DNA of 30,178 nucleotides from a virus. The translations under genes were made by a program, and so were the position numbers. The stretch lies in the UHGV virus genome UHGV-0251015, one strand, 5' to 3'. The number at the start of each line of letters is the position of its first letter. Position 1 is the first letter of the stretch. Of the stretch, positions 1 to 30,178 are shown in pieces. The notes under the pieces were generated by a model. It was not told the origin of the DNA and did no database searches. It saw only the letters and a program-made list of their open reading frames with translations.

Positions 1-841
1 AACAATCGACGATTGCTGGAAAGGCTGGGCCATACTCCTCCGGCAGAAGCAGAAAAAGCTTATTATGCTTCCATCGGAAACGATGATCTGGCAGCCTGAG
101 TTCACAGATAAAACACTCTCCAGGAAACCCGGGGCGGTTCATGATTGTGTCGGAGATTTTTCCAGTGATTTCGCCAACAGATGACTTCAGTGATGACCAT
201 GATTTACTTAGCTCATCGACAGTAGATTCCCTGGCTCCGCCATTGGTTATTTGCGGATCAACTCCTACATCTCCCTGTGACTTATTGTTATCCGTTGGCT
301 TCTGTTCTGACTGAGATCCAGAGAGAATAACTTCCATTTGCTGAATGACCTCCTGAAAATCAAGATAAACCGTCAGAAGAGTAACCCCTTTTTGAGAGTT
401 AACTTCGTAATAGTGGTCAACAAGGTCGAAACTCTCCAGAGTTTCCTTTGGCGTTTCAATATCGTATGTTTTTGCAGAGGACAGCATCGTTTTGATTGTG
501 TTCAGCGTGCTGTTCTGGCTTGTGAATGTGAGATCGAAAATATTCGGGATGTTGCCGGAAAAACCAGTAAGACCATTTACGATGATTGCACATCTTACTC
601 TGGCGGGTTCTTTAACTTTGTTGATGGACTGGTATTTCCCTTTCTCCACCGGAGCGTTTGTTATTTGCGCCCTTCCGCTTGGCTGTACGGATGCCATACC
701 ACTGAACTCAAGAGCAACCTCGCCAGTTTCCCTGTCACGAATCACATACTGAGGATGCAGAACGCTGTCGATGATCGAAAGCGGAGAGCCACCACCGATA
801 GCATTGAATATGTCTGCTGTGTTTAAATCGATTATGTTCAT
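1..841 (-). CDS. Hypothetical phage protein, 3'-truncated by window edge; possibly virion/tail-associated given position after the tail genes
   Basis: ATG at 841-839 with GGAGAG upstream; my translation (MNIIDLNTADIFNAIGGGSPLS...) stays open to position 1. Not in ORF track because no stop lies in the window. No family recognised. Confidence 0.4.
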   Translation of the reverse strand, partial: MNIIDLNTADIFNAIGGGSPLSIIDSVLHPQYVIRDRETGEVALEFSGMASVQPSGRAQITNAPVEKGKYQSINKVKEPARVRCAIIVNGLTGFSGNIPNIFDLTFTSQNSTLNTIKTMLSSAKTYDIETPKETLESFDLVDHYYEVNSQKGVTLLTVYLDFQEVIQQMEVILSGSQSEQKPTDNNKSQGDVGVDPQITNGGARESTVDELSKSWSSLKSSVGEITGKISDTIMNRPGFPGECFICELRLPDHRFRWKHNKLFLLLPEEYGPAFPAIVDC

Positions 842-891
842 CTACTCTCCATTAAACAAAAACCCAGCCGAAGCTGGGTTTAGTGAATTGG

Positions 892-1110
892 CTAGTTATC
901 AAAAAGTCCGTACGTTTCTTCTTCAGGAGTAAGGGGAAGAATCTCAATTCTATCTATAGATACCTTTTCAATGTACCCATGAGGTCTACTTAAAATTAAA
1001 GCTCTCTCATGCCACAGAACTCCAAGAATGTGATACCTTCCAGCATCGCCTTTTACCCTGGCTCTTCCTTTGATTCTTGGCGGCATAATGCCATATTTTT
1101 TCTTTGCCAT
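892..1110 (-). CDS. Hypothetical small basic protein (72 aa)
   Basis: ORF track; start shares its T with the stop of the upstream antirepressor gene (TAATG-type junction); no family recognised. Confidence 0.4.
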   Translation of the reverse strand: MAKKKYGIMPPRIKGRARVKGDAGRYHILGVLWHERALILSRPHGYIEKVSIDRIEILPLTPEEETYGLFDN

Positions 1111-1838
1111 TATGCAACATTACTCCCATGAACCAGGTGTTGTAGTGCTTTAACGCCTTCAGAATTGTAGCGGAATGCTTCCACCTGTTTGCTGGAATGC
1201 GCAGATTTATCCAGGAAGAACTTCCCGTACTGCTCAGTTTTGAGGTTGTTTGCGTTAGCAATGCGACCAATCTTGTTTGCCGTTACTCCAAGCTGCTCTG
1301 CGACCTCCCCTGCTGAGTAGTAATGCTCTTCTATTGCCGGAAGAGGTATTGCATTAAAACCAACGAGCGGGTTGATTATACTTGCTGCCGCTGTCTGCTT
1401 TGCCTCCGGCGCAAGATTTGGCATCAGATCGAACAGATTGGTAACAGCTTCAACCGTCATTTTCAATGTTCGCGCTTGACGATACTCAACAAGTCCACTC
1501 GACGATTTACCGCTTTTAATGTGCGCTTCTTGCATCCTTTCAAGTTGGTCTACAAGTGAGCGGCGAACAGCTTTAGATTCACGAGCAGCCACTCGAAGGG
1601 CTTGCTTAATTGACATAACAACTTTTTCAGAAGTTGTCTTGTTTGATTTTTGAACTACGAAAATTTCGTAGTGCTCACCTTCAAGTTCATCCTTAATGCG
1701 TGCAATAAAGTCGTTATTTCGAACTTCTTTTTCCCCGCACTGTCTACGAGCATGATTGACCATCTCTAACAGGTACTGGCTATCAATGGTTTTATCCGTG
1801 ACAACGGATCCGATGTTTGCTACATTCTTAAAAGTCAT
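1110..1838 (-). CDS. Antirepressor-like protein with KilA-C-type C-terminal region
   Basis: ORF track 1110..1922; I prefer the internal start MTFKN at 1838 because AAGGA sits 7 nt upstream, but 1922 (stop/start overlap with upstream gene) is possible. C-terminal YSAGEVAEQLGVTANKIGRIANANNLK resembles phage antirepressor C-terminal domains (recall). Confidence 0.5.
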   Translation of the reverse strand: MTFKNVANIGSVVTDKTIDSQYLLEMVNHARRQCGEKEVRNNDFIARIKDELEGEHYEIFVVQKSNKTTSEKVVMSIKQALRVAARESKAVRRSLVDQLERMQEAHIKSGKSSSGLVEYRQARTLKMTVEAVTNLFDLMPNLAPEAKQTAAASIINPLVGFNAIPLPAIEEHYYSAGEVAEQLGVTANKIGRIANANNLKTEQYGKFFLDKSAHSSKQVEAFRYNSEGVKALQHLVHGSNVA

Positions 1839-1921
1839 TAGGCATTCCTTATGTGGTAGTAAGGGTGTGACATAGGCCGCCAGCAGCACACTGGCGGTTT
1901 TTTTCACCGCCAGATGCGTCA

Positions 1922-2845
1922 TTAATACAGATGAACAGAAGGCGGCAATTCTTTATTCTTAAGCCTTATCCATGCGGAAAGATTTGTTGGTCCGTCTGGC
2001 TCATTGATATCAACATCTCGTGTGTGGTTGATTAAAACGTCTCTCGCCGTTCCGATAACATACGAGAACTCATGACCGTAGTCGTAGCATCTGCCGGAAT
2101 AGTTCGATTGAATTTGTTTTAGCGCCGGATACAGTTCGCGGAATAATGCCTGTGAGCGGTTGGCATAATCCCATAGCCATACAAGGCTGTTTGCTTCTTT
2201 TGCAGAAAGCTCGTTGACTTTCCTCTCTTGTTTGCCGATGAACTCTCCTTCAAGCGGAACGCGAGCAGCAAGTGACAGTGCTTCGGTAAACTGCTCCTCA
2301 CTGATTTCTTTGTACGAACATCCAAAATGGGATTTCAGTGACGACCACATGGTGATCATCGCCTTAGCCTGTTTTTCTTTTGGCAGAGACTGACCGCGAC
2401 TCATGACGAGTTGTTTAATGGCTTCCTGCTGTTCAGTGGTAATTTTACCCGGCAACGCCTTTTTAGCTTTGCGTGGATTAACCACATGGCCTTTAGTCCA
2501 GTATTCGTAGAGCACATCGTCACACTCTTCCTGATACTGGATTACCTTGTCGCGGATTTCAGGGCGGACTTTGTTTGGTTGAATACTTGAAAGCCAAGCC
2601 GCAAATTTACGAAAGGCAAGACATGTCATTAACTGTTTACCGCCAGCAGAAGGTATTTCGATTTCCGAAATACCTTTGGCAAACCTTTGTTTTAACTTAA
2701 CAAATTGAGCAGCCCAAACCAGCCCCATGCCTTCAACAACAGGCCTCATAGGAACATAAGGCTCATTGTTAATTCCAACCAAAAACAGATTTGTTCCGTG
2801 GAATGGTACATTGATAGTAGATACCGCTGTTGCTATACTTTTCAT
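1922..2845 (-). CDS. Antirepressor (Ant-like), immI-type module
   Basis: 307-aa ORF immediately downstream of an Arc-like gene; N-terminus resembles P22-type antirepressor N-terminal domain by recall; P22-like gene order. Confidence 0.55.
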   Translation of the reverse strand: MKSIATAVSTINVPFHGTNLFLVGINNEPYVPMRPVVEGMGLVWAAQFVKLKQRFAKGISEIEIPSAGGKQLMTCLAFRKFAAWLSSIQPNKVRPEIRDKVIQYQEECDDVLYEYWTKGHVVNPRKAKKALPGKITTEQQEAIKQLVMSRGQSLPKEKQAKAMITMWSSLKSHFGCSYKEISEEQFTEALSLAARVPLEGEFIGKQERKVNELSAKEANSLVWLWDYANRSQALFRELYPALKQIQSNYSGRCYDYGHEFSYVIGTARDVLINHTRDVDINEPDGPTNLSAWIRLKNKELPPSVHLY

Positions 2846-2846
2846 G

Positions 2847-2916
2847 TCAATATTTCCCGATCAGATTTGTTGATATAGAAGCCTCGCCAGTTCCCGCTGT
2901 CGGGGCTTCGTTATTT
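2847..2916 (+). ncRNA. Candidate sar-like antisense RNA spanning the arc-ant intergenic region
   Basis: Plus-strand TTGATA-17nt-TATACT promoter at about 2812-2840, ending at the ant start codon; plus-strand hairpin GAAGCCTCG/CGGGGCTTC then GTTATTTTT at about 2877-2916. Coordinates +/-2. Confidence 0.4.
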
Positions 2917-3078
2917 TTAGAGAGCATTCCGCATTTTCTCCCGGTACTTCAACCACCAAGCAAGTCCCTGAACCAACACTGAGTTTTCTGACATCCCCTC
3001 TTCCTTGGCGATGCGTTTCACCTCCTCCTTAAAACGGTACGGATACCGAAGAGTTGTCTTCACTTCATTCTTTTCCAT
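2917..3078 (-). CDS. arc: Arc-like ribbon-helix-helix repressor (53 aa)
   Basis: Below ORF-track size cutoff; my translation MEKNEVKTTLRYPYRFKEEVKRIAKEEGMSENSVLVQGLAWWLKYREKMRNAL; AAGGAG 6 nt upstream of ATG; matches the Arc beta-strand/helix pattern by recall. Confidence 0.6.
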   Translation of the reverse strand: MEKNEVKTTLRYPYRFKEEVKRIAKEEGMSENSVLVQGLAWWLKYREKMRNAL

Positions 3079-3100
3079 TGATCACTCCTTTTTACGTAAT

Positions 3101-3161
3101 GGCATTATGCCTTGAAAGCAATATGCCATCATTGAATATAAATAGCAATATGCCATCATTG
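3101..3161. promoter_or_regulatory. Divergent promoter/operator region between arc and mnt: palindrome GGCATTATGCC plus two exact 17-bp direct repeats
   Basis: GGCATTATGCC at 3101-3111; GCAATATGCCATCATTG at 3118-3134 and 3145-3161; a candidate plus-strand promoter TTGAAA-18nt-ATATAA (3112-3141) overlaps the first repeat. Confidence 0.45.
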
Positions 3162-3180
3162 TTTTTTTTGAGGTGATGTT

Positions 3181-3501
3181 ATGGCTGAAAAACAGGTTAA
3201 AGATTACGAAAAGTTTGTTGTGCGTTTCCCTGACGGGATGAGGGACGCGATTGCGGAGAGAGCCAAACGAAACGGGCGCTCTATGAACTCAGAGATTGTG
3301 CAGATACTGGAAGATGCCTTGAATGCAGAAAATACTCTTGGGGAAATAGCAGACAAAATCAACAGCGTCTCGGTTCCGCTAAATGTTGATGCGCTAGTTC
3401 AACTTCAAGCCCAAGTGATCGCCATGCAAAAAGAAATACAGGAAAAATTCAGAGAGCAGAACGAAAAGTTGAGAGAACTGCTAAACAAAAAACCCACCTG
3501 A
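3181..3501 (+). CDS. mnt: Mnt-like ribbon-helix-helix repressor with C-terminal coiled coil
   Basis: FPDGMRDAIAERAKRNGRSMNSEIVQILEDAL is an Arc/Mnt-type RHH signature (recall); GAGGTG RBS; transcribed divergently from arc. Confidence 0.65.
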   Translation: MAEKQVKDYEKFVVRFPDGMRDAIAERAKRNGRSMNSEIVQILEDALNAENTLGEIADKINSVSVPLNVDALVQLQAQVIAMQKEIQEKFREQNEKLRELLNKKPT

Positions 3502-3516
3502 CGGTGGGTTTTCATT
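3491..3516. terminator. Bidirectional intrinsic terminator between convergent mnt-like and lipoprotein genes
   Basis: Perfect hairpin AACCCACC-TGAC-GGTGGGTT (3491-3510) flanked by A-run upstream and T-rich downstream, so it can terminate both strands. Confidence 0.6.
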
Positions 3517-3535
3517 ACATATCAATTAATACCTA

Positions 3536-4198
3536 TTATCTTCTGATCGCTTTACGCCAATCCCCGGATAATCTAGATATATCCCAACACGACTGAACAA
3601 CTTCAGTAAAATACTCTCTATCCATTGGCGCGATTCCTGGCCAATCTTTCATTCGATTTACTAACGCATCTTTTGGTATGCCCTTCTTTTGATTCAAGGA
3701 GGTTTGTTCGCAAATCGCCCTTACCGCAGCATCATATTCAGCCTGAGCATAATGATTCACACTAAGAAGCACAGTGTATGCTGTTGAAAGTGAATTCATG
3801 GAAGATGAGAGTTCTTTCTTCCTCCGACACTCTTTATCAGCAAGGCATTTCTCTTCAGCTAGTTTTTTTTCCGCTCTCTTCTTGTTATTGAAGGCGTTAA
3901 TCCCAGAATCATAAGCGTTAGCCCATACATTGTAATAACACTCTCCATCCCAGCCGCATTGCGTGGTATCTGGAGCGACAAGAATCATCCCTGTTTTTTT
4001 TAGATAATCATTTTTAAGCCTATTAACAGTCCATGACTCTCCGCTTTTTGCTACATACTCTTTATCACCGAATTCGCTTTGCTGTTGCTGAGTGGTTGGT
4101 GGGGTTATCGAACACCCGTACAATAAAGAAGCAGAAAGAATCAAGAGAAAGTGTGATTTTATTTTTCTTACACATTCACCACGATTAATTAATGCCAT
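3536..4198 (-). CDS. Putative lipoprotein (220 aa), accessory/moron gene of unknown function
   Basis: Basic N-terminus, hydrophobic stretch and LLYGC lipobox-like motif; Cys-rich; visibly AT-rich; GGAG RBS; terminator directly downstream. No family recognised. Confidence 0.6.
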   Translation of the reverse strand: MALINRGECVRKIKSHFLLILSASLLYGCSITPPTTQQQQSEFGDKEYVAKSGESWTVNRLKNDYLKKTGMILVAPDTTQCGWDGECYYNVWANAYDSGINAFNNKKRAEKKLAEEKCLADKECRRKKELSSSMNSLSTAYTVLLSVNHYAQAEYDAAVRAICEQTSLNQKKGIPKDALVNRMKDWPGIAPMDREYFTEVVQSCWDISRLSGDWRKAIRR

Positions 4199-4396
4199 AC
4201 GGCGACTCCTGTCAATTTAGCATGATATACAACGGATTACCTTTGAGTTGTTCATCATATTAACGAACACAATAACTTCAGGTAAACACCTAATCCTCCC
4301 TCATCATCATGCATGAAGAAAAAACACGTATTTATCATACATGTAGCATTAATGACTGTTACCTCCAATTGGTTGGCAAAAATCATCACTGACAGG

Positions 4397-4645
4397 CTAT
4401 GATTTGAATAAGTGCTCATGCCGTGCTGATAGCTCTACTAGCAACTTCATCGCTTCTACCGCGTCTGCCGAGGTTGATTTAGGTGACGCAGCAATGGACC
4501 TGAGTGTGCTCTCTAAACTACACAGGGATAGAGAATATGCCAAATTTAGCTTTATCACGGCGGCTAAGTCTGTTTCATCATGGTTTACGAGTTTGTCTGC
4601 TTCTTCTGGGGTATACCCACTCGCAACCAATCGTGCGTGCATCAT
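4397..4645 (-). CDS. Hypothetical small protein (82 aa)
   Basis: ORF track; helical charged composition; preferred over the overlapping Ser-rich plus-strand ORF 4404..4655. Confidence 0.35.
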   Translation of the reverse strand: MMHARLVASGYTPEEADKLVNHDETDLAAVIKLNLAYSLSLCSLESTLRSIAASPKSTSADAVEAMKLLVELSARHEHLFKS

Positions 4646-4729
4646 CTCTTTGTAAGAGTGTTCAATTGCTTTTATGATAATAACCTATTGGTAATAATTC
4701 CAGGATTAAAAAACTCTTGATAGTAGTAA

Positions 4730-4969
4730 TTAATTTCCATCAAGAGCAGCAAGCAGCGAAGTGCGCAACTTTTCTTGAGTCATTTTCAACTCTCCGCTCT
4801 TTGCTTGCCTGCGAAGATCATCGACCACCATTTTGGTGAATTCTGTAGGGGTAATCTCACTCTCGATAGAGACCTCTCTCCCAAGAAGCAATGATATCCC
4901 ACCCAAAATCAGGCTAAAGGCATTACCAATATTTTTTAACGATGGAGTGTAAACGATGGAAAGTTTCAT
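4730..4969 (-). CDS. Hypothetical small protein (79 aa) with one hydrophobic segment
   Basis: ORF track; hydrophobic AFSLILGGISLLLG then charged C-terminus; first gene after the tape measure. Confidence 0.4.
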   Translation of the reverse strand: MKLSIVYTPSLKNIGNAFSLILGGISLLLGREVSIESEITPTEFTKMVVDDLRRQAKSGELKMTQEKLRTSLLAALDGN

Positions 4970-5024
4970 TTTTACCGTCCGACTTCAGTTAACGGATACA
5001 AGCACAGGAAACGTTACAAGGTGA

Positions 5025-6839
5025 CTAAGGCATTGCACTAGAAAATGCCGCGTTTGTTGACACCCGGCTAACTTGCTGATTGACACTTCTGGTAAGAGCA
5101 TCAACTGTTGTCGGGTTACTGTTAACAACAACCGTGCCAATAGTTGTACTGCTGCTACGACTGTTGTCAATTTTTGATGTTGTCTGGCTTGGTGTTGAAG
5201 CGATGCGTTGCTGCTGCTGATAGTAAGCCAGCGTCTCGTTTTCTTTTGCATTAAGAGCGGCGCGAATCTTTGGCACATATTCTCGCGTCTCTTTCGGTAA
5301 GGTGTTCCAGTATTTGGATGATGGTGAATCAAACCCGGTACTGGATATGTATTTTAACTTTTTGTCTACATTGCCCATCCCCCAGTTGTAAGCCATCAGC
5401 GCATGGTTAACATTGCCTTTATAGTGCTTTAGCAAATCCCTCATGAACCTTTCAGCAGCAGCGCGAGATTTTACCTCATCAAGACGCTCATCAATCCCAT
5501 CACCGACCTTTAACCCGTACGCTATGGCAGTATCCTTCATGAACTGATACGGACCAACAGCACCTTTCGGGCTGTAAAGTTTTTTACCACCACTCGATTC
5601 CACCTCACGAATGGCATCAAGAAGAGAATCCATGCTTACAGGCTTTACTCCGTCAGGGAGAGGGATATCTGGCTGAATGTTATTGCCATAAATCTCATCT
5701 CCCCTACGCCCAAAATCGGTGTCAAACCCCATGCTGCGCATGGTATCTCCAAGTTCACGCTTAGAGTAATCAAACGATCCTTTAGCTGCACCCTCAATGT
5801 TTTCCCTGTCATTGTAGAGGTACAAACCATATGCTATTAACCCAGCCAACCATGGAGGAAGGGCACCGCCTGTAAGTTTGCTTCCTACATATGCTGCTGC
5901 CAATAGCTTCAGAGCCTCTTCCGCGCCACCAACTGCCTTTGTGAATTGCTTCGTCATATTCCCGGCGTCATTGAAAAAGCCAATGATGTCGCCATGATGT
6001 TTCTCAATCCAGGAACCAAAAGCCTTCATCCCGTCAATAACGTCTGGAGCGAATGCCATGGCTAAATTTTGCTTTAATCGGGAAAACTCTGAATCAAGTT
6101 GACCAAGAGTGGCGGCAACCTTCTCCTGCTCTTTTACCTGCTGTGCGCTAATACGGGATTTCTTTGTTTCTGAATCGACAAGCTGCTTAAGTTCCCCTGA
6201 TTTTATTTTAGCGGCATCTGTCGGATCGAACCCTGCGGCCGCCATCACCTGCATCAGGTTTTCTTGAGAATGAGTCTTGCCATAGCGAGAAAACTCAGCA
6301 AGAGCCTTGTTTGGGTCACCGAGCTTATTGATATCTAATCCGGTACGAGCGCCAAGAACCAGCAAATTTTGGGCAGCGCCAGTAAGCCCCCCCATAACAG
6401 TTGGATCGGCAATATTTGCCAAAGCCATTCTGGCATTCCCAGAAGATGAAATGAACGAGTCACCGTTAAGACCAGCCTGGCGAAATCCCCGCTGAACACC
6501 AAACATCTTATTAACATCAGAACCGAAAAACTTGGCCTGTTGACTGGCTCTCACGATTTCGTTGGCAGTAGATGTAAAAAGTTGCTTGATTCCATACAAC
6601 CCGGCGCCAATTCCCAAAAATCCAGCGGCTGCGGTTGTCACGTTGCGGAAAGCTGAAACAGCGGTTTTACCGAACCTCTCCGTTTCCTGCCGCTGTTTTT
6701 CAAGTTCCTTTAGCCTTTCCTTCTCAGCCCTGGAAAGATCTTTGTTTAATTTACTAACTTCATCTTTTACTTTCCGTTTTCCATTCAGGAATTCATCGGC
6801 CTTAATTGTGACCTTGTAGGCCAACTCATTGATAATCAT
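5025..6839 (-). CDS. Tail tape-measure-like protein with lytic transglycosylase (SLT) domain
   Basis: N-terminal coiled coil, central Gly-rich hydrophobic segments, C-terminal LDAIREVESSGG...GAVGPYQF motif typical of SLT domains (recall); position after chaperone genes. Confidence 0.7.
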   Translation of the reverse strand: MIINELAYKVTIKADEFLNGKRKVKDEVSKLNKDLSRAEKERLKELEKQRQETERFGKTAVSAFRNVTTAAAGFLGIGAGLYGIKQLFTSTANEIVRASQQAKFFGSDVNKMFGVQRGFRQAGLNGDSFISSSGNARMALANIADPTVMGGLTGAAQNLLVLGARTGLDINKLGDPNKALAEFSRYGKTHSQENLMQVMAAAGFDPTDAAKIKSGELKQLVDSETKKSRISAQQVKEQEKVAATLGQLDSEFSRLKQNLAMAFAPDVIDGMKAFGSWIEKHHGDIIGFFNDAGNMTKQFTKAVGGAEEALKLLAAAYVGSKLTGGALPPWLAGLIAYGLYLYNDRENIEGAAKGSFDYSKRELGDTMRSMGFDTDFGRRGDEIYGNNIQPDIPLPDGVKPVSMDSLLDAIREVESSGGKKLYSPKGAVGPYQFMKDTAIAYGLKVGDGIDERLDEVKSRAAAERFMRDLLKHYKGNVNHALMAYNWGMGNVDKKLKYISSTGFDSPSSKYWNTLPKETREYVPKIRAALNAKENETLAYYQQQQRIASTPSQTTSKIDNSRSSSTTIGTVVVNSNPTTVDALTRSVNQQVSRVSTNAAFSSAMP

Positions 6840-7054
6840 CGCTGCTCCTGATGTTTATTCCAGACCCGCTTGTTAAATGATTCCACCGAGATAATTTCCA
6901 GAAGGTTATACATATCACGAACAGATAACCGTTCCTGTAAATCGGTATAAGTGGCTTTTCCTGAACAGATAATGGCGTTCATTGATGGTGTGACGTTTAC
7001 GGGGTTAACGAGTTTTGCCGGAAGAGTCTCCTCCTCCATGAACGGGTACTTCAC
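6836..7054 (-). CDS. -1 frameshift extension ORF of tail assembly chaperone (G-T-like)
   Basis: Frame reached by -1 slip at heptamer T-TTT-TTA (plus coordinates 7069-7075) near the end of the upstream chaperone gene; ORF-track start is GTG; ATGA overlap with the tape-measure start. Confidence 0.55.
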   Translation of the reverse strand: MKYPFMEEETLPAKLVNPVNVTPSMNAIICSGKATYTDLQERLSVRDMYNLLEIISVESFNKRVWNKHQEQR

Positions 7055-7458
7055 TCTCCGGCGATCGTTAAAAAATCAAAATTGACTTTAAATACCTTAT
7101 CCATTACCTGACGAATGGTTGATACCTCTTCAAAGTCGACAGGCTTCACGGTTCGCACCTGTCTGCTGCCTTCGTGTGTAATCACAATTTGCACAGTTGA
7201 CATCAGGCGATCACGCAGTTTTCTGGCAACTTCCGGCGATGCGGCAGAAAGAACATTCAGACCAAGGGTGGCAAGGCCAGCACACCCCATGGCAATCACA
7301 TCAGCAGGAATACCAGAGAATCCCGATTCCCCCATGGAGCGGAATAAATCCTGTGCCAGTTCGTCGGCATCCCATGCCGACATCTCTGTGATAATGAACT
7401 CTTTCCCATTGTCGCGATTATCGTCTTCCACGATAAAGGGGATTTCTTTACGTGCCAT
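7051..7458 (-). CDS. Tail assembly chaperone
   Basis: Acidic 135-aa protein between tube-like gene and tape measure; carries a slippery heptamer near its 3' end. Confidence 0.55.
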   Translation of the reverse strand: MARKEIPFIVEDDNRDNGKEFIITEMSAWDADELAQDLFRSMGESGFSGIPADVIAMGCAGLATLGLNVLSAASPEVARKLRDRLMSTVQIVITHEGSRQVRTVKPVDFEEVSTIRQVMDKVFKVNFDFLTIAGE

Positions 7459-7892
7459 CAGATAGTGCTCCGTGTTACAGACTCAAAGTGAAATACTGCC
7501 GGGCGTGGTTGCAGTACGCGCCGACCCGGAGGGGTTGGAGTCCATGTATAAAGAACCCCGTTCACAAAATTCCACTTCGCGCCGAGAGCTGGAACTGTAA
7601 GCACCGCATTACACTGAAACGCTGAAATTGCAGTTCTCTCCGCTGCATACCAGTCATCAATCAGCGAGCCAGCATTGGATGTGGGCATCAGGTTGATGGT
7701 GAACTCTGTCGGGTTAAAGATAAAACCAGCATGGTATTTACCGTCCGCTGACATCATGTCTTCTTTGTTCTGTAACGCACCAGTTTCAAACATGTTATCA
7801 GCTGCGTAGTCGTCAACATCAAAACCGCCAGGGTAGTAAGCGGGTACAACGATTCGCAGCTTACTGTTTGCCGAGGTAATATCGATAGGCAT
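7458..7892 (-). CDS. Putative tail tube protein
   Basis: 144-aa ORF directly downstream of the sheath-like gene with start/stop overlap; assignment by synteny. Confidence 0.45.
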   Translation of the reverse strand: MPIDITSANSKLRIVVPAYYPGGFDVDDYAADNMFETGALQNKEDMMSADGKYHAGFIFNPTEFTINLMPTSNAGSLIDDWYAAERTAISAFQCNAVLTVPALGAKWNFVNGVLYTWTPTPPGRRVLQPRPAVFHFESVTRSTI

Positions 7893-7903
7893 GATTTATT
7901 CCC

Positions 7904-9394
7904 TTATAAAATCGCGGTTGAGGACATTGTGATGGACTGAATAAGTTGCCCATCGACATAATAGAAAATGACACCTTTCAGGTCGCGCTCAATGCGTGCA
8001 GAGCCTGACTGTGTCGGGATGTACAGGAACCAGCCCTGTGAATACAGCGTCGATGAGATATCTTTTCCAACTGTGTTATTCACAATTCTGGTTTGCGCAT
8101 TATCAAGTTTCACGCCACGCTGAATAGCCCCGAAATTGAGAGCCTGTTCAGCAACATCAATAACAGCAGCAGAAACTGCGCCGTATCCTGTCTCATTGAA
8201 CGGGTAAGACTGGTTATTGGTGAACAGGTTAGCAAAAGCACTAACCAGATTGGCATTAATCCATACCTGATTAATAAAACTGTCCAGCCATACAAACTTG
8301 CCAGTAATGGCACCATCAGATGCGTACTGCGCCATTGTTTTGTTCAGGCTGTATGAGCCGTAGAAGTTGTAACCGTTTGATTTCAGTGCCTGAGCGGTCG
8401 CCAGATCGCTTACGTTGGGTGCTAACCCTGAAAATCCACGGAACTTGAACGAGATACGCCCATTGGTGCGTGCAAAATCCACGGATGCAGCATATGCCAG
8501 TGCTGTAACGCTATACAGGTATGTTCCGTACACCGGAAAAATGTTCTCGTAGCCATTTGCCACAACCACTTTCTGCACAAAGCAATTTGCATTATTGGCT
8601 ACCGTTCCTGCTGAAGTGGTATCGTGAACAACATATCCAAACCGGTTTTTACTGCTGCTTGCCCATGCGCACAATTCTGTTTTCTGGTCATCGGTCAGTT
8701 CGACCAGCGAGTTAAACAGGATCCAGTTCTGGTTGACGTTGATGATGTTGTTCATCGTGTCTGTCAGCGTTACCGCATCATAACCCGGTGATACAATCGC
8801 TGCGGAATCCTGCGTAAGTAACAACCCGGTAGCCAGAGCGCCAGCAGAGGCATAAGACACTTCACTCTCTGCGCCAGTAGTGGCAGAGCGAATGATGAAT
8901 CGGTTAGCTATTGGCAACCATTCAACCACCACCTTGCTTGCACCAATTCCAACCTGCAACTTGGACGCAATGTCGCTAAAACTTGTGGCTGTGGACAAAT
9001 CAATTGATGTGCTGGTAGTCGACTCACCGTCAATGGAAAGGGTGATTGTTCCTGCTGGAATCGCTTTCAGTGTTGCCAGGGTAACACCTTTCAGGTTGCC
9101 GGACAGAAGATACCCAGCCACTGGTGAAGTAACAATACGATACATCAGCAGTTCACCAGGAATAACGGATGAGTTTTCGTATCCGTTAAAATACTGTTGT
9201 GCTGCGAGGAATTCTTTCGATTCACTCCCCATCAAAGCTGATACATCAGATGAGGAGTAATAAGATTGTACCGCGCCAACCGGGATAAGCTCGTTATCGG
9301 TCAACATCAGGCCGTTAGCATCAACCGCAGAACCGGCAGGCGTAACGACATTGGGCGTGATATTAAAATCTACAGATAAAGGGATTGTGCTCAT
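7904..9394 (-). CDS. Putative tail sheath-like / major tail protein
   Basis: 496-aa Ser/Thr/Gly-rich structural-type protein preceding tube and chaperone genes; assignment by synteny and composition. Confidence 0.5.
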   Translation of the reverse strand: MSTIPLSVDFNITPNVVTPAGSAVDANGLMLTDNELIPVGAVQSYYSSSDVSALMGSESKEFLAAQQYFNGYENSSVIPGELLMYRIVTSPVAGYLLSGNLKGVTLATLKAIPAGTITLSIDGESTTSTSIDLSTATSFSDIASKLQVGIGASKVVVEWLPIANRFIIRSATTGAESEVSYASAGALATGLLLTQDSAAIVSPGYDAVTLTDTMNNIINVNQNWILFNSLVELTDDQKTELCAWASSSKNRFGYVVHDTTSAGTVANNANCFVQKVVVANGYENIFPVYGTYLYSVTALAYAASVDFARTNGRISFKFRGFSGLAPNVSDLATAQALKSNGYNFYGSYSLNKTMAQYASDGAITGKFVWLDSFINQVWINANLVSAFANLFTNNQSYPFNETGYGAVSAAVIDVAEQALNFGAIQRGVKLDNAQTRIVNNTVGKDISSTLYSQGWFLYIPTQSGSARIERDLKGVIFYYVDGQLIQSITMSSTAIL

Positions 9395-9418
9395 GACAAT
9401 ATTTATACCTTTGATAAA

Positions 9419-9445
9419 TGATATAATACCTCAGCATCCAGGAGG
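9419..9445 (+). promoter_or_regulatory. Extended -10 promoter and RBS of the HNH endonuclease gene
   Basis: TGATATAAT at 9419-9427 (TGnTATAAT) and AGGAGG at 9440-9445, 5 nt before the ATG at 9451. Confidence 0.45.
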
Positions 9446-9450
9446 TTATC

Positions 9451-9933
9451 ATGTGTAAATTCAATGATTTATTTGCGTATTGCAAACGAACCGGTGTTTT
9501 GACATACAAGAAAAAATGCGGAATAAAAATGCCAGGGCAAATTGCTGGGTCTGTCAACAAAAATAACTACATAAATCTTGGCATTGAAAAGAAAAGATAC
9601 TATGCCCACAGGATAATATGGGAAATGCATAATGGAACCATTCCTGATGGCTATCAGGTAGACCACATAAATGGCATAAGGTCTGATAATCGAATCGAGA
9701 ATCTCAGAATAGTGAAAAACAGCGAGAACTCGAAGAACCAGAAGCGAAAATCTACCAACAAATCTGGTATGACTGGCGTTTCATGGGATACGCAAACCCA
9801 GAGATGGAGAGCGCATATAACTGTTAATGGAAAGATGATATCTCTTGGAAGATATATACATAAGCTTGATGCATTAACAGCCAGAAAAAATGCCGAGATT
9901 AAATACAATTTTCACGAAAATCACGGGCGTTAA
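9451..9933 (+). CDS. HNH homing endonuclease with AP2-type DNA-binding domain
   Basis: YYAHRIIWEMHNG...DHINGIRSDNRIENLRIV...NSEN (HNH motif) then GVSWDTQTQRWRAHITVNGKMISLGRY (AP2-like); opposite strand to all flanking late genes; AT-rich. Confidence 0.8.
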   Translation: MCKFNDLFAYCKRTGVLTYKKKCGIKMPGQIAGSVNKNNYINLGIEKKRYYAHRIIWEMHNGTIPDGYQVDHINGIRSDNRIENLRIVKNSENSKNQKRKSTNKSGMTGVSWDTQTQRWRAHITVNGKMISLGRYIHKLDALTARKNAEIKYNFHENHGR

Positions 9934-10481
9934 TCGACGTTAACATCAACGATCTCTGTAGATACCTCTGCCTTATCAAAATAATCTTGCTGCATGCTCA
10001 CGGTTATGTGTGCCTGCATCGACAATGTCAGCACCCATCTTTCCTGCCACTGACTCTCGGCGTTGATCATCGGCGCCTGAATGGCAGGAGATGAGTAAAG
10101 CGGCGCAAGCCGTGCATCAATAGCCTTGATGATGTCGTAGCCATATCCACTGGTGAATGTTGTTTCCAGTGCAATAGCTCTATCCCCTGCCCCCTGACCA
10201 TAGATATCTACCTGAATATCAGCCTGGCGAACTTCCGTATATCCCATGGTGCTTGTGTCCGGAGAGCCGGTATCTTGCTTAAGCTCTCTCGTCGTGGATA
10301 GTCTGGTGAATCGCAAAGGGGTCAGGATACAGAACTGATCTTTGGGCATTGGTACACGGTTAGCCTGAGCCTGCAGGCATTTACCAGCGATAGGTTCTAT
10401 GTAGCCAGCAAGTACATCGATAATATTATCAACAGTGAAATCATTCATGGGCTTACCTGCAATACAGCAATCAGCCGGCAC
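9930..10481 (-). CDS. Hypothetical virion morphogenesis protein
   Basis: ORF track; overlapping neighbours in the late operon between head and tail genes; no family recognised. Confidence 0.45.
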   Translation of the reverse strand: MPADCCIAGKPMNDFTVDNIIDVLAGYIEPIAGKCLQAQANRVPMPKDQFCILTPLRFTRLSTTRELKQDTGSPDTSTMGYTEVRQADIQVDIYGQGAGDRAIALETTFTSGYGYDIIKAIDARLAPLYSSPAIQAPMINAESQWQERWVLTLSMQAHITVSMQQDYFDKAEVSTEIVDVNVD

Positions 10482-10822
10482 CAGTCAGGCCACAACTCTA
10501 TTGGCTCAACAACAAGCCATTGCTCCCCGTTAATCACGAAGATATCTCCGCCCTGCTCTAGTTCTCGCTGAACACTGAAGTAATTACCATTGACGTAAAT
10601 CACTTTTGCCAGCCCCTGAATATTCAGTCCATCGACGTGTTGCATGTCGCCGCGACTGATTGGCTGTAGTTGAATGGTAACGTGCTGGTCAGGGAGATAA
10701 GACGGAATCGGCTTGCGACCGGGGCCGATAGTTTCACCTGCATACTTTTTCAGGATTGCTGGGATGTTGGGGTTAATGCTTGTGATCGCGTTATTGGCTA
10801 TCTGTCGAAGATTCAATTTCAC
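10445..10822 (-). CDS. Hypothetical virion morphogenesis protein
   Basis: ORF track; overlapping neighbours in the late operon; no family recognised. Confidence 0.45.
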   Translation of the reverse strand: MKLNLRQIANNAITSINPNIPAILKKYAGETIGPGRKPIPSYLPDQHVTIQLQPISRGDMQHVDGLNIQGLAKVIYVNGNYFSVQRELEQGGDIFVINGEQWLVVEPIELWPDWCRLIAVLQVSP

Positions 10823-11357
10823 CTACCTCATAATCAACAGCCCTTAACATGTCCCCGGTCCATATGAGAGGCTTGTTGTTGCTCATATCAACATCAACCT
10901 TTTTCACCGGACCGAAATAGCCCGGACCACCAAAAACATCTTCTCTGGCCTTCACTACATCCCACTTAGTCATTTCCGCCCTGTTATTAGGGAATCTACT
11001 TCTTAGAAGTACTGTTACCGGGCTTAATGGCGGCTCTTGAATAGTTCGAATGGATTCCTGAATGTCTGCTTTTATGATCTCGCCGATAAGATTCAGAACA
11101 GTATCCGCATCTCCGTCATGCGATTTCATGAGCTTTTCGACCTTTTCTGACCACTCTTCAGATTTAGAAGCTATAGCATTCCTGAAGAATGGCCTTGGCG
11201 GACTTCCACTTGCCGGGTTACCAAATTCGTTAGATGCTGCAACCATTGGCATAGAAGTACCATCCGGATAGGTGGCATCTTCAAGAAACCCGACCTTCAA
11301 TTGCTTTGAGAACAACTCACTACCAACTGAATCAAGGAACTCCATCACCTTATCCAT
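10791..11357 (-). CDS. Hypothetical virion morphogenesis protein
   Basis: ORF track; overlapping neighbours in the late operon; no family recognised. Confidence 0.45.
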   Translation of the reverse strand: MDKVMEFLDSVGSELFSKQLKVGFLEDATYPDGTSMPMVAASNEFGNPASGSPPRPFFRNAIASKSEEWSEKVEKLMKSHDGDADTVLNLIGEIIKADIQESIRTIQEPPLSPVTVLLRSRFPNNRAEMTKWDVVKAREDVFGGPGYFGPVKKVDVDMSNNKPLIWTGDMLRAVDYEVGEIESSTDSQ

Positions 11358-11788
11358 CAGTACCTCCGGTAATACCCATACGGGTAATTTGATGGAGAAT
11401 GCCCGCTTATATACTGGAAGGTGCGAAACGGCGCCGTAGCATTCCAGTAATCAGCCCCGTACTTTGTTTGCATGTACCATGCTGAATTTGCTGTTCCCCC
11501 TGGCATATCGGCATGAACGCTAACCGAACCCTCTGAAGCACTGTCGATTCTTCCAACCAATCCGGATGGAGACTGCCCATTTGCTCCTGAATACAAACAG
11601 GCGATATGGGCAACCAGCATATTCAGCAGCATTGAGCGTACAGCTAAATCCGACACACGACTTGAGTCTGTGTTATCGAGATAAATGGTTGCTTGCGTGA
11701 AATACTGCTGAAGAAGTACGTCGTCGACAGATGAGAATTCAGGATAGCGTAGCTTAAATGCGGAGGGGGCAAATATTACGACGCCCAT
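11357..11788 (-). CDS. Hypothetical head-tail joining/connector-type protein
   Basis: ORF track; second gene downstream of major capsid gene; assignment by synteny only. Confidence 0.4.
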
Positions 11789-11800
11789 TTGCTGCTCCCG

Positions 11801-12148
11801 CTATTTTTCGTCAGCCTTTTTTACGCCCGGAGCCGGATTTTCCGGGTCAAGGCCTTCAAGGCCAGTTTTTGATTCTTTCAGATCTTTACCCTGCGCATTC
11901 AGACTGCGAATATCTTTCTGAATGAAGATTGCATTGTTCTGAATATACGCGGCATCCTTATAGGTCTCGATGAACTTATCCATGAAGTCTTTCTCGACCA
12001 TGGTAACTCCGAAAGCCCCCTCAGGAATTGCACCATCAAGACCACGGAGGGCGGTTGTTGCCGCCCCGTTCAGGATTACTGTTTTGCCATCCAGAGTTAC
12101 CTGAAGGCCATTTGGCAATTTGCAGCCAACGCTTACCATTTCTGCCAT
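11801..12148 (-). CDS. Hypothetical structural protein
   Basis: ORF track; immediately downstream of major capsid gene. Confidence 0.4.
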   Translation of the reverse strand: MAEMVSVGCKLPNGLQVTLDGKTVILNGAATTALRGLDGAIPEGAFGVTMVEKDFMDKFIETYKDAAYIQNNAIFIQKDIRSLNAQGKDLKESKTGLEGLDPENPAPGVKKADEK

Positions 12149-12151
12149 GAA

Positions 12152-13192
12152 TTAAACTCCCAACATGCTTGCAAATGCCAGCGGCTGGCGAATGATTGCG
12201 CCCCAGGTGCCACCGGTTTTCTTTTGTTTGTACGCGGACAGGTCAACAACAACTGGATGCGCACGCATTTTTTCGGTAAATGCGCAGTAGCCGGTGTCCT
12301 GACCATCCAAATCGTCGGCGATCAGCTGAACCAGTTCGCCGGATTCGGTTTTGTACTCGACAGCAGTAACAACGCGCAGGTTCGGGAAGTTTTTCTTCAA
12401 CTGATCAGACACGTTGACGTTGTACATGTTGGTCTTGGTCAGATTTGCTTCTGACTCTGGAGACATCGCCAGCGTCATCTTGCTGTCTCGCTCAACGTAC
12501 CCCTTGGTCTGCTTCACTAACTGCATGTAAAGCGCCTGGATATCGTCATACACCGCCTGACCGTCTTTTGTTGCCCAGGTGGTTCCGCCGCTCGCACCAG
12601 TTGCACCCGGGGTGATTGATGCCGGAAGGTTAGGGTCATTCAGAATGCCGTAGTTCTTCAGGCCAGCAACGCCGAAGAAGTAGGACTTGTTCTGAAACTT
12701 ATTCAGGGTCAGCGCAGAAGCAGTATTCAGTTGTTGAGCCCATGCAATGCGGCCTTCACCGTAACGGTCAAGTTCCAGCTCACCCCACTGAGTAATGGTC
12801 TGGTACAGATAGGACTCACGAGCAACCCAGTTGACGTTAGCATTTACCTGCCCATTATTGTTGTAGTCACCATAACTGGAAACCTGACCCGTTGATTCCA
12901 CAACCGGGAATTGTGCGGTCATGGTGGTCCAGTCTCCCTTCTTCGTTTCCCCCAGAATTTCCACCGCTTTCATCGGAGTGACAAGGATGCGAATCAGTTC
13001 CGGGTCAACGTAATTAGTGAAGTACCATGGAATGCCAGAGTTGCTGGTTGTTACCAGTGAAGGCTGAGAGTCCATTGCATAGGAATAGCTATTAGCAACA
13101 GCATCCGTCAGATAGGCTTTGGCTTCCGGAAGGATTACACCGTAATCTCGCTCAGCCATAGCTTTATGTTGTAAAAATTCTGCGTTATTCAT
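12152..13192 (-). CDS. Major capsid protein
   Basis: 346-aa protein placed after the scaffold-like and decoration-like genes; composition typical of capsid proteins; assignment by synteny and recall. Confidence 0.65.
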
Positions 13193-13195
13193 GTA

Positions 13196-13675
13196 TTAGC
13201 TCCAGGTGCCCATCTGAATCAATTCGCCAGCCTCGCCAGCACTGCCAACAACAAATTTTGTTTCAACGTAATCCGAGATTGACGCCCCGGCATCGCCAGC
13301 GGTAATGGTTCCATCTGACAGTTTGGCGAAAATCTTCTGCCCTACGGTTGCCGCACCGGCAGTTTTCACCCAGTAGTCGCCAGCAGTCATCAATGTCATC
13401 TGAACTCCAGGCTGAATAGTCATAGATGATTCACCAAGCCATGTGGTGACAGACGCCTGCCCTTCCCGATGAACGAAACCGGCAGGAGCACCGGTTCCAG
13501 TGTTATTGACAACACCATTGCTTACCCATGCAAAGCGACCAACAACAACCCCATTTGCACCGGCAACAAGAGCGCCCTCACCTGCAAGAAGACTTGCTTT
13601 AGGGTTAGCCGAAGCGAAATCCCCTTCAACTCCCGGCGCCTGTTGCTGATTAATTACACTTTGAAAGCCACTCAT
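13196..13675 (-). CDS. Putative head decoration/accessory capsid protein
   Basis: Gly/Ala/Val-rich 159-aa protein immediately upstream of the capsid gene. Confidence 0.45.
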   Translation of the reverse strand: MSGFQSVINQQQAPGVEGDFASANPKASLLAGEGALVAGANGVVVGRFAWVSNGVVNNTGTGAPAGFVHREGQASVTTWLGESSMTIQPGVQMTLMTAGDYWVKTAGAATVGQKIFAKLSDGTITAGDAGASISDYVETKFVVGSAGEAGELIQMGTWS

Positions 13676-13678
13676 TTC

Positions 13679-14905
13679 TTAGCTCCGTTTCAGTTTAGTT
13701 GCGCCAGGAAATGCCTTGGCGAAAGAATTGGTTGCAGCAGAATCCATCCCCATACCATGAGATGGTTTGCGAACTACCGCTTTCTGGCTGATAGCAAATT
13801 CAACCATCGATTTAAGTGCTGAAGGATGAACGCCTTTATGTTCGGCACCGATTGAATCAAGAGCAAAGCGATAAATAGACTCTGCGGAATCCATAGCGAC
13901 CAGACTCACATCACCAACCAAAGCACGAACACATTCTCGAGCCTCATTGGCTTGACGGATACGCCCCATCACATTCTCTTCAGCTTTTCGAATCAATGCG
14001 GCATCCATAGCTGCTTTATTCTCATCATCGTCTTCATCCTCGGCAGTCTTTTTATCCTTGCCGTCATCATCTTCGTCTTCCGCTTCTTTGCGGTCACGAT
14101 CGCGATCCTTTCGCTCACGTTCTTCACGCTCTTTTAGTTCATCCTCTTCACGTTTCAGACGCTCTGCTTCTGACTCATTATCTCTCTCAGCCTGAGTGGC
14201 TTCGTCTTCAACAACCTTTTGCACTTTCTTTTCCACTTCTTCTGGCTTCTCATCACTTGCCAGCATCGGCGTGATAACTGCCATCAACTTTTTAGTAAGT
14301 TCTGACATTGATTTCATTCCTGTTGGTATTGAATCCCCGACAACAACGTCGGATCCGGCTCTTCCCTCTGTTACGAGAGCAACGTGGTTCCCGACGATAT
14401 CGCGCATTACACCATCGTATGGCTGGCCTTCATGCACGCCGGGGGTCATGTCAGCTACATATCTGTAGGCCGACGAAAGTTCTTTCTTCTCGTCTGTCTC
14501 GATTCCAGCGATAGAATCTGCGTCCCATACGACAAGCGAGTTCTTGAGATAAGTCCCGTCAAACTCAGCATCAGTACCAGTAGAACCAACCACAGCCATC
14601 TTCTGAGGGTCTGCAGCAGTAACCGGAATGTGTTCGTTAAGGAGCGGGATGTTGTTGAATGTAGATGCTGCTTTGGCTAACTCTTTCGGGTCACGAAGCA
14701 GGTAGTAAAACTTGTCAGGCTGTAAACCTAGCGATCTGTAATTAGGGATTTCACGCCCATAATAAGGGCAAACGTTAGCCTTACTGATTGGCGTCACTTC
14801 GATATGCAAACGCCCATCCTTATCAAAGGAGCGCACCGTTGCCTTGTCGAATGCCAATCCGTGATATCCCCATTGCCAGTCGCCTTTAACTTTGCGTAAT
14901 GGCAT
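13679..14905 (-). CDS. Putative scaffolding / prohead maturation protein with acidic low-complexity block
   Basis: 408-aa ORF between head-morphogenesis and capsid genes; long E/D/K/R-rich segment ([28 protein letters not shown]...). Confidence 0.5.
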
Positions 14906-14924
14906 GCTTTTACCTTTCGGCAGG

Positions 14925-14948
14925 CAATAAAAAAGCCGCAGTAGCGGC
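14925..14948 (-). terminator. Possible intra-operon intrinsic terminator or attenuator
   Basis: Minus-strand hairpin GCCGC-TACT-GCGGC followed by TTTTTTATT, between head-morphogenesis and scaffold genes. Confidence 0.3.
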
Positions 14949-15039
14949 CATTATTTCCTCTTGGACATAGCTATTTTCAGTAGTGCAATCATTAAGCAAC
15001 CAAAAATCAACACTAATCCCAGAGACCATAAAACCTCAA

Positions 15040-15858
15040 TCATTTTCTATCTATCCCAGGGATAACAGGAGACCACGTACAACGGCAGTTGATAGCCTCT
15101 CCCGGCAGCACCCATTCACCATCAAGATACAGCCCTTTATCGAGGTCGAACTCTTTACCGTCAGCTTTCACATGGGATGGCCTTGGCTGCTTCCCGGCGT
15201 GTGAGTGACGCCAGATTCCTTTGGTGATGCCTAACTTCTTCTGCCGTTCAGACTGAATTACCGCTGTAGCTTTGTTGTTCTGATCGCGTGCGATCGTCTC
15301 AGCGCGTCTGCGTGTAATGCCATATCGCTTAACCAGTTCATCAGTGAGATAGCCAAGGTCACGACCACGGCTGACAGACTGCATGACTATCGTCTCAACC
15401 TGTGTGTGATAGTGTTCAGGTATGGATTTAATCAGGTTGACGTTCTCGTTAACGACAGCCTGCATCACGTTCTTAAGCTCGTCATTCATTGTGAACTTAA
15501 CGGTAAATCCGCCAGCCTTTAACGCTGAGTGTAACGAAACGTCGGTGTTGCGCAGTGTCTTATCAACGAAGCGATCAGCCAGTTTCTTAGCCAGTTCATT
15601 GAATTTATGCTCCCACTGCTTGCCTAGTCTGGACAATCTGCGCTTTAACTCATTCGCGGGACTGGAATCCATCGCCATGTTGTTTTTGTATGCGCCCTCA
15701 AGCCAGTATCGGTATGACTTATCCATCTCCCTAACCAGTTTGAGAAGCTCAGAGCGATACCACTCATGAACTCCGGCATTAGCTCTGACTGGACGAAGGG
15801 TTTTCCGGGTCTTCGAATCCTTCTTCGACGGACTCGTTTTCGTGCTCTTCTTCGTCAT
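15040..15858 (-). CDS. Head morphogenesis protein (minor head protein family)
   Basis: Position immediately after portal and family resemblance by recall; 80-nt overlap with portal suggests the true start may be internal. Confidence 0.7.
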
Positions 15859-17314
15859 ATTCAGATTCCATCATGTGGTATGGGCTGGCCTTATCCGACT
15901 GGCGCATGCTTCTTATTGCATCAAGGTCGAATACGCCAGCTTCAGCATAGTTCTTGTCAGCCTCAGACTGATGTTTCATGATCTCGGCTTTCTCTGCTTC
16001 TGTAAGCTCGTACAGCGGCAGGAATTCAAAATCAATGTCAGGGTCAATCTCGCCAAATTCATTCAACTGGATAACATCCAGCACTGTTTTCAGCGGCACC
16101 CTGAACAGATTCTCCTGCATGGCGTGTATTGAGTCATAGAAGACGCGGATTTCGCCATCAGATGAAGCGTTTAGCCCGTTAGGAGTGATGCCAAGGAGCT
16201 TAACCAGAGGAATGCTTGATACCGATGCCATTTGTTCCTGCGCTTGCGCCTGAAGAGCATCAACTCCGGACAGACTTGTCACAAACTGGAAGAATTCTTC
16301 TCCATCCTTATCAATAAGGAACATTCCGCGATTGTCGCGAACCTTATTGAATAGCTCGGCACGCATAAACAGGTTTGGGTCTGCAATTCCAGACAAGGCA
16401 TTCTGCATGTTCGTCTTCAGCCCATAGACCACAAACGAATGAACCAGATCGCTAACGCTGTCACGTGTTCTCAACCAGTTCTGCACGTATGGCTCTGCCA
16501 TCTGACTCAGCGACAAGCCGCCGAAGTTGTACGCCGCTTTGAGAATGTCTGGCACCTGGCGAGAAATCATTGTCAACATGCGACTGGCGTGAACCGTGCG
16601 CCCCATGACATACCATTCAGATGGATTGAAGAAGTCAGGGCTTAGAGGATTGTCAGCGTTATACACGCCCGGGTAAGTCCACATAGCCTCGATAACGCGG
16701 AAACCATTCAGGCTTCCTTTGGTAATCTTGCGCGGGCTGATATAGAGCTTCTTATCCAGTTCGTCGGGAACCAGCCAGGCTGAGTTACCGCTTGGCGTCT
16801 TCACGTCGATATAAATCTGCCCGCGCCCGAAGTAACCGTCATGTTCCGCTGCCTCGCGAAACTTCTCTCGCACTCTGAAACGCTTTAATGCTTCGTCAAG
16901 CTGGCGAAGTTTATCGGCCTTGTCGTCACCATCGTCTTTACCTACATGCTTCAGCTCAATCCATTTTCGCGTCATCTCTTCTGCTATCGTGCCAGTAATC
17001 TTGCGATACTCCGGCAACTGAGCAAGTTGAGACAGATATGGGTAGCCAGGAAATCCACCGTAGCCATATGCGGTGATGTTTGCTGAGTTAAGGTAACTGT
17101 ACGGCGTGGAGTCCATCGCCAGAGCTGACTCCCCAATATGTTCAGGAATAACGCCTGGCGGGGGTACGTATCTCTCAATTCTACGCAATGCCTCGCCTTC
17201 ATTTTTAATTCGCTCCTGTTCGCTAATAATCGCAAGAACATTCGCCAGAGACATTGGCTGTTTCGCCTCTTCTTTCTGAGGCTCAGATTTTTTCTTTCTC
17301 AAAAAATTAAACAC
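15779..17314 (-). CDS. Portal protein
   Basis: 511-aa protein directly after the large terminase with acidic C-terminus; canonical position. Confidence 0.8.
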
Positions 17315-18840
17315 TATGCGAGCCTCAAAAGGTCTTCAGATATACGTAACGGACCATTGCCATTTTTCATCTCATCGATGGCATCCATCATCGGATCAAG
17401 CTGGTCGTCGTGCGTATTGAAATCAGGATTAATAGCTTCCATCTCAACGAGGAAGTCGTTGATGAATGGTGCGCTGCTGGGCAACTTGATGTAACCGGAC
17501 TCGATATAACCCTGTACGTCCATCAGTCGCGTGTACTTATCCTTATCGCGCTGAATTGCTTTGATGGGGCATATCGCTTTTTTACGGATGTTCTGTATCA
17601 GGCCTGTGCCAGATGACTTGTCCTCTATCGCCATGTGGCGAAGCGGCCCATTCTTCAGAGTTTTGCACTTTTCCCAGAATGCAACAGCACGGCGTTGTAA
17701 TTCATCGGCCTCCCATTTACCGCGAATCATATCGATCAGATAGATGTACCCGTCAGTACCAAGCCCCCAGTGCTCGAATACTGAGAAGTCGTTGACCTCT
17801 TTTGTTTTCTGTGCGGTGTCTCCATAGACGGCACGCCATTGCATGGGAGGGAGTACCGAATATTCACCAAACCATTCAGACTTAATAAGCCCCCCGCCTT
17901 TGGCGGTTGGTCGTTGCTGATAAAGAGCATTCCATACAAGGGAACCGCGCTGTTTGCATTTCTCTACGAACTCTCTCGGCATGCGCTCAGGGAACAGAAT
18001 TTCACCGGGATTGCGCAGTCGATATACGTTACCGTTGAGTTCATGGATCTCCTCCTTTTCAGCCTCCATAGGGAAGCTAACTACGCGCCAGCGTTCCCCG
18101 CCTTCTTCTGCCAGTTTTAATAACTGGCCGGCGAGATCGTTTTGATGCCAGCGTGTCAGAATGATGACGATGCCGTTTATCTTCGGGTCAACACGCGTGA
18201 AGAATGTCGTGTCGTACCAGTCCATCACCGCTTCCTGGTAAGTTGGAGACGATGCGGTTTTGTAATCTTTCGCGGGGTCATCAATAACCCCAATGTTCAT
18301 ACCCTGCCCGGTGATACCACCGTTAACACCAGCGGAACGATATGAGCCGCCGTGTAGTTCGCCTTTGGCATCAACTGGTTCCCATAGCTCGGTTTTGTTG
18401 ATACCTCCCGCCAAACTGCGTCCTGAGGGTATTTTCACGTCAGGGAAAACATCAGCGTACTTATCAGATGTGATAATGCGTTTAACGTCACGGCTCATTC
18501 GGTCTGACAGGTCAGAAGAATATGAGCACGAGATAATGTTCCATGATGGATGCTGTCCTAACACATACGCTGGGAAGCGGCGAGAGCACAACTCACTCTT
18601 TCCTGAGCGCGGAGGGGCAAACACCATTAGCCTGGGCATGTTTCCGGCTTTAACTTCATCCAGAAAGTGATCTAGCTCAGCACAAAGCAGCTCGTTAAAC
18701 CAACCTGTTTCGTATTGCGGATTAGTGTACAAAGTGAAATCGAGAAGGTTTTTTCTTGCTGAGCGGATAGCCAGCTCTTTGTGCAACTCATAAATCTGAG
18801 CGTTTCGATTCAAGCTGATTGGAGCGCCTGCCATTACCAA
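17314..18840 (-). CDS. Terminase large subunit
   Basis: Walker A-like PPRSGKS near N-terminus, downstream nuclease-type acidic residues; overlaps small subunit 3' end. Confidence 0.85.
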
Positions 18841-19378
18841 GCTCCTTCAGTTTCTCTTCAAGTAACTCTTCTGACATATCGGCATAACGAACAGGCCCAC
18901 CATCAGCGCCAGTTATTTCTGTAGATGTTTGCTCTTTAAATGCCTGAACAGAAACATGCTTGCCAAGAAGTTCGAGGTTTTTGACCTTATCAGGCCATTT
19001 GATTTTCTTCAGGAGAGCAGCACTATCTGCTGATGCCATCTCGACGACATCCATTCCTGATAGCGTTGTACGCCACACCTTAGGCCAGTCTTTAATCGGC
19101 TTCAGTTCGCCATTGGCAAGCAGGATATCCAGCACGTCCATCTGGTCTATTTCAGTCAGCCGTCGCAATACATAGGCAGCGTCTATACCTACCTCTTCAT
19201 TGCGTTCAGCCTTTAGCTCAGCAATGCGATCTGCTATGTCAGGTTTTGACAGGTTCTCGCTACCAGTGGCGCGAGCAGTTTTTTCGCTGTAACCCGCCCT
19301 GATAGCTGCCTGAGTGGCGTTTAAATCTTTCAGGTACTCACGGGCAAACAGCTCTTGTTTGTCTGTGAGCTTTGCCAT
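18788..19378 (-). CDS. Terminase small subunit
   Basis: N-terminal ELFAREYL...NATQAAIRAGYSEKTARATGSENLSKPDIADRIAE motif typical of small terminases (recall); precedes large subunit. Confidence 0.75.
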   Translation of the reverse strand: MAKLTDKQELFAREYLKDLNATQAAIRAGYSEKTARATGSENLSKPDIADRIAELKAERNEEVGIDAAYVLRRLTEIDQMDVLDILLANGELKPIKDWPKVWRTTLSGMDVVEMASADSAALLKKIKWPDKVKNLELLGKHVSVQAFKEQTSTEITGADGGPVRYADMSEELLEEKLKELGNGRRSNQLESKRSDL

Positions 19379-19481
19379 TGTTGGCTCCGTTTATCCGTTA
19401 AAAGGGATATCAGTTAAGTTATCCCGTGTAGGGTATAAGCCATTATCAAAGCCACTCTGTAGGGAATGGCTTTTGTAATAA

Positions 19482-19862
19482 CTACTGTTCGCTTAACTTC
19501 TGCTTCAGCAAGTAACCTTCGAGCATCCAGATTTTGTTTACAGCATTTTGCCGGGCAATCTTCCGACCAATTTCTGCATCAAAATTTTCAGGGCTTGCAC
19601 AGGCACTCTCTCCGGTGACGGTGAAGCCATTCTTCAGCACCAGTACGCAGAAAGTGAGCAACTTCAATGGTGATAAATCACGATCGCCTTCTTCTGGTTT
19701 TTCTCTGCCACAATATTCGTTGCTGGAAATGGCACCATTTCGTCCATCATAAGCAGTAAAGTAATGCTCGCTTTTAATCACGTCTTCGATGTGCTGCGGG
19801 CTGATTCGCGGTGCCGTTTTGCCTTTCTCAACGATTTCTTTTTCGATTTGCTGGTCGTTCAT
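19482..19862 (-). CDS. Hypothetical phage protein
   Basis: ORF track; between lysis and packaging genes; no family confidently recognised. Confidence 0.45.
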   Translation of the reverse strand: MNDQQIEKEIVEKGKTAPRISPQHIEDVIKSEHYFTAYDGRNGAISSNEYCGREKPEEGDRDLSPLKLLTFCVLVLKNGFTVTGESACASPENFDAEIGRKIARQNAVNKIWMLEGYLLKQKLSEQ

Positions 19863-20088
19863 AATTATGACCCTGTGGAGTGGTTGCTTGATTAGGATGT
19901 CTTTCCATCAGTCCGCCACCACAAAGAATCTTTTTTTGCCATAAGGCAGGAGGTTCATCTTTCAGTGGCTGCCAGTGTTATTTCCCCACTTACTGGCTTG
20001 GGTTGTTTCGCTGTACTGCCGTAACTGGTTGCCCAGAATAAATTCCGGTTTCATTATCAAGCCCACCCGTAGATAGGCTTTGTAATGG

Positions 20089-20376
20089 CTACTTCTTCAG
20101 AAATGATTCGATGAATTCACGTCGGGGATGACGATAGTTCAGAATATCTTCTGGCATCCTCATAAAGCGGTTGTTGCCGTCTTTGGCAGTAACAAAACAG
20201 CTGTGAACTCCGCAGACATCCGTTTTTATTGTGTCGCTATACTCAAAAAGCAACTGAGCCATCTTCTCTTGCCATTCTGGCGGCATAGCCTCCATGAATA
20301 CTCGCGGCATCACGCAGAACGGCGCATGCGTAAGACCAAACCACAGTTGCAGGTCTTTACGATATTCTTCATCCAT
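20089..20376 (-). CDS. Hypothetical phage protein (start chosen at internal MDEEY; ORF extends to 20496)
   Basis: AAAGG 8 nt upstream of ATG at 20376; the 40-aa upstream extension looks non-protein-like. Confidence 0.4.
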   Translation of the reverse strand: MDEEYRKDLQLWFGLTHAPFCVMPRVFMEAMPPEWQEKMAQLLFEYSDTIKTDVCGVHSCFVTAKDGNNRFMRMPEDILNYRHPRREFIESFLKK

Positions 20377-20595
20377 CGTCTTTACCTTTGTTGCAATAAA
20401 AAGCCCCGCAAATGCGAGGCTAAATCCTGGTATTTGTAATGAACTGACTCTTATCTCAACGCAGCCCCTTACTGCGCGCCAGATGCTCAATATCAAGCAT
20501 CAGCAATGAGATGTTTAATCTGGATTCACTCCAGAAGTGATCACCACCCTGTCTACAGAGCCAGATGTGAAGGATGATGAGTAAAATTATCGCTA

Positions 20596-21033
20596 TCATC
20601 GAAGGCATTGCGTCCTGATGTATTCCTGCAAGTAGTTAACCTGCGCGGTTATCCTGTCGATTCCACTTCGGAGACGGTAATAATTGAGTTCAGCATCTGC
20701 TGTAAGTCTTGGGCTTTCTCCATCGCCCATGCTGCTGGCTCCGGTCGTTGGCTTTGCACAGGTGGCGGCGACTTGCAGGCGCTTACGACCAGCAGAAACA
20801 TCAGCACGGAGGCTTTCGATAGTCGCGTTAGCATCAGCAAGCTCCTTTGTGTATCTGGCGTCGAGTTCTGCTACATCACGTTGACGCTTCTGCATATCAG
20901 CGATGATGGATGTGGCTTTATCGCGCTGGTCTTTGTAGGCGATGGCGTTATCACGGTAATGATTAACAGCCCATGACAGGCAGACGATGATGCAGATAAC
21001 CAGAGCGGAGATAATCGCGGTGACTCTGCTCAT
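20596..21033 (-). CDS. Rz: Rz-type i-spanin
   Basis: [31 protein letters not shown] matches lambda Rz N-terminus by recall; ATGA overlap with endolysin stop; C-terminal half divergent. Confidence 0.8.
20649..20840 (-). CDS. Rz1: Rz1-type o-spanin lipoprotein embedded in the +1 frame of Rz
   Basis: Signal-like FLLVVSAC lipobox followed by Pro-rich [13 protein letters not shown]; nested inside Rz as in lambda. Confidence 0.65.
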
Positions 21034-21533
21034 TGCTGCCCCCACAAACAGACTTCACGCTCAATATCACGACGGGTCATCAGCCCTTTCCATTGCTTAC
21101 CGCCAGCGTATGTCCAGCGACGTAGCTGGTCACATGCGCCTTTGATATCACCCTGGTTTATTTTGCGAAGAAGCGTCGATGTTCTGAAATTGCCAGCCCC
21201 CACGTTGTAGACGAACGAGTAAAGAGCGCCGCGCGTTGTTTCCGGTATATCGACTTTGATGTACGGGTTAATTTGTCTGGCGACCGTGGCAAGGTCTTTA
21301 TTCAGGAGAGCTTTGCATTCTGCTTCGGTATACGTTTTACCGAGCATGATGTCTTTTCCTGTATGCCCGTAACATACAGTCCATACACCAACTATGTCTT
21401 TGTAAGGATTATGTCTCACACCTTCCAGACCATCGTTACCACTTGGGCCAGTGATTAACACAGATGCTATAGCAATAGCCCCGCCACTTATCGCCGCTAT
21501 TACGCTATTTCGTAGTGCCGGTGACATTGCCAT
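21030..21533 (-). CDS. SAR endolysin (lysozyme with N-terminal signal-anchor-release domain)
   Basis: Gly/Ala-rich weakly hydrophobic N-terminus [17 protein letters not shown] then lysozyme-like body; resembles phage 21-type R by recall. Confidence 0.85.
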
Positions 21534-21708
21534 TCAATCTGTCCTCGCGCTCTTTGCGCTTGTAGTACCAGTTGATGCCAAATGTGCCGACAGTACAAAG
21601 AATACCAATGATGACAGCCCAGTCATTCAGGGAGAGAATGCCACCCATCGCAGTCAGTCCTCCGAAGCTGTAACTGAACCATTCTCTGATTTTGTCCATA
21701 CGGTACAT
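21505..21708 (-). CDS. Holin, pinholin-like with dual-start motif
   Basis: Two hydrophobic segments; MYRMDK has two Met separated by a basic residue (holin/antiholin dual start); overlaps endolysin start. Confidence 0.7.
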
Positions 21709-22002
21709 GCTCTACCCCTTCATTGAGGGGATTTGCTCTATTTAATTAGGAATAAGGTCGATTACTGATAGAACAAATCCAGGCTACTGTGTTTAGTAAT
21801 CAGATTTGTTCGTGACCGATATGCACGGGCAAAACGGCAGGAGGTTGTTAGCGCAACCTCTTGCCACCCGCTTTCACGAAGCCAGCCATTGCGCTGGTTT
21901 TCTTTTATGCAAAGCACACCGCACCGTAGCCACAGCGGATAAGGTGATTATTTTTGTCTGTCTGGTATTTGGTTTGATGTGCTTTCAGAAAGGTCGTGAT
22001 TA

Positions 22003-22036
22003 AAACGCAAAAAGCCCCGAGCTATTAACTCAGGGC
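22003..22036 (-). terminator. tR'-like intrinsic terminator of the short pR' transcript
   Basis: Minus-strand hairpin GCCCTGAG-TTAATAG-CTCGGGGC followed by TTTTTGCGTTTT. Confidence 0.6.
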
Positions 22037-22079
22037 TTTATTTAACGAGTGCATTTATCCATCGTTGTGTCAAATTTAC

Positions 22080-22112
22080 CCAACTTTATTCAAAAAGTCA
22101 ATATAATGCCGT
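22080..22112 (-). promoter_or_regulatory. Late promoter pR' (target of Q antitermination)
   Basis: Minus-strand TTGACT (plus 22107-22112) and TAAATT (plus 22083-22088) just downstream of the Q stop; matches lambda pR' by recall. Confidence 0.6.
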
Positions 22113-22143
22113 AAAGATGTTGCCATCCGTGGCAATCATGACG

Positions 22144-22767
22144 CTAACGTGTGACCGCATTCAAAATGTTGTCTGCGATTGACTCTTCTTTGTGGCATTG
22201 CACCACCAGAGCGTCATACAGTGGCTTAACAGTGCGTGACCAGGTGGGTTGGGTAAGGTTTGGGATTAGCATCGTTACAGCGCGATAAGCAGCGCTTGCT
22301 GGCATTCTTGAATAGCCGGCGCCTTTGCATCTTCCGCACTCTTTCTCAACAACTCTCCCCCACAGCTCTGTTTTTGCTATATCAACCGCACGACCTGTAC
22401 CGTGGCAATCTCTGCATCTTGCGCCCGGCGTCGCGGCACTACGGCAATAATCCGCATAAGCGAATGTTGCGAGCACTTGCAGTACCTTTGCCTTAGTATT
22501 TCCTTCGAGCTTTGCCACACCACGGTATTTCCCCGATACCTTGTGTGCAAATTGCATCAGATAGTTGATAGCCTTTTGTTTGTCGTTCTGGCTGAGTTCG
22601 TGCTTACCACAGAATGCAGCCATGCCGAATCCGGCTTGTGATTGCGCCATCCCCATAGCAGCCATCACATCAGTACCGGAAAGAGAGTCAGAAGCCGTAG
22701 CCCGTGGTGAGTCGCTCATCATCGGGCTTTTTGGCGAATGAAATTTAGCTACGCTTTCGAGTCTCAT
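22144..22767 (-). CDS. Q: Late gene antiterminator Q (lambda-type)
   Basis: 207-aa protein beginning MRLESVAKFHSPKSPMMSDSPRATASD, matching lambda Q essentially throughout by recall. Confidence 0.95.
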   Translation of the reverse strand: MRLESVAKFHSPKSPMMSDSPRATASDSLSGTDVMAAMGMAQSQAGFGMAAFCGKHELSQNDKQKAINYLMQFAHKVSGKYRGVAKLEGNTKAKVLQVLATFAYADYCRSAATPGARCRDCHGTGRAVDIAKTELWGRVVEKECGRCKGAGYSRMPASAAYRAVTMLIPNLTQPTWSRTVKPLYDALVVQCHKEESIADNILNAVTR

Positions 22768-22952
22768 CGTCTTCCCCTCTTGCCCTGTTTGACCATCAGG
22801 ACGCCGTTAACTATTACGTGACGCTCGCCTTTGCTGTCTCGGTTGTACTTGAGCACTGTTCCTCTTGCGCAGGAAAGCATCCTTGCCACTTCGGTCTGAT
22901 TGCCTCGTGTATGGATAAGAAGCTCTGGTATCGTTTGAATTGTGGCGTTCAT
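22764..22952 (-). CDS. ninH: NinH-like protein
   Basis: TIPELL...GNQTEVARML.C.RGTV.KY...VIVNGVLMV matches lambda NinH pattern by recall; ATGA overlap with Q. Confidence 0.7.
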   Translation of the reverse strand: MNATIQTIPELLIHTRGNQTEVARMLSCARGTVLKYNRDSKGERHVIVNGVLMVKQGKRGRR

Positions 22953-23311
22953 GCGTTCTCCAGTTCGGTGATTTTTATTCCAAGCCTTCCGCCTGGTACT
23001 TTCACACCACGAATTACGCGAATGTCATCGAATTGCTCGTCGTCTTCCGCAAATCCAGCGTGGATAAGGGAGTCGAGTAAACCTTTCAGGATGTTGTCGA
23101 GGTCGCGGCGGCGGGAGTCTGGAACGTCTGCGATGACTTTGATACGGAGTCGTGATTTGGTGAAAATGTCTAACTTGAGTTGGCGGATGATTTTCTGAAC
23201 GTCTTTTCTGTATTTCTGGCCTTTATCGCTAATGTAATATTGGCTTCCTCGTCTTCGCCAGTAGGTGTTCAGCGACGGCGGGTATGGAAGCACAAACTGA
23301 TATTCGTTCAT
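22949..23311 (-). CDS. rusA: RusA-family Holliday junction resolvase
   Basis: 120 aa with PDxRRRDLDN motif and conserved N-terminal LPxPPSxN pattern. Confidence 0.85.
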   Translation of the reverse strand: MNEYQFVLPYPPSLNTYWRRRGSQYYISDKGQKYRKDVQKIIRQLKLDIFTKSRLRIKVIADVPDSRRRDLDNILKGLLDSLIHAGFAEDDEQFDDIRVIRGVKVPGGRLGIKITELENA

Positions 23312-23598
23312 GACTTAATCTTCCCCTCCTTCAGCAGTATCGCCTGCGTCCTGATTACGCCTTCGAGGTGGCAAAGTCTGGCGTCTTTGTTGTCGAGGTT
23401 ATGGGTGCGTCTGTCGATTTCATCGTGACACGCGCTACAAGCCCATGCGCCGATCAGGTCGTCAGGCTTCATTCCCGTTCCGCAAATTCCAGCCATCCGG
23501 TAATGTGCCAGAACTGTAGTTTCAGGATTGCCATTGCATACACCGTAAATACGTACCTGGCATTCTCTGCCGCGTGCTTCTTTGCGTAGGTTAGCCAT
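23308..23598 (-). CDS. Cys/His-rich small nin-region protein (putative zinc-binding)
   Basis: 96 aa with CxxxxxxC...CxxC...CSACHDEID arrangement; conserved position upstream of rusA. Confidence 0.5.
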   Translation of the reverse strand: MANLRKEARGRECQVRIYGVCNGNPETTVLAHYRMAGICGTGMKPDDLIGAWACSACHDEIDRRTHNLDNKDARLCHLEGVIRTQAILLKEGKIKS

Positions 23599-23867
23599 TA
23601 TGGTTCACTCCAGTAATTCTCAATTGCAGCAGCCATTCTCTGCATCCACTCAGCCAGCTTTAACGCGGCTTCTCTTTCAGAACCACATTTAGGGAAATCC
23701 TTCATTTCCATGCTGGCCTTATATGTTCTGAATGCCAGGTCTCCGGTAATAACCAACTCCTGATCAAGCACCGAGCGTTTATTCCGGTGTTGAACGTAAT
23801 AGACAGATTCAGTCCGCATTTCTTCTCTGTCTTTTTTGAAGGAAATAAGCTCAGAGAAATCACTCAT
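23598..23867 (-). CDS. Hypothetical nin-region protein
   Basis: ORF track; overlaps NinF stop by 8 nt; no family recognised. Confidence 0.45.
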   Translation of the reverse strand: MSDFSELISFKKDREEMRTESVYYVQHRNKRSVLDQELVITGDLAFRTYKASMEMKDFPKCGSEREAALKLAEWMQRMAAAIENYWSEP

Positions 23868-24036
23868 CGTCTTCTTCCTCGTACATTGAGCTATTCGGAT
23901 CGCTCATCAGTTCTGCGCAGCAATCGGAGCACACGTGAACTTCCAGCACATGCAGTTTCTGACCGCAGTTAGCGCACGTTAAAGCCCGCTCGACGCTTTC
24001 TTTCTGGTATTGAAGGGATTGGGATGGGCTAAGCAT
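23860..24036 (-). CDS. ninF: NinF-like protein (58 aa)
   Basis: Below ORF-track cutoff; my translation [58 protein letters not shown] matches lambda NinF by recall. Confidence 0.75.
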   Translation of the reverse strand: MLSPSQSLQYQKESVERALTCANCGQKLHVLEVHVCSDCCAELMSDPNSSMYEEEDDE

Positions 24037-24437
24037 TATTGGATTCTCTGCATCATGAGAAAGACAATCATGGCGGCGCGAAGGGGATTTTTATGTATAG
24101 CTCGCTTAGATTTACAGTAGGCCACACCACGTGCACCCCACTCGTCTTCATCGAGATTGATAATGCTAATCCTGTATTTTTCAATAATCGGCCATGAGTC
24201 TGCTGGGTTTGCGCATGGGTTAAAGGATCCGCGCTCAACTTCTACTTCAACTGCGTCTCCGTTTACAATGTCTCCCTCAAATGAGACAAACACCATATCG
24301 CCATTCTCACCTTCTTTGTAATCCGGTGATCCGTTATGAATGGCTTCGAATACCGCCACGTTAATTTCAAAATCACTTAACTGTGAATAATCCATTGTCA
24401 TTTCCTCGCACGATGTCTTAGCCACCGGATATCCCAC
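24036..24437 (-). CDS. Hypothetical nin-region protein (true start probably internal, MTMDY)
   Basis: ORF track; acidic protein; overlaps NinE 3' end, so the start is likely near 24395-24401. Confidence 0.5.
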
Positions 24438-24574
24438 AGGTGAGCCGTGTAGTTGAAGGTTTTTACGTCAGATTCTTTTGGGATTGGCTTGCGTTTATTT
24501 CTGGAGCGTTTCGTTGGAAGGTATTTGCAGTTTTCGCAGATTATGTCGGTGATACTTCGTCGCTGTCGCCTCAT
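24398..24574 (-). CDS. ninE: NinE-like protein
   Basis: Internal start [53 protein letters not shown] matches lambda NinE by recall; ATGA overlap with methylase stop. Confidence 0.8.
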
Positions 24575-25125
24575 GCCGCCCTCCTGACGCCCTGCCCGAT
24601 CGCCATCAATGCCGCTTTGGATACGGTAGTAAACATCCGTCGAGGACTGATGAACGGTCGCCAAATCAGCAGCATGGAGCCTTTGCTGTTCCCCTTCTTC
24701 TCCAGCCCTGTCGATGGTTCGATAAAATTAATCCGTCCATCAGTGATGATGCGAACTTCGTCAACACTCTCCAGAGCCTTGCTGAACCATCCGACTGACA
24801 TATCCTCTGGCACAAGCATAACTACCGTCTGTCGCTGTTGTATGCACTGCTCAGCGGCTTTTTCCACCCACGGCCTGATATTGCTGTACGGTGGGTTATT
24901 CCAGATTGCACCGTGACTTACCCACTCAGAATTGAGCGCGTCGTCGGCCTCAGTTAGCCAGTGAGCGCACAGAGCATTTTTGTCGCTCGCAGCTGAATCC
25001 AGCCAGAATCCAAACTCAATATCCAGTGCATCAAAAAGCCAAAGCGGCGTTTGCCAGCAGTCCTTGTCGTGTGCTGGCGTATTTGATTTGATAGTCATGC
25101 AGCCATCCCTTTTCGTTGTGACCAT
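24571..25125 (-). CDS. Phage Dam-type DNA N6-adenine methyltransferase (no cognate nuclease seen)
   Basis: NPPYS catalytic motif and phage-Dam-like N-terminus ([12 protein letters not shown]); true start probably the internal MTIKSN. Confidence 0.8.
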
Positions 25126-25541
25126 TCATACTCTCTCCGGGAGTCATCGCTCCACCGCACGTTGCGCTCTGAGCCGAACCAGAACATGATTTCGATAAGC
25201 TCAGTCATGCTGGCCTTTCGCATTTTGCTGGTACGCACGCCAAGCATGACAACGCCACCGTCGATACCAGGCACACTTCGTTGCTCTAGTTTTTTGGTCT
25301 TAAGCCACAGGGCAGTGAACAGGTCTTTCCAGTCTTCCGGTTCCAGCCGTTGACCATGCCATAGCACCTGACGCGAAACATCGTTCAGCATCGGCCACAT
25401 ACGGTCATTCTGCGCTTTGCTGCGTTTGGGTTCTCTAACGTGGACTTCGTGAGGTGACTTGTCGTCGATGGGAAGTGAGAGTATTGCGTCTATGGCGTTG
25501 TTTCTGATTTCTTCGTTGCGAAGCATGTATATTTGCTTCAT
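25095..25541 (-). CDS. ninB: NinB (Orf-family recombination mediator)
   Basis: SLDQN/KAQNDRMW...DVSRQV.WHG...SERNVRWSDD pattern matches lambda NinB by recall; 148 aa. Confidence 0.85.
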   Translation of the reverse strand: MKQIYMLRNEEIRNNAIDAILSLPIDDKSPHEVHVREPKRSKAQNDRMWPMLNDVSRQVLWHGQRLEPEDWKDLFTALWLKTKKLEQRSVPGIDGGVVMLGVRTSKMRKASMTELIEIMFWFGSERNVRWSDDSRREYEWSQRKGMAA

Positions 25542-25543
25542 CG

Positions 25544-25828
25544 TTACTCCTTCACTTTGATTCCAGCGGCGCGGATGGATTCATCGATATCGTCACGGTC
25601 GTACACAGCAATAGCATCACTGACAAACCATACAGGCAACTCAATTTCAATAGCTGCTCGCGATGCCTGCCACGTTTGCCAGTGGCCTTGAACATCGTCC
25701 ATCACGTATTGACCACCAATATCACCACTGCCAATTTCATGGTGATTTTCAGGATAACGGATAAGTTCTGATGATTCGCCTCCACGTCGCAACCAACTTT
25801 CTTCAAACTGCTTTCTTGATTCGTCCAT
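25544..25828 (-). CDS. Hypothetical protein (94 aa) in the position of lambda ren
   Basis: ORF track; acidic, Trp-rich; between tR2-like terminator and ninB. Confidence 0.45.
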   Translation of the reverse strand: MDESRKQFEESWLRRGGESSELIRYPENHHEIGSGDIGGQYVMDDVQGHWQTWQASRAAIEIELPVWFVSDAIAVYDRDDIDESIRAAGIKVKE

Positions 25829-25845
25829 CGATACTTACCCTCAGT

Positions 25846-26052
25846 TCAACTCACAAAACGCCACGCCATTTTTGCTACAGCGACAGGCATAACACCGATA
25901 ATCACCCACAGGAAAATGCTACCGAAAAGCACACCCACCAGGTCTTTACCTTCGCCTACCAACCGGACAAAACAGCCAGCAACCACAATGAACGTCGCCA
26001 CCATCCACAGAGCACCGAGAAGCCTCAATGCAGAGAAAATCAACTCAACCAC
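25846..26052 (-). CDS. Small two-helix membrane protein (68 aa), GTG start
   Basis: Two hydrophobic segments; GGGGGAG RBS 8 nt upstream of GTG; first gene after the tR2-like terminator. Confidence 0.4.
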   Translation of the reverse strand: MVELIFSALRLLGALWMVATFIVVAGCFVRLVGEGKDLVGVLFGSIFLWVIIGVMPVAVAKMAWRFVS

Positions 26053-26065
26053 GATTTACTCTCCC

Positions 26066-26099
26066 CCAAATAAAAAGGCCTGCGATTACCAGCAGGCCT
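26066..26099 (-). terminator. tR2-like intrinsic terminator after the replication genes
   Basis: Minus-strand hairpin AGGCCTGC-TGGTAATC-GCAGGCCT followed by TTTTTATTT. Confidence 0.55.
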
Positions 26100-26128
26100 G
26101 TTATTAGCTCAGTGATGTAGATGGTCAT

Positions 26129-28009
26129 TTAATACTCCGTCACGTTTTCCTGTCGCCACGCCTCGTCATATTCCGATTTCGGCATATTGGCGATGTAGCT
26201 ATATGGAGATCCTGATTCAAGTTGCAGGAACTGGTGCGATTGCTCGTCAAGGAACAACGGGACACCACCTTCCCAACCTTCGCCGTTACGTTGTTTTTCG
26301 AGCATTAAAACAGATGCCGGAGATGCCAGTAGCTGTTCGTCCTTCTCTGACATCTTTTCACCACTCTGAACTCTCTGTAACGCTCTCTCGCGAGCCTTGT
26401 TACGCCAGATGATGAAAAGGTTGTCTGTCAGGTCTGTTATCGCTCCAGAGCCTTTTACGTCCATTTTCCCGGTTGGTTTTTCTTCGCTGTCTCCTTTTCG
26501 CGAGTGAGTAACGAGAATGACGTGGGAGTTTGTTTTGTTTTTGAAGTCACAAATCGAGTCAACAAATGCTTTCTGCCCGTTATAGTCATCGTCGCCTATG
26601 CCACATTTCATCAGGCTGTCGATGATGAATAACTGGATCCCGTATCGGCGGCGAGCGTAGTCGAATATTTCGATCAGCCTGTCGGCTTTCGCCGTTCCGG
26701 TCAGGCCAAACACCCAAAGTCTTTCGTCATAAAATTTAAATGCAGAGTCAATTTCCAGCACTGGCGGCATCTTGCAGCACGTCGCCTGACGGGTAAGGCG
26801 CTTAAGGAGAATACCAGGCTTCAGCTCAAGTGACGCGATGCACGTCTTCACACCCTGACGCATTGCCTCAAGTGCCATATGCCCGACAACCTCCGTTTTT
26901 CCGTGACCGTTCACACCATTGACCAGCGTCAACTCTGCCTCACGGAACTGGAATTTATCTGCCAGAGATTCCCACGGTGGATTAAACAGATACTGCTGCT
27001 TGCCGTAGAAAGCGTTGATAGTGTCCTGGTAAAACTCTCGCGCGCTGTAGAGTTCTTCAGGATCGAAGTAGGATGCCGTGCCGATGTACTGCCAGATTTC
27101 ATCCTCGGTAACACCGTTCATCAGGCATTCGTTGATGTCCTTGTACGGCAGAGTAACAAGACGGCAACGATGTTCACCGAGTCGGCTTGCGATTTCCCTT
27201 GCGGCTTCACGACCAACATCATCAACGTCCATCGAGATGAATATTTCCTCAAACCTGTCGAGGTTGTGATACTCAAACTCAATCCACTGTTGCTTAGCGC
27301 CTTTCCCGCCACCAAACGGCACGGATAACGCCGAGATGCCGTATTGCGCATAGCTCATACAATCAATTTCGCCTTCGCAAAGTACAACCGCCCTCACGCC
27401 AGCGTCCAGAGCCTGCCATCCGAACAGACAAGGTTCGCAATCACCTTCTGCCATAATGACTTTCTTCCCGTCCGGGCGCTCAGTGCTGATTCGCTTGACC
27501 TGCAACAACTCACCATCGCGTTTGTACGGAATCACCAGAGCATCCAGTTCTCGCTCTCCATTCCACACCTTGCCGCTGACAACCTCGTAGCGCTTTACGA
27601 TTTCTGGAGATATGCCACGCGATTGCAGGTACTCAAGATGGGATTCTGTTCTGGTAACGTAGCGGGCGATTTTCTTGCGGTCAGGTCTGGAGAATTTCTT
27701 CTCACGTCTGGCATCGAAATGGTGATCGTCATCCTTGATACCGAGAAATGCTTTCGCTTCCTGCATAGCCTGATGCAGGTTAATCCCACGACATGCCATC
27801 CACAAATCAAGCATGTCACCGCCGTCTCCCTCAGCGAAATCAGCCCATTTTTTCTTGCCGCTAAGGTTGACCTTAAGGCTGTTTCCCTTGTCACCGTTGA
27901 CGTTACCGGCAACCCACTCATGCCCCTCTTTTTTGCCGTTTGGCAACAGGTGCGGAGCCACCCTGTCAACCTGCGACCAAAGCAGGTCGCTGAGTTCACT
28001 TGGCGTCAT
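26129..28009 (-). CDS. Bifunctional DNA primase / helicase (Toprim plus P-loop NTPase)
   Basis: Toprim motifs VVLCEGEIDCMSY and FISMDVDDVG in N-terminal half; Walker A LVNGVNGHGKTE and RecA/DnaB-like motifs in C-terminal half. Confidence 0.8.
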   Translation of the reverse strand: MTPSELSDLLWSQVDRVAPHLLPNGKKEGHEWVAGNVNGDKGNSLKVNLSGKKKWADFAEGDGGDMLDLWMACRGINLHQAMQEAKAFLGIKDDDHHFDARREKKFSRPDRKKIARYVTRTESHLEYLQSRGISPEIVKRYEVVSGKVWNGERELDALVIPYKRDGELLQVKRISTERPDGKKVIMAEGDCEPCLFGWQALDAGVRAVVLCEGEIDCMSYAQYGISALSVPFGGGKGAKQQWIEFEYHNLDRFEEIFISMDVDDVGREAAREIASRLGEHRCRLVTLPYKDINECLMNGVTEDEIWQYIGTASYFDPEELYSAREFYQDTINAFYGKQQYLFNPPWESLADKFQFREAELTLVNGVNGHGKTEVVGHMALEAMRQGVKTCIASLELKPGILLKRLTRQATCCKMPPVLEIDSAFKFYDERLWVFGLTGTAKADRLIEIFDYARRRYGIQLFIIDSLMKCGIGDDDYNGQKAFVDSICDFKNKTNSHVILVTHSRKGDSEEKPTGKMDVKGSGAITDLTDNLFIIWRNKARERALQRVQSGEKMSEKDEQLLASPASVLMLEKQRNGEGWEGGVPLFLDEQSHQFLQLESGSPYSYIANMPKSEYDEAWRQENVTEY

Positions 28010-28116
28010 GATTCCCTCAGATTGAGATTTTTAAACCAGAAATCGACAAACGAAATACTTAACCAGCCGTGGTTATAACCAGCGACCAGTAGCGATTTGA
28101 TTTTTGATTTCATGGT

Positions 28117-28977
28117 TCACCTGTCGAAAAACACGTAGCCAGTTTTCGATACGGTGATTGCGGATGATGGTTTGGATTGTGGTTGAATAGTTTCTGGCTT
28201 CTCGTCGTTCCAGCGTTGACCGTTCAGGTAGCTCGATGGTAACAACCTGTCGAATCCGAACTGCTTACCATTCCTGCATGCGATGTCTTCTGCCAGCATC
28301 GTGGCAAACTCGCTTGCCGTACCCCTGGTAGTTTTACGCCATTCCCTGAACTGTGTTCTGAATGCCGAAGCTGCGTTTTTCTTCCCGGCTTTCCGCATGC
28401 CTGCACACCAGAATATTTCCTCGAATGCCTTGTCGGTTTCTTCGTGACGGTCAGGTGATTTTTCACACTCCGTCCGAACACTTTCGGACATAGTGTTTTT
28501 ATTATTTCTTTTTTCTTTTGTAATAGTTTCTTTTGTGTGTCCCTGTTTTGGTGACAGCGCTGTCACCGTTTTGGTGACACTTTTTGTCACCAATGCAGTG
28601 ACATTATCACCAGAGTAGTGACACCCTTCGATTTGCCATTCCTCGATGTTCTTGTTAGGCCCGATTTGCTGGCCTTCGCGAAGGATAACCTTCATCGCGA
28701 TAAGCTCATTCTTGGCCTTGTTTACCTTCTGTCTTGGCAGCCTGGTAATTTGAGCTAACTGACTATCAGAGATGCGATCCATCTTTTTACCGTAGCCGTA
28801 TGTTTTACGGCATATGGCGTGGGCAACCTTGCTCTGATTTTTCGTTAAATCTGCGCCGATAAGCTCTTCATACAGGGCATTTGCAAGACGGGTATAACCA
28901 TCTTCAACTTCTGCCACACGACGCTCCACAGGCCGTTGTGAAGGCCTTAAATGTGTTACGGTTGCAAGATTACTCAT
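28117..28977 (-). CDS. Replication initiator, lambda O-like N-terminal domain with divergent C-terminus
   Basis: [20 protein letters not shown]...[24 protein letters not shown]...GPNKNIEEW parallels lambda O N-terminus by recall; iterons lie inside the gene. Confidence 0.8.
28496..28626. repeat. Replication origin: four dyad-symmetric iterons (TGTCACC-N5-GGTGACA type) followed by an AT-rich stretch, inside the O-like gene
   Basis: Units at about 28541-28559, 28561-28579, 28585-28603 and 28606-28624; T-rich tract 28496-28540 on the downstream side, the same arrangement as lambda ori. Confidence 0.7.
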
Positions 28978-29116
28978 GACCTTTCTCCTTCTGCATCAGC
29001 TTCACTTTTTCCAACTCAGCCCGGAATCGACCAGGCTGCTTGAAGCTGGACAGGAAGCGATCACGTAGTATGTGTTTGTGAATTTTGTCCTGGTAAGGAC
29101 TGAGTTGTTTTGTCAT
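28970..29116 (-). CDS. Hypothetical small basic protein (48 aa) between cII and O
   Basis: Below ORF-track cutoff; my translation [48 protein letters not shown]; GGAG upstream; 3' end overlaps the O start by 8 nt. Confidence 0.35.
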
Positions 29117-29150
29117 AATTACTCCTGTGGATTGATCCAGTCTTTCTACA

Positions 29151-29431
29151 TCAGGCCTCGAAGAATTCGCCGTTCTTCGGGGCTTTTTCTTTTGTCAGCA
29201 TTCTGGCTACTTGCTTAGCCAGTTCCGCCAACTCCTCGTCTTCAACACCCCATTCCAGCACAGCCAGAAGCATGGCCATCTTTGGGATAAAGCTGTCTTT
29301 CCATCGCGAAATTTGCGATTCATTAATCCCTAACGCGTCGGCAACCTTTCGCTGACCACGTACAGCAATTCGATTCAGGATGTTGCTTGTAATTGCATTC
29401 GCTTTCTTGCGAGTACTTGTAAGTTGCATAT
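29151..29431 (-). CDS. cII: CII-like transcriptional activator (divergent from lambda CII)
   Basis: Start placed at MQLTSTRKK (ORF track extends to 29489) because the upstream leader matches lambda up to CATATG; conserved core SQISRWK...[14 protein letters not shown]. Confidence 0.8.
29156..29193 (+). terminator. oop-like antisense terminator overlapping the cII 3' end
   Basis: Plus-strand hairpin CCTCGAAGAA-TTCGCCG-TTCTTCGGGG followed by CTTTTTCTTTT; opposite strand to cII. Confidence 0.45.
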
Positions 29432-29508
29432 GTAAGTATTTCCTTAGATAACAATTGATTGAATGTATGCAAATAAATGCATACACCATAGGTGTGGTTT
29501 AATTTGAT

Positions 29509-29540
29509 GCCCTTTTTCAGGGCTGGAATGTGTAAGAGCG
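29509..29540 (-). promoter_or_regulatory. nutR (boxA CGCTCTTAC and boxB GCCCTGAAAAAGGGC)
   Basis: Read directly on the minus strand just downstream of cro; matches lambda nutR by recall. Confidence 0.8.
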
Positions 29541-29547
29541 GGGTTAT

Positions 29548-29757
<210 letters not shown>

Positions 29758-29765
29758 TTAGTACA

Positions 29766-29842
29766 TGCAACTATTATCACCGCCAGAGGTAAAATAGTCA
29801 ACACGCACGGTGTTAGATATTTATCCCTTGCGGTGATAGATT
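29766..29842. promoter_or_regulatory. Right operator OR1-OR2-OR3 with divergent promoters pR (minus) and pRM (plus)
   Basis: OR1 TATCACCGCCAGAGGTA 29775-29791; OR2 CAACACGCACGGTGTTA 29799-29815; OR3 TATCCCTTGCGGTGATA 29822-29838; pR hexamers on minus at 29796-29801 and 29773-29778; pRM TAGATA/TAGATT on plus. Confidence 0.9.
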
Positions 29843-29845
29843 TAA

Positions 29846-30178
<333 letters not shown>

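Follow-up and report, generated by a model that had tools for sequence, protein, structure and literature searches.

The immI region of phage P22 comprises mnt, the promoters Pmnt and Pant, arc, sar, ant, and the terminator t_ant. In the P22-like phages epsilon34, CUS-3, HK620, and Sf6, the corresponding "ant morons" are variable, independently regulated cassettes of the late operon that often include mnt, arc, and ant (Villafane et al. 2008, PMC2629481). The ant gene is also carried by 126 of 279 Stx phages (PMC8136144). Induction of the Stx phage phi24B is efficient with the help of ant and weaker when ant is deleted, and superinfection immunity is unaffected by the loss of the gene (PMC3064807). 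As cited in the same paper, Susskind and Botstein (1975) reported that lambda CI is inactivated by P22 Ant. Antirepressors of the Gifsy type are encoded outside the immunity region, and their products bind and inactivate a CI-type repressor and act across prophages (PMC3121763). The rules established for P22 do not always transfer, since mnt expression is undetectable in lysogens of the P22 relative Kapi1 (PMC12922286).

Here, we describe a locus in the virus genome UHGV-0251015. All coordinates refer to the window, that is, the whole stretch of 30,178 nucleotides that was analyzed. We consider it probable that the segment from 860 to 3516 is an immI-type second immunity module, carried by a myovirus-tailed lambdoid prophage that has lambda CI as its primary repressor.

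Results

An immI-type module in a contractile-tail gene cluster

The module spans positions 860 to 3516 of the window, the left edge at 860 taking in ORF72 and the operon terminator. The features below include the sar-type antisense RNA, ORF72, and the operon terminator, none of which figured in the original prediction.

860-881, minus strand: operon terminator (AAACCCAGCTTCGGCTGGGTTT followed by a T-run), from a terminator scan; ends the leftward ant operon
892-1110, minus strand: ORF72, 72 amino acids; phrog_4977 (E = 1e-51), of unknown function
1110-1838, minus strand: ORF2, 242 amino acids from the ATG at 1838; the longest open reading frame reaches 1922
1798-1906, plus strand: candidate antisense RNA "sar2," opposite the ribosome binding site and start of ORF2
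1922-2845, minus strand: ant, P22-type antirepressor, 307 amino acids
2811-2839, plus strand: Psar-like promoter TTGATA-17-TATACT (10/12 matches), inside ant codons 3 to 12
2847-2920, plus strand: sar-like antisense RNA covering the ant ribosome binding site, with its terminator in the arc-ant spacer
2917-3078, minus strand: arc-like, 53-amino-acid RHH protein; first gene of the ant operon, with the length and position of P22 arc
3079-3180: divergent control region, 102 bp, with three related GGC-core repeats
3181-3501, plus strand: mnt-like, 106-amino-acid RHH repressor with β-strand KFVVRFP and a helical C-terminal half unlike that of P22
3489-3512: bidirectional terminator (AAAACCCACC/GGTGGGTTTT), an inverted repeat at the end of mnt-like; right boundary of the module

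The original prediction had named four open reading frames, all of which are present where it had placed them, and had read them as a P22 immI-like second module inside a lambda-immunity prophage; homology, synteny, and regulatory elements agree with this. Gene order, orientation, and spacing are those of the annotated P22 immI region, all five open reading frames are intact, and the operon terminator and the annotated P22 t_ant have the same core, ACCCAGCTTCGGCTGGGTTTTT. The same arrangement was found in nine independent contigs, E. coli prophages and Stx phages contain copies of the module with 94 to 100% identity, and at the right-hand side, the similarity of related loci to the window ends at 3511 to 3516. 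Judged by its sequence, the segment from 860 to 3516 contains a complete homologue of P22 immI, or ant moron. Homology of every part to P22 immI and conserved positions of the regulatory elements are observed, and together with synteny they strongly support the core reading of a P22 immI-like module in a lambda cI/cro prophage.

The original prediction placed the module at the tail region's 3′ end; it actually sits in the middle of the contractile-tail cluster, with the tape-measure/SLT gene on one side and the baseplate genes on the other. In related prophages, this site is occupied by quite different cargo, which includes a LexA-family regulator that replaces mnt. The primary immunity region is located at the far end of the window.

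29548-30178: primary immunity region of the lambda type, with cro, OR1 to OR3, and the start of cI
29548-29748, minus strand: cro
29775-29838: OR1 to OR3
29849-30178, plus strand: first 110 codons of cI, the gene being cut by the end of the window

Its assignment to lambda cI/cro was confirmed: Cro matches the lambda protein at 66 of 66 positions and CI at 108 of 110, OR1 to OR3 are present, and the 752 bp from 29427 to 30178 are 99.5% identical to lambda DNA.

The RHH pair and its control region

The Mnt-like protein is a solid RHH protein encoded divergently from the adjoining ant operon. It matches the Pfam family Arc (PF03869) with an E value of 1.6e-19, its RHH domain is 47% identical to that of P22 Mnt, and its matches in a PDB sequence search were AmrZ (the best), Mnt (1mnt), and Arc. 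The C-terminal half has no homology to the tetramerization domain of P22 Mnt. The Arc-like protein scored 17.5 bits against the Pfam Arc family, below the cutoff of 20.4, and matched PHROG 582, "Arc-like repressor," with an E value of 1.6e-10; BLASTP identity to P22 Arc was 38% over only 29 amino acids (E = 3e-5). It contains the RHH signature GMSENS. Among the Arc/Mnt RHH and antirepressor domains looked for by HMM search, PF03869 was thus recovered in Mnt-like and P22_AR_N and P22_AR_C were recovered in Ant; Arc-like remained under the Pfam cutoff, and ORF2 yielded no domain.

Within the divergent control region, repeat analysis and inspection for promoters gave the following elements.

3099-3111: site A, palindrome ATGGCATTATGCC
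3117-3134 and 3144-3161: repeats B1 and B2, both AGCAATATGCCATCATTG, an exact 18-nucleotide direct repeat in two copies
3148-3143 (−35, TTGCTA) and 3125-3120 (−10, CATATT), minus strand: candidate Pant
3132-3137 (TTGAAT), 16-nucleotide spacer, 3154-3159 (CATCAT), plus strand: candidate Pmnt

An 18-nucleotide direct repeat occurring twice together with a related palindrome in 3079 to 3180 is far beyond chance, and the GGC core is found in three of three repeats. Both candidate promoters are weak matches below the threshold of the promoter scan, and the candidate −35 element aligns with the consensus TTGACA of other alleles. The three repeats overlap the −35 element, the −10 element, and the start of the candidate Pant, a putative weak promoter. 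A search of 1018 to 5118 for a LexA box (CTGT-N8-ACAG, with at most one mismatch) found none.

Comparison of approximately 88 related loci revealed that the repeats change with the β-strand class of the Mnt-like protein: KFVVRFP loci have the repeat ATGGCAT, and KFNLRFP loci have GGTGSCA under any of three Arc types. Loci with an identical Arc-like strand differ in the control region. The repeat sequence follows the Mnt-like strand class and not the Arc-like allele, which is new from this analysis. No operator for the Arc-like protein could be assigned by comparing loci with the same Arc strand. The palindrome GGCA-N3-TGCC (3101-3111) is present in most KTTLRYP loci but missing from loci L076 and L083. 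The SFQLRLP loci, compared in the same way, had no common motif.

Ant and its sar-type antisense RNA

Ant contains the domains P22_AR_N (E = 1e-39) and P22_AR_C (E = 5e-29), both above the Pfam cutoffs. It shares 56% identity with P22 Ant over the full length, rising to about 89% in the final 109 residues, and its identity is 94 to 95% with the Ant proteins of Stx phages and 88% with that of CUS-3; a PDB sequence search with Ant gave no match. Its target range is uncertain because the N-terminal half has diverged from that of P22 Ant. With the P22 protein as precedent, lambda CI may be a target.

The Psar-like promoter is the best promoter match in a scan of 800 to 4400 and occupies nucleotides 7 to 35 of ant, as does the annotated P22 Psar. 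The sar-like RNA aligns with P22 sar along its entire length. In a permissive local Rfam scan, it matched RF00262 over the full model (1-68/68) with 32.2 bits and an E value of 1.7e-4, below the gathering cutoff of 43; at gathering thresholds, the whole window gave no Rfam match. The RNA is predicted to fold with a dG of −25.1 (z score, −5.1), and in 13 variants its terminator helix is 89% paired, with four pairs changed on both sides.

The ORF2-ORF72 cassette

Between ant and the terminator, the operon continues with ORF2 and ORF72, the start of the latter overlapping the stop of the former by one base (TAATG); ORF72 accompanies ORF2 in most related loci. Both downstream genes of the original prediction had been taken for antirepressors. 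This is supported for Ant, given its P22_AR_N and P22_AR_C domains and its 56% identity to P22 Ant, and is not established for ORF2, which lacks an antirepressor Pfam domain and is like antirepressors in fold and partner domains only. With ORF2, a Pfam search returned nothing at an E value of ≤0.01 and only noise at ≤10, searches of NCBIfam and of PDB sequences gave no match, and no similarity to P22 Ant was seen. Nothing useful was obtained from Pfam, NCBIfam, and PADLOC for ORF2, ORF72, a 220-amino-acid lipoprotein, and two small open reading frames, and no functional test of ORF2 came to light. The protein has a two-module build: its C-terminal domain is seen elsewhere behind Bro-N, ORF6N, Rha, and KilA-N, and its N-terminal domain is seen before ANT/KilAC. 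Full-length Foldseek matches were viral antirepressor, KilAC, and KilA proteins, with E values down to 4e-10. Compared with the KilAC/ANT type (PF03374, the P1 Ant type), ORF2 thus has the two-module build and the fold similarity and gives no match to the domain model. We therefore describe it as a putative two-domain KilAC/Bro/Rha-like "antirepressor-type" protein, the likeness being in fold and domain-shuffling partners only.

Whether the module fires two antirepressors depends on this protein. That ORF2 is a true second, KilAC-like antirepressor with a repressor range unlike that of Ant is a tentative possibility, on balance unlikely. It is cotranscribed with ant, upstream of the shared P22-type terminator, and in related loci it is always preceded by a first gene of the Ant type, either P22 type or Bro-N type. 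Its domains swap with ANT/KilAC, AntA, P22_AR_N, Bro-N, Rha, and KilA-N, its family (phrog_1726) carries the label anti-repressor, and its full-length Foldseek matches are viral proteins named antirepressor or KilAC. However, these names, in the matches and in PHROG alike, are annotations and not tested functions, and most ORF2 homologues are named "hypothetical." No Pfam antirepressor domain appears even at an E value of ≤10, nor does any resemblance to P22 Ant, and the C-terminal domain resembles a DNA-binding winged helix of the MerR/Xis/Par type, which fits a DNA-binding regulator equally well.

A candidate second antisense RNA, sar2, was noticed opposite the start of ORF2, and it is the other new element proposed from the sequences compared here.

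1798-1826, plus strand: candidate sar2 promoter GTGACA-17-TACATT (9/12 matches, TG before the −10)
about 1833-1906, plus strand: predicted sar2 RNA, with an anti-SD hairpin at 1845-1865 and a terminator at 1875-1904

Its predicted fold has a dG of −27.5 (z score, −3.0), and a search of Rfam gave no family match. The promoter and terminator are kept in all ORF2 cassettes, the terminator stem of locus L070 being changed on both sides. ORF2 and ORF72 form an accessory cassette carried within the ant operon, and this cassette may have an antisense RNA of its own. A more far-reaching version, in which they form an independent mobile effector unit with its own sar-like RNA and a second repressor-targeting or other regulator whose specificity differs from that of Ant, seems to us quite unlikely. 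If it were true, a single Mnt-controlled promoter would free two separately antisense-gated effectors, and heteroimmune co-resident prophages could be woken.

Discussion

By its make-up, the module is an ordinary, widespread cassette that is already annotated in public genomes, and the working picture of immI is unchanged by these results. In a lysogen, the Mnt-like protein, made from its own rightward promoter, would be bound to the three GGC-core repeats. Since these would then cover the −35 element, the −10 element, and the start of the leftward promoter, we propose that the operon of arc-like, ant, ORF2, and ORF72 is silenced. Upon infection or loss of Mnt, the leftward promoter would fire, and Arc-like, as its first product, would shut the region down by feedback, with the sar RNA limiting translation of Ant by pairing with the ant ribosome binding site. 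Ant would bind a CI-type repressor noncovalently and inactivate it, and in this way this prophage and any co-resident one whose repressor is recognized by Ant could be derepressed. In this scheme, the promoters, the assignment of proteins to sites, and lambda CI as the target are what we infer.

A different emphasis would be that the module mainly tunes transcription of the tail cluster, or provides an infecting phage with anti-immunity, and is not an induction switch of the resident prophage. We regard this as rather unlikely. A RecA-dependent route of induction exists for lambda CI itself, so that Ant is not needed for SOS induction, and the control region is without a LexA box. In addition, the module, which has terminators on both strands, splits the tail operon at a point between its tape-measure and baseplate genes, and for the ant moron of P22, a role in modulating late read-through into the tailspike gene has been suggested (PMC2629481). 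On the other hand, both roles are compatible with antirepression, and tail synthesis can do without the module, because different cargo takes up the same site in related prophages.

It is very improbable that the module is an inert remnant brought along through recombination. In P22-like phages, ant morons show a high degree of mosaicism and have often decayed (PMC2629481), and the copy in the window is itself a patchwork when set against the related loci L001 and L005 and the Stx phages. However, its five open reading frames are intact, its promoters, terminators, and antisense RNA have been kept with compensatory changes, and the covariation of the operator repeats with the repressor indicates selection; we rejected the idea on these grounds. 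Scarcely credible, finally, is a toxin-antitoxin or partition-type system in place of immI-type repressors, which was rejected although secondary matches of the RHH pair (phrog_795/2685 and PF22513 FitA-like_RHH) bear the labels "partition protein ATPase" and FitA-like antitoxin and the VapB26 antitoxin is among the weak PDB matches of Arc-like, because neither protein adjoins a toxin or ParA gene, the synteny of the pair with ant, sar, and t_ant is complete, and the partition label is an annotation artifact that P22 mnt itself bears in its RefSeq record.

Read as an immI-type second immunity module, the locus brings together, in nature, the textbook repressor of lambda and an antirepressor of the P22 type. 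The interaction of Ant with lambda CI is otherwise known from laboratory crosses of P22 and lambda. Some wild lambda-immune prophages may thus be inducible, or lose immunity, without passing through RecA cleavage, and the fates of co-resident prophages could be coupled, including those of Stx phages with nearly the same Ant. Furthermore, the Mnt-like strands KFVVRFP, KFNLRFP, KFTVRFP, and KFM(V/L)RFP, each with its own operator repeats, are a ready-made specificity series that suits the study of target change in RHH repressors.

The Pseudomonas RHH regulator AmrZ (PDB 3qoq) has a strand of the same form, KFVVR(L/F)P, and its K/V/R triad, which the Mnt-like protein shares, reads 5′-GGC half-sites (PMC3325190); unlike the Mnt-like protein, AmrZ is a chromosomal global regulator and not a phage immunity protein, and the resemblance is limited to the RHH domain. 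Antirepressors of the Gifsy and N15/SPC32H types are likewise encoded outside the immunity region, but these proteins are small and unrelated and are controlled directly by LexA, whereas the module would rely on RHH repressors and an antisense RNA and no LexA box was found.

P22 immI matches the module in its genes and in their order and orientation. Its arc also encodes 53 amino acids, its Psar lies at the same ant nucleotides, the t_ant core is identical, the arc-ant spacer is of similar length (68 nucleotides, compared with 71 in the window), and it too is located within the late (virion) operon. In contrast, the phage described here combines a contractile tail with lambda immunity instead of the P22 podovirus body with c2, its putative operators are three GGC-core repeats and not the Omnt and Oarc sequences, the N-terminal half of Ant is diverged, and the C-terminal half of the Mnt-like protein is unrelated to that of P22 Mnt. 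ORF2 and ORF72 are extra genes between ant and the terminator, where P22 retains only a 96-nucleotide relic of ORF2. The ant morons of P22-like phages lie in podoviruses, between the ejection-protein and tailspike genes, whereas the cassette described here lies in a myovirus-type tail cluster.

The Stx-phage modules differ in their Arc-like allele (57 amino acids; strand KLNLRLP), in the Mnt-like strand (KFNLRFP), and in the repeats (GGTGSCA instead of ATGGCAT), and except for L021, the loci of this type that were examined are without ORF2 and ORF72. Like the module in the window, they are surrounded by lambdoid-phage tail genes, and in phages 2851, YYZ-2008, 1717, and phi24B, Ant is 94 to 95% identical and the Mnt-like protein 97% identical to the proteins described here.

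The immI-type module

Judged from its sequence, the module at 860 to 3516 is a point-for-point match to immI of P22, with the annotated P22 genome as the reference. The original prediction of a P22 immI-like region stands in its core, by homology and immI layout, while its second antirepressor is unproven, its location has to be corrected, and it missed sar. Its four genes were borne out by ORF listing and domain searches, which added further genes.

Features of the module and its flank
860-881: intrinsic terminator, end of the leftward genes
892-1110 (-): ORF72
1110-1838 (-; to 1922 for the longest ORF): ORF2
1922-2845 (-): ant, 307 aa; domains P22_AR_N and P22_AR_C
2917-3078 (-): arc-like, 53 aa; Pfam Arc 17.5 bits, slightly below the cut-off
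3079-3180: divergent control region, 102 bp, from which the leftward genes are read
3148-3143 and 3125-3120 (-): candidate leftward promoter, -35 TTGCTA and -10 CATATT
3132-3159 (+): candidate Pmnt, TTGAAT-16-CATCAT
3181-3501 (+): mnt-like, 106 aa; Pfam Arc E=1.6e-19
3536-4198 (-): predicted lipoprotein, 220 aa; lipobox LLYGC; phrog_26209

The ribbon-helix-helix (RHH) domain of the Mnt-like protein shares 47% identity with P22 Mnt, and the protein's sequence matches in the PDB are AmrZ, Mnt, and Arc. In related loci (L061, L066, L068, and L084), this domain is fused to C-terminal halves of at least five unrelated kinds, in proteins of 81 to 147 aa, and the part presumed to mediate oligomerisation seems to be interchangeable between loci. 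The Arc-like protein matches the PHROG "Arc-like repressor" (E=1.6e-10) and is 38% identical to P22 Arc across 29 aa; Ant and P22 Ant share 56% identity along the full length and ~89% in the final 109 residues. A TAATG stop-start overlap is possible at both the ant/ORF2 and the ORF2/ORF72 junctions, with the ORF2 start placed at the ATG at 1838 by the PHROG match, PGAP, and most gene callers.

The two phages agree in gene order and orientation (mnt <- -> arc ant), Arc is 53 aa long in both, and the arc-ant spacer is 68 nt in P22 versus 71 nt in the window. The strongest sigma-70 match in the region (TTGATA-17-TATACT, 2811-2839, + strand) spans ant nt 7 to 35, the identical ant coordinates of the annotated sar promoter in P22. 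At 2847-2913 (+), a permissive Rfam scan returned a full-length match to the sar family with 32.2 bits (E=1.7e-4), against a gathering score of 43. This region can be aligned with P22 sar, and its fold has two hairpins (dG -25.1, z -5.1); across 13 variants from related loci, the terminator helix shows 89% pairing, and four of its pairs are altered on both sides. The genes listed originally came without an antisense layer, which Rfam, alignment, and fold now supply in this sar-like RNA. The core of the P22 ant terminator, ACCCAGCTTCGGCTGGGTTTTT, is identical in the window's operon terminator, and thus, with P22 as the reference, ant and its terminator are separated in the window by ORF2 and ORF72. 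In P22 (16059-16154), a 96-nt ORF2 relic (aa 47 to 78, 59% identity) sits between t_ant and gene 9, which suggests that ORF2-type genes are long-standing companions of ant.

Control region and repeats

Three repeats lie in the control region: the palindrome ATGGCATTATGCC (site A, 3099-3111) and AGCAATATGCCATCATTG, present twice without mismatch (B1, 3117-3134; B2, 3144-3161). A GGC core is common to all of them, in the form ATGGCAT on either strand. We compared ~88 related loci, retrieved with the Mnt-like sequence and the exact Ant sequence as entry points; the architecture is kept across them, but the repeats of a locus switch together when the DNA-reading strand of its Mnt-like protein changes. 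Since many loci are near-identical, the repeat counts do not represent independent events. KFVVRFP loci, the window's type, have a mean of 2.8 copies of ATGGCAT and lack GGTGSCA, whereas KFNLRFP loci have GGTGSCA and lack ATGGCAT with any of three Arc-like alleles (KLNLRLP, KINLRLP, and KTTLRYP); KFTVRFP, KFM(V/L)RFP, and RFNIRLP loci each have separate repeats. In the informative recombinant class, KFNLRFP with KTTLRYP, the repeats track Mnt and not Arc. As independent support, the K/V/R triad of the window's strand is that of AmrZ, in whose crystal structure the triad reads 5'-GGC half-sites (PMC3325190). Because of this triad and the co-variation with the strand, we attribute the repeats to the Mnt-like protein as its predicted sites, and the co-variation is a modest new point. 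No Arc-like operator could be assigned from the related loci, and the module contains no LexA box.

The candidate leftward promoter would have its -35 within B2 and its -10 within B1, with site A across the predicted start; P22 Omnt lies at the equivalent position over the leftward start. Its -35 aligns with the consensus TTGACA in other alleles. The candidate Pmnt would overlap it in a back-to-back arrangement like that of P22; both promoters fall below the threshold of the promoter scan.

ORF2 and a candidate second antisense RNA

Two antirepressors had been proposed. For Ant this is supported by its P22_AR_N and P22_AR_C domains. ORF2 matches no Pfam or NCBIfam model, has no relative in the PDB by sequence and no similarity to P22 Ant, and nearly all of its homologues are annotated "hypothetical." An exhaustive search revealed two halves that shuffle independently: the C-terminal half is found behind Bro-N, ORF6N, Rha, and KilA-N domains, with AntA and P22_AR_N also among its relatives, and the N-terminal half precedes ANT/KilAC domains. 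Judged by these partners, ORF2 has the build of the Bro/KilA/Rha-KilAC class. Members of this class are commonly called "antirepressor," but for ORF2 this is an annotation label, and a role in binding DNA would suit the protein just as well. Wherever ORF2 occurs in the related loci, the gene before it is of Ant type (P22-type or Bro-N-type).

The ORF2 cassette boundary lies immediately upstream of its RBS, directly after a + strand hairpin and T-run, and the first 41 nt of ORF2 contain a conserved + strand promoter (GTGACA-17-TACATT). Together, these predict a ~74-nt antisense RNA of sar-like build across the ORF2 start, a candidate second one in the module (sar2, 1798-1906, +). Its parts (promoter inside ORF2, anti-SD hairpin, and + strand terminator) are kept in all ORF2 cassettes; the divergent L070 cassette has a stem altered on both sides in a compensatory manner, and its -10 hexamer retains T-A-x-A-T-T despite different encoded residues. 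No Rfam family matches sar2, and we regard this candidate as a modest new point.

Primary immunity and location

The lambda cI/cro type predicted for the primary immunity was confirmed: window 29427-30178 is 99.5% identical to lambda, with Cro matching at 66/66 residues and CI at 108/110 over the first 110.

Features outside the module
15779-17314 (-): portal-region protein, DUF1073 in most E. coli relatives
29775-29838: OR1-3, lambda match

Since lambda DNA similarity ends at ~29427, the immunity block is a clean insert of lambda type, set in an early region that otherwise differs. The cII-like gene beside it (29151-29489, -) is not lambda cII. The remaining window comprises a lambdoid early and nin region, a head module, and a contractile-tail module (E217-type sheath and tube, SLT tape-measure, Pam3_gp18, sheath initiator, and Baseplate_J). 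Some relatives of the portal-region protein (rows H35 and H36) are labelled "anti-CBASS protein Acb1 family." The ant module is not at the 3' end of the tail region, as had been thought; it occupies a mid-cluster position, with the SLT/tape-measure gene (5025-6839) to one side and the baseplate genes to the other.

Neighboring insertion and variant loci

Window 3517-4963 is a further insertion, absent in the otherwise collinear relatives L007 and L008, with the lipoprotein gene and two small ORFs (4397-4645 and 4730-4969). The lipoprotein gene adjoins the module, convergent with mnt-like; the P22 exclusion gene sieA has a like neighborhood beyond mnt.

In a sister prophage of E. coli EC16 (L005, 6749-9862), this tail-cluster site is occupied by ORF72, ORF2, Ant, and a 57-aa protein, and a 269-aa LexA-family repressor stands in for the Mnt-like one; one antirepressor operon can thus be wired to different kinds of repressor. 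In RFNIRLP-type loci, a second Mnt homologue lies directly past ORF72 (L046, 1628-1966, +) and is much nearer to P22 Mnt, C-terminal part included (SKPSPVSGYRDEEERLA...), so that these modules carry two Mnt-type repressors.

Relation to known systems

Previous work has described the "ant moron" in P22-like phages, including how variable it is (PMC2629481), and ant genes were reported for 126 of 279 Stx phages (PMC8136144). Stx-phage proteins, e.g., those of 2851, share 94 to 97% identity with the Ant and Mnt-like proteins of the window, the mnt/arc/control region is 98 to 100% identical to E. coli prophages, e.g., in strain WS4437A-1, and the exact arrangement occurs in 9 contigs. Lambda CI is reported to be a target of P22 Ant (PMC3064807); phi24B ant aids efficient induction and leaves superinfection immunity unaffected (PMC3064807). 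Coupling of prophages by trans-acting antirepressors is established for the Gifsy phages (PMC3121763).

Follow-up and report, generated by a model that had tools for sequence, protein, structure and literature searches.

The arc-ant spacer of an E. coli prophage, analysed here within a stretch of 30,178 nucleotides (UHGV virus genome UHGV-0251015, hereafter the window), very probably encodes a diverged homologue of the sar RNA of phage P22, set in an immI-type module arranged as mnt / arc - sar - ant; judging from experiments in P22, this RNA is presumably expressed and represses ant. The sar family is already known, and what is new is the diverged copy, its unusual host phage, and the fact that annotation has missed it. 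We regard the element as a new member of the family because its position, promoter, structure and match statistics all agree with those of sar, a cutoff used in Rfam being the sole point on which it falls short. The features discussed below are collected in Table 1.

Table 1. Positions in the window of the candidate sar element, its predicted promoter and the neighbouring genes
Feature	Position	Strand	Basis and remarks
Psar candidate, -35 hexamer TTGATA	2811-2816	+	5/6 against consensus; within ant codons 10-12, opposite strand
Psar candidate, extended -10 TG-c-TATACT	2831-2839	+	overlaps ant codons 3-5
Predicted sar-like transcript, 68-73 nt	2846-2918	+	P22 annotation, alignment, Rfam RF00262, fold
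Predicted stem-loop I, GUCAAUA/UGUUGAU	2846-2874	+	fold
Predicted stem-loop II, terminator hairpin	2878-2909	+	13 pairs, one C/U mismatch, loop UCCC
U-rich tail, GUUAUUUUU	2910-2918	+	last two bases overlap arc stop codon (2917-2919)
ant, antirepressor, putative cis target	1922-2845	-	Pfam P22_AR_N and P22_AR_C; 307 aa
arc-like ribbon-helix-helix gene, 53 aa	2917-3078	-	upstream of ant, same operon; PHROG 582
arc-mnt control region	3079-3180		candidate operators
mnt-like repressor gene, 106 aa	3181-3501	+	Pfam Arc domain (Arc/Mnt ribbon-helix-helix); divergent from arc-ant

Gene context, promoter and fold of the candidate RNA

The arc-ant names given to the flanking genes in the first-pass annotation, which was made from the sequence without database searches, hold up: besides carrying both antirepressor domains, the Ant protein shares 56% identity with P22 Ant from end to end, and the 53-aa protein matches the PHROG 582 family, 'Arc-like repressor', with an E-value of 1.6e-10. 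Pairwise, the same 53-aa protein matches P22 Arc weakly (38% over 29 residues), and a Pfam search with it returned nothing at E 0.001 or better. The 106-aa Mnt-like protein and P22 Mnt are 47% identical over the N-terminal part of the latter. Because of these Ant, Arc-like and Mnt-like identities, we equate the layout with the immI region of P22, in which a P22_AR_N/P22_AR_C antirepressor gene is preceded by one small ribbon-helix-helix gene and accompanied by a second, divergent one. Promoters are weakly predicted in the control region between arc and mnt, where the candidate operators are a palindrome, GGCATTATGCC (3100-3110), and two direct copies of an 18-nt repeat (3117-3134 and 3144-3161). 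The ant ATG, whose complement CAT lies at 2843-2845, is preceded by an in-frame stop, with no other start codon in between; its Shine-Dalgarno sequence, GGGAA (2854-2858), ends 8 nt upstream of the AUG, and the entire 71-nt ant leader, Shine-Dalgarno sequence included, is complementary to the predicted RNA.

On the plus strand, a near-consensus promoter (TTGATA, a 17-nt spacer, TATACT) is present at 2811-2839 as first described, with TATACT at 2834-2839, an upstream TG at 2831-2832 and a combined hexamer score of 10/12. At the level of sequence it lies, like a Psar, within the first ant codons on the opposite strand, and its -10 block is identical to that of P22. The earlier statement that this promoter ends at the ant start codon was close without being exact, since the -10 stops 3 nt short of the CAT; it is the +1 predicted from the sequence, G2846, that adjoins the start codon on the opposite strand. 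This 5' end was set by homology to the annotated 5' end in P22, and the 3' end was placed within the U-run. In P22, convergent transcription from Pant stimulates Psar, and a convergent arrangement of the Psar/Pant type is also present in the window. Promoter-like hexamers could fall close to a hairpin by coincidence, and at the scanner's loose threshold such matches show no enrichment in 1500-4500 (4 found, 6.3 expected); however, a scan of the whole 30-kb window at 10/12 or better finds two matches on both strands together, of which this one is alone on the plus strand, and its position is homologous to that of P22 Psar. Together with a full-length covariance-model match and conservation across the family (see below), this homology effectively refutes a chance origin.

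Structure prediction, which the first-pass annotation had named as a way of checking its proposal, gave two hairpins for 2846-2920 with a folding energy of -26.4 kcal/mol, against -12.8 +/- 2.7 for shuffled sequences (z -5.0; 0/200 shuffles equal). The order looked for, a 5' stem-loop and then a 14-bp terminator hairpin, is that of the minimum free energy fold, and covariation backs both stems. The loop of stem-loop I holds an anti-Shine-Dalgarno sequence, UUUCCC, at 2853-2858. Hairpin II, GAAGCCTCGCCAGTTCCCGCTGTCGGGGCTTC (2878-2909), has 13 pairs interrupted by a single C/U mismatch and a dG of -18.8 kcal/mol, and is directly followed by GTTATTTTT (2910-2918), whose U-run at 2914-2918 reaches the arc stop codon, as expected for the hairpin plus T-run terminator that had been proposed at the arc 3' end. 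A terminator scanner flagged the inner part of the hairpin II stem alone as terminator-like; a strict terminator scan did not detect hairpin II because of the C/U mismatch. The absence of coding capacity noted earlier is borne out, as the sole ORF-like stretch within the 73-nt transcript, read from the sequence, is three codons long. Neither the body nor the hairpin has a second copy or trans target in the window, each occurring once, with 0 occurrences expected by chance.

Since the hairpin is transcribed within the arc-ant mRNA anyway, and still forms there in a weaker version, we considered whether the functional structure might reside on the minus strand, as a leader, processing or attenuation element of that mRNA, with the plus-strand promoter match being incidental. 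We judge this very unlikely: the complementary mRNA leader of the window folds no better than its shuffles (z -0.56), G-U pairs of the sar strand turn into A-C mismatches on the mRNA strand, the T-run after the hairpin is absent from that strand and the terminator scan finds no terminator on it, and the plus-strand promoter is kept across the family.

Relationship to P22 sar and to other small antisense RNAs

The P22 RefSeq record annotates a sar misc_RNA, with its promoter and terminator, at exactly the equivalent place, and an alignment of the window with P22 and CUS-3 reveals shared blocks at the extended -10 (TGCTATACT), at CATGT and in the hairpin, GAAGCC..G.C.GTT.CCGC.GT.GGGGCTTC. The best local match to the element was Rfam RF00262 (sar), at 2847-2913 on the plus strand and over model positions 1-68/68, with a score of 32.2 bits and an E-value of 1.3e-4 in a 551-nt search (2700-3250) or 4.3e-5 in a 181-nt search; both stems of the model are satisfied except for one C/U pair. 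This significant, full-length covariance-model match emerged with an E-value threshold applied to a short stretch, and a gathering-mode Rfam search of the whole window returned no match. Default Rfam annotation is silent on the element because its 32.2 bits fall below the gathering score of 43, which is an operational cutoff and not a biological property. With a predicted 5' end that adjoins the ant start codon and a 3' end where arc ends, the geometry is that of P22, and the size and placement that had been likened to P22 sar reflect homology, as seen in the alignment and the full-length RF00262 match, and not just a similar layout.

The same model scores 97.8 bits against P22 and 84.6 bits against CUS-3, 48.6, 46.8 and 40.5 bits against three IMG/VR loci (L033, L067 and L007, respectively), 32.1 bits against Edwardsiella phage GF-2 and 29.5 bits against Stx phage 2851, so that GF-2, Stx phage 2851 and L007 also lie below 43 bits despite having the same layout. 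E. coli KCJ3K291 carries a near-identical sar-arc-mnt block, with one linker base changed, next to another ant allele, and no RNA is annotated by RefSeq in its interval from ant to the 53-aa gene. The Z1323CEC isolates of E. coli also have a sar-arc-mnt block, with 99% identity to that of the window. A weak match to ctRNA_pGA1 (23.4 bits), which overlaps the element, was set aside as reflecting a generic two-hairpin antisense shape.

For a closer comparison we used facts on P22 drawn from reviews and from GenBank annotation. Like the window element, P22 sar has a 5' end that abuts the ant AUG, a 3' end that overlaps the arc stop codon, the same orientation, an extended -10 (TGcTATACT), two hairpins with an anti-Shine-Dalgarno sequence in loop I, an identical outer stem of hairpin II (GAAGCC/GGCUUC), and mnt, arc and ant as neighbours. 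The 32-nt body, in contrast, has diverged (GUCAAUAUUUCCC... in the window and GUUGGUUUUUCUCC... in P22), and in the inner stem of hairpin II the two are set apart by one A-U to U-A swap and by the C/U mismatch of the window. The window has the better -35, TTGATA (5/6) as compared with GTGTTA (3/6), as well as a longer U-run, whereas its terminator stem is weaker (-18.8 versus -21.9 kcal/mol). Beyond the RNA, the Arc-like protein is weakly similar to that of P22, and the Mnt-like protein is longer (106 versus 83 aa). The window shares the type of ant N-terminus with CUS-3, and it is because of this common CUS-3-type N-terminus that the two have the same -35 and -10; CUS-3, however, lacks arc and has a P22-type hairpin. 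A Sar gene has also been predicted in the P22-like phage epsilon34 (PMC2629481).

Two better-known antisense RNAs of temperate phages share features with sar. Like sar, OOP of lambda, which is antisense to cII, is a short cis-antisense RNA that is transcribed from its own promoter up to an intrinsic terminator and tunes the choice between lysis and lysogeny; it overlaps the 3' end of its target, acts through RNase III-dependent decay and not by occluding a ribosome-binding site, and is unrelated in sequence to the window element. The c4 RNA of P1/P7 is processed from a same-strand transcript upstream of its target. Like sar, this small RNA keeps an antirepressor from being translated by base-pairing around the ribosome-binding site, and it is listed as trans-acting (PMC12197685). 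A search for c4 gave no match in 2700-3250 even at E-values up to 10, nor did the window as a whole yield one in gathering mode.

Conservation across related loci

For the family-wide comparison we assembled 230 loci with the hairpin, drawing on phage records and on two pattern scans of IMG/VR. The collecting pattern fixed the outer stem and the GTT...GC core of hairpin II, and because the loci were gathered in this way the invariance of the outer stem is there by construction; a fair test of covariation was therefore limited to twelve inner-stem positions (columns 7-12 and 21-26), while three loop positions were unconstrained and unpaired. A long antisense ORF begins 29-34 nt upstream of the hairpin in 197/230 loci. 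As a control, the same pattern was applied to genomes across all bacteria, where 3/121 matches passed a stricter filter; these three include Pectobacterium odoriferum and Enterobacter adelaidei, both Enterobacterales, and locus L330. With the loose hairpin pattern, the all-bacteria scan returned mostly chance matches from unrelated phyla, and it serves as a negative control only. What is kept across the approximately 200 related loci is the overlapping -10, the spacing from start codon to hairpin, stem-loop I and the terminator hairpin.

The -10 motif TAnnnT recurs across 61 promoter variants with differing Ant N-termini, most of them with an upstream TG, and it sits 3 nt before the start codon, directly abutting it in a few. 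Where the first bases of the -10 are overlain by an Ile codon, this codon is ATA in 33/33 cases, and where they are overlain by Val or Leu it is GTA or TTA in 25/27; Ser at ant codon 3 is encoded by AGT or AGC in all 40 cases and never by TCN. Conservation of the -10 is partly confounded with that of the Ant N-terminal peptide, and these synonymous choices argue that the peptide is not the whole story.

The 63 bodies of the comparative set fall into 17 clusters below 80% similarity to one another, and yet stem I begins at nucleotide 1 in 16/17 of these, each time with a different sequence (e.g. GUCAAUA/UGUUGAU, GUUGGU/ACUGAC, GUCGU/ACGAU and GCUAG/CUGGC). Its mean energy over the 17 clusters is -7.3 kcal/mol on the sar strand versus -2.7 on the mRNA strand, its z-scores are negative in 17/17, and G-U pairs are used. 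When 28 variants were aligned with MAFFT and folded with RNAalifold, hairpin II was recovered and stem I was not, because differences in linker length shift the register; stem I was analysed per sequence in Python, in place of an alignment-based covariance model.

Among 37 context-validated variants of hairpin II, 95.8% of cells were paired, as compared with 89.6% in shuffles (0/500 reached the observed value, a count that is not to be read as a probability because many of the loci are close relatives), and controls in which the hairpin was slid gave 33-53%. Five of its pairs are altered on both sides, one position being U-A in 18 variants, G-C in 16 and A-U in 2. At least 5 T occur in the 9 nt after the hairpin in 43/63 distinct downstream contexts. 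Taken together, these patterns point to selection acting on the plus-strand RNA and its promoter, and not on the mRNA leader or the DNA sequence alone.

Mosaicism, proposed mode of action and significance

Among the genes of the window, an E. coli prophage, are those for a DUF3383 protein, which we take to be of the tail sheath type, and for an SLT 'lytic tail protein'; Q and lysis genes of the lambdoid kind are also present. The prophage differs in this from P22, which has a podovirus tail in place of the DUF3383 sheath-type tail gene and the SLT lytic tail protein, and in the location of immI, which P22 carries between its ejection protein genes and its tailspike gene. In the window the module is flanked by the lytic tail protein gene on one side and by baseplate genes on the other, an arrangement shared with Edwardsiella phage GF-2, and related E. 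coli prophages carry other cargo in the same slot.

Several observations suggest that the block is a site of exchange. Matches to the arc-mnt block in E. coli genomes start exactly at window position 2830, inside the promoter; when 196 loci are sorted by ant side (21 types), body (17), hairpin (12) and downstream region (31), 75 combinations result, and that of the window, in which a CUS-3-type promoter side meets a body, hairpin and arc of other types, occurs at 2/196; in the GenBank record of CUS-3 the corresponding stretch bears the label 'bsq2; boundary sequence'; and the ant region has been described as a mobile, highly mosaic, fluid moron (PMC2629481). For these reasons we consider that the sar element also marks a recombination joint, a role compatible with an RNA function. 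The breakpoint, the number of combinations and the 'boundary sequence' label could also be read as signs of a mere joint between ant and arc modules, in which promoter and hairpin persist as relics without RNA function. This seems improbable to us, because it leaves unexplained the strand-asymmetric folding, the compensatory changes in both stems and the NTA and AGY codon use that preserves the -10, because the P22 homologue is a proven RNA, and because the roles of joint and RNA are not exclusive.

In P22, sar is known to block Ant translation by a mechanism set out in reviews (PMC7968456, PMC12197685); its length is given as 68-69 nt (PMC3134472, PMC12197685), and sar reads have been found in small-RNA sequencing of P22 infection (PMC13397905). 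By analogy, a sigma-70 promoter with an extended -10, embedded on the opposite strand in the first 12 ant codons, would start an RNA at G2846 of the window, and this RNA of 68-73 nt would span the whole arc-ant spacer up to an intrinsic terminator with a U-run that extends into the arc stop codon. Of its two predicted hairpins, the first would present the anti-Shine-Dalgarno UUUCCC in its loop, the second acting as the terminator. Being fully complementary to the ant leader, the RNA could pair over the ribosome-binding site of the arc-ant mRNA and so block Ant translation, and with Ant held down the main repressor of the prophage would be inactivated less. We infer from the P22 experiments and from the comparative signatures that the window copy is transcribed, too, and that it represses ant. 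For the prophage, this predicts an extra post-transcriptional brake on the antirepressor, and hence on induction and anti-immunity; how such RNAs are understood to work is unchanged by the window element.

More speculatively, the sar locus of many enterobacterial temperate phages might be a two-part device, in which the near-invariant outer hairpin and the -10/ATG block serve as short homology joints through which sar bodies and the alleles of ant and arc reassort, even across virion types, and in which the variable 30-nt body, of at least 17 types, sets the specificity of repression in trans, placing co-resident and superinfecting phages in RNA-defined 'anti-antirepressor' immunity classes. 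We hold this to be a tentative idea that may well prove wrong; if true, the window represents one rare class and combination.

The sar circuit of P22 is not confined to P22-like podoviruses, as its RNA gene travels with ant in this sheath-tailed E. coli prophage, in GF-2 and in Stx-converting phages. Current Rfam-based annotation overlooks diverged copies of this kind, which for databases makes a case for widening the RF00262 seed. Separately, an over-extended ant start conceals the intergenic spacer in two phage records.

Annotated ant starts and the spacer with a sar-like element

In both Stx phage 2851 (NC_049943, locus 3979-3989) and Edwardsiella phage GF-2 (NC_026611, locus 3091-3101), the annotated ant CDS reaches upstream into arc, and the intergenic spacer that bears a sar-like element is thereby concealed. 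A sar-like promoter, body and hairpin lie in the ant-arc spacer of each phage, with Rfam sar scores of 29.5 bits (Stx phage 2851) and 32.1 bits (GF-2), and the real ant start in both is probably the ATG that adjoins the sar 5' end.

The sar-like element in the window is also overlapped by a weak match to a second Rfam family, ctRNA_pGA1 (RF00236; 2850-2923 (+), 23.4 bits, E 0.007-0.02). We dismissed this match, which most likely reflects the generic shape of two-hairpin antisense RNAs rather than kinship.

Control region and genes flanking the immunity module

The palindrome and direct repeats in the arc-mnt intergenic region (see table) have an ATGCC half-site in common, and these elements of 3099-3161 are likely to be Arc/Mnt operators. 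GF-2 carries analogous repeats (two copies of GGCCATAATGCCACCA), and promoter predictions in the window's region were weak.

Additional features of the window
Feature	Position	Strand	Remarks
Second antirepressor-like gene	1110-1922	-	PHROG 1726, E 2e-99
Perfect 11-bp palindrome, GGCATTATGCC	3100-3110		arc-mnt intergenic region
18-nt direct repeat, AGCAATATGCCATCATTG, two exact copies	3117-3134, 3144-3161		arc-mnt intergenic region
220-aa ORF	3536-4198	-	adjoins mnt; sole match PHROG 26209 (function unknown)

The second antirepressor-like gene lies directly 3' of ant, with the stop codon of ant and the earliest ATG of this gene sharing bases (TAATG); the PHROG 1726 alignment begins at residue 29, an ATG preceded by a good AAGGAA Shine-Dalgarno sequence. 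On the other side of the module, the 220-aa ORF occupies a place roughly equivalent to that of sieA in P22. The motif LLYGC in this ORF is a possible signal of a lipoprotein, and the gene may have an exclusion role or be a moron. In this type of prophage, the interval that separates the baseplate genes from the SLT lytic tail protein (window 3536-5025 and related E. coli loci, L230) is a cargo hot spot; in related E. coli strains it holds P63C-domain, LexA-family and Panacea-domain genes or other ant alleles.

Left end of the window

Positions 1-138 appear to be part of a sequence with ~25,000 copies in ~4,100 E. coli genomes, plasmids included, to which they were assigned because long single-copy matches all start at 139-144; they probably represent an insertion-sequence end. 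From 139 onwards (139-900), the match is to a phage gene of related prophages that is annotated 'hypothetical protein'; this gene seems to be broken off at the window's left end.

What the first reader, a model, noticed from the sequence alone, without database searches (positions are those of the whole stretch)
3536..4969. AT-rich accessory cassette (lipoprotein plus two small proteins) next to the immI-like module
Three minus-strand genes of no recognisable family sit between the tape measure and the mnt-like gene: a 79-aa protein with one hydrophobic segment, an 82-aa helical protein and a 220-aa Cys-rich putative lipoprotein. A strong bidirectional terminator follows the cassette, which is visibly more AT-rich than the flanking structural genes. 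The position corresponds to where P22 carries sieA beside mnt, so a superinfection-exclusion or host-modifying role is plausible. This is the strongest candidate in the window for an uncharacterised phage-encoded system.
Basis: partly seen in the sequence, partly recalled or inferred. Interest (0 to 1): 0.65.

Follow-up and report, generated by a model that had tools for sequence, protein, structure and literature searches.

The report
Prophage accessory outer-membrane lipoprotein cassette
A 1.45-kb AT-rich insert in the tail-gene region of an E. coli prophage carries three unrelated add-on genes; the main one encodes an unclassified outer-membrane lipoprotein that probably blocks entry of other phages, which is plausible and testable but not very surprising.

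Summary
Three minus-strand ORFs (79, 82 and 220 aa) lie between the SLT tape-measure gene and an Arc/Mnt-like gene, in the most AT-rich 1.4 kb of the window. They form a 1,454-bp insert (3517-4970) that is absent from an otherwise 99%-identical prophage.

They are not a system. Each gene occurs elsewhere without the others. The 82-aa ORF is a start-codon-mutated copy of a 92-aa family. The terminator belongs to the backbone.

The 220-aa protein is the substantive part:
- It founds a small family of about 47 clusters at 50% identity. Most carry a recognisable lipobox (41 of 50 sequences checked), none has Asp at +2, and most have six further Cys, five of them in at least 90% of the aligned members.
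- AF2 predicts an all-alpha fold (pLDDT 82). No member matches Pfam, PADLOC, NCBIfam or the PDB.
- Members sit in accessory slots of temperate enterobacterial myophages: after the tape measure, after the spike, before the fibre, beside an O-antigen-type acyltransferase, and after a CI-type repressor. One sits on a Mob plasmid-like contig.

Best reading (confidence about 0.5): an exported moron lipoprotein giving envelope-level superinfection exclusion. This is functionally like Llp/Cor/Ltp but not homologous to them. Function is untested. Interest is moderate.

The parts
3517..4970 (.). 1,454-bp accessory insert relative to the empty site in E. coli FDAARGOS_1288 (L002). It is bounded by a 7-nt repeat, TTTCATT on the plus strand (AATGAAA on the minus strand), at 3510-3516 and 4964-4970.
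   Evidence: Alignment with L002. The string window 3470-3516 joined to 4971-4988 occurs exactly in L002. Repeat coordinates. GC 0.405.
3536..4198 (-). Gene for the 220-aa pre-lipoprotein: a mature protein of about 191 aa, all-alpha, with six further Cys that are invariant among its close homologs (C81, C87, C118, C124, C163, C204).
   Evidence: ORF. Homologs and invariant Cys. AF2 pLDDT 82. PHROG 26209. Two synonymous and no non-synonymous differences against L004.
4112..4198 (-). Signal peptide with lipobox (residues 1-29: MALINRGECVRKIKSHFLLILSASLLYG|C). Cys29 codon at 4112-4114, Ser at +2.
4199..4396 (-). AT-rich spacer (GC 0.374) upstream of the lipoprotein gene, with SD AGGAG at 4206-4210. 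It holds a weak sigma-70-like site at 4362-4334, which is no better than chance. No match in complete E. coli genomes or in the phage collection.
4397..4645 (-). 82-aa helical ORF: a copy of a conserved 92-aa family whose ancestral ATG (4673-4675) is ATA here. The usual convergent DUF2513 partner is missing.
4730..4969 (-). Gene for a 79-aa small protein with one N-proximal hydrophobic segment (residues 14-30) and a conserved charged C-terminal part. It is a probable single-pass membrane protein and an independent module.
3489..3512 (.). Backbone terminator hairpin (AAAACCCACC-loop-GGTGGGTTTT) overlapping the 3' end of the mnt-like gene. It is not part of the insert.
   Evidence: Not listed by the consensus scan.
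5025..6839 (-). Flanking context: 604-aa tape-measure protein with a C-proximal SLT lytic transglycosylase domain (residues 402-498).
3181..3501 (+). Flanking context: 106-aa Arc/Mnt-like ribbon-helix-helix repressor of the immI-like module. The module continues with arc (2917-3078) and two antirepressors (1922-2845 and 1110-1922).

Best explanation
The region is a mosaic of three independently mobile accessory genes (morons) in a cargo hotspot of a temperate, Q-regulated E. coli myovirus with an E217-like tail.

The 220-aa gene is the functionally important one. [quoted passage not shown] There it displays a roughly 190-residue all-alpha domain, probably disulfide-stapled, in the periplasm.

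Most likely mechanism: the lipoprotein blocks an envelope step of phage infection. It either occludes or distorts an outer-membrane receptor from the periplasmic side, as T5 Llp does with FhuA, or it interferes with the tail-tip or tape-measure conduit as that crosses the periplasm. Either way the lysogen is protected from superinfection. Where the gene is expressed late, progeny would also be protected from wasting themselves on dying cells and debris.

p79 is probably a small inner-membrane protein and p82 a decaying copy of a 92-aa helical protein. Neither is required for the lipoprotein.

Shown here: the anatomy, the export and lipidation signals, the accessory status, and the family and its contexts. 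Inferred: the localisation and the exclusion function.
For: 1. Lipoprotein nature. Lipobox plus Cys was recognised in 41 of 50 sequences checked (the four close relatives plus the 46 other profile hits). Most misses are short fragments, and at least one (P0028, FSAGC) only falls outside the search pattern. The +2 residue is S, A or T in 35 of 41 and never Asp. Five further Cys are in at least 90% of the 38 aligned members, and a sixth pairing partner (C81) is invariant among close homologs. That suits an oxidising periplasm.

2. Accessory status. The gene is absent from prophages with 99% identical TMP, hub, plug and spike genes (L001, L002). It is present unchanged (100% aa) with different BaseplateJ, wedge and fibre variants (L004, L007). 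It has a low GC content.

3. A real gene under constraint. It is conserved from 23 to 57% identity across E. coli, Salmonella, Yersinia, Klebsiella and metagenomes. Against L004 there are 2 synonymous and 0 non-synonymous changes.

4. Contexts typical of exclusion or conversion genes:
- directly after TMP-SLT (L010, L011, L015);
- between the spike-like bp230 and the sheath initiator (L020-L022, L024);
- between wedge and tail fibre in temperate Yersinia phages and a Klebsiella prophage (L012, L030);
- beside mnt-arc-ant modules (window, L015, L018, L028, L029);
- next to an AT3-SGNH acyltransferase (L023);
- downstream of, and co-oriented with, a CI/LexA-type repressor and an N-like gene (L025);
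- next to MobC and relaxase genes on a plasmid-like contig (L027)
.

5. Autonomy. In L018 it is oriented against the structural genes. Terminator-like hairpins follow it in L018 and L025.

6. Experimental precedents:
- Lipoprotein genes inside the tail cluster of temperate coliphages exclude phages that use OmpA or LamB (PMC11893012).
- T5 Llp is an outer-membrane inner-leaflet lipoprotein that binds FhuA, and its gene lies next to the receptor-binding protein gene.
- HK022 cor is a moron downstream of gpJ.
- P22 SieA blocks the ejection-protein conduit.
Against: There is no experimental or expression evidence for this family.

Promoter-like sites upstream are no more frequent than in shuffled sequence. 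In several loci the gene overlaps or closely follows late structural genes (L011, L020-L024), so expression in the lysogen is not shown.

The mature domain is about three times larger than Llp or Cor and shares nothing with them beyond the signal peptide.

The fold matches no known exclusion protein.

The target is unknown. The same lipoprotein travels with different fibres, which argues weakly against a receptor-matched blocker. A homolog occurs in a Yersinia phage whose TMP candidate has no detectable SLT domain, which argues weakly against an SLT-specific inhibitor.
Confidence: 0.5

Rival explanations
1. Host-fitness or virulence moron. The lipoprotein alters the cell envelope for the host's benefit (serum or complement resistance, stress tolerance, adhesion), as lambda Bor or plasmid TraT do, and has no role in phage exclusion.
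For: It is an exported outer-membrane lipoprotein that is accessory, AT-rich and sometimes plasmid-borne (L027), or sits beside an O-antigen-type acyltransferase (L023). Several hosts are pathogenic Enterobacterales. The Bor and TraT comparison is from my own knowledge.
Against: None of 38 members hit any Pfam model, which would include the Bor and TraT families. The family is overwhelmingly embedded in phage tail or immunity regions, often tightly coupled to tail genes. That pattern is typical of phage-versus-phage functions. O-antigen modification genes are themselves exclusion devices.
Confidence: 0.2
2. One reading: the three genes form one cooperating system, for example a two-layer exclusion device in which p79 acts in the inner membrane and the lipoprotein in the periplasm, like T4 Imm plus Spackle.
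For: The three ORFs are co-oriented with no predicted terminator between them. They travel together in at least 5 independent assemblies (L005-L009). p79 has a transmembrane-like segment.
Against: Each gene occurs without the others in related phages, and L004 replaces the middle gene. The middle gene has lost its ancestral start codon and its usual DUF2513 partner. There are no PADLOC hits.
Confidence: 0.07
3. A phage-internal role: a lysis or egress accessory, or a tail-assembly or structural factor tied to the tape measure or baseplate.
For: The gene is embedded within late tail operons, start/stop-overlapped with the spike-apex gene in L020 and L021, and directly after TMP in L010, L011 and L015.
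Against: A lipoprotein signal recognised across most of the family sends the protein out of the cytoplasm where tails assemble. The phage already has lysozyme and Rz spanin genes about 16 kb away. Near-identical tail modules lack the gene. Homologs also sit by a repressor and on a plasmid-like contig.
Confidence: 0.06

Closest known systems
T5 Llp and HK022/phi80 Cor (FhuA-inactivating exclusion lipoproteins)
   Same: All have a lipoprotein signal peptide with an outer-membrane-type +2 residue. All are encoded as add-on genes beside tail or receptor-binding genes: T5 llp lies next to oad, and HK022 cor lies downstream of gpJ and is annotated as a moron. The presumed site of action is the periplasmic face of the outer membrane (abstract).
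   Different: Mature Llp and Cor are about 60 aa; this protein is about 190 aa, all-alpha, with six further Cys. Profile comparison aligns only the 23-25 signal-peptide columns. PHROGs places it in the unknown family 26209, not in a Cor family. The target is unknown.
mEpimmI Lpp lipoproteins (Lpp021, Lpp010) of temperate coliphages
   Same: These are lipoprotein genes inside the structural-gene cluster of temperate E. coli phages, and they have been shown experimentally to exclude phages that use OmpA or LamB (PMC11893012). This is the nearest ecological and functional precedent.
   Different: The host phages are siphoviruses with a J-type fibre. tblastn of the window protein against the phage collection found only three Yersinia phages, so no sequence relationship was seen; I did not check that the mEp genomes are in that collection.
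TP-J34 Ltp (Streptococcus thermophilus prophage exclusion lipoprotein)
   Same: It is a prophage lipoprotein with a helical extracytoplasmic domain that blocks DNA injection, with the tape-measure protein identified as its target (PMC3952083 and the Bebeacua 2013 paper it cites). Here the gene often sits directly after the tape-measure gene.
   Different: Ltp is from a Gram-positive host, is anchored to the cytoplasmic membrane, and is built of HTH-like repeats. No Pfam hit was found in any of 38 members. The Foldseek hit to 4eqq is at noise level (E = 2.5, TM 0.14-0.28).
T4 Spackle (periplasmic inhibitor of the gp5 tail lysozyme)
   Same: It is a small periplasmic protein that stops superinfection by inhibiting the peptidoglycan-degrading domain of the incoming tail (PMC7677548 abstract). 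Most tails in this family carry an SLT domain in the tape measure next to the gene.
P22 SieA
   Same: It occupies the same genomic neighbourhood, beside mnt of an immI module and, from my own knowledge of the P22 map, downstream of the DNA-delivery gene 16. It is prophage-expressed and blocks the DNA-delivery conduit.
   Different: SieA is a polytopic inner-membrane protein. This protein has only a cleavable lipoprotein signal. There is no sequence similarity.

Membership tests
Bacterial lipoproteins (Lgt/LspA/Lnt pathway), outer-membrane sorted | N-terminal signal peptide with a positive n-region, a hydrophobic h-region and a lipobox [LVI][ASTVI][GAS]C | tested here: met
   The window protein reads R6, R11, K12, K14 / FLLILSASLL / LYG-C29. 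Tyr at position -2 is atypical but invariant in the close homologs. A lipobox was recognised in 41 of 50 sequences checked, mostly the canonical L-S/A/T-G-C.
Bacterial lipoproteins (Lgt/LspA/Lnt pathway), outer-membrane sorted | No Asp at +2 (the Lol avoidance signal; the rule is established knowledge) | tested here: met
   +2 residues across the family: S 16, A 16, T 3, V 2, M 2, I 1, E 1, D 0.
Bacterial lipoproteins (Lgt/LspA/Lnt pathway), outer-membrane sorted | Actual acylation and outer-membrane localisation | not testable with these tools
   Needs globomycin or palmitate labelling and membrane fractionation.
Llp/Cor exclusion lipoproteins | Homology of the mature domain | tested here: not met
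   hhalign of the family profile against T5 Llp and HK022 Cor aligns only the signal peptide, 25 and 23 columns. PHROGs gives only families of unknown function.
Llp/Cor exclusion lipoproteins | Add-on gene placed beside tail or receptor-binding genes of a phage | tested here: met
   Positions seen: after TMP, after the spike, and between wedge and fibre. Compare T5 and HK022.
Llp/Cor exclusion lipoproteins | Inactivates an outer-membrane receptor and excludes phages that use it | not testable with these tools
   Requires plaque and adsorption assays.
Ltp-type exclusion lipoproteins | Ltp repeat domain (a Pfam Ltp family exists, from my own knowledge) | tested here: not met
   No Pfam hit at E <= 0.01 in any of 38 members other than scattered single chance hits. 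The Foldseek match to Ltp 4eqq is non-significant.
T4 Spackle | Sequence or fold similarity to Spackle | tested here: not met
T4 Spackle | Inhibition of a tail-borne peptidoglycan hydrolase | not testable with these tools
   Needs an in-vitro assay with the TMP SLT domain (residues about 390-510), or multimer modelling.
Moron (accessory transcription unit in a phage genome) | Present or absent between otherwise near-identical phages, with sharp boundaries | tested here: met
   The empty site in L002 reproduces window 3470-3516 joined to 4971-4988 exactly. Flanking genes are 99-100% identical.
Moron (accessory transcription unit in a phage genome) | Deviant base composition | tested here: met
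   GC 0.405 against 0.471, in the lowest 1.2% of windows.
Moron (accessory transcription unit in a phage genome) | Own promoter and terminator | tested here: inconclusive
   Promoter-like hits do not exceed shuffles. The terminator in the window is a backbone feature. Terminator-like hairpins do follow the gene in L018 and L025.
o-spanin (Rz1-type lysis lipoprotein) | Small lipoprotein encoded in the lysis cassette, within or next to an i-spanin gene | tested here: not met
   The phage has lysozyme (21030-21533) and Rz (20596-21045) about 16 kb away. This protein is about 190 aa when mature and sits in the tail region.
Multi-gene anti-phage defence system | Obligate co-occurrence of the component genes, or a match to known system models | tested here: not met
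   The genes occur separately. PADLOC gives nothing significant for the three proteins or for the 38 family members.

The most novel reading that the evidence does not exclude
The lipoprotein founds a new class of Gram-negative injection blockers tethered to the outer membrane and acting in the periplasm. These would neutralise the penetrating tail tip of incoming contractile-tailed temperate phages, meaning the tape-measure or SLT conduit or the spike, rather than masking a receptor. That would make it a functional counterpart of Ltp, Spackle and SieA with an unrelated all-alpha, probably disulfide-stapled fold. In this prophage it might act alongside the small membrane protein p79 as a two-layer, Imm/Sp-like barrier.
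Probability: 0.15. Interest if true: 0.65.

Novelty: new variant of a known kind. Interest (0 to 1): 0.4.

Why it matters
Prophage-encoded envelope proteins that shut the door on other phages shape phage host range, prophage competition and the outcome of phage therapy. Only a few families are understood mechanistically: Llp, Cor, Ltp, Spackle and SieA.

This work defines a compact, previously unannotated family. It has about 47 clusters at 50% identity, a confident predicted fold, and conserved Cys, Asp, Arg and Trp positions. It recurs in accessory slots of temperate myophages of E. coli, Salmonella, Yersinia and Klebsiella.

It is a clean single-gene candidate for an exclusion assay, and escape mutants would name the target. 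If that target is the tape-measure or spike apparatus rather than a receptor, it would be the first such lipoprotein in Gram-negative bacteria.

If it only masks a receptor, or does something unrelated to phages, it is one more moron: useful for annotation but not surprising.

Tried and rejected
- Weak hits that are chance-level and were not used: Pfam Intimin_C (E = 0.014, below the cutoff) and PADLOC JetC (E = 0.0098, 12 bits).
- The PDB sequence-profile search found 0 hits.
- The genome-contig scan with A4 found no relative. Alignments A3, A8 and A9 were too diverse for the locus finder. The taxonomic census therefore rests on about 20 loci.
- The spanin idea was rejected because the phage has its own Rz in the lysis cassette.
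- A structural-protein role was rejected because of the family-wide export signal and the near-identical phages that lack the gene.
- Promoter scans were uninformative.
- Rfam found nothing in the window.
- Which tail gene co-varies with the lipoprotein could not be resolved. Physical linkage to TMP confounds the comparison. The fibre-swap observation and the Yersinia tail without a detectable SLT domain each weaken one sub-hypothesis only slightly.
Full report
**1. What is in the window**

The window is a temperate enterobacterial myovirus on the minus strand.

- Early and lysis genes: Q antiterminator (22144-22767), lysozyme (21030-21533), Rz (20596-21045), and replication O and primase-helicase genes.
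- Tail module of the Pseudomonas E217 type: sheath 7904-9394, tube 7458-7892, chaperones, and a 604-aa tape-measure protein (TMP, 5025-6839) with an SLT lytic transglycosylase domain at residues 402-498.
- A P22-style immI module splits TMP from the baseplate genes. It comprises an Arc/Mnt-like repressor (3181-3501, plus strand), arc (2917-3078), a P22-type Ant (1922-2845) and a second antirepressor (1110-1922).
- The window is 100% identical over the cassette to contigs of E. coli GCA_000806175.1 and to several SRA assemblies.

**2. The observation**

The three ORFs exist as described.

- p79 has one hydrophobic stretch.
- p82 is predicted to be helical.
- The 220-aa protein has a Shine-Dalgarno sequence, a positively charged n-region, a hydrophobic h-region and the lipobox LLYG|C29.
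- The cassette is the most AT-rich 1.4 kb of the window: GC 0.407 against 0.471, in the lowest 1.2% of windows.
- A G+C-rich hairpin with a T-run follows the lipoprotein gene, although the consensus scan did not list it.

**3. An insert with sharp edges**

E. coli FDAARGOS_1288 (L002) has the same mnt-like gene (100%) and TMP (99%), separated by only 68 nt. Window 3470-3516 joined to 4971-4988 is found exactly in L002. The insert is therefore 3517-4970 (1,454 bp).

It is flanked by the 7-nt repeat TTTCATT at 3510-3516 and 4964-4970. On the minus strand the right-hand copy contains the ATG of p79. This points to gain or loss by illegitimate recombination at microhomology.

The terminator hairpin is present in L002, and the mnt stop codon lies in its loop. 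It is therefore a backbone feature.

Other relatives carry different cargo at this site:
- L001 has four hypothetical genes, including p79.
- L003 has a DUF2513 gene plus the 92-aa gene.
- L016 and L017 carry other small genes.

Megablast found no match to 3518-4371 in 5,426 complete E. coli genomes or in 50,697 phage records.

**4. Three modules, not one system**

- The lipoprotein gene follows TMP directly, without p79 or p82, in L010 (50% identity) and L011 (46%). In Salmonella L015 (55%) it comes with the 92-aa gene only.
- p79 homologs occur without the lipoprotein in L001, L013 and L017.
- The 82-aa ORF belongs to a 92-aa family in E. coli, Salmonella and Edwardsiella (82-98% identity). 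That family is paired convergently with a 138-aa DUF2513 gene in L003, L013, L015 and L016.
- In the window that partner is missing and the family's ATG is ATA. This explains why gene callers skipped the ORF.
- L004 keeps p79 and the lipoprotein gene but replaces the middle gene with an unrelated 100-aa ORF.

**5. The lipoprotein family**

The word-indexed search of 5.8 billion proteins found only four clusters. An exhaustive profile search of 1.84 billion representatives found 47, nearly all 200-240 aa.

- A lipoprotein signal was recognised in 41 of 50 sequences checked, usually L-S/A/T-G-C. The +2 residue is never Asp. By the established +2 rule this predicts outer-membrane sorting.
- Across 38 aligned members, R160 and C163 are invariant. 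C29, C87, C118, C124, C204, Y141, D156, G188, R194 and W205 are at least 90% conserved. This suggests three disulfides and a conserved polar patch.
- AF2 gives a confident all-alpha model: pLDDT 82 overall and about 77-96 over the mature part, with long helices at 85-120, 122-147 and 149-171.
- No member hits Pfam or PADLOC, and the window protein has no NCBIfam hit. The only named relative is the uncharacterised PHROG 26209.
- Similarity to T5 Llp and HK022 Cor is confined to the signal peptide.

**6. Where family members sit**

| Position | Loci |
|---|---|
| After TMP-SLT | window, L004-L009, L010, L011, L015 |
| Between the spike-like bp230 gene and the sheath initiator, co-oriented; start/stop-overlapped in L020 and L021 | L020-L022, L024 |
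| Same slot, with a neighbouring mnt-arc-ant module | L028, L029 |
| Same slot, opposite orientation, near an Arc gene | L018 |
| Between baseplate wedge and tail fibre, in a different tail lineage | temperate Yersinia phages vB_YenM_29.18 and relatives (L012), Klebsiella prophage (L030) |
| Downstream of the fibres, next to an AT3-SGNH acyltransferase | L023 |
| Downstream of, and co-oriented with, a CI/LexA-type repressor and a weak N-like gene, and followed by a terminator-like hairpin | L025 |
| Next to MobC/NikA and relaxase genes on a short plasmid-like contig | L027 |

The identical protein accompanies different BaseplateJ, wedge and fibre variants (L004, L007). The same TMP exists without it (L001, L002).

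The gene is therefore dispensable for the virion, exported from the cytoplasm, and repeatedly placed where temperate phages keep conversion or exclusion genes.

**7. Mechanism**

Shown here: the export and lipidation signals, the accessory status, purifying conservation, and the contexts.

Inferred: residence in the inner leaflet of the outer membrane, with a helical domain in the periplasm that blocks an envelope step of infection.

Two sub-mechanisms remain open.

1. Receptor occlusion from the periplasmic side, as with Llp and FhuA or the mEpimmI Lpp proteins. The fibre-adjacent position in the Yersinia and Klebsiella lineage favours this. The same lipoprotein travelling with different fibres weakens it slightly.
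2. Interference with the penetrating conduit. Precedents are Ltp against TMP, Spackle against the gp5 lysozyme and SieA against the ejection proteins. The frequent position right after TMP-SLT or the spike favours this. The Yersinia homolog, next to a tail with no detectable SLT domain, weakens it slightly.

Late-operon embedding in several loci fits a role in protecting progeny from adsorbing to dying cells. This is the idea in the title of bioRxiv 2024.03.05.583538. Expression in the lysogen is not shown, because the promoter scans are uninformative.

**8. Verdict**

The accessory and exclusion-type reading is partly supported. The 'three-gene system' reading is not supported.

The lipoprotein is a new protein family that probably does a known kind of job. 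It is a good, cheap experimental target, with moderate interest (0.4). The most novel reading, a Gram-negative lipoprotein that targets the tape-measure or spike apparatus, is not excluded but has a probability of only about 0.15.

Noticed in passing
window 9451-9933 (+): A 160-aa HNH_3 plus AP2-domain endonuclease gene sits in the opposite orientation between the sheath gene and the tail-terminator gene. It is present in L005, L006 and L008 but absent in L004 and L007, so it looks like a mobile homing-endonuclease insertion in the tail operon. L017 has another HNH_3 gene between the chaperone and TMP.
   Followed up: partly
window 4673-4675; L003 4001-4326: The 92-aa family's start codon ATG is ATA in the window and in all identical loci, which leaves an 82-aa ORF starting at a conserved internal Met-Met. 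The homology block shared with L003 begins about 50 nt upstream of the ORF and ends about 25 nt after its stop, so the exchanged unit is gene-sized.
   Followed up: yes
L003 3624-4326; L013, L015 and L016 6001-6681: A recurrent convergent pair with overlapping 3' ends: the 92-aa helical protein and a 138-aa DUF2513 protein. It sits in the same cargo hotspots next to Arc/Mnt genes in E. coli and Salmonella (L013 is a sequencing-run assembly with no organism named). It may be a two-gene module of unknown function.
   Followed up: partly
window 3510-3516 and 4964-4970: A 7-nt direct repeat (TTTCATT on the plus strand) lies at both edges of the 1,454-bp insert. The empty site in L002 keeps one copy, and with it the Shine-Dalgarno region and ATG of p79 fused directly to the terminator hairpin. 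This hints that L002 arose by deletion.
   Followed up: yes
window 3489-3512: The terminator hairpin encodes the last residues (KKPT) and the stop codon of the mnt-like gene on the plus strand. The consensus terminator scan missed it even though it folds stably.
   Followed up: yes
window 1110-3501: The immI-like module carries two different antirepressor genes in tandem: a P22 Ant type (307 aa) and a PHROG 1726 anti-repressor (270 aa). The module sits inside the tail operon between TMP and the baseplate hub. In L013 the equivalent module sits instead between the spike and the sheath initiator. In L007 the mnt-like gene is replaced by an HTH_3 plus Peptidase_S24 repressor.
   Followed up: partly
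L027 1-1822: A 37%-identical lipoprotein homolog, cut by the contig end, lies next to MobC/NikA-like and relaxase genes on a 2.8-kb metagenomic contig. This is the only non-phage context seen.
   Followed up: partly
L023 5103-8621: A lipoprotein homolog lies downstream of a 595-aa AT3-SGNH acyltransferase (O-antigen acetylase type) beyond the tail-fibre genes, so two surface-directed accessory genes sit side by side.
   Followed up: no
L028 and L029 967-1329: A 120-aa predicted membrane protein with a zinc-ribbon motif lies between the lipoprotein gene and the mnt-like gene. It is another small membrane-protein neighbour, unrelated to p79.
   Followed up: no
L030 (NZ_CP079635.1): A 1.04-Mb Klebsiella pneumoniae record filed as a 'plasmid' has only 5 annotated features and contains a prophage of the Yersinia vB_YenM lineage. 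It is probably a chromosome fragment or a mis-filed replicon.
   Followed up: no

Follow-up and report, generated by a model that had tools for sequence, protein, structure and literature searches.

A gene on the plus strand of an Escherichia coli prophage is very probably a free-standing ("intronless") HNH-AP2 homing endonuclease gene, lying antisense to the late genes at the junction between the neck terminator and tail sheath genes. Judging from sequence comparisons, we put the probability of this reading at roughly 85%. The gene occupies positions 9451-9933 (160 amino acids, with an ATG start and with the stop codon included in the coordinates). All coordinates refer to the window, which is the whole stretch of viral DNA that we analyzed (UHGV virus genome UHGV-0251015; 30,178 nt). 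An earlier note on the same DNA, made from its letters alone, had already described a mobile homing endonuclease. That reading is supported by an insertion polymorphism among related prophages, by a patch of foreign sequence in the adjacent gene, by an identical cassette in several prophage backbones, and by a similar mosaic in Edwardsiella; cleavage itself is predicted from the sequence.

Genomic setting

Read along the minus strand, the window is a lambdoid prophage of E. coli. The replication genes (O-like and primase/helicase) come first, and they are followed by the nin region (NinB, Dam, NinX, and RusA) with the antiterminator Q, and then by the lysis genes (lysozyme and Rz). The small and large terminase, portal, Mu-F-like protein, scaffold/cement, major capsid, DUF4054, and collar genes are next, and after the collar are the neck terminator, the tail sheath (DUF3383), the tube, a chaperone, and an SLT-bearing tape-measure-like protein. 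An Arc-like repressor and a P22-type antirepressor are last in the order. The virion module resembles those of the Edwardsiella phages Edno5 and GF-2 (genus Gofduovirus) and of Pseudomonas E217. When we compared positions 8400-10900 to 50,697 phage records with megablast, we found no match; the nearest sequenced phages (Edno5, GF-2, and Vibrio IKEMa6-1) were reached by protein search only.

The two neighbors of the endonuclease gene are both on the minus strand. Downstream in the late operon is the tail sheath gene (7904-9394; similar to E217 gp31), which matches PF11863 (DUF3383) with E = 5.8e-107 and phrog_205 ("tail sheath"). Upstream is the neck (tail) terminator gene (9930-10448), which encodes 172 amino acids and was identified by a match to PF23961 (E = 1e-21) and by protein alignment; in relatives, its product is annotated as "phage neck terminator protein." (At two of the other loci that we compared, the terminator gene had been called at only 105 amino acids. 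This is a gene-calling difference: on checking, the full 172-residue frame is open, which rules out a truncated gene.)

The endonuclease open reading frame fills the gap between the start codon of the sheath gene (9392-9394) and the stop codon of the terminator gene (9930-9932), so its placement exactly between a structural gene's stop and a sheath-like start is as first described. The two stop codons at the terminator end are convergent: the TAA of the endonuclease gene (9931-9933) and the TTA of the terminator gene (9930-9932) share the tetranucleotide TTAA. We also surveyed the open reading frames between about 3536 and 22800. Every other plus-strand frame of at least 100 amino acids lies within a larger minus-strand gene that is supported by a protein family, so the claim that this is the only plus-strand gene in about 20 kb holds. 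The AT-richness of the gene was borne out as well. The 535-bp insert defined below has a GC content of 37.2%, as compared to 47.1% for the window, and this is in the lowest 0.1% of 539-nt windows.

The predicted protein

The product of the open reading frame is predicted, from profile matches and a structural model, to combine an HNH nuclease of the I-HmuI type with an AP2 DNA-binding domain. The nuclease core spans amino acids 50-94 (9598-9732, plus strand), as delimited by the envelope of its match to HNH_3 (PF13392; E = 3.9e-24, 84.5 bits against a cut-off of 24.8, profile positions 1-45 of 46). The protein also matches phrog_99 ("HNH endonuclease") with E = 4e-63. The core includes D71, H72, N80, N84, and N93; among these, D71, H72, N84, and N93 are the predicted catalytic residues, with the Asp-His pair as the general base and the Asn residues as metal ligands. 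The earlier note had seen mutated catalytic residues as a reason to abandon the homing explanation; we found these five residues, along with N96, to be intact in the window's protein and invariant across 40 homologues.

A phmmer search with the single protein gave no match in the PDB, so a family profile was needed. We built one from 43 homologues and searched it against the PDB. It matched I-HmuI (1U3E) at 9e-8 over positions 3-101, the AP2 domain of Arabidopsis WRI1 at 5.4e-5, and TEM1 at 0.025. I-HmuI is the closest characterized or solved relative, at about 22% identity, and the I-HmuI-like region is the N-terminal part of the endonuclease, ahead of HNH_3 and AP2. The alignment sets D71 and H72 opposite D74 and H75 of I-HmuI and matches its DH...N...N pattern. 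(In the numbering of the published I-HmuI structure, the residues of this pattern include D74, H75, and N96.)

The AP2-type DNA-binding domain lies at about amino acids 107-151 (9769-9903, plus strand) and is predicted to have three beta strands and one helix. The Pfam AP2 model (PF00847) scored 24.5 bits (E = 3.5e-5, amino acids 107-135), which is below its gathering score of 33.3, so we assigned the domain from the profile match to WRI1 and from the predicted fold. A precomputed match to PF00847 is present for some of the homologues (three cases). An AlphaFold2 model of the endonuclease (pLDDT 89.7) has strands at 68-72 and 85-89 and then a helix at 90-93 in the HNH region, and strands at 110-113, 118-125, and 128-135 with a helix at 138-151 in the AP2 region. 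The best match of this model in the PDB, as found with Foldseek, was I-HmuI (1u3e_M; E = 6e-4, probability 1.00, 93 columns), and it covered the first 93 residues. The last 50 residues or so superpose on AP2 folds: on 1GCC, the rmsd is 1.2 Å over 48 columns and the target-normalized TM score is 0.65, and further matches are 7ET4 (rmsd 1.5 Å) and 7WQ5. The HNH-AP2 identity that had been proposed from the letters alone is therefore well founded.

A search of NCBIfam with the endonuclease gave no match. Among phage records, 3786 have a homologue, and all of these are below 60% identity; no member of the HNH-AP2 group in this collection was 60% identical or more. Thousands of the records encode proteins that are 45-50% identical and that are annotated as HNH, homing endonuclease, or "AP2 domain protein." By sequence similarity, the endonuclease is a member of this very large and known group of HNH_3/AP2 phage endonucleases.

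The insert is absent from most relatives

We aligned relatives that lack the gene, as the earlier note had suggested. All 20 of the complete E. coli genomes that have this prophage module at 97-99% identity lack the insert, and the matched span is 1959 bp in these empty relatives versus 2501 bp in the window. At the empty E. coli sites, the stop codon of the terminator gene and the ATG of the sheath gene overlap as ATGA (as seen in two loci). In other empty relatives, the terminator stop and the sheath start are 0-3 nt apart, and the two genes abut or overlap in each of the 80 empty loci that we examined. From the overlap and the missing insert, it follows that the window has an additional 535 bp (9395-9929) and that there is no intergenic spacer in the empty state. 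The gene is thus not a constant feature of this position, a point on which the earlier note had made its reading depend.

The exact endonuclease protein is encoded on 17 other contigs, always at the same junction and in the same orientation. (These are one E. coli draft genome and assemblies of sequencing runs or metagenomes.) A distant blastn search with the insert and the adjacent patch gave no match in any complete E. coli genome. In surveys based on alignments of the terminator protein, 52 of 53 relatives from IMG/VR are empty at the junction and none of the 53 carries the window's endonuclease lineage; similarly, 8 of 9 loci from GTDB species representatives are empty. Some relatives have related but distinct HNH-AP2 genes, either at the terminator/sheath junction or at two neighboring junctions.

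As a side observation, three consecutive gene junctions have been colonized by related endonuclease genes, and one of the HNH-AP2 genes at the neighboring junctions has lost its catalytic histidine.

A foreign patch at the end of the terminator gene

The final 37 codons of the terminator gene, together with its stop codon (112 nt; 9930-10041, minus strand), appear from identity comparisons to be of foreign origin and to have been co-converted. This patch is just 62% identical to the empty alleles of E. coli, whereas the remaining flanks (the sheath gene, the collar gene, and most of the terminator gene) are 98-100% identical. Many of the differences are synonymous, and the C-terminus is one codon longer. 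Its identity to those alleles of Salmonella and Edwardsiella that bear an endonuclease is higher, at 76-83%. As compared to a prophage of E. tarda, the endonuclease gene is 80% identical, the patch is 81% identical, and the leader is 88% identical, while the flanking genes are 64-70% identical. The endonuclease, the patch, and the leader are thus all closer to E. tarda than the flanks are, and in this respect the gene and its patch act together as a single foreign unit.

Toward the sheath gene, the match to the empty E. coli alleles picks up again at the start codon, and we found no foreign patch there in E. coli. The first 100 nt of the sheath gene are 94-98% identical between the E. coli and Salmonella carriers, as compared to 60-88% further in. 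We considered whether this reflects a second co-conversion patch, but several empty loci are also highly conserved in these 100 nt, so we do not use the sheath side as evidence.

An identical cassette in different backbones, and orthologues in other genera

Among the E. coli carriers, the insert and the patch together (651 nt) have 0-1 differences, and the flanks differ at 19-40 sites. The patch itself has no differences among all of the endonuclease-bearing E. coli contigs. The right flank of the window has 2 differences from that of the empty strain SC406, versus 40 from that of another carrier (L009), whose own flank is closest to that of an empty strain. As judged from these comparisons, at least three different E. 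coli backbones have the identical gene-plus-patch cassette, and empty backbones are interspersed among them. This arrangement is predicted by spread through recombination and not by one ancient insertion followed by deletions. Also, deletion would regenerate neither the ATGA overlap nor the alternative allele of the last 37 codons, which again disfavors a single insertion with losses.

Four other sources have an orthologue at this junction, again antisense to the late genes: Edwardsiella tarda (83% identical), Salmonella enterica (76%), a metagenome (68%), and Aeromonas hydrophila (64%). Pairwise dN/dS values for the orthologues are 0.07-0.13, with saturated dS, so the endonuclease protein is under purifying selection. 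Every member of the window's endonuclease lineage that has been seen to date lies at the terminator/sheath junction, in a prophage module of the Gofduovirus-like type.

The carrier from E. tarda provides a second case. As compared to the empty phages Edno5 and GF-2, it has about 90% identity across the collar and terminator genes until the last 120 nt or so of the terminator gene, where identity falls to 41-65%. The breakpoint of the mosaic is at the same QWQE codons in Edwardsiella and in E. coli.

Signals for expression

By direct reading, there is an extended -10 promoter element, TGATATAAT, at 9419-9427 on the plus strand, 24 nt upstream of the ATG and within a 56-nt leader. A generic scan for -35/-10 promoters did not flag this element because it has no good -35. 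It is the single match to TGNTATAAT in the 30-kb window, with both strands searched. Because about 0.87 matches to TGNTATAAT would be expected by chance across the window, the significance of the promoter rests on its position in the 56-nt leader and on its conservation: TGATATAAT is identical in six orthologous loci from five genera. The Shine-Dalgarno sequence AGGAGG is at 9440-9445 on the plus strand, 5 nt upstream of the ATG, and its GGAGG is kept in all of the orthologues. These results agree with the proposal that the gene has its own extended -10 promoter and a strong ribosome-binding site. The generic scan found no intrinsic terminator near the endonuclease gene or downstream of it.

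Alternative explanations

Given a promoter of its own, the nuclease could have been co-opted as a weapon. It would be made constitutively in the repressed prophage and would harm endonuclease-free relatives that superinfect the cell or already share it, by interference competition or marker exclusion, to the gain of the prophage or the lysogen, and conversion would be a by-product. A conserved extended -10 promoter of the sigma-70 type and an orientation that is independent of the late operon suit this idea, as no dependence on a late promoter is needed. The low dN/dS (about 0.1) with saturated dS points to long-term maintenance, and a gene useful to the phage would likewise be expected to stay at one site for a long time under strong purifying selection. 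Encounters between alleles also occur, since 7 of the 20 E. coli genomes with this type of prophage hold two related copies. Phage homing endonucleases are known to cause marker exclusion (PMC2988022). On the other hand, the same cleavage would yield both homing and interference, which are inseparable by sequence, and PADLOC matched the endonuclease only to generic "homing endonuclease" models. The gene is also rare, given that its lineage is found in none of the 20 complete E. coli genomes and in none of the 53 IMG/VR relatives, and this rarity argues against a strong benefit. Overall, we consider it improbable that the gene is primarily a weapon.

We can also ask if the gene moves at all. 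It could be a stationary remnant or an accessory gene (a moron) that was acquired once, by illegitimate recombination, and was deleted from most lineages, with no mobility driven by the endonuclease. Low GC content, a separate promoter, and opposite orientation are typical of morons too. But an empty site left by deletion would have neither the ATGA overlap nor the 62%-identical allele of the last 37 codons; the identical cassette lies in backbones that are interleaved with empty ones; and Edwardsiella has the same cassette structure. Furthermore, relatives have related but distinct HNH-AP2 genes at this junction and at two neighboring ones, and the catalytic residues are under purifying selection. 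A stationary gene is thus very unlikely.

The weakest of these alternatives is that the gene encodes an AP2-type DNA-binding regulator, or acts as an antisense unit that modulates expression of the late operon (the sheath gene), with the nuclease being irrelevant. In its favor, the protein has an AP2 fold, and transcription of its gene converges with that of the late operon with no intrinsic terminator downstream. The insert also replaces the ATGA translational coupling of terminator and sheath with the 56-nt leader, leaving the sheath gene with an AAAGG about 13 nt from its ATG. But the catalytic residues of the HNH domain do not vary, most relatives do without the gene, and no regulatory target is evident, so we give this idea hardly any weight.

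We rejected two other origins outright. First, the endonuclease is not encoded within an intron or an intein, because the gene is not embedded in another gene but is flanked by two complete ones that are read from the other strand. (An Rfam scan of the window found no family at threshold, group I and group II introns included.) Second, it is not a terminase-associated HNH protein that helps with cos cleavage: about 8 kb separate the endonuclease gene from the terminase genes (17314-19378), and most relatives lack the endonuclease gene.

The probable target and a model for homing

For a homing endonuclease, the earlier note had suggested that the target is the homologous intergenic site in endonuclease-free relatives. 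This part of its account did not stand. Because the terminator stop and the sheath start overlap in the empty alleles (or are 0-3 nt apart), there is no intergenic site to cut. Instead, the neck terminator gene is the probable target gene. The foreign patch lies wholly on the terminator side, so a target that lies within the 3' end of this gene, or one that spans the ATGA junction, is more likely. A target inside the 3' end would explain both the one-sided 112-nt patch and the common breakpoint. As another option, a target that spans ATGA would be split by the insertion. The QWQE breakpoint may mark where homology resumes rather than where the DNA is cut.

Fifteen positions separate the seven carrier alleles from nine empty ones, including the synonymous differences ATA/ATY, AGC/TCG, GAT/GAC, and TTT/TTC. 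We do not claim that these 15 differences determine immunity, because the two classes of alleles are confounded with phylogeny and because several of the carrier-type bases (TTT, GAT, and AAG) are also found in the empty Edwardsiella phages.

We infer the cleavage activity, its form (a nick or a double-strand cut), the exact target, and the timing of expression, and with these the homing cycle would run as follows. The gene's conserved extended -10 sigma-70 promoter would drive its transcription, and the strong ribosome-binding site would support translation of the endonuclease. The AP2 domain and the N-terminal I-HmuI-like region would then bind a specific sequence in an endonuclease-free allele, carried by a related phage or prophage in the same cell. 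The most probable place for this sequence is the last 110 nt or so of the terminator gene, or else a site that straddles ATGA. The ββα-metal site of the HNH domain (D71, H72, and N93) would nick or cut the target. I-HmuI nicks one strand, and by analogy with I-HmuI, and with MobA and MobE (PMC2988022), the endonuclease may nick the DNA rather than make a double-strand cut. Homologous recombination would repair the break with the endonuclease-bearing genome as the template, which would copy the endonuclease gene and also the stretch from the break to the insertion point (the 112-nt foreign 3' end of the terminator gene). The donor allele would not be a substrate, as it is divergent in the 112-nt stretch and its junction is split.

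A further idea combines homing with interference. The sigma-70 extended -10 promoter might be active in the repressed prophage, so that the endonuclease is both a standing weapon and a conversion device against endonuclease-free relatives, whether incoming or co-resident, and the 112 nt that are carried along would place the cut site at QWQE. We view this combination as doubtful.

Comparison to known systems

I-HmuI, from the Bacillus phage SPO1 (PDB:1U3E), resembles the endonuclease in its N-terminal DNA-binding strands and its HNH core, in both profile and fold comparisons. The D-H...N...N spacing is the same, with D71, H72, and N93 corresponding to D74, H75, and N96. However, I-HmuI is encoded within a group I intron, while the gene described here is free-standing, intergenic, and antisense. 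Also, the C-terminus of I-HmuI is helical, with helix-turn-helix modules, in place of the AP2 domain.

In its arrangement, the gene is more like those for the free-standing endonucleases of phages, such as Seg and Mob of T4, which lie between conserved genes, cut a neighboring gene at a distance, and co-convert the DNA in between (PMC2988022). MobA, MobE, and the Seg proteins (such as SegG) share with it the location between conserved phage genes, the sporadic distribution, and, as proposed for the gene described here, a target in a neighboring gene and the co-conversion of flanking DNA (PMC2988022). The 112-nt patch would be the equivalent, in a natural population, of their co-conversion tracts. 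The differences are that Mob proteins combine HNH with a zinc-finger-type C-terminal region (PMC10448857) instead of AP2, and that the T4 genes reside in virulent T-even phages, where they mostly point the same way as phage promoters and are expressed from them. The gene in the window, in contrast, belongs to a temperate prophage, runs against the direction of the late operon, and is preceded by a sigma-70-type promoter of its own. And the distance from target to insertion is apparently 110 nt or so at most, as compared to hundreds to thousands of base pairs for the T4 enzymes.

HNH plus AP2 is itself a recognized architecture for homing endonucleases, and different endonucleases can be interchanged at one locus (PMC10448857). 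The HNH-AP2 endonucleases of phages and cyanobacteria (Magnani et al. 2004, cited in PMC10448857), including the "IPA-HNH" proteins of ICP1-like phages, have the same order of domains, with HNH at the N-terminus and AP2 at the C-terminus. They are likewise tied to essential or structural phage genes, with interchangeable endonucleases at a locus (PMC10448857). A difference is that IPA-HNH of ICP1 is too divergent to match Pfam's HNH_3, whereas the protein described here matches it strongly.

Implications

The identity of the gene is settled for annotation, and homing would account for the presence of an antisense, low-GC gene and of a patch with 62% identity in an operon that is otherwise 98-100% identical. 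These findings do not challenge the current understanding of homing endonucleases. A few features are modestly new: the temperate host, the antisense position in the late operon, the endonuclease's own conserved promoter, the very short and sharp patch, and the three colonized junctions.

For this family of temperate enterobacterial prophages, the locus provides a clean natural example of intronless homing, with matched empty and filled alleles and with a replicate in a second genus. It should be convenient for mapping the target of an HNH-AP2 endonuclease and for asking whether homing endonucleases that are carried by prophages act during lysogeny. If expression in the lysogen proves to be real, then this would be a prophage-borne homing endonuclease that doubles as a kin-specific factor for superinfection interference.

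HNH-AP2 genes at successive module junctions

The junction next upstream of the window's site, between the collar and neck-terminator genes, holds a distinct HNH-AP2 gene in three relatives. One is E. coli KCJ3K291 (NZ_CP054407.1; locus L002, 3004-3504, minus strand), and the other two are IMG/VR copies with the same type of gene (L039 and L059, 2022-2495). These genes are 49-50% identical to the window's endonuclease, and they are oriented with the late genes. Beside them, a stretch of about 40 nt in the collar gene's 3' end is diverged. The KCJ3K291 copy has VDRIN where VDHIN is expected, which replaces the catalytic histidine with arginine; the IMG/VR copies are intact. The KCJ3K291 gene looks like a homing endonuclease gene at the onset of decay.

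Other relatives, a Pluralibacter MAG (L020) and L054, L076, and L091, have HNH-AP2 genes further downstream. In L020, these are at 4012-4503 and 6049-6537, both on the minus strand. At the terminator/sheath junction, this group has a 163-amino-acid HNH-AP2 gene that is antisense, like the window's, but the two proteins are only 40% identical. The adjoining terminator C-terminus is of the carrier type (the type found with the endonuclease insert). At the sheath/tube junction, there is another antisense HNH-AP2 gene (41-45% identical). With genes at collar/terminator, terminator/sheath, and sheath/tube, three consecutive junctions of the neck-tail module are landing sites for endonucleases.

A mixed terminator allele

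Edwardsiella phage GF-2 (L037) lacks the insert. After the QWQE codons, where the foreign 3' patch of the carriers' terminator gene begins, GF-2 has the carrier-type codons that open the patch (GAAAGATGG, encoding ERW), and only then empty-type sequence. In Edno5, a second empty Edwardsiella phage, this region is of the empty type throughout. GF-2's mixed codons may be a remnant of an earlier partial conversion or of endonuclease loss.

The sheath leader

The insertion in the window has abolished the translational coupling that the ATGA overlap gives the terminator and sheath genes, and the sheath gene now has an independent leader (9395-9415, minus strand). Its sole purine-rich motif is AAAGG (the complement of 9408-9412), about 13 nt from the sheath ATG. 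Also, the late transcript has to cross 535 nt of antisense endonuclease sequence. The altered leader and the antisense read-through may impose a cost on sheath expression.

Other genes

L007, an otherwise identical carrier contig, lacks the capsid-scaffold segment and has an extra HNH_3 gene (165 amino acids; 11887-12384, minus strand) immediately upstream of the gene for the small terminase. The corresponding position in the window holds an N4 gp49/Sf6 gp66-family gene (19482-19862, minus strand).

The window's second-lowest GC stretch (38-40% GC, about 3720-4220) coincides with a 220-amino-acid ORF (3536-4198, minus strand), which adjoins an Arc-like repressor gene (3181-3501, plus strand). 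This ORF, for which Pfam gives no match and PADLOC no credible one, probably represents an accessory (moron) gene of unassigned function.

Co-resident prophages

Among the 20 complete E. coli genomes with the empty module, seven (H4, H8-H10, and H16-H18) have two matching places each, so related prophages of this type do share one chromosome. Such co-residence is a setting in which homing from prophage to prophage could take place.
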